Positions 1 to 64,000 of a DNA stretch of 64,000 nt are shown piece after piece (position 1 is the first letter of the stretch; each line of letters starts with the position of its first letter). The stretch is from Octopus bimaculoides (lineage: Eukaryota). The position numbers were made by a program, and so were the translations under genes. The stretch spans positions 66,651,073 to 66,715,072 of the forward strand of contig NC_068982.1 of NCBI RefSeq assembly GCF_001194135.2, written 5' to 3'. The notes under the pieces are model-generated. The model was not told where the DNA came from and made no database searches. It worked only from the letters and a program-made list of their open reading frames with translations.

Positions 1-628
1 GTTTAGCAACTGCAACCACCGCTCTTTCCACACATTCAGGTTCTATCACAAGCAAAATTGCACAAATGATCACGCAACATAATAACACAACCCCCCACAG
101 GCAACCTATTCAACCTGGCAAAAAATCCATCTTTCACCATCTTTTTGAATAGGATTATTTCCTTTCGATCATCTCACCACACATGTACCACCAAATCTAT
201 TACTCGTATTCTCAATTTCACAAGAACACTACCTACACAAACAGACTACGTCACCTCTTTCAATCCCTTTCCACCGTCTATAAATAGGCTTGGCAGCATC
301 CTAAAATATGATACTACTAACTACCTTTCCACCCATCCCTCTCCTTTATCTCTGTTCTTGGTTTATCACTCATACCCCCACCACCTATATACTACACACA
401 CGCATTCCTTCCTACTCACTAGACTTTTTAACCTCATCCCCCTATTCCTCCTTCACTCTATATACCTCTGCTATATATGCCTCTGCTATATATGCTATAT
501 CAACTCTCGTTCCAACATAAATTTCCGGATTATTCACACAAGGATAAATTTGCACGAATTTCTACACGGATATTTACCACTGGAATGAAAATACACTTCA
601 AGTACTGTTCTCTCTTTTTTCAGCACAT

Positions 629-1121
629 NNNNNNNNNNNNNNNNNNNNNNNNNNNNNNNNNNNNNNNNNNNNNNNNNNNNNNNNNNNNNNNNNNNNNNNN
701 NNNNNNNNNNNNNNNNNNNNNNNNNNNNNNNNNNNNNNNNNNNNNNNNNNNNNNNNNNNNNNNNNNNNNNNNNNNNNNNNNNNNNNNNNNNNNNNNNNNN
801 NNNNNNNNNNNNNNNNNNNNNNNNNNNNNNNNNNNNNNNNNNNNNNNNNNNNNNNNNNNNNNNNNNNNNNNNNNNNNNNNNNNNNNNNNNNNNNNNNNNN
901 NNNNNNNNNNNNNNNNNNNNNNNNNNNNNNNNNNNNNNNNNNNNNNNNNNNNNNNNNNNNNNNNNNNNNNNNNNNNNNNNNNNNNNNNNNNNNNNNNNNN
1001 NNNNNNNNNNNNNNNNNNNNNNNNNNNNNNNNNNNNNNNNNNNNNNNNNNNNNNNNNNNNNNNNNNNNNNNNNNNNNNNNNNNNNNNNNNNNNNNNNNNN
1101 NNNNNNNNNNNNNNNNNNNNN
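629..1121. other. Assembly gap (N run)
   Basis: Run of N. Other gaps: 13996-14375, 27960-28106, 29910-29919, 31278-31733, 39058-39144, 51826-51835, 60982-61075, 62293-62302. Most abut microsatellites. Confidence 0.99.
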
Positions 1122-1371
1122 ATTAAAAATGAGGAAGGCCGGTTTATGGGATTACCTTAGGTTTCCTGTTCATAAAGGGTTTAGCTTTATGGTGTATCAT
1201 CAGATCCCAAAACTTGTTGGCTCAAGACCTCTTGAAAATATGGAGGAGGAAATGCCTCACTACTCAAAGGTAACAATTGAGGATTATCTCCCTTTGCTAT
1301 TGGCTATCGACTTCTGGGTGTGCCGCCATCTTGTGAGCTTCAAAAGGCTAGCAGGAACCTCCTGAAATGTA

Positions 1372-1665
1372 AGGAAGCGCCGCAAAAATACCATTTGGTT
1401 TGTACTCCACCTCTCTCTTAACACAAAAACGCACGTATTCCTCAAATTAATAGATAAGCATTTCATTAGCTCCCATAGGTACGGACCCATTTTCAACAGG
1501 CACAATGTTAGAGTCTCGTTTAGCTGTTCCTCTAGCATTAAGAGCATCCTAGTTAGCACCCTTAGGCCACGAGAAGAGACAGAATGTTCATTAAGAGACC
1601 GCAACAAATGCTCGGTAGGAGGCCACTGCGAAACCAAAGGGGTCGTCTATGAGCCGAAGTACTAG
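1372..1665 (+). mobile_element. Penelope-like retroelement fragment (RT-to-GIY-YIG linker and Cys cluster)
   Basis: An ATG-less frame reads RKRRKNTIWFVLHLSLNTKTHVFLKLIDKHFISSHRYGPIFNRHNVRVSFSCSSSIKSIL...CSLRDRNKCSVGGHCETKGVVYE*. This matches the PLE linker pattern (IIWFNPP..FLKLIDKHF..IFNRN.VKVSYSC..C.CR...C...G.C....VVY) as I recall it. Confidence 0.85.
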
Positions 1666-1669
1666 CAAA

Positions 1670-2240
1670 TCCTGGCAATACCACCGGTAAAAGCAGTAGC
1701 AGCCGTAGATACGAGAACAGAACCCGCAACGCCACCACCTCACCACACCATTAACAACGATAACAATAACAGCACCAACGACAGTATTAGAAATTCCCCC
1801 GACGGCATCGACAGCAACAACAACAGCAATATCACCATCAGCAGCAACATTACCAAAATCTTCCCTAACGTCCACAGTAGCAAACCTGACAACCACTATA
1901 GCAGCAGCAGCAGGTCCAGTGCCACCATTAGCAATAACGGTAATACTAGCAGCAATGGCAAAAGCAGCGGCAGTGACCCTAGCAGAAACACTAACGGAAA
2001 ACACAGCTAATGACATCTCTAGCAGCAATGGCAACACTCCCACCAATGACGAGGACCACAATAATAACAACAGCACCTTCACCATAACCGGCAGTGGCGA
2101 TACCATTACCGACGCCACCACCACCACCTCCAGCGACGCCAACACCAGCAGTCCCAGCTCCAACAACAACGATGTCGGCAGCAGCAACAACATCAGCAGA
2201 TGCAGACACAGCGCCCACGGAGATACAATGTATATTCCGG
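1670..2240. repeat. Degenerate CAN-triplet low-complexity tract
   Basis: Rich in CAG/CAA/CAC. The ORFs on both strands (1591-2259, 1919-2335) are low-complexity artefacts. Confidence 0.75.
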
Positions 2241-2603
2241 AAACCCTTTCAAATACCATCTCTCCAACTACAGATCGTCCTTCAGAGAGAGAGAGAGAGA
2301 GAGAGAGAGACGTGGACGGACAGACAGGAAAGTGAGGATGCGAGGCCTAGCGATTAATGTGTTGTGTTCATGATCATAAGATTGTGCTTTTGATCCATAG
2401 ATCGAGCGGTGTATTGTGTCTTTGAACAAGGTACTCCATTTCACGTTGCTCCAGTCTACTCAAGTGAATAATGAATACCAGACTATTGCTGAGGATAACT
2501 CTTTTCCCCACTAGTTAAATCAAGGAGTAAAAGGGACGGTACATGTTATCACGTCATATTTGTAGTTTGTAGGAGTAACGGCTATAGTTTGTTCTACACG
2601 TGT

Positions 2604-2608
2604 GTGGG

Positions 2609-2639
<31 letters not shown>

Positions 2640-2702
2640 GGATAGGTAGATAGATAGATAGATACATACATACATACATACATACATACATACGTACGTA
2701 CG
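2604..2702. repeat. Compound microsatellite (TATG)n-(GATA)n-(CATA)n
   Basis: Direct reading. The TATG and CATA arms are reverse complements. Confidence 0.95.
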
Positions 2703-3314
2703 TAGACTCACTGGGTGTTTGCTCGACTACAAATTTGACTAAACTCTCGTGTTGTATTAATATCAAATTTAGATGTTGATAGTAACAAATAGAACTTGGA
2801 AAATTACTTCTGATTAAAAAAAAATAATAATAATTCGAAATAATTTCCAAAAGAAGAAAAACAAGTAGAAAAATTCGTTATTTAAAAGAAAACATGAATA
2901 TTCTATCGTTACTTGTAGTTTTATTTTTATTTCATATTGTATTTATTCATTTATTATTATTTGCAAATGAAACATTACCAAGATGTTTTCTTTTCAGAAA
3001 TTCTTTAACATATGCTACATCGTCAAAGAATTTCTTTTTTCAGCAGACGATACTTTGATTTTTTAAATTTTTTTATTTGCTTTAACGATGATTATTAAAT
3101 ATTTCTCACATGACACAGCTTCTTCGTCTGCGAACTTCTAAGTGCAACATTTCACCGGCGTATCAATTAAGAAATCGATGTTAATCATTCAAACAGATAT
3201 TTATTCATTTATTTTTGCGTAACATCATTCTATACTAGAAGTGTACATATATACAGGAAGTGGTGTTTACTGAATATTACTACAAGGTGAACTTAGATAT
3301 TGTTACATTAAATA

Positions 3315-3830
3315 AATGCCTTAGGTCGAAATAGTAAACCGCCTAAATAGTTAAATATCTAAATATCTAACTGTAAACAGATAACTGTCTCAATAGTTAA
3401 ATGCCTAAATTGACCAAAGAGATAAAAGGTTAAATAGTCTACTGTCTAAACAGCTAAGTATCTATATAGTCAACAGGTTAAATAGCCAACTGATTAAATA
3501 GCCAATTACTTAAATAACAACTAGCCTATTGGCTAAATATTCAATGCCTAAATAGCCAACAACTTAATAGACAGGTGTCTAAATGTATTAGCGAATGAAC
3601 GCTGGTCTTAATAGTTAAATGCATAAACAGACAAGTGACTAAAATAATCCACTGGCTAAATAGTTAACTGCCTAAATGGTAAACTGACCAAATAGCTAAG
3701 TGGCTAAAATGCTAACCAATTGATTAAATAGTCAACTGGATAAATAGCTAACCATTGGTTAAATATTTAATAGTGCTAAAATAGCCAACAACCTGAGTAG
3801 AGTAAATAACAATCTTAATAGACGAGAGTC
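3315..3830. repeat. Degenerate short-period tandem array (TAAATAGYYAAC-like units)
   Basis: Recurring taaatagttaa / taaatagccaa / taaatagctaa variants over about 500 bp. Confidence 0.7.
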
Positions 3831-3925
3831 TAAATTAATGTTTCCCAATCAGGGTTCCGCGAGAGGTGGCCAGAGTTCTGCGAGAAATAATGATAATTAG
3901 TTTAATTATGTTCGTCTGAGTCATT

Positions 3926-4015
<90 letters not shown>
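3926..4015. repeat. (GT)n(GA)n microsatellite
   Basis: Direct reading. Confidence 0.98.
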
Positions 4016-4021
<6 letters not shown>

Positions 4022-4938
4022 CGCGCGTGTTAAATTTTATTTTGAAGTCAACCTTAAATTAGAGACTAAAGAAGGTCTGTGCCGGCATCTTCTCTTGTTC
4101 TTTAGACTGCCCTCAAAACATTAAACTTCTTCACTAATTGTATCTACATATAAATACAAATCAAACAACCATGTTCTCATTAGTTCTGTCTGTACTTCTT
4201 GGCATGCAATTAGTTACAAACCCCATTCGCCTACGTTATTTCCTGTTTTTATTATTATTATTTTTTTAAAACTCATCATCGAAGAATGTTGTGTAAATTT
4301 TTAAATTTTTAGTATATTTACGTTTTTCTTTTTTTGTTGTTAGTTTATGAAATGTTTGTGTTAATGTACATTTTGATTATTGTAAGAAAAGTTTTTTTCT
4401 TTCGTTTCCCCTTTTTTTTATATATCTCATCTCTAAGGTTAATTCTTCTGTTTGCCTTTTATTTGCTTCAGTTTCATTGGTTTGTTATTTATTTTCTATT
4501 CTATTTCCACTCTTTACATTTTGTAAAATGTTCCGACGTAATGGTTTTTTTGAAGAGGATACATTCAGAAAATTCTAATGAGGCGAGTGAAAAAGAATCG
4601 CGAACTTGATAAGCATTTCAGCACTAATGCGAAAATGGACACAAAACGGATCCGTTTATACAATGGTAGGTAGGGCCAGTGATCCAAGTTTCCATGGTGT
4701 TTTGTCTGTAACAAACAACACTGAAATGAATGTAGCAATGAATTCAGCAATTCTGAAAAGGTACTTCATGACAAATCATAATCATATGAAGAATGAAAGT
4801 GCTGACATACCAGTATATATAGCATTTATAAAGTTTATACAAGCGTGGACGGGCCTAGCTGTAATGTTTAATCCCAGAGAAACTTTTCAAAGAGAGTTGT
4901 GTGTTAAAACATAAAGCTTTGTTCAAAACGCCGATGGA

Positions 4939-4984
4939 TCGCCAGACACAGTGTTTCGATCTGAGTTGGTCTCATCAGTGATGA
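4939..4984 (-). ncRNA. Type I minimal hammerhead ribozyme motif (HHR1)
   Basis: Minus strand reads UCAUCA-CUGAUGA-GACC-AACUCA-GAUC-GAAA-CAC-U-GUG-UC|UGGCGA. The core is intact, the cleavage triplet is GUC and stem III is palindromic. Stems I and II each have one mismatch. Confidence 0.75.
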
Positions 4985-5240
4985 ATACTTCAGACGTGCT
5001 GAGTTTAGTTGAACATGCTTGTTCTGACATAGAAACAGGTAAACAAAACATTTACTGATTCGTGCGAAAGCAAACCATACGAGAATTAGATTTTTTTACG
5101 CACATGAAACAGATTTAGACGAAAATATTTCTGTACATGACATTTATAGTGTGTCTACAAGCATGAAACAGCATTATCTGCAATGTTTTGTTTCAGAGAA
5201 ATTTGTCAAAACAAAGGTCTTCGTTCAAAACTCCGGTGGA

Positions 5241-5286
5241 TCACCAAACACGGTGTTTTGACCTGATTCGGTTTCTTCAGTTACGA
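5241..5286 (-). ncRNA. Degenerate type I hammerhead motif (HHR2)
   Basis: UCGUAA-CUGAAGA-AACC-GAAUCA-GGUC-AAAA-CAC-C-GUG-UU|UGGUGA. GAAA is changed to AAAA (G12A) and the triplet is GUU, so it is probably inactive. Confidence 0.6.
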
Positions 5287-5552
5287 ATGTACTTGTTCCG
5301 ATATAAAAACCGGTAAAAAAAAAGTGCTGATTATTTTGAAAGACTAATTGATTTTTAAAATAAACAATGTCTAGGTTTTGTAGCTTTTGTAAATAAAGGT
5401 AGTGTCAGTGAAAAATTACTGAGAAATTAAGTTATCTCTTATCAGTAAATGTCACGTTATAACTTTTGTATGACTTGTCAATGAGGAAGAAATTTAAAAC
5501 ATTTCTGTTGTGAAGAATTGCCTGAAACAAACAAAGGGATACATACATACAT

Positions 5553-5927
5553 GTTGTTGTTGGCACTCCGTCGCTTACGACGTCGAGGGTTCCAGTTGAT
5601 CCGATCAACGGAACAGCCTGCTCGTGAAATTAACGTGCAAGTGGCTGAGCACTCCACAGACAGGTGTACCCTTAACGTAGTTCTCGGGGATATTCAGCGT
5701 GACACAGAATGTGACAAGGCTGACCCTTTGAATTACAGGCACAACAGAAACAGGAAGTAAGAGTGAGAGAAAGTTGTGGTGGAAGAGTACAACAGGGTTC
5801 GCCACCATCCCCTGCCGGAGCCTCGTGGAGCTTTAGGCGTTTTCGCTCAATAAACATTCACAACGCCGGGTCTGGGAATCGAAACCGCGAGTCCGCTGCC
5901 CTAACCACTGGGCCATTGCGCCTCCAC
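5553..5927 (-). mobile_element. tRNA-headed SINE, family A (near full length)
   Basis: The minus strand begins GTGGAGGCGCAATGGCCCAGTGGTTAGGGC... (A/B-box-like) and ends in a (CAA)n tail. It is flanked by an ATACATACATACATGT duplication. Near-identical to 8758-9074 and 20441-20826. Confidence 0.9.
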
Positions 5928-6587
5928 ATACATACATACATACATGTGTGTATATATACACACACACGCACGCACACACACCCCCAATATTTTACCCCAT
6001 ATCTCGAAACAAAGTCTCTTCTACAAGAACAGTGTGGCACCAACGCTTTTTCTTAAGAGGCTTCGTTTCTCTTTTAAAACAAGAAAATGTAGGTATTATC
6101 TCTCAACACATTGCTTTCTTCACTGAAAATTGCTGATTTCAAAATCTCTTGGAGATGGATTGATTAACGCTTTCGATGCTGCTATAAAAAAACGATCATC
6201 TTTATTAAAGAAAGACCAGTTCACTCCAGGATGTTTTAAAAAACTGCGTGAAACCTGGATAAAGAGTACATGAATTTGTTTACTACATCTAGAAATCCAG
6301 TGGTCTAGTAGAGGAAGATTTCTAGATAGGATATCTGAGCTGAAAGATTAATTGCGGGAAGATTTTAAAAAAAACAATAAGCCAGGGTTTTCCAAGTTAT
6401 TTGAAGACGTAAACTATTGTAGAAGCTAGTCTACTTGGCATTTTTCATCTCGTGAATCAGTGGAACAAATCACTTCAAGTTTCTGGAGAAAATGTTTTGA
6501 CTCCTGATGACATGATACTTTGTTTTAAAAGAAAACTGACAAATATATTGAGAAAATCCAGGCTTGCTCATGATTTTTCCAAAACCA

Positions 6588-8110
6588 AGGTAAGAATAAA
6601 GCAATTATGATACATTATATGGATGACCTCGAAATATATACACAAAAGGAAACAGACTCTGATCCAAACAGTAAGAATATTCAGTAAAGAGAGTTTGGAA
6701 GAAAAAGTCTGATGGCATAAAATAACCAAAAGGCATCATTCGACCGTTATGGAATAATGAGGGATACAGATACTTCGGTGTGCTGCAATACGATAAAATA
6801 ATAGTAAGAAAGATGAGAGCGAAAGTCACTAAAGAGTACAAAAAGAGAATTAAGAAGGTGCTCGAAACAAAATTAAATGGATGGAACATCATTGAAACCA
6901 TAATTACATGGGCAATGCCAGTACTGAGATACTCTGCCCCCTTTCTGAAATGTACAAAGATCGAGCTGCAGGTCTTAGAAGATAGAAGAACCGAAAAGAT
7001 GTTAACAATGCATAATGCACACCATCCTAAAATTAATACCGACCGACTCTATCTGCCAAGAAGGGAAGGTGACAGAAGATTACTAAACGCGGAAGACTGT
7101 TGGTACTGCAATACTGAACCTGAAATATTATGTTGTACAGAGTAAAGATAGAATACTTTCGGCAGCCAGAGATACCTAAGAAGTAACTGAAACAGTAAGG
7201 TAATTCAAAGGGAAAAGGAAGAACAACAGAATGAACAAATGGAAAGAAATGGAATTGCATGGCCAATTCATGCAACAAACGGAAAGTGTTGCAAGTGAAG
7301 CCCGGTGGCTTTGGTTGACAGACGGGAACTTGAAACGAGAAACTGAACGTTAATTATTGCCTTTCAGGAACAAGCCCTTAGAACAAATCTAATAAAGACA
7401 AAGAACGACAAAACTCAGTCAGACACTAATTGTAGAATCTACAAGAAAGGAATCGAGAGTATCAATCACATTTTGTGCGAGTGCAGTATACTAGCACAAA
7501 AGGAGAACAAGCGAAGGAGTAGATGCGTAGGCTAAAGAGTACGTTGGGATGTTAGTCGAGTATGTGGCTTCAAAACAACAGAAAAGTGGTATGGGCACGA
7601 ACCAGAGGCAGTGATGGAAAACGAAAATTATAAGATCTTGTGGAACTTCGCCATAAAAGCTGACCATACTATTGAAACCAGACATGATTATAGAGGGCAA
7701 AATAAACAAATAGTGCAAGATCATAGATTTTGCAATTCTCAATGATAGCGGAGTCGATACTCACAAAACGGAAAAAAAAAAAGAAATACCAGGATCTAGC
7801 CAGAGAGCTGAAGCGACTGTGAAAGACCAAGACAACAATTATTTCTGTAATAATAGGGTTCACTTGGCACAATACCCAAAATGCTACTTGAAAAACTGAA
7901 AGAAATTGGAATTGAAACTCACATTGTCGACCTGCAGAAAAGTGTCATCCTATATGTTGCCAGAATCTCATGAAAAAGTCTTGAGATTTGAGGAGACTTG
8001 TAGTCACCAAACCACAAGATAAAATACCTGTTAACTAATAATAGTAATAAACAACAACAACAACAACAACAATAATAATAATAATAATAATAGTAATAAT
8101 AATAACAACA
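6588..8110 (+). mobile_element. 5'-truncated Dong/R4-clade (RLE-type) non-LTR retrotransposon with (CAA)/(TAA)n tail
   Basis: YMDDLEIY (~6616); ORF 6780-7145 with ...LNGWNII..I.TWAMPVLRYSA...DRLYLPRREG; zinc-knuckle remnant ESINHILCEC; ENENYKILWNF; IIDFA / KKYQDLARELKRL; DLQKSVIL; TAA-rich tail. It has several frameshifts and stops. Confidence 0.85.
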
Positions 8111-8139
8111 ACTGTTTGAAGGTGCTGTCATGGAAATGC

Positions 8140-8335
8140 TTTTTGTCTTAGTGTAAAAGATGGGCTACAGCAAATATTCTGCTCAATACCACAGATTTGC
8201 TTGTCAGTTGTTTGACTTTGACCAGTTGAGCATGTTCCTTGATAGCTGACGATATGTGCATCTCCGATCACGAGCAGAAGTAGTGGGGGAGCTTCATAGC
8301 CATGTGATGAGAGGAATTCTTTGGGTTTTGAATAA
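8140..8335. repeat. Dispersed repeat, second copy at about 44600-44750
   Basis: Shared block CTCAATACCACAGATTTGCTTGTCAGTTG...GCTGACGATATG...AGTAGTGGGGGAGC. Confidence 0.75.
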
Positions 8336-8757
8336 TTTCCATTTGGAAACATTAGTATTTCGTTCAACATCCTTAAACAAGCCTTATCCAAAGAGCTTTT
8401 GAGCTGGATGGGCTACTCGATTTGAAGAAAATTCTAACTTGGCAAGGTCGTGCACTATTTATCTTTATATGACTTCACTATGTCGCGCGTATATGATTGT
8501 GATGCATATACCTGGTGTACCCTTATCAGACTGGTAGTGATGATGGATATACAAGGCTTCGTATTACTCCAGTGTCTCTTTGATGACATGCGCTGCTCTC
8601 TCGTTCAATAATGATAATAATAATCCTTTCCACTACAGGTACAAGGCCTTATAAAAATAACAACAAATAATGATAATAATAATCCTTTCTACTAAAGGCA
8701 CAAGGCCTGAAATTTTGGGTGAGGGACATAGTCAATTACAGCGACCCCAGTGTTTCA

Positions 8758-9074
8758 CTCGTGAAATTAACGTGCAAGTGGCTGAGCACTCCAGATACGT
8801 GTACCCTTAACGTAGTTCTCGGGGATATTCAGCGTGACACAGTGTGACAAGGCTGACCCTTTGAATTACAGGCACAACAGAAACAGGAAGTAAGAGTGAG
8901 AGAAATTTGTGGTGAAAGAGTACAGCAGGGTTCGCCACCATCCCCTGCCGGAGCCTCGTGGAGCTTTAGGTGTTTTCGCTCAATAAACACTCACAACGCC
9001 CGGTCTGGGAATCGAAACCGCGATCCTATTACCACGAGTCCGCTACCCTAACCACTGGGCCATTGCGCCTCCAC
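8758..9074 (-). mobile_element. SINE family A, 3'-truncated copy
   Basis: Near-identical to 5553-5927 from CTCGTGAAATT onward. Confidence 0.9.
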
Positions 9075-12000
9075 AAACAGAGAGATAAGCTCTTTGAAAA
9101 TTGGGTCTCAAAAGAGTTAGATCTTTTATCAGCCTTAGGACATATAGACCGGAACTTAACCTGGATTTCATGGAGTAGATTGCCATTTCTTTATGTATAA
9201 TTTAGAATAGCAGTTTTAGTTTTCAATGTAATAAAGGATTTAACCCAAATATCACCAGTTTTTACCTAGTTTTGATACGATATAATTCAGTAATGTCACC
9301 AAGTTGTAGACATTGCGCATGCAGAAGGTGTCCTTGAACAATCTTCCCCGGTTAATCTGTTCCCGGTTAATCAGCCAAGCCTTTGACCTCTAGGTCAGTA
9401 ACAGATTGCGCCCACTCCCGTTTTAAAAATTGATTTGCCAATAAAGTAGGCCTAACACAGAATAGTCTTTTCTAATGTTAAAACAGCAGCCGTGTAAGCC
9501 CTGAAAAATTAAATATGTCATGTATATTCATTCCTAACGGACTTACATTGCTTTACATACATTACTATTCCCACTTTGTGCCGTTCTAATTGAACTCTCC
9601 ATCCGAAACTACAGTTTCGTACAAAATTTTGATTAACTTTCGTCTTATCTTTCCTTCGACATCTCCCTTAGAAGCTAGTTTAAAATGGTTGTGATGCGAC
9701 CGAGAATTTTCCTCTAAACACCCTTAGATTTTATGGCGATTTTAATACAATTTCGTGCAGTCGCCTAATTTCTGGAGACAGTGTTGCCAGAAACTATAAT
9801 GTGTGTATAGACTGTTATACATTATTTATTCATTACGGTTAATTAAGGTAACGAATATATTCTGAATCATCCTTTACTGCGATGCAGGGATAACTGACTG
9901 GGCGAGATTAGTACAGTTACTCTTTAATTTCAATTTCAACAGATGAAGTGTTTGAATGATAAATGTGAGCAGGAAGAGGGAGACACTAATGGCGTTGTAA
10001 TGATATTTTGGATTGGGCAGTAATGATTAAGCAATGGAAGACTATTCAGTGGAAACGTCGAAATGAGGACATACAAATAGCTCGAACCGACCGTGGTGAT
10101 GTGCAGTTAGTAATTTCAGAGATCATTGTATTAGTAATAAAAAAAAAAAGGGTAAATGAGTGAAGGTTTGACACTGTATTTAAAAACTGGTATCCACACG
10201 CGCGTGTATAAGGGTGTGTGAAGGTGCGTGTCCCTCTGGTTCTCAGTGTTGGGTTCTATTCCATGGACTGGGCTGCGCGTTGTGTCTTTGAATAAGGTAT
10301 ATCAGTCCACTCAGTTGAAAATGAATATGCACCTAGAGCTGGTGCAGCCCTTTCTTTCCTCTAACAGTCACATTCTTGATGTTTCGCTGAATTAAGTATC
10401 AGAAGACCTAATGAACAATTAATAGCAGTAGAGAAAGACAATAGGCCATATTGGCTTGCGAGTAATGGCTATGTAAGCACACACACACACACACACACAC
10501 ACAATGCGTTCGTGCGTATGTTTTAGTTGTTACATACATTGGGCGGATAGTTGCTGGACATAAAAACTTATCAGTCGGTTGAATGATGATAATGATATCA
10601 AATGAAGTCATGACTTGCTTGCGAATTGAATTGAGAGAGAGGGCAGCGCAATGTCAGCCTCTCTCTCAAGCATGTCTTGATCTGGAGACAAAACGAAATC
10701 AAAAAGGTTGGAAGTAAATCTGGATGAAGTGAATGACCAGGGTTTCTGTCGTGTCTTGTCGTGAAACATGCATTTCAGAACACTTACTAAAAAGTCGCCT
10801 TTCTAATCGTTGAGCCTCCTATTGTTCTCATCCTCTCAATTCCATCGAGTGGATAGATACGCCTTAACTCACGGAAAGTTTGGAATTGAACCCTGGAAAT
10901 TTGAACGTAAAAATACATTTCTTACTTGAAATATTATTAAATGGAACTTTTGAGAACTTTTTAACATTTATTTCTCAATTTTTGCCTTTAATCAGAGCAT
11001 ACGAAGACAGTTCATCTTGATCCTTTGCCTGTCTTGTGTATTACATGTGATACACAAGACACATTTCCATGGTGTCCATGCATCGTATATGTCACACATA
11101 CCCAATTTTTTCAACCACCAGAGTAACCTGGGACATATGAAAGAAAAGCTTTATATTACTCAGAGTATACGAAACGAGGGTTAATTAAAACTCAGAAACA
11201 AGCCTGGATGTTTGGGACAAAGTTATGAGAATGCTTTGAACAGCAAAGGGTTAATTAAATTAATTAAAAGTCAGATAATTAGATAAATAATTTATTTGAA
11301 AAACAATCGTAACTTTAGATAATTTTGACAAAATATATGCATACAATGAAAAACATTACAAAATATTTCTTTAAGCTTTCCATTAGAAATCATACACATC
11401 ATTTTAGTGTGTAAAATTACATTTGAGGACAAACCACCAAGAAAAAAAGAAAATGATTATACAAAGAAAGTGTTTTTAAGTTTCAGAATAAAAGACACCT
11501 TCTCTGTGTCAGTTTATAAAACGCAGATAGATCTTAAGGATACCTTATCTAAAAGGACGGGACTTGTTAGAAACGCAAGCGAGATTTGGAAACTAACTTT
11601 ATTTAAAAACAAATTTGGGGTCTCACGTAGCCAAGTCCTTAAAGATAGAATCCCCCAAAACAGTGCTTCAGAAGTTAAAAAAGGTTTCTTACAACTCAAC
11701 TGGAGTATATGAGAACCCACGTGTTCTCTCGTTAAAACCAGTTCCCTCCGAAATTTTAACTACAGATTTTAAGAATATTTTTTTAAAACATATGTATATC
11801 TTATATATTTAAAATAATGTTTAATGTATTCAAGAGTTAAAGAAGTATTTTAATGGTTTCAAAAAGTGAGAATATAAAGTCGTACAAAAATGAAGAATAT
11901 TAAAAACAGTCGATATATATATATTACACTGATTTGGTAAATAGAATTTATAGAATTTCTATATGAAAGCTTCGTCACACAAAAATGCCAACAACTAGGA

Positions 12001-12094
12001 TAATCCTAGTATTAACAAAGAATGTTCACTTCAAAGTAATGTTTTAATATATAACGGATATATTATGAGCTATACTGTTTCTAAGATAGGTACC

Positions 12095-12275
12095 AGGCTT
12101 GAAAATTGGGGAGGAGTTCGCTGATTACATCAGCCACAAAACTTGACTTGTATTTTATTTTATCAACCCCGGAGGAATGAATGGCAAAATCGATTTCAGT
12201 GGGATATGAACTCGGTAAAGAACCGGATGAAATTCCGCAAGGTATTTTTGTCCAGGCCCAACCGATTTTACCAAT
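12095..12275 (-). mobile_element. Degenerate SINE family C copy
   Basis: Diverged match to the GTCGACTTTGCCTTTCATCCTTTCGGGGTCGATAAA family seen best at 36120-36525. Confidence 0.6.
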
Positions 12276-12358
12276 CCACTTTTCACATAATGTTAAAATA
12301 ATCGCGTGTGTATTATAAAATTTTTCTTAGACATTTTGGTACTCATGTATCTAAAATG

Positions 12359-13378
12359 TTACCATTGATAAAGTGATTGAGTTTTTTCCTCAGAAAAGAG
12401 GAATTCTTTGGATTCTTCCATAGAATAAATTGAATCAGACAACTTCATTTTGCTGTGAATCTCATCAAGTTTCAAATGCAAAAAGGCCCGACACCATAAC
12501 ATATGAATAAGTTCAGTATTATCAATATCCTCTATAAAAGTTAGAATCTTCTGATGAAAACGAGGATAAAGTGATTTTATCAAAGGGAAAAACCGTTTTA
12601 TCAAAATCTTTTTATGAACTTTTGACGTTAAAGGAGCACTGCTAAGTTCACTGAAAATGTTTCCTCCTTGTCCTTGTATTACGATCTGCGGAGATATTTC
12701 TTCTGTTATTCTTTCATCGTCATCAGTGGGTATTTGGTCACCTTCAAGGGTCGAGAATAAATCTTCTCCCAGCAGATGGCGCTCATCTGGAAGCTCAACT
12801 GATTTGTTTAGATTGACGAAACTGTTTTTCACTGCATGTGGTTCTTTCACAGAATAAGCTATTATCTGAGAACGAATTTCATCAATGTGCATTGTGCGGC
12901 AGTCAGCGCATTGTAAGAGATGAAGAATAGCCGAGTTCTCCAAATTTGCCAGTTCATTTGTAATAATATCGGCAATATCTGCACAGTGATGTTGTAGGAC
13001 AACCAAAAGTCGTATTTTGAGTAAACTGTTCAAAGGTTGGCGTCCAGTGAGTAATTGGTGTAGAACGTTATTAGGTTGCGAAAAGTCTTTACATATATCA
13101 ATAACCATAAGAGCCTCTTTCATTCGAATATCAAAGAAGTAACGACAGTCTAACATATGGAACAATTCAGAATAATGGAATGTAGACGCCATTACATAGA
13201 TGATTTCTTTGGCTATTTCAGGATAGAGGCTCTTAATTGTCGGGTACAATAGCTCACCGACTATAACCATTCTTTCTGCTGGGCAGGCCCTGATTAAGGA
13301 ATTTAGAAACTTACGGTTTGTGTTCAGGGATTGTGAAATCGTATTCTGTGATCTCGTTTCAGATTTTATGGAAGACAT
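12359..13378 (-). CDS. 339-aa protein of tandem PABC/MLLE-like domains (three full and one partial), with no RRM
   Basis: The only long non-repeat ORF in the window. Domains: aa24-94 (ERMVIVGELLYPTIKSLYPEIAKEII...SELFHML), aa105-174 (IADIITNELANLENSAILHLL), partial aa187-230 (ERHLLGEDLFSTL) and aa241-311 (LSSAP...KKILIKRFFPLIKSLYPRFHQKILTFIEDIDNTELIHML). These align by eye to the PABPC1 C-terminus ([48 protein letters not shown]). An in-frame TGA at 13391-13393 with no AG before the ATG supports this start. Confidence 0.8.
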   Translation of the reverse strand: MSSIKSETRSQNTISQSLNTNRKFLNSLIRACPAERMVIVGELLYPTIKSLYPEIAKEIIYVMASTFHYSELFHMLDCRYFFDIRMKEALMVIDICKDFSQPNNVLHQLLTGRQPLNSLLKIRLLVVLQHHCADIADIITNELANLENSAILHLLQCADCRTMHIDEIRSQIIAYSVKEPHAVKNSFVNLNKSVELPDERHLLGEDLFSTLEGDQIPTDDDERITEEISPQIVIQGQGGNIFSELSSAPLTSKVHKKILIKRFFPLIKSLYPRFHQKILTFIEDIDNTELIHMLWCRAFLHLKLDEIHSKMKLSDSIYSMEESKEFLFSEEKTQSLYQW

Positions 13379-13816
13379 GTTAATAAAAAGTCACTTCAGG
13401 ATGGCACAAACTTTGCTGACAATTGACCCTGCAAACCTCAAAATTAATCTGAAATCAAGAACAATAGGACAGTCTGTAAAAATTTAACACATACAAGAAG
13501 AAAACTAATCATAACTTTATTAATACTGGCTAATATGTGTGGTACAGTTTCAAATATTCAAAGTTGAAAGCCTAATTACCTCGGTTCACTAACTATTTAG
13601 AATAGGTTCACGTTTTCTACATTCATCCTTATATATCCTTCAAAAACTATAAAAAATTACAGGTGACGTCATCTATCAAAATTACCCTTAAAAATGGGTG
13701 GGGAAACTGAAGAAAATATTTATATACACTTAATTTCCACTAAGTAAGCTCAGTTTATAAACAGTTACATTTAGATTTCCTCTCTCTATATGTATGTGGT
13801 TAACATACATACGTAT

Positions 13817-13995
13817 GTATGTGGTTAACAAGCTCACTTTGCAACTACGTGGTTCTGGATTCAGTCCTACTTTGGGAATAGAGCCCTCTACTACTCATCA
13901 CAGGCTGACCAATGCCTTATGAATGAATTTGCTAGACGAAAACTATGTGAAAGTCCAGCGTGTTTCTTTGTGTGTGTGTGTGTGTGTGTGTGTGT
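13817..13995 (+). mobile_element. SINE family B (CORE-like), 5' part running into a gap
   Basis: Diverged tRNA-like head and central segment followed by (GT)n. Confidence 0.6.
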
Positions 13996-14395
13996 NNNNN
14001 NNNNNNNNNNNNNNNNNNNNNNNNNNNNNNNNNNNNNNNNNNNNNNNNNNNNNNNNNNNNNNNNNNNNNNNNNNNNNNNNNNNNNNNNNNNNNNNNNNNN
14101 NNNNNNNNNNNNNNNNNNNNNNNNNNNNNNNNNNNNNNNNNNNNNNNNNNNNNNNNNNNNNNNNNNNNNNNNNNNNNNNNNNNNNNNNNNNNNNNNNNNN
14201 NNNNNNNNNNNNNNNNNNNNNNNNNNNNNNNNNNNNNNNNNNNNNNNNNNNNNNNNNNNNNNNNNNNNNNNNNNNNNNNNNNNNNNNNNNNNNNNNNNNN
14301 NNNNNNNNNNNNNNNNNNNNNNNNNNNNNNNNNNNNNNNNNNNNNNNNNNNNNNNNNNNNNNNNNNNNNNNNNNNGAGAGAGAGAGAGAGAGAGA

Positions 14396-14470
14396 AGAGA
14401 GAGAAAGGCAAGAGAGAGAAAGGCAAGAGAGAGAAAGGCAAGAGAGAGAAAGGCAAGAGAGAGGGGCAAG
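14396..14470. repeat. 15-bp minisatellite (AGAGAGAGAAAGGCA)x4-5
   Basis: Direct reading. Confidence 0.95.
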
Positions 14471-17400
14471 ATGACTTCGATAGGATTCGAACCCTGATCG
14501 CAGAAAAAGAAAGGCATTAAATAGTGACGATTTGTCGCTTTACCGCTTCACCCAATCCACCGTCCTTGTTCCTCTAACAGCGCAAACATATCTCAGTGCA
14601 TTATCGATTGCTCAAGTGGACGATTGCAAGATCAAGGAGCATCATGATAGCTTGTTCAAATATTTGTAGTTGCCCCACAATGTTTGCTGCTATTAATTGC
14701 TCTGCCTCAGATTTTGTTAATTGACGAGAGCTGCCATAATGTTTATCGATTTTTTTGTTTCGTCTACAAAACAGAAGAACAGAACTCGTATTTGCATAAG
14801 TCGTAGAGAAGGGATATTCTACCAACGCCGAGTGTTTCACTTGACTGAAGGTGCTGAACTCAAATCTTCAGAATAGTCTCGATAAGCCCAGAGAGAACCG
14901 TCTATCTAGATCAGTTGTAAATTCAATATTTCATCGCCAGTGTTATAATAAAATTAAAATGGAACGCGACCGTATTTGAACACCGATATATTGAATTTGT
15001 TCCAATGAAGAATATGCAGGTCAGCTATTTATTTTTTAAAAAAATAAACCAGTTTTCTTTTCATTTTATCTAATGAGTCATTTTCGAATAAATACGATGT
15101 AATACAAGTGCCATAATACATAATGACAGCAGAGGCCACAACATAGTCAATACTATGAAGTTCATCCTTCTCTCAGCAACAACCAGGAGAAATCGAAAAC
15201 ATTGAACTGGCAATTGAAAATTTTCAGCTGCTGTACAGCGCACACTTCGTTATTCCATTACCGTAGTACATATTTACAGCTAAGCTAGAGGAATCCTCGA
15301 CGTGATCGCTCGACCTGCTAAAAGTAACATCCAAATCTCCATCAAATTACATTTTACCAACTAAAGGAAGAACACTGGATAATGTTTATAATCTAACAAA
15401 AAAAGTTGTTAGAGAGAGAGGCTGATCATAAACTGAATGTCTTCGCTCATAATAGATCTGCTCGTTCAGAGCTGATCTGGAATTAAACAGCAATCCCGAT
15501 ACAGCTGGAAATGTGATGTCGACAGTTGAGTGTCTTGGCCATTAACACACCGCTAAGGAGACCACCACCAATTAAATGACTTCAGAATTTGGCTGGAACT
15601 ATAGGACTATTTTAATTGATCTTCAGAGAAGGAAGAGCAAAGATGACTTCGGTGGGAATCGCACCCTGAACGAAAAAAAGGTTTCAGCAAAATTTAAATA
15701 TTCGTTATTTTCATATTGACACGTCAACTGTTATAAATGAAGAGTGTAATGTTAGCTGCCATTATATGCAAGTTAACGTGTCAACTGCACGAAAGAATAA
15801 GTGACCTGACAAATTAACAAGAAGCATCTACGTGGTCACTTGACTTACTAGAAATAACAACCAAATCCTCAACTCAGTACAAACTCAGTACCGGACGGAG
15901 AAGCCTAGGAGTTTGCCTTCCTTCACTGGTCCCTCATGCCTACAGAGCAGAGCCAAAAGTGTCCCCACCACCAATAAAAGCGTTGCCTGCGCTTGGACTG
16001 ATCTCCCCCAGCCCTCTTCCCTAGCTACACAGCTCACTTAACTCTTAAAAAGGATATTTTTAATACGGTTTACTGTTCCAAATATAAAAGACTCACTGAC
16101 TGGGTATAAAGCACCTTTGATTACTGATCCGCTTGATCAAGATGTGGAGCTAAAGACTTTTTTTTTCTTTTTAGCAGAACGAACCCAGTCTCTAGTCGTT
16201 CATTTCCACTGCCTCTGATCACGCACAATATCTTCAGCAATTTACCACATGCATTTTTTAATGGGCCAATGAAAATGACATTCAATTCCTAGATGAACAA
16301 TCACGATTTTTGTCTCATCACTGGCAATGTGCTTAGAGCATGGACAAAGCACAGGAATCTCTTTTCTCTCGTTTAACTGATAGTAAAGCAGTTAAGAAAA
16401 GGAAGTGAATAAATCGATGAGTGCTGAACAAACTGGATTAACCTGTAGTTAGGCGGTCCAACAACTACAGATAACATTTCCTTTCTATTGACAACAAATT
16501 GCTGTTTGAAATCGTAACAAGTAGCAATCGAAATGTCCTCAGGACTAATTTATGATAGATTTATTATTTTGAAGATTCAACATTGACGAGTTCAAAATTC
16601 GTCCTTTCAACTTCGCCTTTTAGCTTTTCGATTCGACAAAATAAGTACCAATCGAGTACTGGAGTCAATAGAATTGATTATACCTGTCTTCTAAATTCGA
16701 ATGTTTTGTCCTTATGTTAGAAATCAATTTCTTTCGGTGACCTAAGAAACTGATAGAGTTTCGATTTCAAGAAGCAGTCATTTCATTTAAAAAAAAAAAA
16801 ATTAAAATAAAATAAAAAATCGTTACGAGCCAACAATGGAAACTTTACGTGGCTGTTTGACCAGCTAGCAATATCAACCAAATTTCCTTCAAACAACACT
16901 GTCATACAAGGCGTAAAACAAAGTTCCAGATAGCGCTAATAAATGTGGGGATCATGGGTTCGTGCAATGGTTAATCTTGGGCTAAACAACATACAGGCTT
17001 TGATATCTATGTAGAGTCAATAACTGCCAGAGATAACCAACTGAGGAATGTGCGAGCCAGTTAGTTGGAGGGTCAGTTTGCATTGGTACTGCATCCAAAA
17101 CAAAGACGACTTTTAATAGTCCAATACAATAGAGTAGGTAGTAGAAGCAATTTACTAGTGACGAGTGATTCGTTAGTTGATAGGTGTGGGACTCAAATAT
17201 TGAGTCTCGTTGGGAAAGCGTCGTTTTAAGATATATTTCTCAAGATAGGATTTATCACTAATAGATTAGGATAAAGTAATAGAATTGATGATTTGTCACA
17301 ATTACTACAAATATAGCACACAAAGTCCTATACTTTAAACGGAACCTGTAGCATTTATTTCTATGGGAGGGGAATGGGTTCAGCGAATCGAAACCGCACT

Positions 17401-17471
17401 ATTGATGCCATTTAATCGATAAGTTAATTTCGACAACTGAGGAGTTAAAAATCGTCAAAAGAAAAATTACC

Positions 17472-17520
<49 letters not shown>

Positions 17521-17873
17521 CATAGAACTCTGCCTATGGTGTAGCTATTAGCCGTTTTAGGTAACTGAATGAAATTAGAAAGGGTGTTCCATGATCAAAT
17601 CTTACAAAGGTGAAAATTCGCAGCGACCAAGTTTGTACCTATGTTAGAAACCAATGCGTTTTGCATTACTACAAATTCACAACTATAGGTATAAAACAAT
17701 ATTCGACGAGCACTTATTTCATCGATTCCTGGAAGGATTAAAGGCTAAATCGACCTCAGCGGGATTTGAACGCAGAATGCACCTAAATGTTGTATGGTAT
17801 TGCCCGAAGCGCTCACGATTTTGCAAGTCAACTATTGGAGTTAAATCCTCATGTTGTACTCATCTATCTTACA

Positions 17874-18248
17874 TTCTTTTACTAGTTTCAGTCATTTGAC
17901 CTGCGGCCATGCTGGAGCACCGCCTTAAAGGGTTTTAGTGGAAGAAATCGATCCTAGGACTTATTCTTTTATAAGCCTAATACTTATTCTACTTGTCTCT
18001 TTTGTCGAACCGCTAAGTTACGCGGACGTAAACACAACACCAGTTGTCAAGCGATGGTGGGGGACAAACACAGACACAAAGACAGACATACAGACAGACA
18101 GACACGGGGTGGGGCTTCTTTCAGTTTCTGTCTACCAAATTCACTCACAATGTTTTGGTTGGCCCGAGGCTACAGTAGAAGACACTAAAAGGGTACCATG
18201 CAGTAGGACGGAACACGGAACAATGTGATTAGGAAGCAAGCTTCTTGC
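17874..18248 (-). mobile_element. SINE family B (tRNA head, CORE-like segment, central microsatellite, conserved tail)
   Basis: Tail GGCGGTGCTCCAGCATGGCCGCAG..AAATGACTGAAAC on the minus strand. Homologous to the other family B copies. Confidence 0.85.
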
Positions 18249-20440
18249 TCTATCAGTGCTGATGTGGGTCTGAACAACGAAAGACTATCAGGCCGAAACT
18301 CTTATAAAAATATAATAAATATGTACTCTACTAAAAACTATAAAGTAATTCTTCAGCTTAATGTTAAATTGTTTTTATTAAAACTTGACCTAAAAATAAA
18401 CATACATTGTGTGTGTGTGTGTGTGTGTGTGAGGTTGGGGAGTGGAAGAGAGAAAGAGAGAGAAACTTTAGCATTCAACTCATCATAAAGTTAATAGTTG
18501 AATTATCTTCAACACGAAAAGATCTAAACGATATTATATTAAAAACAGTATGGTGTCGCCGAAGACTGGGATTTTAGAATCCCTCGTGTCACATTCCTAG
18601 ATAAAACAATAATCACCCGGCCACCAATCAAGTCCTACAATGGTAAACATTTTTTAAAGCCGAACTGACGATACTGTTAGATGGATGTTAATCTTATCAC
18701 CCCTATTAAAATAACAAGCACTTTGTCCTTTTCACTCCTTTAAGAGTATTCAAAAAATCTTATATATGTCCGTTATAAATCTTGATAAAGAGCCAAACGC
18801 TCTGTAAGCGAATTTGTTTTTCTTTTCCCATGGAAAACTTAAGTGGCTGAAAGAATATCTGGTTAACCTTACACAAATTTCAAAGACACCGGAGTAAGAG
18901 AGATAGTGCACTACTAGATGAAATACTCTTCAATGCGAGTTCAAATCAGGCGAGGTTGCCTGTCTTTCATCTTTCCAAATATGAAAGTAAAATGCCAGTA
19001 ATATAAGAGGGTCGATTAAATCAACTATAACTCCATACATGCTAACTTTGCATCACAATGAAAAATATCAACTCTGTTTAACGATTTCAGATTGGAAAAT
19101 AGCTGCAAATCTTACGTTACGACTCTAGCTTTGGACAATGTAGATATTCAAGACATTCAGAGTTGGAAATGAACGAAATGTAGCATTGATATAAATATTG
19201 CAAAAATATACATTGTAAAAAATGAGGTTAATATTTCTTTTCTTTTTCTTTGTTCTACAACGCTTTTTGGTCGAGGAGTCTATTCATTCGATTTACCCGT
19301 ATTTTAAAATACCTAAAAGAAAATGAACTTGAATTAATAAGACATTAATCCAGATGCGATAATGTATCAAGCAATTCATTTACTGCTGCTCCAACCTCAC
19401 CAATCTACATTATTAATTGTTTAAACCTAGGTCAGCCTAGATCAAGCAGACCTACGAACAACGGTGTTTGTATGCTGCTCAAAGCTATCCTAAACAACAA
19501 TACCCTGGATACTCTATATGATTTCTTTTTAAGACAATCGGAGTGAGGAAGTGACTTGGCTGCCATTTCTTATAGGTCGTGTGACCACATATAAACTTTG
19601 TTTTGTTCATTAGTAATTTTATATCTCGAAGTCCTGAGTCATCGCTGAAGGGTGACAAAGGTTTGACGAACAGATATAAACTAGGAACTCGATATCGATT
19701 TTCCGTTGCAGCCATTTCACTACACATGTCTATCATACTCTTGAGAAAAGTCACGAATGCCAGCAACCTCATTTCGTCAACCCTATAGTCTTACCATTGT
19801 CGATCAAGACAGACCATAGAACCATTCACAATGTTTTGATATTCTGACAACTTTTTTTTTTTACACTACGAAGACTAATTTCAGTCTAAGACAGGAAAGA
19901 ATCAAGAGGCGTAGCAAAGAATGTGACAACCAAATTTCACGATCCAGCTTTCGGTGATGTGACAGTGCTGAAAATAATTTCTAACAAAGGCACACAACTT
20001 CATATTTGAGGTATGAATATAATCGATTAGCTCGATTTAGTATTCAACCTGTACCTGCTAACTTATTTGATCGAGCCCGGTAACATGGAAGTTTATCCTG
20101 CCGGAATTTGAACTCAGAACGTAAAGCTATGCAACAAATACTGCATATCTACCAATCCATCCAACAGCACTACTAATATTTGCTTCTCTCATAAGCACGG
20201 GGCCTCAAATTTGGGGCTGAGGAGGTCAGTACTTGACTAGTATTACACTTCATTGACTCCAGAGAGATGAAAAGCAAAGTGGATATCGGCAGGATTTGAA
20301 CTCGGAAGGTAAAGAATATGCAAAGCATTTTTTCCAACGCTTAAATCTATCTGTTAATTCACTGTCCGAAAACGCGTTAATAATGGTTTCTAATTTTAGG
20401 CACTAGGCCAGCAGTTTTTTGGGGTGATAGTACTTTATAT

Positions 20441-20826
20441 TTGTTGTTGGCACTCCGTCGCTTACGACGTCGAGGGTTCCAGTTGATCCGATCGATGGAA
20501 CAGCCTGCTCGTGAAATTAACGTGCAAGTGGCTGAGCACTCCACAGACACGTGTACCCTTAACGTAGTTCTCGAAGATATTCAGCGTGACACAATGTGAC
20601 AAGGCTGACCCTTTGAATTACAGGCACAACAGAAACAAGGAGTAAGAGTGAGAGAAAGTTGTAATGAAAGAATACAGCAGGGTTCGCCACCATCCCCTGC
20701 CGGAGCCTCGTGGAGCTTTAGGTGTTTTCGCTCAATAAACACTCACAACGCCCAGTCTGGGAATCGAAACCGCGATCCTATGACCGCAAGTCCGCTGCCC
20801 TAAACACTGGGCCATTGTGCCTCCAC
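20441..20826 (-). mobile_element. SINE family A, full length with TSD
   Basis: Near-identical to 5553-5927. Flanked by an ACTTTATAT duplication. Confidence 0.92.
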
Positions 20827-20829
20827 ACT

Positions 20830-22480
20830 TTATATTATCGACCGCAAATAAATGAAAGGCAAATTGACCTTGACGGGATTTAAAGTCAGCACGAGACAAA
20901 GGTCGCAAAGCATTTACCCGATGCTTTAACCAATCTGTCATCATTGCTGCTAAAAACACGAAGCATAAAATTTGGCAGAAAGGGGAGGTTTATTACATCG
21001 AACGCACTGCTTAACTAGTACTTGTTTCATCGACCCCGAAAGGATGAAAGGTAAAGTCGACACCGGCAGAATTTGAACAAAACGGAAAGATGGGCGAAAT
21101 GCTGGTAAACATTTTGCCCGGCGTACTAACGATTGTTAGGTCGCCGCCTCGACAGTACTAATAAATTAGCAAAGCAACAAATAAGGTAGCAGTGAATGCT
21201 CGTCAAACTGAGTCCACCAAAGTAGGAAGGATCTGAATTCATTAACAGAAAATGTTAAAAAAAAAGAAACTAATTTAAACCCTACGGAAAGGAAAAGGTA
21301 AATTATCATGAAACCAAAAATCTTCAGAAAGTCTTTTCAATCGTGTTTGAAATATTTACTCTAAACATACGTCATCGTCGATGTCTATCATCATATGCAT
21401 TTCACTCCGAACAGATACCAAGGAACTACATTAAAAATTTTTTATGGTTTAGATGATGAAATATTAACGATGAAAAATGGGCGTTCAGTCAGTATGTCGG
21501 TCCGGGGCTCAGTGAAGCCAAAAGGGTTTGTGGCTATTGTCTGTTGGGCCCTCCTAAAAACAGTCCTATTGAAATTTAAGATGACGTACATTTCCTGGGG
21601 CCTGATAATTAAGATTACTCGTATCTTCTGAAGCCTAGTAAATAAGATGACCAACGTCTCCCGTATCTCTTGGATACTCAGAGAAAGACACCGCCAACGA
21701 ACCATTTCAAGGTCTCCAAGACTGATGGCAGAAAGAAAGACTTATGAGATCTGGCCCAAAATGAAAATAACGCAAGCCAACATTTGCTCATTATAAATAG
21801 CCATAGGTAGGAATAAACCTCCCCATTTCGTGATTTTTTTTTCATTATCACTTCAAAACCCAGCTATGTTTAACTGAGGACCTGTAGAATTAACGTCCAT
21901 TATTGCTAGGAAATATACCCAAATATGTCGACGTAACATTGCTAAAAATAATTCTAATTTAGACACAAGGCCAGCAATTATGTTAGCCCACATGGGTAAT
22001 AAAAAAAAAAAACAGACCCCAGTACTTGCCTAATACTTCTATTTTATTGATCCTAAAAGAATGAAAGGTAAAGTTGATTTCAGCGTGATTTGATCTCAGA
22101 ACGTAAAGAGCCAGAAGAAATGTCGCAAGCATTTTGTCCAACGTCAAAGCTTCTACCAAAAAGACCCCGAAAGGATGAAAGGTAAAGTCGACCTCGGCCG
22201 AATCTGAGCTCACAGCGTAAAGACGGACGAAATGCTGCAAAGCATTTTGTTCGACGTGCTAACAATTCTGACTGCTCACCGCCTCAATAATAATAGTTTC
22301 AAGTTTTGGTACAAATCAGCAGTTTTAGAGAGAGGGTTTAGTCGATGACATCAGCCCTAGTATTCGGCTGCTGCTTATTTTTATCGATCCTGAAAGGGTA
22401 GGATACAAAACTGACCTCGGTGGTATTTCAGTTAGGAAACGCAGTGAACCAGAAGAAATGCCACCAAGCATATTTTCCCG
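20830..22480 (-). mobile_element. Cluster of degenerate SINE family C copies
   Basis: Repeated GACCCCGAAAGGATGAAAGGTAAAGTCGAC-like blocks at about 21030, 22050, 22165 and 22385, mixed with unassigned sequence. Confidence 0.7.
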
Positions 22481-23639
22481 ATGCTCGTCATTTTGATATT
22501 ATTATTCTTAATATACTGGCAGAAAGCTATAACTTAAGTACTGTACGATTGGTTTGATTGGCCTAATTATATAACAGCTACCTGTACAAATTTAAAGTAG
22601 CGAATTGACAGAGTTATAAGAAAGTTGAATAGGGTGCCTTGTATTTTTCGCATCCCAATAAAGTGGTGACTGTTCTCTCAAGTGTTGCGACCAACAGCAA
22701 GCATTAAGAATTTGAAAAACAGATGGAAATGTAGTTTCCATGGTTCGATCCGAAGATCGTCTGCCGCTACTACTTACATAAACTAACGAGGGAAGCATAT
22801 ACATGGTCGTTTGATTTGCTAGAAATAAAGTTTCTCTCATCACATCCAGTCACTATGAAAAGGCATTAGACGATGTGGCTCCAAATATCTCTTTAAAGAT
22901 GGGCTGTTCACAGTTGGAATGCTTTATCAGGGTTACTCTGGGTCTAAACAGCAATAGTTATTTATCGAACATGGAGGAATGGAAAGCAAAGCTTAGAAGT
23001 GGCGGAGTTTCAGTAAAAAATAAAAGGGTACAGACTATATAGCAGCAGGCATGGTCATGTAATTAAGTAGTTCGATTCTTGGAATTTGAACTCGGGAGCA
23101 GAAAGAAACGTATCTAAATATTGCATAGCATTCTCTTCCAACAACTATATTCTACGTTCGAATCTTGCCAAAGTCATCAAAATAAGTGCTTGTAAAATTC
23201 TAGGCAGAGTCAATTGACTAACTACATTTTTCTCTCCAGATTACGAATCCTTGTTCCAATGTAAATTACAATTTCCTTGCAGCCATTTATAATTGTACGA
23301 CGAGGTGAAGTAAGGTTAACTAAATTAATGAATACGACATCCACACTTAAAGCACTTTAAGTATTTAATTGGCAGATACAATAACTACCCTCTAATTAAA
23401 CATGGCCACTAACACTAGCTTATAAAAGAGACAGACTTGGTTTCTTGAAATAGTGGGAGTTTAAAGATAGAGTCGGTCAAGTTTTCAATTGTGATTAATT
23501 ACTGAAAATTAACACTCATTTCGACAAATATGGTGGAATATACAGTACCATCAATTGTAGATTATTAATTTCTTGGTTAAAATGATATAATACTACCTAT
23601 TTTTTTTTAAGTACAGAATATTGATTGCAATATGGTGTG

Positions 23640-23850
23640 TTACGAGGCGGAGAGCTGGCAGAATCGTTAGCACACCGGGCCAAATGCTTGGCATTTCGTC
23701 CGTCTTTACATTCAGAGTTCAAATTCCACCGAGATCGACTTTGCTTTTCATCCTTTCGAGGTCGATAAAATGAATACTAGTTGAGTACTGGGGGCCGATG
23801 TAATCGACTACCCCACCCTGAACTTGCAGGCATTGTGCCAAAATTTGAAA
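23640..23850 (+). mobile_element. SINE family C copy
   Basis: GAGCTGGCAGAATCGTTAGCACACCGGGC...GATCGACTTTGCTTTTCATCCTTTCGAGGTCGATAAAA. Confidence 0.85.
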
Positions 23851-23909
23851 GTTGAAATCAATATGGTGCGTTACTGAGGGAAACCTATCTAATTTAAAAT
23901 ATACAACAG

Positions 23910-24270
23910 TATAGGTGTTGGCATGGTTGTGCGGTTAAGGAGTTTGCTTTGCAGCCATGTAGTTTCAGGTTCAGTTCCACTGTGCAGCACTTTGGACAAG
24001 TATCTTCTGTTATAGACACGTAAGTGAATTGGCAGACGGAAACTGCACGGAAGCTCATCATGTGTTTATAAGTGCGTGGCTGTTTGTCTCTCTCAACTTG
24101 AAAACCTGTTAGTTTGTTTACATCCCTATGACTTAGCATTTAGGGTGGAGGGGTAAGAATACCGATAGAATAAGTATCAGACCTCAAATAAGTAGTGGAA
24201 TCGATTTCATCGAGCAATACCACCCTCACTACGTGGTGCCCCAGCATGGCCACGGTCCAATGATCAGAGT
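23910..24270 (+). mobile_element. SINE family B copy
   Basis: tRNA-like head, GCACTTTGGACAAGT CORE-like segment and tail. Confidence 0.8.
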
Positions 24271-24665
24271 ATATACAAAACTGAGGACACTGACTTGGTT
24301 AACTTAAGAGCGAAAGATTGTTCCTGACTAAATATTTTTTTCCAATTTCAGTACAATGCCAGCAATTTTAAAAGCAACGGGAAATCCAATTACATCGACC
24401 TCGGTACTCAACTGCTATTTACGTTATCGACCCCGAAAGGATGAATGGCAAAGTCGACCTCAGCAGAATTTGAACTCAACGGAAAACGTCGGAATTAGAG
24501 AAGATAGTATTGATTCCTTACTTAGGAGCACAAATATATGGAAGAGATAAAGATTAGGCAATATCCAAGTCCTTTACATTTAATAGATTTGTTGCCAATA
24601 GTAAATTGCTCGCAGAGAAAGGTCCTCAGGAACTTAAGAAGGGTCATACTCACCAAATATTAATA

Positions 24666-24850
24666 CTGTATTTGATGGCATATAAGACGCACACTTTTCT
24701 TTCTAAAAAAAAAAAAAAAAAAAAATATCCCCAAATAAAATAAATAAATAAATCACCCCGGGTCTTCTATGCGAAGCTGAGCCTCCCCATAAGTTCTTCG
24801 GAATATGCGCTGCCGAAATTAGGTTGCGTCTCTTGCGCCAGCAAATACCG
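24666..24850. mobile_element. Tc1/pogo-type MITE with TA target duplication
   Basis: TIRs are CTGTATTTGATGGCATATAAGACGCA and (reverse complement) CGGTATTTGCTGGCGCAAGAGACGCA, with TA on both sides. A related, older copy is at 56333-56516. Confidence 0.8.
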
Positions 24851-25249
24851 TATAAACAATTTTAGTCAACGAACCACATCAATCGGGCCAAAATTGTAGA
24901 GTAAATTAGTCACCTTCCAACACAGAAGTTAAAAAAAAAACAACTTTCAACAGTAGGAAGAGGAGAGTGAACTCTGAATAACAATATCAAAATAGTGACT
25001 GCTGTATCAAGGCGTGTTTGATTACCTGTTGCGCTATGAAGGTGGACGTGATGTTGCCCACATTGACATTCGACTACGTTTAAGACAAGCCCAGCAGTTA
25101 GTACCATAACTATATATACAGTCAGTAGAAATTGATAAAGAACGAAAACTAGGCCTCGTTTAAAACAAAGTATATAACAAGTTTATATAAAGTGGAATTA
25201 AATAACTTTATCGACAAGAGGCATACCTGTTCACCTCTTGTCTAACCGA

Positions 25250-25385
25250 CCAATCACCTAGACTGTAACAAATACCTGTCGGAAGTTGTCACATGGTATA
25301 AAACAGGTGTGCTAATTTTTTCTTTTCTTCTTCTTGGTATTATAGTCCGTGTCCCACATCCTGGTGTGAATGAGGTAGGTAAGCC
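25250..25385 (+). promoter_or_regulatory. Candidate Pol II promoter cluster (CCAAT, ETS, TATA) with a downstream splice donor
   Basis: CCAAT 25250-25254, CGGAAGT 25280-25286, TATAAAA 25297-25303 and AG|GTAAGC at 25379. Motif match only. Confidence 0.3.
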
Positions 25386-26479
25386 AGCTATGCTATATTC
25401 TGCAATATCCTATTTATTTCTAAAGCAATTATATTGTTTTCATTGAAGTGTCATGAATTTTCTAGAAATATAATTTAATAATTTGTAAATAAGACCGAGT
25501 AATTTGGTTCATGGAAAACCTGTATATGTACCCGCCTATACCTGTATATTGTATTTTGTTGATCACGCCGGATGCACGAACCTTCTTAACATGGCGACTA
25601 AAGGCTTGCGTAAAAATGTTTTAACTTTTAATTCACCTTTCTGAAATGCAGCTGCTCTAGTCAATTATTTTGAATGACTTTTTCAGTATAACTTCTTGAA
25701 CTTTTTAATGTCATCTACGAGTTTCTAAACAGCGTGTGAATAATTTAAATCAAGAAGTTTCTCTCTGCCGAGTGGTAATAATTCTTCTTAGTAGTTTGTA
25801 AATATTTCTAAGTTAAGTTTAAATGAACGACTGCATTCCGTGTATTTCTTACTAGTTTATGAACAATTTACAGAATTTCATAGCACTATAAATCTGTCTT
25901 ATGTTTATTTTTATCGTTGCTGCTGACGTTCAGCTCCCAAATGGCTCCTGGTCAGTGGGGCCTGTGATCAAAGATGTTTTCGCCACACCCTCTTGACCTT
26001 TTTTAAGGGTATATGAAGATACATTATCCAGTAGGGCCCCTTTCCCAACACGGTACAGGATATGATAGTTTTGTGCAAATGACTGCTATTTCTAGCAAGT
26101 CCAGCAACCAGGTTAACACAACCTCGACGGGGCGTTATTTGTTTAGTTTTTATCTCAGATTGAACAAGGCCGTCTCTCGCTCTTTTTAAAAGGCCTAGTT
26201 CACATTGATTTATTTGAAAATACAAAGCACAATCATAAAAATAGCGTGGTCGAATAAAATGTAACAGAAGGTGATAAGATCTGCGAAACATAAAATCAAC
26301 ACTTGAAACGCTTGAGTAGTTTCTCAGACTGTGGGATACTGCGTATCTATATATAGTTGACGCGCGGAAGTTTTAGAAACTACTTGTTACTTTTCGGACA
26401 CAAGAGATTAGTTGGGTCAATGCATTCATTTATTTATGTTGTATTTTTTATTCCAATTATGATTGTTATTAGAGAGAAG

Positions 26480-26870
26480 GATTGGTAGTATGGTTAGAGC
26501 ATCGGTCTTGCAGTAATTCTTCTGCTTCTCTACGTTCTCAGTTCAAATCTCACCGAGGTCGTTTTGGCCTTTCATTCATGCGAGGGCCTAGTACTGGGGT
26601 CGATATAATCAGCGCCCCCATCCTTCATCTTAGAACTATTGTCTTTATGTCAAATGAGAAACGAATATTATCGGGCGGCGGATTGGCAGAATCGTTAGAA
26701 CACCGGACAAAATGCCGTGCGATATTTTTTTCCGATTCTTTATGTACTGAGTTCAAATCCTGCCGAGGTCACTAATTACCTTTCGTCTTTTCGTGGTCGA
26801 TAACATAAAGTACTAAGCGAGTGCGGGTTTGGGGGACAACGTTATCGAATAACTTCTCCCTTCAAAATTG
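26480..26870 (+). mobile_element. Two degenerate SINE family C copies
   Basis: GAGTTCAAATCCTGCCGAGGTC and CTTTCATTCATG..AGTACTGGGGTCGATATAATC motifs. Confidence 0.65.
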
Positions 26871-28909
26871 TCAGCTTTGTCTCCTAAGAAATATTTTGAG
26901 GTCTAACGCGGGAGTCGAAGGACAGCGCTGTTTTTCGGACGCAAATACTCAATCGTTTTATTGTATCATGTGGATGGATCATCATTTGTGTTTACATTCA
27001 TACGCGATAGATATGTCATTGTTGAACCTTTTGGTTAGCGATGACTGAGCAGAGCTAGAATCCAAAGCGTTCCAGTCATGCATTTCTCCACTTCCATTTC
27101 AGATACGAGGGGTTGATGGAAAGTTCCTGGCTAAAGAAAATACAGGAGGATCAGTTAATTATGATTGTATTGAATATATTCCCCTCTCAGATTCACATAC
27201 TTATTGTAGCAGTCTTTCAGTTTTTCTAAACCCCATAAAAGAACTAGAAAGGTTGAGACTCCAGCCAGGTCTTTCGCGACACCCTTAATGCCAGGAACTT
27301 TTCAACACCCACTCGAATAGTGCACTCTTATCCTAGCTGTTCTTTTCTTTTCTTAAGACTGCAAGGTGTGTGTTGATGGAAATTTGGCTGCAATTTCTAG
27401 CAGACAGACTATATTTACTGGCTCTTCATCGAATTAATTTTCCTTGTTTCACACTCATACTTGGGAACGGTCATCATTTGCTACTTAAACACACGCACTA
27501 TTTGTGCGTGTATCTAATTGACAAAAGAAATAATCAAGTATATAACAATGTTTCAACACACGCTTTCACATCAAGAATCTTGCAAAACAAATGTGTCTAT
27601 ATGTACATGTAGATGAACGTATATACATACATGTACATATATGCATATACTCATATATTGTTTATGGTCAAAATTGACGTGAGTTATTTAGACATTAACA
27701 AATTTATTAGAATATTTAGCTGAAGATCAGAATAGAGTATTATGTACTCTTAACTGTGAAACAATTGTACTAAATTAACTAAAAGGCAAGTGTTTTTTAC
27801 TCTTCTCTATTGTTTTTTGTTCTGTGTGTATCAAAAATATCGCTATCAATCTGGAGCAATAATTTGTAGTTTTGAAATCAGTAGTTCTTTGACTGCTATT
27901 TCTGAATTCTCAGTATGTTGGAGAAGCAGGTTACTGTCAATCCCTATATATTTATGATTNNNNNNNNNNNNNNNNNNNNNNNNNNNNNNNNNNNNNNNNN
28001 NNNNNNNNNNNNNNNNNNNNNNNNNNNNNNNNNNNNNNNNNNNNNNNNNNNNNNNNNNNNNNNNNNNNNNNNNNNNNNNNNNNNNNNNNNNNNNNNNNNN
28101 NNNNNNATATATATATATATATATATAATGATGCAACGACTATAAAGTTTAACGTGTACCGCGGAATCCTTTGTGTTCTGTTTTTATTTTTATTTTTACG
28201 TTTTTAATTTATATATATATGTATATATATAAAATCTGCGTTCTTGAAGAATAGTCAGAACTTATCCAGTACGCCAAAAATCATAATTTCGTCAGATATG
28301 TCATAAGCATCGTAGATTACAAACACGTCCCAAAAACTGCTGTTTTTTTTTTTATGCACTGGATACTTTCTGACTCTATTCTTCAGAATCGCCTCGGTTT
28401 AACTGAGTTGAGAAAACAAATTGAAGTTAAGCATTTAAATCAGGCCCTTACGTTGAATGCAGCCTAATCTGATTCCTGACACCTACTTTACAATGTCATT
28501 CTAGAAATATCATTGAAACCTCGGAGCTACAAGACAACGCATGATTAATCCAAAATATGTGGAAAAAAAAAGCTTTATATTTGACAGAGTATGCTGAATG
28601 CTAAAGGTCTAAATAGAAATATTTATTGGTTGTGAGCTGCCAAGGGATGGTCTGAACACTGGATTTACATACGTTATCATATCAATCTGTTCGGCCTGTG
28701 TTCAAATCGCACAGTAATAAACTTCGCGTTTTCACTATTTTCACTATTTGAGAAGGAGACGGTCGGTATATACATTGTAGTACCAGTAATATACTGATGG
28801 TTTCAGTAAACTGTAAACGTTAGTTTTATGTCGACATAAAAGGCGCGTTATGTGTTTCAGGTGTAAAAATATCAACAATTAGGAAGAAAGAAAAAGAAAT
28901 CATTATTTA

Positions 28910-29760
28910 GGTCGGTCGATTAACAGGATTGTTAGAGCGTCAGATTTGCAGTATTTAGATAACGGTTCTCAAAGTTGTAATTTCAAATCCCGCCGAGATC
29001 AACTTTACCTTCCGTCCTTTTGGAGTCAATAAAATAAAGTACCAGTAAAATACTGAGTTCGATATAGTTGGTTCATAACTTCCGTCTCCAAATTTTAAGT
29101 GTTATACATGTTAGAAATGATTATTTTCACTCGGTTGCGACGTGTGTGTACAGAATTAGATCGCCAGACTTAATATCTTGTATTTAGTTCCATCTCTTTA
29201 TACTGTAAGTTCGAATCTCATCCAGGTCGACTTTGCTTTTCACGCTTTTAAGACCAATAAAATAGAGTAATGCCAGTCAAATACTGTTCCGATTAGATCA
29301 ACTAAATACCTGCCAACTCGAAAAGTGTGACCTTAATGTCAGAAATCAGTTCTGGTAATTTACATACTGAGTTCAAATCTTATCGCGATCAATTTTGTTT
29401 TTTATACTTCTTGGGTCGGTACAGTACCACTCAAGCATTGGGTCCGAAATAGACTGTCTTCCTCTTCAAAAACTTCAGGCCGAGTTCAAGTCCTGCCGGC
29501 CTCAACTTTGTCTTTCGTCATATTCGCCTGTCCCTTCTCTCCACACGCGCAGAAGCTTTAAGTCTTGTGCCTAATTAGAAACAGTCGAGGGTGGTAGATT
29601 GGCAGAATCGTTAGACAAAATGTTTTGCTGTACAATTCTCACTCTTTACATTCTAAGTTGAAATCCTGTCGAAGTCAACTTTACTTTTCATCATTCGTGC
29701 CTATAAAATACTAGGGTCGGATATAATTGAGTGTCTCCTACCTTAAAATTTCTGGTTTTT
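28910..29760 (+). mobile_element. Run of about five degenerate SINE family C copies
   Basis: Repeated ..TCAAATCC..CCGAG.TCAACTTT.C.TT.C motif. Confidence 0.65.
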
Positions 29761-29783
29761 TGCGCCCATATTACAAACAGTTA

Positions 29784-30418
29784 AGATCTATTTTAAAACG
29801 GGGGCGCCAGTATTTTCTTAACGAAACACTTTGAAACTTGGGACACTGGTAGAATGTGTCATATAAAACATCTTTTACTCTTAGTCTTCTTAACAAAAAA
29901 AAAAAAAAGNNNNNNNNNNTCCATGTTAAAGTTGTATTTCTGTAATTTCAACCAATCACTGACGTCTATTCAGCTGAATAAGAGTTACTGCTGGGCGATC
30001 ATAAAAATGTTATTCCCAGTGACATATTTCATCCGGTTTAATCGTAATTTATACGCATATATTGTTTATATAATAAATTACGCTGTGCGTACCTATGTGT
30101 GTAACAATTTTAGAGTTCGGATTCTCGAGTTAGGGTTAGTTTTAAGGTTAGGGTTACGGTTACGGTTAACAGTCTAGTTAGGGTTAGTGTTAGGGGATTA
30201 ATACGATATACACCGTTACAGCGCTAACTGTTTTCAACTGAATTAGTGATTAGTAGAAATTATCGAAATAAGACAATTTTTTACATGAAATAAATTCGAA
30301 TACAAAAATATTTTTCTGTTCTATAACACAAAATAGATAAGTATACGAAGTTTGAAAGTCTACATAACACTACATAAAACATAAATGAAAACTGGCGCCC
30401 CCGTTTTAAAATAGATCT
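29784..30418. mobile_element. Merlin-like non-autonomous DNA transposon, copy 1 (telomere-like core)
   Basis: TIR AGATCTATTTTAAAACGGGGGCGCCAGT at both ends, arms shared with copies 2-4, and TTAGGG-like run at 30130-30196. No clear TSD. Confidence 0.85.
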
Positions 30419-31073
30419 GTTTATCACATGCCCCAGCTAGAGCTATATTGTCTGTTGCTAATATACAAGATTGAAGAATTATAGAAGTTTTTGTTTTGCT
30501 TCAGAACTATTTTGATCGTTTCATCCATTACCATCCCGTCTTATTTGCATGACTATATTATTGAATGTGTCCTTTTTTTTAATCTTATTTAAAACAATGT
30601 TGTGATTTGCGGGAGATTTGGCTGCTATTTCTAGCAGGTCAAATGCCGACTTAGCCTCGTTCTTTTAAATATCGTTTGTATGTCAATGTGTAGCTTTCTA
30701 TTTCCTCAACCAGATTTGTCAATAACACACACACACACACACAGAATGTGTGTGTGTGTGTTCAGTCGATACTATTTTCATTGAGTTAACAATAATTAAT
30801 TTATATTAATCGATATTTGTATATCTTCGATGTAGATGTTTCTTACTCTTGACACAGATCTCAGACCTTGTGTGTGCATGTATATAGCCGACTCACCTGT
30901 AGTATTACATGAATATAAGGGCACACCACTACTAAACTTTATAAAGCCATGAGCAGAAAAAGAAGACATTAGCGGGTCAAGTTTTTACAAATGTATTTCA
31001 TTTGTTTGTCATTTGACTGCTGTCACGCTGAAGCATCGTAGGGTTATATATATATATATATATATAGATATAG

Positions 31074-31122
<49 letters not shown>

Positions 31123-32679
31123 ATGCGAGAGAAATGACTTATATTTCCTATTTTAAAATATATCATTGACTCCTAATTTTCTGACATTCATAAGTGACGG
31201 GCGTTAAAAATACAACCGAAGGATTAAATGTTTTTTTTCTTCTTTAAACGATCATACATTTTACAGATGTAAAAAGTNNNNNNNNNNNNNNNNNNNNNNN
31301 NNNNNNNNNNNNNNNNNNNNNNNNNNNNNNNNNNNNNNNNNNNNNNNNNNNNNNNNNNNNNNNNNNNNNNNNNNNNNNNNNNNNNNNNNNNNNNNNNNNN
31401 NNNNNNNNNNNNNNNNNNNNNNNNNNNNNNNNNNNNNNNNNNNNNNNNNNNNNNNNNNNNNNNNNNNNNNNNNNNNNNNNNNNNNNNNNNNNNNNNNNNN
31501 NNNNNNNNNNNNNNNNNNNNNNNNNNNNNNNNNNNNNNNNNNNNNNNNNNNNNNNNNNNNNNNNNNNNNNNNNNNNNNNNNNNNNNNNNNNNNNNNNNNN
31601 NNNNNNNNNNNNNNNNNNNNNNNNNNNNNNNNNNNNNNNNNNNNNNNNNNNNNNNNNNNNNNNNNNNNNNNNNNNNNNNNNNNNNNNNNNNNNNNNNNNN
31701 NNNNNNNNNNNNNNNNNNNNNNNNNNNNNNNNNTTTTTTTTTTTTTTTTGCTTTAAATATCGATTTATGATAATGAACTAGTTAAATACGTTGTCCTGAC
31801 ATTGTCTCTTAAAAGTTTATATAAATTTTCCAGTCTTAACAACACAACCATTCAACAGGCGAACACACCTACATAATATGTAACAGGCTGAATAGTTGTT
31901 TGTGTGTGTCTATATGTATATATATATATATATATTTATTTATGTGTGTGTAATAGCAGTTTGACTTAGTTTCGAGGACGCGTTCAACCCACCCACATTA
32001 TCAGATATGAGAAGTCATATATACACATACGCACATACACCTCTCTCTCTCTCTCAAGTTTTGTAGTACACTCAGTCAATGTTTGTACAATAATGCAATA
32101 TTTTTGTAGTAATACCATTTGGTTTACTCAGATGCTAAATATCTAATTTCAAACTAAAGGTAGATATCATAACCGAATTCTAGTTAATAGCATAAATTTG
32201 GAACAACCACAACAGCAAAACTATCTATAAACCCAGTGGATTACAGCTGACTGCAACGATTGATTTACACCATCTGGTAATAAATAAAAGTTCATGTAAT
32301 TGTTAAGACGTTATAATTGACACACATTGCTTAATGACGATTAAAACTGCATCGCCGAACACTTGACTGGCCTATAAGGTATAATAAGCCAGCGAGGTAA
32401 TGTCAGGTGACTGTTCGACCTGCTGGAAATAGCAGCCAAGTCACCCTCAGATTGTATTCTTTCAACTTAAAAAAAAATATCAATGGATACATTGCAAAGT
32501 GTCGTTCAAGGAACACAGTTTCCTGACAAAAAAACAAAAAAGCTGGAATGATCATGGCTGAATTAATTTGAATAAAGATACGCCTACTTGATTAGGGCTG
32601 CCTTAGGGTTATCAAATTACTATCACTGACCCACTGTCAGTTTGGCTTGTGTATTATCTTGTCCCATATTACTCCTTTA

Positions 32680-33335
32680 GGATCTAGTTCAAAACGGGGG
32701 CACCAGTTTTCATTTATGTTTTATGTAGTGTTTTTGGTACCGAAAGACTTTCAAACTTCGTATACTTATCTATTTTGTGTTATAGAACAGAAAAAAAATT
32801 TTGTATTCGAAGTTATTTCATGTAAAAAATTGTCTTATTTCGATAATTTCAACCAATCACTGACAAGTATTCAGCTGTTTACAGTTACTCCTTTGGCAGT
32901 TTAAGCGGTGTAAAGCGTATTTAATCTCCATTACTTCTGACATTTTGCAGAGAGGCAACACACGTGTGTTCGTTTTCCTTCGTTTTATTTTTAATATAAT
33001 TTCGTTAACATCTGCCTGAACTTTATGTGTACATTTGCCCTAACCCTTACCCTTCCCTAAAAAACCAGGCCTTGTGCCTATAATAGAAAGGTTTATTAGC
33101 TACTGCCAATATGCTTCAGCCATTTTTGACAAGGAAATAATAATTTTATCACCGTCAGTCATTGGTTGAAATTACAGAAATACGACAACTTTAACATGAA
33201 ATAAGTTGCAATATAATAATTTTTCGTAAGAAGACTAAGAGAAAAAGATGTTTTATATGACACATTCTACCAGTGTCCCAAGTTTCAAAGTGTTTCGTTA
33301 AGAAAATACTGGCGCCCCCGTTTTGAACTCGATCC
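32680..33335. mobile_element. Merlin-like non-autonomous DNA transposon, copy 2
   Basis: 28-bp TIR GGATC(T/G)AGTTCAAAACGGGGGC(A/G)CCAGT, 8-bp TSD CTCCTTTA (32672-32679, 33336-33343), and CCCTAA-like run at 33038-33060. Confidence 0.92.
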
Positions 33336-33901
33336 CTCCTTTAAATGTACTGCCCCAGAGCCAACTGTGTGCTGTGAATTAAATGTGAATATTTTCATCA
33401 CTGCCATTAGTTACACATGGATGTCTCTTTTAATACTCCTCTAGTTTGACAAAAAAGTTATTTATTGGACTTGCGAAAGCAAGGACATTAAAGAATGTTA
33501 TGTTTGTTGTTTCTTACTTTGAAGTAATATTGTTGTTTAGTGTCAGGTTAGCCTTGAACAAGTAGATTTATGACCAGAGGTATTTTAACCGTAACCTCTC
33601 TCTTTTAGATATAGGTTATATAAGATTTTATTAATAGGTCCCTAATTGTAGTATGCGATTTAGTTAGTTCTAGCAGGTCGTGTGACTGCAGAAAGGTTCC
33701 GTCGTTGGCTAGTTTTGACTTCATATTTGTTTATAGCTTTTACTTAGAAAGATAAATAGTTATAATGAAATATACTAAGTCATTTTAATCAAAATTATAG
33801 ACGTTATGTTAAACTGGTTTAATACCCTTTTTCAAAAGAGCATTCATTGTAATTTAAAAAGATATTAGAATGAACGTAAACATCACCCAATAATAATAGT
33901 A

Positions 33902-34380
33902 ACTAGCGGAACCCGTGAATATTTCACGGAATAAATGGTAAACTTATTAGGTTATATCTGAAAACTTGATCCAAAAAACCTAAAAGCGTAGCTTGTGTTA
34001 TCTGTATCAAAAGATAGTCGCTCATCTGCTAATCATTGGAATATGATGATTACTTAATGCACTTTATACGTTTTATATACTTTATGCTCAATTTTATAAA
34101 CAGCACTCTTACTCTTCGCCTTACTCTCTTTTTCTCACTCCCTTTTCTTTCGCTCTTCGCCTTCCTCTCCAACTAATCACGTGAAATCGTTACAGACGGG
34201 GTAAATTTTAAAAAATTACACATTTCACTCACCTCCACCTCTCCCCATATCTCATCCCCTCCCTATCTCTCCCCTTCAACTAATCATGTGGAAGCGTTAC
34301 GGACAGGCTAAGTAACAGAAACAAGCAGTTATAAAATTGACAGCCCCCAGTCACATCTACAAATTGTGCGCGTCTTACAT
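33902..34380 (+). mobile_element. Helitron/Helentron-like non-autonomous element
   Basis: Begins ACTAGCGGAACCCG with the hairpin CCGTGAA-TAT-TTCACGG (33913-33929). Internal direct repeat CAACTAATCA.GTG.AA.CGTTAC.GAC.GG. The right end is uncertain. Confidence 0.4.
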
Positions 34381-34463
34381 TGCTTCTCGCGCGCGCACAC
34401 ACACACACACACACACGAGATCTTGATAACAGAATTTCTGTTCTTTAATGCTTTAGTATAAAA

Positions 34464-34560
34464 CAGTGGTTCTCAACCATTTTTTATCTATGGTCCCCTT
34501 TGATTTCAATTTTATTCTTGTGGACCCCCATCGCCATTCAATGTTTAAAAACTAATTTTA
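34464..34560. mobile_element. hAT MITE left end
   Basis: CAGTGGTTCTCAACC terminus. The other end was not found. Confidence 0.5.
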
Positions 34561-35561
34561 AATCCACGAAGGAAAAAAAAAAAGCAGCACGAATCTTTAA
34601 GAATTTTCTTCCTTTTTTCTTAAGGAAACACCAAAATCTCCTTCTTAAACATCCACCCATCATCTCACCACTCCCAAAAGCTACAAACTCCCAATATTTC
34701 TTTTATATCCTGCAACAGGTTGGTATAGATAAATTATGCAGAAGTTAATCAATATGTTCACACGACGTACTTCGCAAGACTACCAAAACGCTCTCTCCTC
34801 TACTACCGAGCACTACTCTTTATAAGAGTTCGGCTAATCCATTCGCCAATCCGCCAGGAGTGTCAATGGCTCTCTCCACAACAATTTCACTTTTAGCTTT
34901 CTGGAAAGCGAGGATGTTTCTTGAGAAATAATGTTTACCTGTTTTTAGCATGTCTGGTTTTCTGGTGGTGGTCTGGTATTTTTTACGTCTTTTATTTCAG
35001 TACAATTCTACGCATGCATGAAACACCAGATGAAAGTGAAGCATTGGGAGATTTTAGCTTTTTGAAAGCGGGTTGGTAATGGGTGGGCGAAGTAGGGGAA
35101 GGGGCATCGTTTCTTTAAGAAAAATTAAACTTTAAAAAATACATTTCTCAGATTCGTAATCTCTGTATTTTTCTACGTGGATGAGGAAAGAAAAATTCGA
35201 AAAAGTGTTACAAATTAAGAAGTTGCGGTGGGGACGGAGTGAAATTAAAATTTGGAAACGTGATTTCTGGGTAAAATCGTATTAACCCCCTTTTATACGA
35301 TGAAACAATTCATAGTTTGTGATCTTAATAATAATGCACTTTCATGCAAGCCCATGCAAATTGTACCTCCCCCACCTTCACTTTTAAACCAACAAAAACT
35401 TCCATTACGCCTGTAATCCAGTTCACTATGTATCAGCTGTACCGATTCTGTCCATAAAGAAACAAATAATACAATGAGGCTGTAGGTCATAACACCCGGA
35501 CAACGCCAGGACGCACTGCTGTGTGTGTGTGTGCGCGCGCACACACACACACACACACACC

Positions 35562-36112
35562 TCTACTCGTGTTTTCTTCTCGGGATACCGGCCGGCTGCG
35601 AAATTTTTTCCCACGAGAGTTCCAGACCCCAGTATTGACCTCATTTGCATGCAATCAATTAGAGTTCACCTTGACCTTGTCAAGTTAGCAAACACATTCT
35701 ACCAAGTAAACTCAAGACGAAGAACGGTATTGCAAATCGACCGGTCGCCAAGTAATGCTTGATTAGATAGATTTGCATCTATACCTATTATCGGATTTTG
35801 TTAAGACCCCATATGGTAGAGGGTGATGTGCTAGCAACCCAATCCCCTTACTGTTTTACGAAGTAAACAATAACAAAAATAACTACACAGAGGCAGCCAT
35901 GGTTGAAACAAAAGCAACAAGCATTATTTAGAGAAAAGAAACATGGTCATTCCTTAATCAAGTAACGTTATCGCACATCACTTGTTATGCGCTCATAAAT
36001 TAGTTTCATAGTTGAGCTCTGATTGCTGTATGCAAATGACTTCATAACTGGGGTCCGGAACTCTCCTGGGAAAAAAGTTTTCGCCGGCCAGCCTGGAAGA
36101 GACATACGTAGA
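35562..36112. mobile_element. Old foldback/MITE with ~110-bp imperfect terminal inverted repeats
   Basis: 35562-35675 matches the reverse complement of 36005-36112 (..TTTTTTCCCA.GAGAGTTCC.GACCCCAGT...TCATTTGCAT..). Confidence 0.7.
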
Positions 36113-36119
36113 AATACTT

Positions 36120-36525
36120 TTCTTATTTCTGTATTGTCCACAAGGAGCTAAACATAGAGGGGACAAACAAGCATAGACAAAGGGATTAAGTCCATTACAT
36201 CGACCCCAGTGCATAAATGGTACTTAATTTATTGACCCCGAAAGGATGACAGGCAAAGTCGAGATCGGCGGAATTTGAACTCAGAACGTGAACACAGATG
36301 AAATACCTATTTCTTTACTGCCCACAAGGGGCTACACACAGAGGGGACAGACAAACGGATTAAGTCGATTATATCGACCCCAGTACGTAACTGGTACTTA
36401 ATTTATCGACCCCGAAAGGATGAAAGGCAAAGTCGACCGCGGCGGAATTCGAACTCAGAACGTGAACACAGATGAAATACCGCTAAGCATTTCGCCCGGC
36501 GTGCTAACATTTCTGCCAGCTCTGG
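36120..36525 (-). mobile_element. SINE family C head-to-tail dimer (least diverged copies in the window)
   Basis: Two ~190-215 bp units, each with GACCCCGAAAGGATGA.AGGCAAAGTCGA. The tRNA-like head is present only in the right unit. Confidence 0.9.
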
Positions 36526-36584
36526 CGGTAAATTATAGAAAAATCAGTTGAGTCCAACAACCCCAAACCATATAGTTTTCCTTA

Positions 36585-37250
36585 ACTTTACCAAGGCTTT
36601 TGAAAGCACGCACCTTTCATCGCTTTGGAGTTTCCTAGATTGCAGCCCCATCTAGAAGGATTATTTATCCTCCTTAATTCTGTACTTGAAGGTTTATAAT
36701 TTATGAAGACCTATGTTGGCACCGGTAGATTTGTGGGTACAATTAAAGGCATTAAACAAAGGTGACATTTTGTCTGTTCTTTTTTTTTTTTTATTTAGTA
36801 TTAGCTAAAGAAAATAGTAGTGGGATCTCTGTAGAGGTTAAATGATCTTTAAACCTATGTAAATGACATTGCTGCAACTAACAATGACATTACTAGCGTT
36901 CAGTATTTCACTAGTTACTTAGCTGCAAATGTAAAAGTAGGTCTCCAAATTAATCTTGATAAGACTAAATGCATGACTACAGATAAGAGAGAGCAAAGCC
37001 TTGGAATAACAATCTAGGGCAGACCTTTAAAGCAAGCAGTAGAAATTTTCTATCTAGGGCATAAGCCGTTAATTTCAAACAAAAAGATTGTCAGCCACAG
37101 AATTGCGCTGGCATGGTCAGCTTTTTTCTGAAAGGAAGAATACCTTTACAACTGAAATCGAATACCAGTTAAAGATAAAATATGTAACATTTGCATTGTC
37201 CTTGGAGTTATAAATGGACTAGATTGGTTCACGTGATCTGAAAAAAAAAA
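36585..37250 (+). mobile_element. Highly decayed LINE reverse-transcriptase fragment (RTE-like)
   Basis: Remnant motifs FLNFTKAFES, GIKQGD, YVNDIA (YADD-like), KVGLQINLDKTKCM, FYLG and RIALAWSAF, with frameshifts. Confidence 0.75.
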
Positions 37251-37504
37251 AATTGAAATATTTAAGAAATCATATCATAAGACAAACTAACAGTTAAAAT
37301 ATTAAATCTGCAAGAAATGACACTTTCGTTTGTAAAGTTAAAAGCATATCTTTAAAACCGTCTGGCTACACCAAACTTTGAAATTGTGATCTTTCTAAGA
37401 TACTTTGAAAAAAAATCCGAGGACTTTGCAATGGTAGCCGGAAAGATCATATCCTAAAATAGTCTCAATATTCATGGATAGAACTCAATGTAATGGCAAC
37501 GAAC

Positions 37505-37830
37505 AGAGACGTGACTGTGTGGTAAGCCCCACTGCGTAGCACCTTTGGCAAGAGTATTCTACTTTATTCTCGGGTTGACCAAAGTCTTGTGAATGGATTT
37601 GGTAGACGAAACTGGAAGAAGCATATCGTGTGTGTGTCTCTTTATCACTGCATCACTGCTTGACAACCGGGTTTGGTGGGTTTACGTCTCTGTAACTTAG
37701 CGGTTCGGCATAAAGGGCCCGATAGAATAAGTACTAGGCTTAAAAAAAAAAGTCTTCTGGTCGATTAAAACCCCTGAAGGCGGTGCTCCAGCAAAGGTAC
37801 AACCAAATGACTGAAACAAGTAAAGGAATA
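37505..37830 (+). mobile_element. SINE family B copy
   Basis: CCCACTGCGTAGCACCTTTGGCAAG...GTAACTTAGCGGTTCGGCA...GGCGGTGCTCCAGCA. Confidence 0.85.
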
Positions 37831-38636
37831 AAAAAAAAACATTCTGTACTCTACTGCTAGAGGAAATATCGATTGATGATGAGTCTAATTTTTAAGAAAG
37901 CCTCGGATGAAATTCAGTCAGGTATTTCTATAGGTGAATAAAATTCAAAGGTAACATGAAAACTACTGGAATACTCCGTGTGCCCGGTCAAGCATTATTG
38001 AAGTTGTCAATAATTCTGTACTTAGACATCAGTTTCCAATAGCTTTTTCGATGGTAGAAGAGCATTTCAAAGTTAGTTTATTGCTTTCAATTTTTTTAAA
38101 AATACTCAATAAGATTTTATTCCATATACCTACGTTCAACATTGGACTAAAATTCATAAAGGATTGTGATTCTTAAAAGAATATGGCAAAACTCCAGTCA
38201 AATAATTATGTCTTCATATTTTAGCACCAATTATGATAGAACTGATAATAAATGAGTCAAGTACGAACGTACGTTTTGTGTTGTATGTACTACAGTGTTG
38301 ATAAATATTATTGGAGTTTTGGCAGTTAGTGATTGGGTACAGCTGTGAAATACCCAATATCTGCCCGTCTTTGATTGTGGGGGTTTCTTTTTTTGTATAT
38401 CTTTGAAAATTCTATGCTATCGAATGAACACCTTGGTCATTGTCTCTAAAAAAAAATTAGTAATTTTAAGAGAAATTTTTCAAGTTATGTACAGACAATC
38501 TGTTTTAAAATTTAATGAATGTAGATACTGTACAATACAGTAGCAAAGTTGTTAGGGCAAAAGTGTGTGGTGGGGGAGTAGTTCTTTTTCATAAAGATAA
38601 ATTACGCCTCTCCAGATTTGGAAGAAGGTTATAGTC

Positions 38637-38783
38637 TAGTGGTTCCCAGTCTGTGATCCGCAAAGGTAGCACTGGGAGTCCGTGAACATGTTAAGCTAAC
38701 AGACCTTTCAATATCCTGGGGTCCTTGGGAAAACTCACTTACATAAAAGAGGTCCTTGGTAGTGAAAAGGTTGGGAATCACTG
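38637..38783. mobile_element. hAT (MER5-like) MITE with 8-bp TSD
   Basis: Ends TAGTGGTTCCCA / TGGGAATCACTG. Flanks TTATAGTC and TTATGGTC match at 7 of 8 positions. Confidence 0.8.
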
Positions 38784-39022
38784 TTATGGTCCATTAAAAT
38801 CAACTTCCAATACTCAGCTGGCCCATATTTTATCGATTTTTAGAAGAATGAAAGGCCAGGCCGACCTTGGTGGAAATAGAACATAAACGTATGCTACTAA
38901 ATATAGCACAGTAGCAAAACTGGCCAAAGAAGTTTTTTTTTTTTTTTTTTACTTATACAACTTTGCTGTATTTAGCAGCATACGTTTACGTTCTAATCCC
39001 ACTGAGGTCGATCTAGCATTTC

Positions 39023-39057
<35 letters not shown>

Positions 39058-39147
39058 NNNNNNNNNNNNNNNNNNNNNNNNNNNNNNNNNNNNNNNNNNN
39101 NNNNNNNNNNNNNNNNNNNNNNNNNNNNNNNNNNNNNNNNNNNNCAT

Positions 39148-39720
39148 ACTAGACTACCCGTGACCTGTTGAGTCACCGGAAAAGTCTGAGTTTCCCAGCA
39201 ATGGAGTTTTGTTTCGAGGGAATTTTGTCTTTTCCAGGTTATTTCGCATGCTTTCAACGAATGTGACATCGAAATCACGCGTAAACGGCTCCTTTCCCCA
39301 GAAAAGGAAAGATTTGGTTGTTATTCTTTGCATGTCCTGCTACCACGTAACAGGTTCTTCGGGTCCTTTATCGCAAATAGCTGTTACGTGGTTTCAGGGC
39401 GTGCTAGAAATAGCAGCCAAATCTTTGGGGTTGAGATACGTTGAATGCACTCGAAAAAATCCTATAGAAACAAATTTTCACACCGAGGTTACAAACGGGT
39501 CTTTTACAAATCGCATTTTTTCGTTGTCAAGTCACTGTCTAATCGAAAGGTAAGAGTTTCTTCACTTTCAGGGTTAAGTTATTCTCGGAATATTTTCCCA
39601 TTATTCACCATTTTGGGTATTTATACCCTCGAAAACCCCCAATATCTCAATAACCACTTGTCCGATTTATGCGAAACTTGTTTTCTTTCGTTCGTATTCA
39701 CATTTCAGGGGCAACTTAAT
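39148..39720 (+). mobile_element. Helitron/Helentron-like element
   Basis: Begins ACTAGACTACCCG plus the hairpin GTGAC-CTGTTGA-GTCAC, the same architecture as 33902. The right end is uncertain. Confidence 0.35.
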
Positions 39721-40273
39721 TCATAGTATTTAATCATTATACACCAGTTTCGCTGGGTAACATTGCAGACAAGATTCAAGCTCACCTTTAATATATATAT
39801 ATATATGACTCCTTCTGTATATAATAATAAAATGTAATTGAATTAAAGCAGGATTTTTAACTATAACGGATTTACTTTTCAAATTGAATTCACTCTAGCA
39901 GAAGTTAAAATGACCTCGAAAGTGCCGCCAAAAGAAAGAAAAAAGAAAACAAAATCCTTTCGATTCAAAACATTTCTAAAGCACAAAAGGTTATGACATT
40001 GCGACTCTGGCATACTTGTAGTTTAAACTATTGTAGTTGTAGTGAAAGCAGTCTTTCATCATATTCAGTGATTATTATTTAGACAGCTGCCATTCTAACA
40101 TGCTTTATATCTGGAACGTAACAAGTAAATTAAATAAAGATAAAAACTTAATTTGACAGTTATGTATACGTTTACAGTTACAGCCGTGGTTGTGTTATTA
40201 AGACATCTACTTTCCATTTACCTGGCTTCGAAGTCTGTCCCACTACACGAAATCTCAAGCAAGTGTGCTGTCG

Positions 40274-40306
<33 letters not shown>

Positions 40307-41339
40307 CTTTGTTTTGACATCGTGCGATACTTGTAAACGAATGTCATCGTCAAATAATCGGTGTCATTCTTTTCCATTCTTCTTTGAAACCATGTTCGAC
40401 CTAGATAAATATTTCCTTGTGTGGAAACAGGTGAGGGTTGCAGCAAGAAATCATCTGGTTGTAGAATATCAACCTCATTTAACTCCACCTGATCCATGGA
40501 AATACGGACGTTAAAACGATGGTAATGACATCTTGTATAAAGGCAGCGGATCGGCTGTGTTGTAAGAATATCAGATTGAATGCATTATTGTATTTGTTTT
40601 GGTTTTCTGTTAATATTAGTTCTAATCCCGCCCCCAGATCTGTTTGCTGTATTTTTCCTTTCAGTCAAGAGATAAAGTATTCACCTATCCGAGGGCCGAC
40701 AATAAATTAACGAAATTTGTAAGAGCGTCAAACAGGTTACCCTGCTATATCTATTTCGGCTCTTTACAGTTTTCAAGGCAACGCCTGACCTGCGATGACC
40801 TTTGTGCCAAATTATATCGACCGCTGGCCACTCCTATATATAGACAAAGTCGGTGGTGTGGTAAGAGAAGACTTGCATGCACGGGCATTTCATGCTCTTT
40901 CATGAGAGACCTTGCCCAGGACTGCCTCCGCCTCCTTCATTGATAGTTAAACGTTGAGTAAAGAACATTTTTATGTTTACCGGTGAAAAACTGGTGTTAG
41001 GTAAAAAGAAAAAAACAAAACAAACGTAGGTTAGATATTCGTTAGAGTATAAATACATGAATTAACTACAAATACTGAGTTCGATATAATTGATTAAAAC
41101 TCTTTAAGGCGACGCTCCAGCATAGCCGCCGTTCAATTAATGGAACCAGCAAAAGAATAATATATTTCTGTCAGTATTTCGTGCTCTTCTTTGATTTATT
41201 CCGTGTTATTTTGTCAAAGAAACTGTCATAATTAAATATATAAACTATATTACTGTGTACCTGTAATATTATGGGGGTCAATCGACTATATCTTTCTCAA
41301 CTACAAATTTGTGATGTTCACCTTCCTGTAGCTTGCGGG

Positions 41340-41702
41340 TACGCTCTGATACCACTTCACCATCTTTCCTCTCCCAACTGGGGTAGCCATGTATCTCCTC
41401 TACTGCAAGGCACCTGTCTCTCTATTATACTTTAACCTCTCATCACCTGGCACAAAGCTATCTCACTCAATACTGCATCTCTTCTCAGTTGCGAGGTCTT
41501 TTCTTACGAGTTACTTGGTGACCTCACTTGCGCCGGTACCACATGAGAAGCACCTAATATGCGTATTATGAAGTAGAAGGCGTTAGGAAGAGTATCCTGC
41601 TATAGAAACCGTGCCAAAGCTAACATTCTCTAGCTCGTCGGTTCCTGTCAAATCGTACTACCCATGCCAGCATAGAAAACGGCCGTTAAACGATGATGAT
41701 GA
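41340..41702 (+). mobile_element. Retroposon 3' end with (GAT)n tail; related tail at about 40420-40530
   Basis: ..ACCCATGCCAGCATAGAAAACGGCCGTTAAACGATGATGAT ending, similar to ..GGAAATACGGACGTTAAAACGATGG at about 40500. Confidence 0.6.
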
Positions 41703-42554
41703 ACCTCTGTCAGCTGGTGATCAGTTGCAATTCAGACACGGCTGAACAGATCAGTGATCAACGGTGTTCAAGGTGTAACTAACGTCTTTTATAGGAGTAT
41801 GTCAAACTAAACTATTCAGTGTCATTCAAGGGAGATTTGACTACTATTTTTAGCAGGTAAGATGACCACATATATATAACCCATCTAAGAAATTCTTATC
41901 TTTGACATCCTAGATCTTTATAAATAAGTATTGTTTACAGGATCTGTATAAAGATTTCGACTGGTCGGTTTTGAATCATAGATGGAAGATAATCTCGTAT
42001 CAATTTGTATTTTGGGTACAATTTTAATTGAACTAGCATTCTTATTTTATCCTTCACTTAATGTATTTTGCAGATGGTATCCCTGGGAAAATTTCCTATA
42101 TCGTTACAGTAATTAAAGATTGTCTGTTCATAGAAGTTAATGTTTGTGTCTTGAAGATATGTCTGGATTGCAAATCACTTTCGTAAAATTTGAAATAGTT
42201 TTTGTTCATAATTTCAATCAGATTGTATTTCTTTGAAATTTAATTAATCGTATTGTTAAATCTAATTACTCGTATAATATTTCTTTGTTAAATCTAATTC
42301 GTCTTGATTTTGTTTAGCCCCAGGTTGGCTCTTATTGAGCATATCGAAAATCAACGGTATATTCCACCCGCGGCAACTCTAGTTCGTTTTCCAGGCATCA
42401 TATAACTAGAACTACATTGGCCAATGTGTGTGTATGTCTCCTTTGAAAACTGTAATTTAAGGGCGATTTGGCTGGTATTTCTTGCAGGTCGAGCGATCAT
42501 GTTGACGCTTTCTTGCTGGCTTGTGATATAATCATGTATCTTTTATTAAAAAAA

Positions 42555-43240
42555 TTTCTTTGTCATTAGACTGCGGCCATGCTGGGGCACCACCTTAAAG
42601 AGGTGGGTTTTTATTTTTTAAAACCTGGTACTTATTCTATCTGTTTATTTTGCCGAAACGGTAATTTACAAGGACGTTAACAAACCAACACTGGTTGTCA
42701 AGCGTTGGTGGTGGACAAACACACGCACACTCTCTCATTTAAGAATATGAGGGGGTTTAGTTTACTGGTGATCCAATCGAATAGGTAGGCTGTGTAAGTA
42801 CTTCAATTGGTCATCCGTTAGATTCCAAGTTCACAGCTGAGGCTGGAGCTAGGTTAGCAGGTATATATTGGAGGAAAAGGACAACAAAAACCAAGGCAGG
42901 ACGAGTATCTCAAGTCATTCAGAATATTTAATTAGAGTAAGGTGAATTTGAGGTAATTAATTAACTACCTCAAATTCACCTTACTCTAATTAAACATTCT
43001 AAATGACATGAGATACTCGTCTTGCCTTGGTTTCTGATGTCCTTTTTCATATAATATATTTAATATATACATAATGACGGACTTATTTGGGTTTCCGTTC
43101 ACCAAATCCACTCGGATTTGGTGGACGGCTTTGTTCAGCCCGAAGCTATAGTAGCAGACACTTGCCCAAGTCACACAGTGGTACTGAACCCTGAACCATG
43201 TGGTTGGGGAGCAAACTTCTTAGCACACAGCCACACCGTT
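42555..43240 (-). mobile_element. SINE family B split by an internal insertion
   Basis: Tail at 42555-42730 and head at 43055-43240. The ~320-bp interruption contains the long palindrome. Confidence 0.7.
42875..43046. repeat. 172-bp near-perfect palindrome
   Basis: 81-bp arms (42875-42955 and 42966-43046) with 6 mismatches and a 10-bp spacer ATTAATTAAC. Confidence 0.95.
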
Positions 43241-43649
43241 AATGGTTGTCAGCAATAACTTAGATAATCATATGAAAGTATTAGTTCAAACATTTGGCGT
43301 TCTGAGTTCAAATCCCGCCGAGATCAACTTTGCCTTTCATCTTCTCGGGACCGATAAAAAATAGTGCCAATTCAGGGCGATGGATTGGCAAAACTCTGTC
43401 GGACCGTAGACCGTGGGGCATTTCTATTAGCTCTTTATATTCTAAGTTCAAATCTCGCTATGGCTCACTTGGGTGATAGACTTAATCCATTACCTGGTTC
43501 CAAACCACCATCTAAAAGAACCCTTTGGTTACTTTCAACAGAGTTCACTCTATTGCAAGCATTCGGGCTTCCATCTTTTCCCCGAGCCTCAGAAGTCCTT
43601 TGAAGTGAATCATGTACGTTGGATAAAAAGTATATATAAAAAAAAAATA

Positions 43650-44025
43650 TTGTATGGCTATGTGTTAAGGTTTGCTTTCCAACCACATGGTCGTGGGTTC
43701 AGTTCCTTATCGTGGCACCTTGGGCAAATGTCTCTATATCTCGCACCGACCAACTCCTTATGAGTGAATTTAGTTGATGGAAACTAAAAGAAACCCATTG
43801 TGTGTTTCTGTCTGTCTCCTTGCCCCTACACAACTTGACAACGGTGCTGATTTCTTTACGCTCTCCGTAACTTAGTGGTTCGGCAAAACAGATCGAGAGA
43901 ATAAGTACCCCTCACAGAAAAAAAAAGAAACAAAAAACCTACTAAGATTGATTTGTTCGACTAAAATCCTTCAAAGTAGTGCTCCAGCATAGCCACAGTC
44001 TAATAACTGAAACCAGTAAAAGGTA
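43650..44025 (+). mobile_element. SINE family B, near full length
   Basis: CCAACCACATGGTCGTGGGTTCAGTTCC..GTGGCACCTTGGGCAAATG (CORE-like) through to the tail. Confidence 0.88.
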
Positions 44026-44899
44026 GAACATTGAAATAAATCGAATATTCTGCTTTGTTGCCAACATGTTCTCATCCTATTACACGTTTTAAATCCATCA
44101 AATATTGATCTTTCACGTTGACAGAAGTGTATCAATATTGAAAAGGAAGAGGTGTGGTCAACTAAATTGACACAATTAGCAGTATTTATTTTATCGATCT
44201 CTGAAGAGCACGCAACTACTACTTGTCATTTCATTGCGACAGCGGAATCGGAAGACTGTCGAACAAAATAATTTGCAGTGTATTTAGTTACGACTCTTTT
44301 AATACGTTCCGAGTTCAAATCTTGCTGAGATCATCTTTACTTTCAGCGATTGATAAAGTAGTGCTGAATACTGAGGAAGGATATAATTGATTACACTGTC
44401 TAACAAAATTTTCATTTATTGTCGCTGGTCAGTAAGTGTTATATCCTATTTGCTTCTATCTAGAAATCAAAGGAATTGAGTACTATTCTCTTGAAACTTT
44501 GCTTTTGTGACCTAGATATCAATGTTTTGAAACTGACCTATTTTCCATTACATTTCAGACATTCAGCGCTAAGTTGCTGAAGCAGAAATATCTTTATAAC
44601 AAACATTCTACTCAATACCACAGATTTGCTTGTCAGTTGCTTGACCTTAACCACTTCAGCATGTCTCTTAGTGGCTGACGATATGAGCAGGAGTAGTGGG
44701 GGGAGCATCATAGTTATGTATTGAGAGGGATTCTTTGAGGTTTTAATAAATGTAACAAAAGCAAAGTTTGAAGAAAATGTTAATCATTCTTCATACTTTC
44801 TAGGGGTAAGCAGATAGGAAATAGTTTGCTACCTGAGAACAAAAATCTGTCTCAAGTATTAGGGCTCATAGAACCGGGTTACTCGGTTTCCACGGCGTG

Positions 44900-45105
44900 T
44901 AAGTGACCGCGATAACATTTCTCTCCAACGGGGGGACGCCTGTTCATCGCAGGGCCACTCATTTACAGCTGAATGAACTAGGGCAACATGAAATGAAGTG
45001 TTTTGCTCAAGAACACATCACATAACACCGCCTGGGCCTGGAATCGAAACCACGATCTTACGATCGTGAGTCCAATACACTGACAACTAGATCACGCGCT
45101 TTCGC
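44900..45105 (-). mobile_element. tRNA-headed SINE, family D; related copies at about 45480-45615 (-), 2340-2480 (+) and 10240-10340 (+)
   Basis: Shared TGTGTTCTTGAGCAAAACACTTCATTTCA.GTTGC.C.AGT segment behind a tRNA-like head. Confidence 0.65.
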
Positions 45106-45619
45106 CAATTGGTTATTGCCTCCCACTAAATTCACGACCTGGTTTCTATGTAAATTAGTGAACACTTTGATAATATAATACAAATTATGTATATTTTATG
45201 CCAGCTAATAACTATTGGATGTGTGATAATTGCAGTCTCTGCAGATGAATACAAATAATTCTTGTGTTGCACCTGTTTGACAAGTGGTTTCATTTGGTAT
45301 CGTGGACAATTGCATCACAGTAGAATTATTGTGGCCATTGTGCCTTTCATTGCTTTATCATCATTTTATAGGAATAATAATAATAATGGACTCTCCCGTC
45401 GAAGACTACGTATGAGCGTTCGGCTTTTGCCGACCTGCACGATAAAATGTTCGACATTGTCTGAACAGGTTCCACGCGTCAGGTGTCGAAGTGATCTCAG
45501 AGTAACGTGAGACGAAGTGCTTTGCTCAAGAACACAACACACCACCCGGTCTAGGAATTGAAATTACGATCGCTAGATCGTGAGTGCAACACCCTAACCA
45601 CTAGGCCAAGCACCCTCCA

Positions 45620-46200
45620 ATAATGATCCTTTCTACTGGAGAGACAATTTGGGGGAAGAGATTAAGTCGATAACATCGATCCCCAGTGCGTAACAGGTAC
45701 TTATTTAATCGACCCCGAAAAGATAAAATGCAAAGTCGACTCCGGTGGGATATGAACTCGGAACATAGCGGCAGATATTGGTTCAAGGTGAGCAGTTATA
45801 GGGTGAGGAGTTAGTCAATTACATCGATCCCAGTTTTTGACTGGTATATTATCAACCCTAAAAGGGTGGAAAACAAAGTTGGCCTCAATGGTATTTGAAC
45901 TTCGAAAGTAAACAACCAAAAGAAATTCTGCGAAACCTTTTGTCCGACACCCTAATGATTTTGCTACCTCGCCACCTTAATAAGAATTGTTTATAAAATT
46001 TGGCATAAGGCCAGCAATTTTTTAGGAAAAGGGAACCAGCTGATTACATCGTTCCTTCCCTCCAATATTTGATTGATACTTTATTTTATCGGCTCCGGAA
46101 GGATGAAAGACAAAATCGACACCGGCAGCATTTGAACTGAGAACGAAGAAATGCCGCTATGCATCTTGTCTGAGGCGCTAACGATTCTGCCAGCTCGGAC
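45620..46200 (-). mobile_element. Three tandem degenerate SINE family C copies
   Basis: ATCGACCCCGAAAAGATAAAATGCAAAGTCGAC and variants. Confidence 0.75.
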
Positions 46201-48084
46201 TCAAGATTATTGATTAGATGTCTTGACTCAGACTTCTTGCTGTGTTCTTCATTCTAAGTGACCTAATCATGTTCCATTGAATTTATCACCCCGTGAGTAA
46301 GCGGTCGCGCGCACACACACATTAAATTATGGAGACAAGAGAGAAAAGGTTTGTAGCATTGCTTCAAGATTCTTTTAAACAACCATCTCTGTACGTTCAC
46401 AGTTGTCTTAGGTTTAAAATCAAATAACAGCGATTCTGTTAAAGGGCCGAAAAATCCAGTGACTACAGAAGTAAATGTATGAATAATGTTAGATTACTTT
46501 AAATATTTATAACTATCAACAACTTCGTTTACATCAACTAGGAAGCTTATACGTGGTAGGTGAACCTGCTGGAAAGAGCAACGGAAATCTGCCTCACCAC
46601 ATGCTACCATTTTTGCGTTTGATCAAAGCTTCCATTTGAACAAGATGACAGGGTTTAAATTATACTTGAAGCTGTTGTTGTCTAAATGTAATTTAGAACT
46701 CTGATCAGTGCCGTTCCAACTGTGACTCTCCTGTCTTCTTTAACACATAGTATATCGAGGATTTCATTTATCAGACTTGTCCCGCCCTAGCGGATTGGCG
46801 GAATCGCTTGTGTGTCGAACAAAATACCCTGCGGTATTACCAACTTACTGAGTTCAAATCCTGCCGAGGTCAACTTTGCATTTCATCCTTTCGGGGTCGA
46901 TAAATTAAAGAAATTTAAGTAGACTGGGGTTGATGTTATTACCGCCTTATCCCTTCCTCTCACAACTACTGGTTTTGTACCTTAATCAAAAACCGTTGTG
47001 CTGCTATTTTTAGCAGGTCGAGTGGCCCAATTAGAGACTTCTTCGTTGGTTTATAAATCTGTTGTTCAATTGTATTGTTTTCAGCTGCAAATTTCTATCG
47101 CCAATTGAATGGGATATCAGACAATGGTTATCATTATAATTATAACAATAAGCTCGGTGAAAAAATATTGCTATTTCAGTTTTAACATCTGCTATATTTG
47201 TCTTGTACGGTAGTGGATAAGTTGTTATTTACTAAATATATAAAAAAAAAGTGTTAGCTTTAATTATATTTTCAGTGAGTTTATGTATTTTTAGCGCGGT
47301 GAATTTAATAACTCTTTGAAAAAGTGGTTTCTAAGCGAGGCATAAGGCCGTAAGGTAGACAGTAAGCAGGACAAAGTAAAAAGTTAAATAAAAATACGAA
47401 ATGAAAAACATGACCTATCAATTTACAAGCAGTGTTCTTACCTCTGACAAACGATAACAATCAAGTTAAAAAGAAATAAAAATGAAATTGTTTGAACCTT
47501 TCAAATCTTTTTCACCACATTTCCGACATACTTGGCGTTTGAAAGTCGATCGATGATTATTATTAATATAGACAACGCTTGTTGCATTTTACTGCTATAC
47601 AATAACAATTGCTTCGTTTTCAAATATTTCTTTCCTGCCTATGATGATTTTATTGGCTGCTAACTGGAACGAGTTGTAAATTGTAAATTAGATATGGTCA
47701 TACGGTATGTTAAGATTGACTGTAAAACACTTAGGCTGGGCTTACATTCACTGATCGAGAGGAATTTATAAGAAACATGGATTAATTTAACAGGTAATTT
47801 ATCTTTCCTTGTAAATTCAATACCTAAACTCTTTCACGTTGTAACTGATATTTTGTTAATCGTTTCAGATATGATGATAATTTCTTTTGTCGTTTCTTTA
47901 TTGTTTAAGCCATTTAAGCAACAAAAGCTGGAGAAAAAAAAATATTAATATAGGCGTAGGCATGGCTATGTGGTTCCACGTGGTTTCGGGTTCAGTTCCA
48001 CTGTGGTACCTTGGACAAATGTCTTCTCTCAGACGACACTCGTGCTTTTCTCGGATTGCCCTTTCTCTTCTCTCAGGATCTTTT

Positions 48085-48130
48085 GCTCTTTCTGATGAGG
48101 AGCTATGCTCGAAATGTCATACACCCTCTT
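48085..48130 (+). ncRNA. Degenerate minimal hammerhead motif (PLE pLTR remnant?)
   Basis: CUGAUGA-G-GAGC-UAU-GCUC-GAAA-UGUC. The core and stem II are intact; stems I and III are poor. Confidence 0.4.
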
Positions 48131-48177
48131 TTTATCAACTTAAACTTTTTTTGAGCATCACTCTAATATATTCACTG

Positions 48178-48713
48178 GGATCTTTTTTAAAACGGGGGCC
48201 ACATTTTTCATAATGTTTTACGTAGTGTTTTTGGTACCGAAAGACTTTCAAACTTCGTGTACTTATCTATTTTGTGTTATAGAACAGAAAAATATTTTTG
48301 TATTCGAATTTATTTCATGTAAAAAATTGTCTTATTTCGATAATTTCAACCAATCACTGACGTCCATTCAGTCGATATACATTAAGTGCCGACTACATAA
48401 ACAAACGATTCTTCGTTTTATTTGCTTTTTTCATTTTAAATTTGCTTTAACCCTAGGGTTAGGGTTAGGATTAATTGTTTCAGAATCGTTTGTTTATGTA
48501 GTCGGCACTTAATGTATATCGGCTGAATGGACGTCAGTGATTGGTTGAAATTACAGAAATACGACAACTTTAACATGGAATAATTTATGGATTTCTTTTT
48601 TTTTTAAAGAAGACTAAGAGAAAAAGATGTTTTATATGACACATTCTACCAGTGTTCCAAGTTTCAAAGTGTTTCGTTAATGAAAAATGTGGCCCCCGTT
48701 TTAAAAAAGATCC
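48178..48713. mobile_element. Merlin-like non-autonomous DNA transposon, copy 3
   Basis: Perfect 34-bp TIR GGATCTTTTTTAAAACGGGGGCCACATTTTTCAT, TSD ATTCACTG (48170-48177, 48714-48721), 71-bp inner IR and telomere-like core at 48447-48470. It sits between the head (47948-48027) and tail (48810-48960) of a family B SINE. Confidence 0.95.
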
Positions 48714-48772
48714 ATTCACTGTGTACATCCTTTTTGACTTTTGTTGCTTTTCCTGTTTTTATTTTTGATTTG

Positions 48773-48811
<39 letters not shown>

Positions 48812-51559
48812 GCTTGAAACCGGTGTTGGCTTGTTTGTGTCTCTGTAATATAGCGGTTCATCAAGAGACCATTACAATAAGTGCCATACTTCAAAATAAG
48901 TACTGGAATCACGCAATGCCTCTGCATGGCCGTAGTCCAGTGACTGAAACAAGTAAAACATTTTAAACTATCTTATTGGCAAAGTGTTTACTAAACTGAT
49001 AACAAAAATTGTTAATTTTTGAGGGGATGGGACAGGTCGATTACATTGGCGCCAGTACTTTACTGGTACATAACTTTATCAACTCTAAACGGATGAAAGG
49101 CAAAATTGACTTCGGCGGGATTTGAATTCAGAACGTAAAGAGCTGGAAGAAATGCCGCTAAGCATTTTGTCTGACTTGCTAACAATTCTGACAGTCGCCT
49201 TACTATTCATGTACTTTCATTGAATTTGACATTTTTTTCTCTAGTATTAAATAGAAAGCCTTGCTCTTCTCTAAACTATGTAGCTCCAACGAAGTTTCTT
49301 GTAGTTAGCATCTATGATAAAACTTCAGAAGACATTTTGTTTTCAGAGAAAAAGATCAACCTATAGAGCGCTGGGATTTGCACTTACATAGCATGAACTA
49401 CTGAGCACATTTTATGAAAATGAGACAACCACGCGCACATGAAAAATAAAAAAATAGTTAAAATATCTTAGTATATAATGGTGGCAAGTTTTACATCATT
49501 TGAAAGTCATGAGTTGAACTATTAACCTTCTGTGGGGTATCGGAGTGTTTGGGTGACGTTAGACCCCAATAAACGCCCATAAATTAAATGCATCTATCTG
49601 AGCCACGACCGTGGCCTGTCGACCTGTACCTGGTGACCACGATCGTGGCCCGTCGCGTTTTATGTGTTAACTATTTTACGAAAATAAGTCGACAGGTTAA
49701 CTTTGTACAACAACAACATGATTTTGAAATATAGCGTACCAAGAGCAAAAGTATCTAATTTTGATGCTTAATTCTGTTAAAACCCGATATGTTTGAGAAT
49801 ATCTTAGTATTTGAAAACATAATACATAAACAGAAAATAATTTTGTTTATTAATTTTACAATAATTGTTGATGGAATCGCACAAAATATTATGCACTAGA
49901 TTGTCCCTTCCTAAAATAAAGTCTGTTTACTAAGAATAATCTTAAAGTGCCACATAAAACGCCCTAGTTTATAAGAATCTCCTACCCAGTACCCACACTT
50001 TGCACAGTATCTGAGCAAACTTTTCAGAACCGATAAATCTGAATGTTAGATTTATCAGATTTTAAGGCTGTAAAAGTTAAATTTACAGTATCAAATTACT
50101 GCAATATCATAGTACTGTATCTGAAACTATTTCATAGTAACCTAGTTATATGTCCTTGCATATGTGGATGTATGTATGAAGATATTGCACTTCGTTCTAG
50201 TGATTCTGCTACCTGTTCTGCTTGATATTGATTTCTAACAGGCACAATACCATAAATTCTGCGTATGGATGTTAATCTATTTAAACTGATCTAGTACTTG
50301 ACTGGGATGTTGAAAGCAAAGTTGATTCCTGCAAGGAATAGAAAGGAACATAACTTAGTAATTACACAACTGAACTCTGTTGCTTTTCCGAATCTGCCAC
50401 TCGCCGTTCTTTCATTTCTAACATTAACTCAAGGCAACAAATTAAAAAGATGTGTACAACCATGTCCGTCGCTTAGAGGGTACACTGGCGGCACTGATCC
50501 CTCACTATTCAATGGTGCATCCTCAGATTCACGGTGATACACTTATTTCGAAACTCCACTTTAACATCATTACGAATTAGTGCCCACCCAGAATATTCTG
50601 AAGCACCACCAGGCTCCAGTGTTTGGCGACAGGCCTGTGTATGATTGAGGATATCGAATCCAGTCTTTGGCTAGTACTTCATATTCTGGAGCGCTGAAGA
50701 AAGAAAGAAAAAAAAAGATCAAAGGGACTTTTTGTCCGATACCCAAGCAGTTCTATCTACCGCTCTAACAATTACGGGAATTGTCGATAGATCAATCTCA
50801 GTACAGTACATGACTGGTACTTAATTTAATCAATTTCAGTAGGATTAAAAGATTTGACCAAGGGGGTATTCGAATACTAATAATTGTTTCTAGTACAGGT
50901 GCAAGGCCGGAATTATTGGATAGGGGATTAATCGACTCCATTGAACCCAGTACCTGTTTAGTATATTATTTTATCAACCCCGAAAGGCTGAAAGGCAAAG
51001 ATGACCCAGCAGCATTTGGACTCAGCGCAAATAACTAGAACAAATATAGCACTGCAGTTTCTTTTTTCTCGATACTTAACGATTCTGCCAAACTACCGCC
51101 CTACATTCGAATATTAATAAACATATTTGTGAAATATAAACTCTATTGTAAGTCTCCCGATATATCCACTACTAATAATAGATATATTTCTGAATCAAAA
51201 TCTCCGTTGTAGTATCCTAATATATCCAACGTACCACCCTCTATTCGAATACTATTTATAAACTTATTTTAGTAATGGCAGTTAGATGTTAAAGCCATTC
51301 ATCAATCAGCCAAATTATTGGGTTTTTCACGATATTAAAAGGAGAGAAAATATCGATTTCCTTTTCGTAAACTTTGTAAAGGATGTGTTTAAAGCCTCAA
51401 CATATCCTCTTCGGTTTAGGAATATTTCCGGTCGCAGCTGTAAAGAGATTGAAGTATTGTGGAATTTTACAGCCTTAAATCCGGTAAATCTACATTTTGG
51501 TGAAAAGTTGAACTGGTGCAAGTATGGCTGTTCAAGAAGCTCACTTAACAAACGCCTGA

Positions 51560-51942
51560 GGATCTTTTTTAAAACGGGGGCCACATTTTTCATTAACGAA
51601 ACACTTTGAAACTTGGAACACTGGTAGAATGTGTCATATAAAACATCTTTTTCTCTTAGTCTTCTTAAAAAAAAAAAGAAATCCATAAATTATTCCATGT
51701 TAAAGTTGTCGTATTTCTGTAATTTCAACCAATCACTGACGTCCATTCAGCCGATATACATTAAGTGCCGACTACATAAACAAACGATTCTGAAACAATT
51801 AACCCTAACCCTAGGGTTAGGCTTANNNNNNNNNNTCTATAACACAAAATAGATAAGTATACGAAGTTTGAAAGTCTTTCCGTACCAAAAACACTACGTA
51901 AAACATTAATGAAAAATGTGGCCCCCGTTTTAAAAAAGATCC
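51560..51942. mobile_element. Merlin-like non-autonomous DNA transposon, copy 4 (inverted relative to copy 3; internal gap)
   Basis: Same TIR, TSD ACGCCTGA (51552-51559, 51943-51950), and AACCCTAACCCTAGGGTTAGG at 51801-51821 next to the N gap. Confidence 0.93.
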
Positions 51943-52899
51943 ACGCCTGATTCTGGGTTCGATTCTACAACACGTCTTTTATCTTAGCTTACTGCCGACC
52001 AGTTATCTTGGAGTGAAATTTGATAGATTTTAATTGAAGTCCGTCGTGTGTGTGTGGGGGGGGGACGCATGCATTTTCTTTCTCGCCAATGGAAAAAAGA
52101 TCTAGTTTTAAGCCCAGAAACAAGGCTCTTTTTATTAGGTAACTGTTGCATGTAAACGCGTATACATGCATCCATATGTTTACATGCACAGTTGAGTGTA
52201 GGCGTGGATGTCGAATGTATGTGTATGTGTGTATGAATGAATCAATGAAAGTTCGTGGTTTCATTCGCATAAAAATACCCACGAAGTTCAACTGAAATTA
52301 TTTATCTCCCTTTACGCCAAAGTTTACCTTGGCATTTCATATTTTACTAGAACGATGAATTAAGTACCAGTTAAAGTACTGGAGATCGCTATGACGATTG
52401 ACTATAATTCCTTGAAGAATGTGTGAACGCAGTCTAATGATTGAAGCCAGTAGAAATAAAAATACGCGTTTACTTGCTCTAATACTGTTCGTCCTGATCT
52501 TGCTTTATGAAGATTTATAAAATAAAATCTTTTGTGTCCTAATATAATTAACAAAATAATAACTGCTAAAATGTTCAATAACAGCTCTCATATCATATCA
52601 AAATTAATTTAACAATGAGCTTATTGGTCTCAAAAGTTGACTTCTTGGAATAAATTCAGTTTTCAAAACTTGCGAAATTTTAATTTCGCTTAATTATTTA
52701 TTCAATTTGTTGGAGCATTTTGTAATGAAATAAAGCTAATTAATATTATTGTTACACTAAATATATTAATATTAACTTGTTGTTTATGCAAATCGGGCTT
52801 ATAAAAGAGCGGGTGAGGGTTTAGAACCAGCAAATTAACATCTTGTCCAAGGAACTAAGGGGCGGTTCATGAATATCTGACAGGTCCCTCCATTAAAAG

Positions 52900-54107
52900 C
52901 CCTTGTTTAAGACGCCTAGGTATTCCATTCATTTCCCAGCTCAACGAGGCAAGCTCCATTCTATGCTCGGGTCAAGGCAAAGAATGCATCCCCCCAATAT
53001 CAGAAGCGGGGCCCGACAGCATATGCTGGTTTACCCCCACCGCATCATACTGGTTCCGTATCCTTTTGAGCAACATCAAATTCACTCATCCGTCCACAAA
53101 CACTCTCCAAGTTTCCCTGTCTCTTACCTCTCTCATTCCAACACCTCTAGCCACCAAAGCTTTCCTCATCCCTTCCATCCATCCACACAAACCGAGGTCT
53201 GCCTCAGGTTCTGCTGCCTACCATTTCTGCCTTCATCACACTCCTTACCATCCGCTCCTCATCCATCCTCTCTTTGTGGCCAAACCACTTCAACATTTGT
53301 CTATCCATTTTGGTTGTTAGTTTTTCTCTCATTCCTGCTCGCCTTCGCACCTCCTCATCCTATCCACCCGTGTCACACCAACCATAGCCCTCAGACATCT
53401 CCAACATCTAGTCGCCTCCTTTCCGCCTCTCCTATTCCCCACATCTCTGCACTCTATAACATTGTTGGCACAATCATGCCCTCATACACACCTCTTTTCG
53501 TTTTCATACTCAACATTTTATCTCTCAGCATACCTTTCACAACTCCAGGTATCTTACTCTCCTCCCTCACTCTGTATCCCCCTTTCCTCAGCTAACCTCC
53601 CATCCGCTGTCACATGTGATCCCAGATACTTAAAAACACTCATCTCCTGTAACATCTCACATCCATCCAACCAGCCATTCCATGTCTCGAACATCTCACC
53701 ACCTTACTCTCAACTACATTCACTTTCAGTTTCCTCCTCTCACACACTCTTCCAAACTCTACCACCAGTCTCCTCAGTTGCTCTTCCGAATCCGCCACCA
53801 GTGCTGTATCATCAGCAAACAAGAACGGACTCACCTGCCATTTTTTTCCATTTTCTCCTACCATTTGGGCTCCCCGACCAAAAGTTGTAGCATTCACCTC
53901 TCTCACCACACCATCCATATATAAATTAAACAGCCACGGATATTTCACACAACCCTGTCTTAACCCCACCTTCACATCAAACCACTCACTCATTTCACCA
54001 CCCACCCTAACGCACGCCCTACCTTCTCTATAAAAACTCAGAATAGCTCTCAGTAATCTACCATCTACTCCACACAACCGCAACACCTGCCACATTGCAT
54101 CCCTGTC
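52900..54107 (-). mobile_element. 5'-truncated RTE-clade LINE (RT domain to 3' UTR)
   Basis: ORF 54095-53640: MWQVLRL.GVDGRLLRAI.SFY...VGLRQGC..PWLFNLYMDGVVRE...LFADDTALVADSEEQL.RLV.EFGRVCERRKLKVNV. After frameshifts it continues FKYLGSHV..., VYEGMIVPTML, KWFGH.ERM. Confidence 0.92.
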
Positions 54108-56539
54108 CTATAGTTCTGGGTATGACTATAAACTACATCCGGTAGTGGGACCCTAGGGCCCTGGTTTCAGGGTTTGAGGAGTGTGGAACCACTTCTTAGC
54201 CACTATTGTTCCCAGGTCTACTCTGCCCCTGAGTGGTAGCACCTGTAAGGGTCTCAGCTATGGGTTAACTAGTAACCCCGCCCCCTGCGACTGGTGGGGG
54301 GGATCGGTAGAATGAAATCGTTATATTCCCTGCGTAGTGTAAGAGGCGACTAAAAGGGGCGGGTGCGAAGGGACTGGGAATCCACTCCTAGTAATTTTAT
54401 ATTCCTAGAAAGAAAAAGTTTTATAAATGTATAAAACAATCTTAAATGGAATTGAACGAATCGCTGAATATTTTTATTAGAGTACATATTAATTTTTACA
54501 AAGAAAAAGTTGTTAGTAATTTTTAAGTTTTAGGTTTACTCTGTGTGTGTGTGTGTGTGTGTGTACATGGTTGAATAGTTAAATTTACTTTACAGTCACA
54601 AACGTTTCAGATTTCATCCTATTGTGCAACATCTTGAGCAGGTATTGACAAAAGAGGATGAGTTGATCCAAGGCTTGGAAGTGAAAGTGTGTAGACAAAA
54701 ACTGGAAACCAGTTGATGGACTCTATAATTCAGAAGAGGTCATCCTTATCATGCTCTCTGCCAAAACATTATGTTAAGTGTATGTAGAGTGTCATTTAAA
54801 CACTCGGCCACTTGTATGCCGATATAATGAACTAAGTACTTCCGTTGATTGAACAAATGCAATGCACATCGATCCATTTTGTTTCTTTAAATTTTATAAC
54901 CTGTATGTATGTATATAGGTGTCTCAGCTTATGTAAATAAACTTCCGTGGATAAGTAATTTTTCCACGCTTACAAGAAACAACTCGCAAGATCAATATTT
55001 ATCCCACAAAGAATATGTAGCTTTTCTAATAAAAACAGAAAGCATCAGTTGGGTTTAAAGATATTTTCCTGTTTCTTTCTTTTTTTTCCATCTCAAAACA
55101 GATGAGATAGAGAGATACATACACTGTCTTATCTATTTCTCTCTCGTTATTATATTAATGACACTAACCAATGATAGCAAGATAAGTCTTTTGTCCTAAA
55201 ACTGTTTTGTTCTTATTGATTCTTTCTAATGGAAACACTACATTAACACGAAAATAAATACTACGTATTAGATGGCCTTCGTTATAAAAGAAAACCGTTG
55301 ACTCCGATGATATAATAGCGTAGTCGTGCGCATGCGTCGAGAAAGTGATGTTCTGTTTGAAATAAATTGCAGTAGCATAAAAAAAAATTAAGATTTTTAA
55401 GTTTTTATCATACCCCAGCACCGAGGCATGGCTCATTCCTTTCTGTATCGGCTATGGTGTATTTTTACAAATTTTTCTGCGAGGTGTTATAAACCAGTTT
55501 CTGGAGCTTTAGCTAACGATCGCTGTTATTATAATGAATTATTAATTAGTTCTTTGGTTCTTGTGTTGCAAGCCACATGGCGGAAGGCATGGAGCACCGA
55601 ACTAGACACGTCACTATTTTTGCGTAAAACAACGACAGAATGATTTTCGATATTGTCTTTCGTTTTCTTGTTTTTGTTGTTTAGCCTCTAGGTTATTTTC
55701 TGATCCAGCTATTACCATTCAGCTATTTTTTCGGACATAGCGTATCTAGGACTACAATGTTCATTGGGTTTTTTTTTTTTTTTTTAAAGAAGACATTGTG
55801 ATTCGAGGGCGATTGGTTGCTTATTTCAGCACCTCGAGCGATCGGTTTATATTTGTTGTTCAACCCTGATCAAATGGATCTATGAACAAAAGCATTCCAA
55901 CCGTGACCATTTCGTCTTTCTAGAATTGTGAGATTACATTATCCAATGTCTCCTATTCTTATATTAAACGATATGTATTTTGAGTACGTCGGCTGCTATT
56001 TCTAGTCTATCGAGCGACTGCTCTCATTTTCATATAATCTCATTGGGGGTCAATAAAATAAGCACCAGTAAAGCATGGCGATTGTTCAAACGTTATATTA
56101 CTTGAATATAATTGTCTAATTAAAAAAATTATTTGGTGAGCCTTACTGGGCTCGAATAACAGTATTTATAGACAACCAGAAGGAGCCTTTAGGCAATCCT
56201 TTGACATACGAGAAACTCACACCACTTCCCCCACCAAAAAAACGTGGACAAGTTTGGTGATATAATGGGATAGTCATCTTTGATCATAGGTACACTCAAT
56301 CAGAGCTGACCTGGGGTTTGACAACAACAGCAATTTTTGATGGCATATAAGAGACACTTATACATGAAGTTTCTAAACATCAACCCCTATCCTATATGAA
56401 AAGTTGGACCTATATTACGTATTTTAATGCACTATAAACATATTTTTCTGTATATGCGATGCTGAAATCGGTTGGAGTGCATATAACATGCCCATGCTTC
56501 TTTTATGCCATCAAATGAGGTACTCTTATTATCTATAGT

Positions 56540-57500
56540 GTTAAGGGTAGCAAGCTGGCAGAATCATTAAGCACGACGAAAATGATTTAGCGGCATTTTT
56601 ACCTCCGCCAAGGAAGGAGGTTATGTTTTCATTGGCGTTGGTTTGTCCGTCTGTTCGTCTGTGTGCAAAATAGCTCAAAAAGTTGTGAACGGTATTTGAT
56701 GAAACTGGCAGGAAAAGTTAGTAATGGCACAAGGAACAGATGATGAAATTTTGGTAGTGATCCGGGAATTTTTATGGATTCTTGAAGGATTTTTCATTTG
56801 TTATATTTACATAAAGTGTTACGTTCTTTGATTATCTCCCTTGAAAGCACATCGTTTCCACGTAACCTATGGTGGCGTTGCTGTTCAGAGACAGTGTTGA
56901 TGACGACGATATTCGGAGTAGGATAAAATAATATCGGTGGTTATAATGGCGACAGGAGCCGTGTAATGTGTGATGGTGGTAATAGTGGTGTTGATGATAG
57001 TGTTAGTTGTGTGATGGTGGTATTGCAGTGGTTATACTGATTATAGTGTTGAAAGTGACTGTCAAGGTCACCGTCATGATAACATTGATGGCGGGGTATG
57101 TGGTTGAAGTGGAAGCAATGACAATGCTGCTGATGATGTTGGTGGTTGTGAACTGCTTCAGAGGATTCCTGTTTTTAAAGGGTTTTTTTTTTCTTGAAAT
57201 CATATGCCTGTGTTTTTTTTTATCCCCACTAAGGAGGTTATGTTTTTGCCGGTGTTGGTTTGAGAAATTAAGCGATTTTCAGCATGCGTGTATATGGGTG
57301 GAAATGAGCTGCTTGGCGGAGGCCTGCACTCTCCGAGTGATTTTCTAGTTTCCTTATGTTCTAAGTTTAAATTCTACTGAGGTCAACTTTTCCTCTCATC
57401 CTTTCAGGGTTGATAACATAAGTATCAGTGGAGTCCTTGGGTCGATGTAATTAATCCACTAGCCCTTATCTCCCATTCCCAAAATATCAGGCTTTGTGCT
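56540..57500 (+). mobile_element. SINE family C interrupted by a Helentron-like element
   Basis: The head at 56540-56596 resumes at about 57351 with ..TCTAAGTTTAAATTCTACTGAGGTCAAC. Confidence 0.7.
56597..57350 (+). mobile_element. Non-autonomous Helentron-like (DINE-1/HINE-type) element
   Basis: 11-bp subterminal IR CCTCCGCCAAG (56602-56612) / CTTGGCGGAGG (57312-57322), 3' hairpin CACTC-TCC-GAGTG (57327-57339), terminal CTAGTT and T-rich target. Confidence 0.8.
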
Positions 57501-57954
57501 TTATTTGCAGAAAGAGTTATCTGTAACATGCAGTCATAGGCTGGAGATACTTGCGGCCCGCGTGACTTTCTGAATGGCACGCTTAAACGAAAAATTGCTT
57601 GAATGTTTTTATTATCGTGATTCGTCTGACGGTGAGCCATGTCTCACGCGTCCTGCTTTCCGTAAAACGTTGCCCATTGCTGATCTGTAATGTCACTTGA
57701 CTTGGTGAAAAACTAAGGATGTATCTTAACAGTGAGCATCAACAGAGTTATTTAAAGATTAGCATTTGTAATGTGATAAGCAGGAACTGGGCGTTGTTAT
57801 CAACATACACACACATGTTTCTTTCAAAGAAAAAAAAAGAGAATAAATATTTTACACTAATCTCTGACTTTCAATACCGTATATCAGAAATGGGAAATTT
57901 AATGGCCTAAAGCGTGACCTGAAAAGAACTTGAGGAAAAAGTCATTCTACTGAT

Positions 57955-57957
57955 ATT

Positions 57958-58046
<89 letters not shown>

Positions 58047-58065
58047 CACACACACACACACACAC
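57955..58065. repeat. (TA)n(CA)n microsatellite
   Basis: Direct reading. Confidence 0.97.
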
Positions 58066-58264
58066 TTGTTAAAGCTTATTTTTTTAATTAATTCTCAAGC
58101 TTTGATTGCTTCTTCACGAGAGTGGACCTATTTGTGTGACCAATAAGTATCTGGAGGCTCAGAATCACCAATCTATAAATAAGAGATGGTCAGACCATAG
58201 ATATTCAAAACTTCCAATGTCTAAATTTGCGCAAGTGGAGCTCTATTTCACGGATATGATGTGG

Positions 58265-58635
58265 CGTGTACGACAGCTATAATTGGACCTACTAAGAGAC
58301 AACTACCACGTGGTTTCGAGATCAGTCCCGCAACGCGGCACCTTGGGCAAGTGTCTTTTACTATAGCCCCTGTCCTACAAATGCCTTGTGAGTGAATTTG
58401 GGAAACGGAAACTGTGTTGAAGCCCGCCGCGTGTGTTTATGTTCGTATGTTATGTTTTTTTTTTTGCCCCCCACCGCTTGACAACCGTTGTGCTTTTTTC
58501 TTTGTTTACATACATGTAAATTAACGATTCGGCAAAAGATACTGATAGAGTAATTAGCAAAATTATAAGATAATTGACGGTCACGGTAGTACTCCAGCAT
58601 GGTTGTAGTCCAATGAGTGAAACGAATAAAAAGAA
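58265..58635 (+). mobile_element. SINE family B copy
   Basis: GGCACCTTGGGCAAGTGTCTTT CORE-like segment and tail TACTCCAGCATGG. Confidence 0.85.
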
Positions 58636-58935
58636 CACATACATTTTAGTTTTATGCTGTTTGTCACATGGATTGAACTCGAAATCGCGTGATAGTGAAT
58701 CAAACTTAAACCGTAGGTCTTTGCTTGTGCCATTTTTGAAACAGTGATACTATGGTCTCTATAATGAACCATTTTTAAAGTTCATATGTGGTTTCGGTGA
58801 GCCGAATATTCACGATCCTTTCTCAGTAAGCCGGAAACTTCAATGCTCTCCACAAAATACTCTATCATGAACCAGAAGTGGAGCCTGTCTGTGCTAGAAG
58901 CAGCAGTCAAATCTTCATGAAGCCATATCCTACTG

Positions 58936-58974
<39 letters not shown>

Positions 58975-59233
58975 ATCAGCATCTTGGAGGCGCGGTTTGA
59001 AAAGAGAAATACAGAAATAAGCGTAATGGTCATGGTTGAAATGCCTTTCATCATAGGTCTGCTCGGTCAGAGTTGACTGAGATCAAACAATAAAAACCAC
59101 GTAGTTTACCATTTTCTTTATGGAAACAATACTTGTCTTTTCAACGTCGTGTTATCCAGTTGTTTCAATAACCAAGTTGTTTAATTGTCGAAGTTATCCG
59201 ATTCAATGTCGAATTATAATTTTGTTGATACGT

Positions 59234-59339
<106 letters not shown>

Positions 59340-61264
59340 TTTTCATTCATTCCAGGGGTGACAAGTTCAAAAGAAGCTATGTCCAGTCACTTAGAATAAA
59401 GTACTCAAAAGATAAGTCTAAGGGTGAATAAAAATGTTAATCCATAATCGTTAGTCAGACAAAATATATTTTGTCGGATAAGCGATTATGGATCTCTCCA
59501 CCCCCCTCTCTCTCTCTCTCTCTCCTTCGTCTCGGATCAAATACATGCAAAGATACACACTCCCAACATACAATACTCATGTTTTTGCTCTCTGCCCCCA
59601 AAATTATTAGACCTTAGGTTTGGAAATATCAGTTTATCTTATCAAAAGCGTTTCATCCGTGACTATCATTTCAGTTTGTTTGACAAAAAAGTCCTTCATA
59701 TAGGGTGTGATTAGAGTGAATTTGGCTTATTATTCAGCAGGTCGAGCGACTGCTTAGCGGCTTCTTTCTTGGCTCATGGCAATATCGATACTTTTTTTAC
59801 GACAAAGCTCTCACACTCCATTCTAGTATCAATGTAATTCTCTTATCTTGAATTATCATTAAGCATTGTTGTGTTGTCTCCGTTTAGCGTGACCAAGGTT
59901 GTCTCTTGAATTAATGGACGCAATTCACAGATTAATGCTTGCTCAAGGTCACACTGTTGGATTCAGACATCGAAGTACTGCAATATGTTTGTCTGGCAAC
60001 AGCTAAGCTACACATTGGATTACTGTACTGCTGTTTTTATTTAGTCTCATCCCAGCCCTGACCGAAAACGCTATAATCAAATGTATTTCAGCTGTGTACA
60101 TCTCATCAGATGACTTTTTTCCTTTTTGAAAAATGATATAGAATGCTTCAAGGGAAATTTTGCCTCTGTTTAAAAGCATTCTATTCTTGACTATTTAGTC
60201 TTTTTTACACTTAGCAACGCTCATTTTCTCTTTAAAAGACTAACAGATTTTAGCTGCTTTTCTAACTATCTGATCAAGCGATCTTACAGAAGCTCCTCGT
60301 AAATACATTATCGTCTCTCTACAATCTCCTTCCTTAATGCTCTTGTTTTTCTTGCAAGTGTTGACCTACAATGTTTTAAACAGAACATTAAACCCATCAA
60401 TATCGAATGGCCTATAAAGATCATAAGTAATGCTTCTTCCGGATTAAAGTGTACACGACGGACTTCTTTCGGTTTTTGTCCACCAAATACATTCACAAAG
60501 TATTGGTTAGCTTTAGGCTATTGTAGAAGATACTTGACCAAAGTGTCATTCAGTGGAAATGAACCTTGGAACCATGTGGTTGGAAAGCAAACTTCGTACC
60601 ACACAACCACGCCTGCACCTGTATGTAAATGTACATACACATATGAATATGATGGTAAACCGCTCGATTTCGATTATAGCAGATTTGAAAGCTTTTCAGC
60701 TGGGGCCTTCAGATGACTACGTAGCCCTAATTTGCTTAATTTTTTCTATCATAAAAAAAAGAAAAGAAAATTGAAAAAAGAAATTAGAGCTTGTGGTCAT
60801 CAAAGAGCCATAGCAGAAAACCTATAATTGTCGATATATTCCAGCAGCAGGTTTCATAAAATGATTTGAAATCGTGTTGAGCGCCATCATATACATATTT
60901 GTGTGTACATGCACACCTGTGTGTATGTATGTGTGTATACCGGTGTGCGTGTATGAATAAACACACGCACTCATATATATANNNNNNNNNNNNNNNNNNN
61001 NNNNNNNNNNNNNNNNNNNNNNNNNNNNNNNNNNNNNNNNNNNNNNNNNNNNNNNNNNNNNNNNNNNNNNNNNNNCAGAACCGCTAGCACAACGGACAAA
61101 ATAGTGGCGTTTCATCAGTCTTCTGAAATCAAGCTCCGCCAAGGTCGACTTTGCCTTTCATACTTTCGAAGTCGATAAAATAAGAACCAGTTGGGTACCG
61201 AGATCGATGTAATCAGCTAACCCCCTTTCCCAAAATATCGGAGCTTGAATTCATATTAGAAAGG

Positions 61265-61309
<45 letters not shown>

Positions 61310-62101
61310 ATGTGTGCATGCGTGTGTGTCTATATATGGAGGTTGGGAAACGATTTTGGTATTATTTAATCACCATTATACGTGTTTCATTTGCTGATAG
61401 GAATTACAAGTTTGTACATATAGGATAAACATGTAAGAAATATCCTATTAGAAATTGTTCAGAGAATCTCTGATGAAATAATACCAAAATAAATTGTTTT
61501 GCAATCTCCTGTTTTGATATATAATTTTACTGCAAACAATATTTCCAGAATGTTCAACTCTAATGCATACCTCACGGATATAAGAAATTATAACATTGGG
61601 AAAAACAGATGTACTTCAAGAGTGACACAGCTTGAATTGTAACCCTATTCATATACGCATATACATGTCTGTATATACATATTCCTATTAACATTGTTTC
61701 CTGTACGCTGACTTCATTAATTAAATAACTATCATTTGGAATGTCGAAAATATCTGGGCTAAGTGATTTTCATAACCAGTTAACAATATCTCAACCGCCC
61801 TGCATGCTTTTTCCTTGATCATCATTTCTTTAAGTATCAAAATATCATTGGTAAACTGTGAGATAGGGTGGGTTGTGAGGGGTTGTTTTTAAGAATATCC
61901 TTTGTAATAAAAATTTTTATAACTCAGCATAAGTGCATGCTTGGCTTTTCACACACGGGTTTCGAGTTCAGTCTCACTGCACGGCATCTCGGGGAAAGTG
62001 TTTTCAACGATGTTCCGGCCAATGTCTTGTGAGTGAATTTGCTCCACGGAAACTGTGTGGAGGTTCGCCGTGTATCTCTGTGTGTGTGTACGTGCGTGCG
62101 C

Positions 62102-62179
62102 AACGAGTTAAAGGTAATTGCAACAATATCCTACTTTATCAAACGAGTAAAAGGTAATTGCAACAATATCCTACTTTAT
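62102..62179. repeat. 40-bp tandem duplication
   Basis: AACGAGT(T/A)AAAGGTAATTGCAACAATATCCTACTTTAT, two copies. Confidence 0.95.
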
Positions 62180-62449
62180 GAGTATGTGATCAAGCAGATC
62201 GATAGACAATATGCTTTCCAACCGCGACCATCTTGCCTTTTCAGTTATGCTGTATTTGGGACTACATTATCCAATATATACTTGCTTCCCCCNNNNNNNN
62301 NNTAACAAAGCAAGATATCATTTGAAGAGTAATTTGACTTTTGTTCCTGACGGGACGTGCGACTCTCGTTAGTTCGTCCTGAGATATGTTTCAGCCAGGT
62401 GTTGTTCTGGCCCTGACTAACTCCATAGCGTCAACTGGGCAGTTTATCT

Positions 62450-62840
62450 TCTATTTGTTTCAGTCATTGAACTGCAGTCATACTGGAACATCGCCTTCAA
62501 TGGTTGAGGCTAACATATCGTCCCTCGCCCAGTATATAATTTTCGTTTTTAGTCTGGTACTTATTCTAAAGGTCACTTTTGCCGAACCGTTACGTTACAA
62601 GGATGTAAAAAAAAAAAAGAATACCTGTTGTCAAATGGTGGAGTGGTAGACACACACATACATATACACACACGCACGCATGCATACACACACTTTCTGT
62701 CTACCAAATTCCCTTTCAAAGCATTGGTCAACCCGAGACTATAGTAGAAGACATTTGTCCTAGGTGCTGCGCCGTGGGGTTGAACCCAAAACAACGTAGT
62801 TGCAAAGTAAGCTCGTTTTAACGACAGAGTCATGGCTGTG
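62450..62840 (-). mobile_element. SINE family B copy
   Basis: Tail TTCAGTCATTGAACTGCAG.., GCCGAACCGTTACGTTAC, central microsatellite and head. Confidence 0.8.
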
Positions 62841-64000
62841 TGGTTATAACCTAAAATTCTTTACTTTTACCTAATTTGAGCGTAAAGATAGTGATCAAAG
62901 AAACATTAGTAAATAAATACAGGTAAATCATTTGGTGGATGTTGGAATGATGTTGAATTGGCCAGGACTAGCTGAGATAAAATGGTTGTCGATTGTGTCG
63001 GTTTTGATTTTTTTTAACGATACCAGATCTCAACTCTTGGGTAATTTTAAAATTATATATTTCCTATGTCGTAAAGATACATTTTGCTCTGCATCTCACC
63101 AGTGTTATATAACATTATAAAACGATCTTGTCTTTGTTGAACATCTCGAAGCTCATTAGATTTAACTTGCAACTCTTTAACGAGAAAGATTTTACAGGAA
63201 AGAACAAAATGTATACTAATTTAAGATTTTTGTTATACACACTTTCATAACATTATACTAAGGCACCAGATGCTTAATGTTAAACAAGTCTCTTTAACAC
63301 TTGTATATTTTAGTTAACTTTTTTTCTTTTTGTTAATGTATTAGAGCTGATACGTTGACGAAACAAGCTTCACCTAGAGCTGATAATAATAGCATTCTGA
63401 AATTTTCAAATGTCAGTTTATGAGAGATGTTCCAGTTATATAATGTTAAAATGTCTTTGACTAGTCTAAGTGCTATTCTGAAGTCTGGTCTATAATGCTA
63501 ACCTTTTATCTCTAGCTTACATTAAACTAAACAAATTGTGATTTATTCTTTCCAAGTAGACTTGTATCCAATAACGTGCTTATGAAAAGAGTATATAATT
63601 TATTTTCCTCTCCCCTTCTCGTTCTCCCTTTTTATTGCCACCGTCTCTGTCTGCCCGTCACTCACACTCCTCTCTCTCCTTCCGCCCTTCACTCACACTC
63701 CTATCTCTCTCCTTCCTTTTCCTCTCTCCTACGCCTCTCTGTCACAAAATAACTATTACCCTGCTATTATACCACTTATCTGAGAGGGAATAAGAGGGTA
63801 AAAGTATACAAACAATATCCTAAACAAATCTAAATATGACCTTTTAAATTTAGTTTTTGTCTGTGTTTATAGGACCGACATTTTCTTCATGGATTTTTGT
63901 TATTCAGCTCTGATAAATTGAAGAAACTTGAGTTCTTTTTTTCATCCAAACACCAGAATTAGCCAGGCAAACAGTAGGTTTTACATTTTTTTAAATTTAG

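Follow-up and report, generated by a model that had tools for sequence, protein, structure and literature searches.

The question raised by this locus is whether a long reading frame of Octopus bimaculoides encodes a working protein composed only of MLLE domains and, if it does, what such a protein may bind. MLLE ranks among the principal docking hubs in post-transcriptional control and serves the termination of translation, deadenylation, silencing by miRNAs and LARP/ataxin-2 regulation. The initial annotation of the 64-kb stretch of DNA analysed here (the window) had described a stand-alone protein with three full and one partial MLLE repeat, and had suggested that it serves as a scaffold or decoy for proteins carrying PAM2 motifs.

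The uninterrupted 1020-bp ORF was recovered exactly as annotated, at 12359–13378, and its strand, which had been left unstated, is the minus strand. It starts with an ATG, encodes 339 amino acids followed by a stop (ORF listing) and is by a wide margin the longest real ORF of the window. None of 200 shuffled sequences reached its stop-free run of 343 codons (maximum 217, mean 136). The upstream in-frame stop said to support the ATG was located as a TGA on the minus strand at 13391–13393, 15 nt upstream of the start codon. The features of the gene and of its protein are collected in Table 1.

Table 1. Features of the triple-MLLE gene, its transcript and its protein, in coordinates of the window
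Feature	Position	Strand	Evidence
Non-coding exon 1, at least 111 nt	25026..25136	-	X1 RNA contig positions 1-111 map here
5'UTR intron, 11,577 bp, GT..AG	13449..25025	-	RNA contig junction
5'UTR portion of coding exon, with in-frame TGA	13379..13448	-	Sequence
Complete CDS, single coding exon, 39.3 kDa, pI 5.9	12359..13378	-	ORF listing, identical database protein
Repeat 1 (R1), aa 25-97, MLLE-like	13088..13306	-	Pfam, hhalign, AlphaFold, residue map
Repeat 2 (R2), aa 98-177, most divergent MLLE-like domain	12848..13087	-	Profile, hhalign, Foldseek
Acidic linker, aa 178-235, 58 aa, pI 4.3, predicted disordered	12674..12847	-	pLDDT about 28-39, composition
Motif DERHLLGEDLFSTLEG, aa 198-213 (the former partial repeat)	12740..12787	-	Alignment, substitution counts
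Repeat 3 (R3), aa 236-315, most PABPC-like MLLE, pI 9.5	12434..12673	-	phmmer, Pfam, Foldseek
C-terminal tail, aa 316-339, and stop; little conserved, predicted disordered	12359..12433	-	Alignment, AlphaFold
3'UTR, at least ~960 nt	11400..12358	-	X1, X2, X3 RNA contigs

The transcript structure was read from RNA contigs. After exon 1, the X1 contig resumes at 13448, which places a splice junction with canonical GT-AG sites (donor cag/GTAATC, acceptor tttcAG/att). The orthologous exon 1 is spliced in RNA of organism B, and the acceptor of the 5'UTR intron is kept in O. sinensis, Argonauta, L003 and cuttlefish, being used in a cuttlefish RNA contig. Contigs of L009-L012 run collinearly with the genome upstream of the acceptor; they represent DNA or unspliced RNA and were discarded as splicing evidence. 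Downstream, the 3'UTR is covered by X1 contigs at 11508–11798 and 11860–12409, while in both X2 and X3 one 2.2-kb contig spans 11400–13450 (with the window as reference, 85% identity). This 3'UTR includes a high-copy repeat fragment at ~12141–12188.

The usual place of an MLLE is the C-terminus of PABPC, and the ORF could accordingly be imagined as a single exon within a larger gene, PABP-like or UBR5-like, with RRM or HECT exons lying elsewhere, the more so as exon 1 is mapped only as a minimum length and one run, X3, displays an alternative 5' end. Yet the in-frame TGA lies between splice acceptor and ATG and so blocks an N-terminal extension from upstream exons. Exon 1 holds three upstream ATGs opening only short uORFs, the longest of 28 codons and ending just beyond the splice junction, and the full-length 2.2-kb contigs end in the 3'UTR. 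Moreover, neither RRM-coding sequence (by tblastn) nor HECT coding sequence was found across the 64-kb window, and every orthologue is, by its annotation or assembly, a stand-alone protein of about 330–340 aa. The transcript structure rules out upstream coding exons: RNA contigs join a non-coding exon 1, and not an RRM or HECT exon, to a single exon holding the whole CDS. The larger-gene reading is thereby largely refuted and we regard it as very improbable, and the stand-alone character claimed for the protein stands.

A second alternative, that of a decaying retrocopy or pseudogene, or of a chance or transposon-derived ORF without protein function, draws on the intronless CDS with its repeat-rich surroundings, on low or restricted expression and on a dN/dS of 0.51 between the two closest species. 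In fact, transcript was found in only one of the listed source-species RNA runs (X1), and in three deep 2026 runs of the same species (X14-X16) the gene had no coverage at all. Nonetheless, spliced RNA contigs exist for three Octopus species (organisms A, B and C) and for cuttlefish, the X2 word depth over the gene being 44, and conservation extends to the 5'UTR intron. At least six species of both coleoid superorders, among them Octopus, Argonauta and cuttlefish, have an undisrupted ORF of comparable length (about 327–344 aa), with identities of 89% in O. sinensis, 86% in another octopod, 57% in Argonauta and 44% in two decapodiforms, and all indels between species are in frame. As distance grows, dN/dS falls from 0.51 through 0.33 and 0.18 to 0.07, and the nonsynonymous deficit is significant by binomial test (window vs O. 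sinensis, p = 0.012; window vs L009, p = 6.7e-6; O. sinensis vs L009, p = 8e-5). This pattern of substitutions indicates purifying selection, although values as high as 0.3–0.5 among the closest Octopus species mean that the constraint is moderate. Judged by its conservation, which adds to an ORF length beyond all shuffles, the pseudogene reading is refuted and has next to no probability left. The locus is a real, expressed and conserved coleoid gene, working and not decayed.

The lineage-specific distribution proposed earlier is borne out as well, since full-length relatives were found in coleoid cephalopods only among the 1.84 billion representative proteins searched. The identical protein is already present in NCBI, UniRef and EukProt, labelled as an uncharacterised protein or PABC-domain protein, and a literature search under the gene and under its accessions turned up no publication on it. 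The 26 additional C-terminal residues of the predicted protein P0004 were set aside as a gene-caller artefact, in which TGA is translated as Trp.

Regarding the domains, the whole protein scores 54.9 bits against Pfam PF00658 (cutoff 27), and no RRM, HECT or other domain was detected in the Pfam search. When repeats were searched alone, R1 (25.5 bits) and R3 (23.2 bits) fell just below the cutoff and R2 gave no match; R2 was rescued by profile and fold. A six-species profile of R2 matches the human PABPC1 MLLE in the PDB over the full domain (E = 1.6e-4), and hhalign against R3 gives E = 8e-7 for R2 and E = 6.8e-13 for R1. Residues 229–310 match 1g9l of human PABPC1 by phmmer (E = 4.4e-9), whereas the UBR5 MLLEs of the PDB match far less well (E 0.4–0.5). 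The AF2 models, predicted structures built from six sequences with a mean pLDDT of 59 for the full protein and 74 for R2, place three bundles in the full protein, the R1 helical bundle having a pLDDT of about 70–87. In Foldseek, the top 26 PDB matches of the full model consist of nothing but PABP MLLEs, from human PABPC1/PABPC3 and from fungal Pab1, with TM scores of 0.64–0.87 against MLLE crystal structures, normalised to target, and the top 34 matches of R2 modelled alone are all MLLE at an rmsd of 1.1–2.4 A. Profiles and predicted models together confirm three repeats with the five-helix MLLE fold, which superimpose on solved MLLE structures. All repeats retain the helix-4 'DNSELLHML' core, a family-specific Cys stands in place of Glu598 in every one of them, and R2 has a CxxC at aa 157–160. 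As no tandem repeat is detectable within the ORF at the DNA level, the duplication of the repeats is ancient.

The partial fourth repeat did not survive the same examination. Its segment resembles MLLE helix alpha2 and falls in the right register when aligned with R1; the similarity of DERHLLGEDLFSTLEG to MLLE is nevertheless not significant (hhalign E = 0.072, probability 0.8%), with no Pfam and no PDB MLLE match, and the assignment was dropped. The segment is instead a motif of the linker under the strongest constraint in the protein: columns E199–T210 and G213 are invariant, 12 of 16 positions are identical across six species, and nonsynonymous differences number 0–2 as against up to 12 synonymous ones.

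Whether the three domains can be expected to act on PAM2 proteins depends on their pockets. In human PABPC1 the canonical PAM2 pocket comprises Gly563, Gly579, Lys580, Thr582 and Met584; Gly563 and Phe567 on helix 2 form the pocket for the PAM2 phenylalanine, and the backbone of Gly579, described as perfectly conserved, touches this essential residue (PMC2854688). A map of these residues over three repeats in six species shows Gly579 to be absent from all 18 repeat sequences. The Gly563 site holds Gly in octopod R1, Ser in decapodiform R1, an invariant Lys (K121) in R2 and Ile or Leu in R3, while position 567 is Tyr in octopod R1, Leu in R2 and variable in R3. Met584 is replaced everywhere (V/I, E/K or F/A), Thr582 mostly, and Lys580 survives in R3 of two Octopus species and nowhere else; the KITGMLLE signature of canonical MLLEs is likewise replaced in all three repeats.

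These replacements weaken the initial proposal that the protein is a PAM2 decoy or multivalent scaffold, titrating eRF3, PAIP, GW182, Tob, PAN3, ataxin-2 or LARP4 away from PABPC or bridging several of them. The MLLE fold of all three repeats would suit such a role, and a plant stand-alone PABC protein is proposed to work so (PMC4122942). MLLE specificity is not reliably readable from sequence, and octopod R1, which keeps the equivalents of Gly563, Glu564 and Tyr567, may bind PAM2 or PAM2-like sequences weakly. However, what survives of the pocket differs between octopods and decapodiforms, and the Rrm4 MLLEs without the pocket Gly (MLLE1 and MLLE2) bind neither PAM2 nor PAM2L, although MLLE2 has an accessory function (PMC9249222). 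We therefore consider a decoy unlikely. The replaced contact residues suggest that the partners are probably other than the usual ones, and the residues that are invariant in the family instead (RQPLN, K121, four Cys, GQGG and the linker motif) argue for interaction surfaces that are conserved but different. The four Cys, at positions 78, 157, 160 and 296, might conceivably form a zinc site.

It might also be that the linker motif, DERHLLGxDLFST, is the key element, binding an MLLE-like groove of its own protein (e.g. that of basic R3, with autoinhibition or self-association as the outcome) or recruiting an external partner, the MLLE bundles being mainly scaffold. Its exceptional constraint is in favour of this, as is its position in a disordered acidic linker adjoining a basic domain, and UBR5 offers a precedent, its own MLLE binding a PAM2-like sequence in its own HECT domain (PMC9249222). 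On the other hand, AF2 docked the motif on no domain (pLDDT about 30), albeit from a shallow alignment. The motif departs from the consensus of both PAM2 and PAM2L (FxP, FxxP or FxY cores), and a search of the protein itself for a PAM2 motif found none. As the principal function, this is rather improbable in our opinion, yet it is compatible with the adaptor explanation given below and does not exclude it.

To our knowledge, fungal Rrm4 is the only characterised MLLE variation outside PABPs and UBR5. Rrm4, an mRNA transporter of Ustilago maydis, has a tripartite platform of MLLEs for binding (Devan et al. 2022, PMC9249222; PMC11572963) and was presented in 2022 as the first protein to contain more than one MLLE. 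Similarly to the cephalopod protein, it carries three tandem MLLE-fold domains per polypeptide with flexible linkers, and its accessory domains, which lack the pocket Gly and PAM2 binding, are thought to have other ligands. Its divergent MLLEs are recognisable only by profile and structure methods, as is R2 here, and Rrm4 MLLE2 (7pze) is found among the Foldseek matches of R2. Yet Rrm4 is fungal and has three N-terminal RRMs, whereas the cephalopod protein has none and arose independently in animals. Rrm4 MLLE3 keeps the Gly and binds PAM2L motifs of the endosomal adaptor Upa1, whereas R3 lacks the pocket Gly and no cephalopod repeat has a full pocket. The cephalopod protein is an architectural analogue of Rrm4 and not a member of its family. 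With the MLLE of PABPC1 (PF00658; PDB 1g9l, 3kus and 3ktp, among others) it shares the five-helix fold at 26–35% identity, but it has three copies in place of one and is without the four N-terminal poly(A)-binding RRMs of PABPC. With UBR5/HYD it shares the occurrence of MLLE outside a PABP; UBR5, however, is a HECT E3 ligase of very large size whose single MLLE is canonical.

Arabidopsis MPC (MATERNALLY EXPRESSED PAB C-TERMINAL; Tiwari et al. 2008) is also a stand-alone, RRM-less PABC protein derived from a PABP C-terminus; its expression is restricted and it has evolved faster than its parent (PMC4122942). MPC contains only one PABC domain, of canonical type, arose by a recent duplication within the Brassicaceae and has been proposed as a competitor for PAM2 (CID) proteins, while the cephalopod protein carries three domains, all remodelled, and is older than the octopod–decapodiform split. 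Tandem MLLEs are moreover predicted in several invertebrate gene models, mostly molluscan and several of them RRM-less: 19 MLLEs in the O. vulgaris 'polyadenylate-binding 4-like' model, 7 in Babylonia LOC143283779, 3 in Anneissia LOC117122709, and further ones in Plakobranchus, Haliotis and Mytilus. Their repeats are canonical and keep KITGMLLE, unlike those studied here, and none is a full-length relative of the cephalopod family; many are near-identical and may partly reflect recent tandem duplication or model/assembly artefacts. Tandem MLLE proteins are not unique, one being characterised and many predicted in molluscs, and the earlier remark that the architecture was unrecognised was therefore overstated.

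The explanation that we favour, with somewhat better than even confidence, is that the gene encodes a coleoid-specific, PABP-derived, RRM-less adaptor, in which remodelling of all three MLLE grooves has led away from the canonical recognition of PAM2. A non-coding exon 1 is spliced over the 11.6-kb intron to one exon encoding a 339-aa, 39-kDa protein with adjacent divergent R1 and R2, the acidic disordered linker with its motif and then the basic, PABPC-like R3. The protein probably derives from the C-terminal region of a cytoplasmic poly(A)-binding protein, because R3 together with linker aa 229–235 retains the pre-MLLE 'V.GQ..L....L...P' segment of PABPC and aligns to human PABPC1. Presumably in the cytoplasm and in a tissue-restricted setting, the three grooves would dock short linear motifs other than PAM2, in the manner of the accessory MLLE1 and MLLE2 of Rrm4 and not as a simple PAM2 decoy. 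Perhaps, and this we put forward only tentatively, the three re-specified MLLEs and the built-in linear motif are a coleoid innovation that rewires assemblies of mRNPs or translation factors in some restricted tissue or stage (e.g. germline or nervous system), as part of a wider molluscan tendency to multiply MLLE domains.

The interest of the finding is tempered by the fact that the protein is already in databases and that tandem-MLLE predictions are common in molluscs. Cephalopods are nonetheless known for their unusual RNA biology, which makes a lineage-specific PABP-derived adaptor a reasonable candidate regulator. An RRM-less triple-MLLE family of metazoans with systematically remodelled pockets would be a natural experiment on the evolution of MLLE specificity, and the cephalopod family could reveal new MLLE-binding motifs.

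Our analysis confirms a stand-alone protein with three MLLE domains, while the proposed action as a PAM2 decoy is doubtful. The ORF lies exactly where the initial annotation had placed it, at 12359-13378, on the minus strand, and runs from ATG to TAA with a product of 339 aa; the in-frame upstream stop is equally present, a TGA at 13391-13393, 15 nt before the ATG. The window, eukaryotic DNA rich in AT (about 36% GC) and in repeats, contains N-gaps, microsatellites and a reverse-transcriptase fragment, and this is its sole long genuine ORF, with a stop-free run of 343 codons; in 200 shuffles the longest run averaged 136 codons and never exceeded 217. The reverse-transcriptase ORF is assigned to a retrotransposon fragment because of its RVT_1 match, and a similar-looking ORF at 6780-7145 had no match in a Pfam search. 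Many RNA reads are heaped on the low-complexity flanks of the second assembly gap, which is not a sign of local transcription.

RNA contigs of run X1, from the source species, cover the CDS and the 3′UTR. In a 1073-nt contig of this run, the initial 111 nt correspond to exon 1 and the remainder picks up at 13448, after a canonical intron of 11.6 kb (minus strand, cag/GTAATC ... tttcAG/att), a junction that fixes the direction of transcription. Three ATGs upstream of the main one lie in the 5′UTR (25026-25136 plus 13379-13448) and open uORFs of 28, 11 and 9 codons, the longest spanning the splice junction and the other two sharing the frame of the main ORF, yet terminating; translational control of the gene by these uORFs is possible. 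The in-frame TGA blocks an N-terminal extension, exon 1 is non-coding, and no RRM exon was found in the 64-kb window, where tblastn with an RRM-containing Mytilus PABP matched the MLLE repeats only; the exon is thus not spliced to RRM or HECT exons there, and the protein of this two-exon transcript stands alone, as originally claimed.

Features of the locus and its surroundings (window coordinates)
Feature	Position	Strand	Evidence or remark
Non-coding exon 1	25026-25136	minus	X1 contig mapping
High-copy 3′UTR segment	12141-12188		Increase in RNA contig word depth, about 4 to more than 2000, in runs of other species
Codon Cys78	13145-13147	minus	
Codon Cys157	12908-12910	minus	
Codon Cys160	12899-12901	minus	
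Codon Cys296	12491-12493	minus	
Assembly gap (N run)	about 640-1100		
Assembly gap (N run)	14000-14370		Second gap, within 5′UTR intron of the gene
GT/CA microsatellite	13960-13995		One flank of second gap
15-bp tandem repeat	14381-14463		Other flank of second gap
Reverse-transcriptase ORF, 151 aa	53640-54095	minus	Pfam RVT_1, E = 3.3e-11

In a second Octopus species, single 2.2-kb contigs (word depth 44 and 8) cover the 3′UTR and CDS, with the match ending at the acceptor; beyond it, run X2 carries the orthologue of exon 1, and in run X3 the stretch that precedes the conserved acceptor (window 13450) is unlike that orthologue, a hint at another first exon or promoter. Contigs from a third Octopus species are likewise interrupted at the acceptor, and all indels of both species relative to the window CDS are in frame. 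A cuttlefish RNA contig diverges from the genomic contig exactly at the conserved acceptor TTTCAG/TCTTGG, about 90 nt before the ATG, and equivalent acceptors occur in O. sinensis, Argonauta and the decapodiform genomic locus L003. Expression looks restricted: of the RNA runs listed for the source species, X1 alone contains the transcript, and three runs from 2026 had zero depth over the gene in samples of about 1.7-1.9 Gb apiece. The depth rise within the 3′UTR was seen in runs of other species, numerous contigs terminate there, and the segment is probably part of one of the SINE-like repeats that abound in octopus genomes.

The gene is real and conserved. Orthologues were found in Octopus sinensis (LOC115227873, 338 aa, 89% identity), a further octopod (340 aa, 86%), Argonauta hians (344 aa, 57%) and two decapodiforms (about 327-328 aa, 44%), one of which clusters with an Acanthosepion pharaonis "PABC domain-containing protein" and occurs in A. 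esculentum reads; NCBI, UniRef and EukProt already list the protein encoded in the window. Synteny extends beyond the gene, the sequences on either side of the O. sinensis locus being 87-92% identical to the window. By the Nei-Gojobori method, dN/dS was 0.51 between the window and O. sinensis (dS 0.10), 0.33-0.40 for pairs that include the further, Octopus-like octopod, 0.18-0.19 for pairs with Argonauta and 0.07 between the two decapodiforms, and the nonsynonymous deficit was significant even among close species (p = 0.012, 6.7e-6 and 8e-5). At 302 aa, the O. vulgaris annotation (P0007, CAI9717690.1) falls short of the 338-339 aa of O. sinensis and the window, probably because the gene model is truncated and not because the proteins truly differ. 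The 354-aa length of P0004, the protein called at L003, was rejected, as the ENA gene call reads two TGA as Trp (10985-11065) and adds 26 spurious residues; the protein really ends "...TSLC", at about 328 aa.

The whole protein scored 54.9 bits with the Pfam MLLE model (PF00658, gathering cutoff 27), and aa 229-310 matched human PABPC1 at E = 4.4e-9 (phmmer, PDB sequences), in an alignment including the pre-MLLE linker, where SPQIVIQGQGGNIFSELSSAP pairs with a 21-residue PABPC1 segment. Submitted singly, repeats R1 (aa 25-97) and R3 (aa 236-315) reached 25.5 and 23.2 bits; R2 (aa 98-177) and the linker (aa 178-235) each had no Pfam match, and six-species alignments of the single repeats (A2-A4) were therefore built for profile tests. 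Against the PDB, the R2 profile matched the MLLE of PABPC1 (E = 1.6e-4) over the whole domain without gaps, and hhalign related R2 to R3 (E = 8e-7, probability 91.6%) and R1 to R3 (E = 6.8e-13), with a weak match between R1 and R2. AlphaFold2, from a six-sequence alignment, modelled three helical bundles (aa 33-96, 102-177 and 237-315, pLDDT about 70-87) and left the N-terminus, linker (177-236) and tail disordered, and PABP MLLE structures (human PABPC1/PABPC3, fungal Pab1) were all of the top 26 in a Foldseek PDB search of this model (probability 1.0, TM 0.64-0.87 normalised to target). Modelled alone, R2 formed five helices (pLDDT 74); its top 34 Foldseek matches were exclusively MLLE domains (rmsd 1.1-2.4 Å), with MLLE2 of the Ustilago maydis protein Rrm4 lower in the list. 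Profiles and predicted folds therefore confirm three full MLLE-fold repeats, whereas the additional partial repeat of the initial annotation, the linker motif DERHLLGEDLFSTLEG (aa 198-213), is not supported statistically (hhalign E = 0.072, no MLLE match in Pfam or PDB); it resembles MLLE helix alpha2 and aligns with R1 in the expected register.

This architecture, which the initial annotation did not recognise from a characterised protein, is not unique. Rrm4, described by Devan et al. 2022 (PMC9249222) as the first multi-MLLE protein, shares the multiplicity, and Arabidopsis MPC is likewise a PABC protein without RRMs (PMC4122942). Predicted proteins with several MLLEs are common among molluscs, and a crinoid and a plant have them too (Babylonia, with 7, Plakobranchus, Haliotis, Mytilus, Nucella, Anneissia and Kingdonia); in some the repeats are nearly identical, and these models may be artefacts. 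Two O. vulgaris "polyadenylate-binding 4-like" models, P0165 (CAI9723531.1) and P0017 (CAI9723533.1), have 19 and 7 tandem canonical MLLEs, respectively, without RRMs and with a period of about 93 aa; they retain KITGMLLE, whereas the triple-MLLE repeats are remodelled, and they represent either a striking tandem array or an assembly/model artefact. A literature search found no paper on the present gene. When 1.84 billion representative proteins were searched exhaustively with HMMER, full-length matches formed only two clusters, from an octopod and a decapodiform, the next matches being proteins aligned via their MLLE domains; in the public data, the family is therefore specific to coleoids.

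The initial annotation proposed that the protein acts as a decoy or multivalent scaffold for PAM2 proteins. In human PABPC1, the essential Phe10 of PAM2, the peptide motif gripped by canonical MLLE, rests on Gly563, Glu564, Phe567, Thr582 and Leu586, and its amide is bonded to the carbonyl group of Gly579, called perfectly conserved; Leu3 and Ala7 touch Met584, Leu585, Ile588, Lys606, Glu609 and Ala610, and backbone hydrogen bonds come from Lys580, Gln560 and Glu564 (PMC2854688). We located the corresponding positions in the three repeats of all six species, 18 sequences in total. Gly579 has no equivalent in any of them, and that of Gly563 is retained in octopod R1 only; at its site decapodiform R1 has Ser, R2 invariably Lys, and R3 Ile/Leu. 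V/I, E/K or F/A stand in place of Met584, and Lys580 persists only in R3 of two species. Sequestration of canonical PAM2 ligands, for which octopod R1 with its retained glycine would be the main candidate, is thus unlikely in view of these losses and of Rrm4, whose MLLE1 and MLLE2 carry Ser and Arg at the pocket Gly (also lost in cephalopod R2 and R3) and bind neither PAM2 nor PAM2L, with an accessory role retained by MLLE2 (PMC9249222; pocket residues in PMC11572963). A search for a PAM2 motif within the protein itself found none.

Invariant features of the family are RQPLN at the start of R2, Lys121, GQGG ahead of R3 and the linker motif, which shows 0-2 nonsynonymous versus up to 12 synonymous differences; the acidic linker (pI 4.3) adjoins a basic R3 (pI 9.5). 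The position of human Glu598 ("HMLES") is Cys in all three repeats (Cys78, Cys157 and Cys296), and these and Cys160 are invariant in 6/6 species, R2 holding a CxxC; the four cysteines may bind a metal, have a redox role or be a mere family signature. The most economical reading is a PABPC-derived adaptor whose MLLE grooves are predicted to be re-specified for non-PAM2 ligands, and in which the invariant linker motif may act as an additional or intramolecular ligand.
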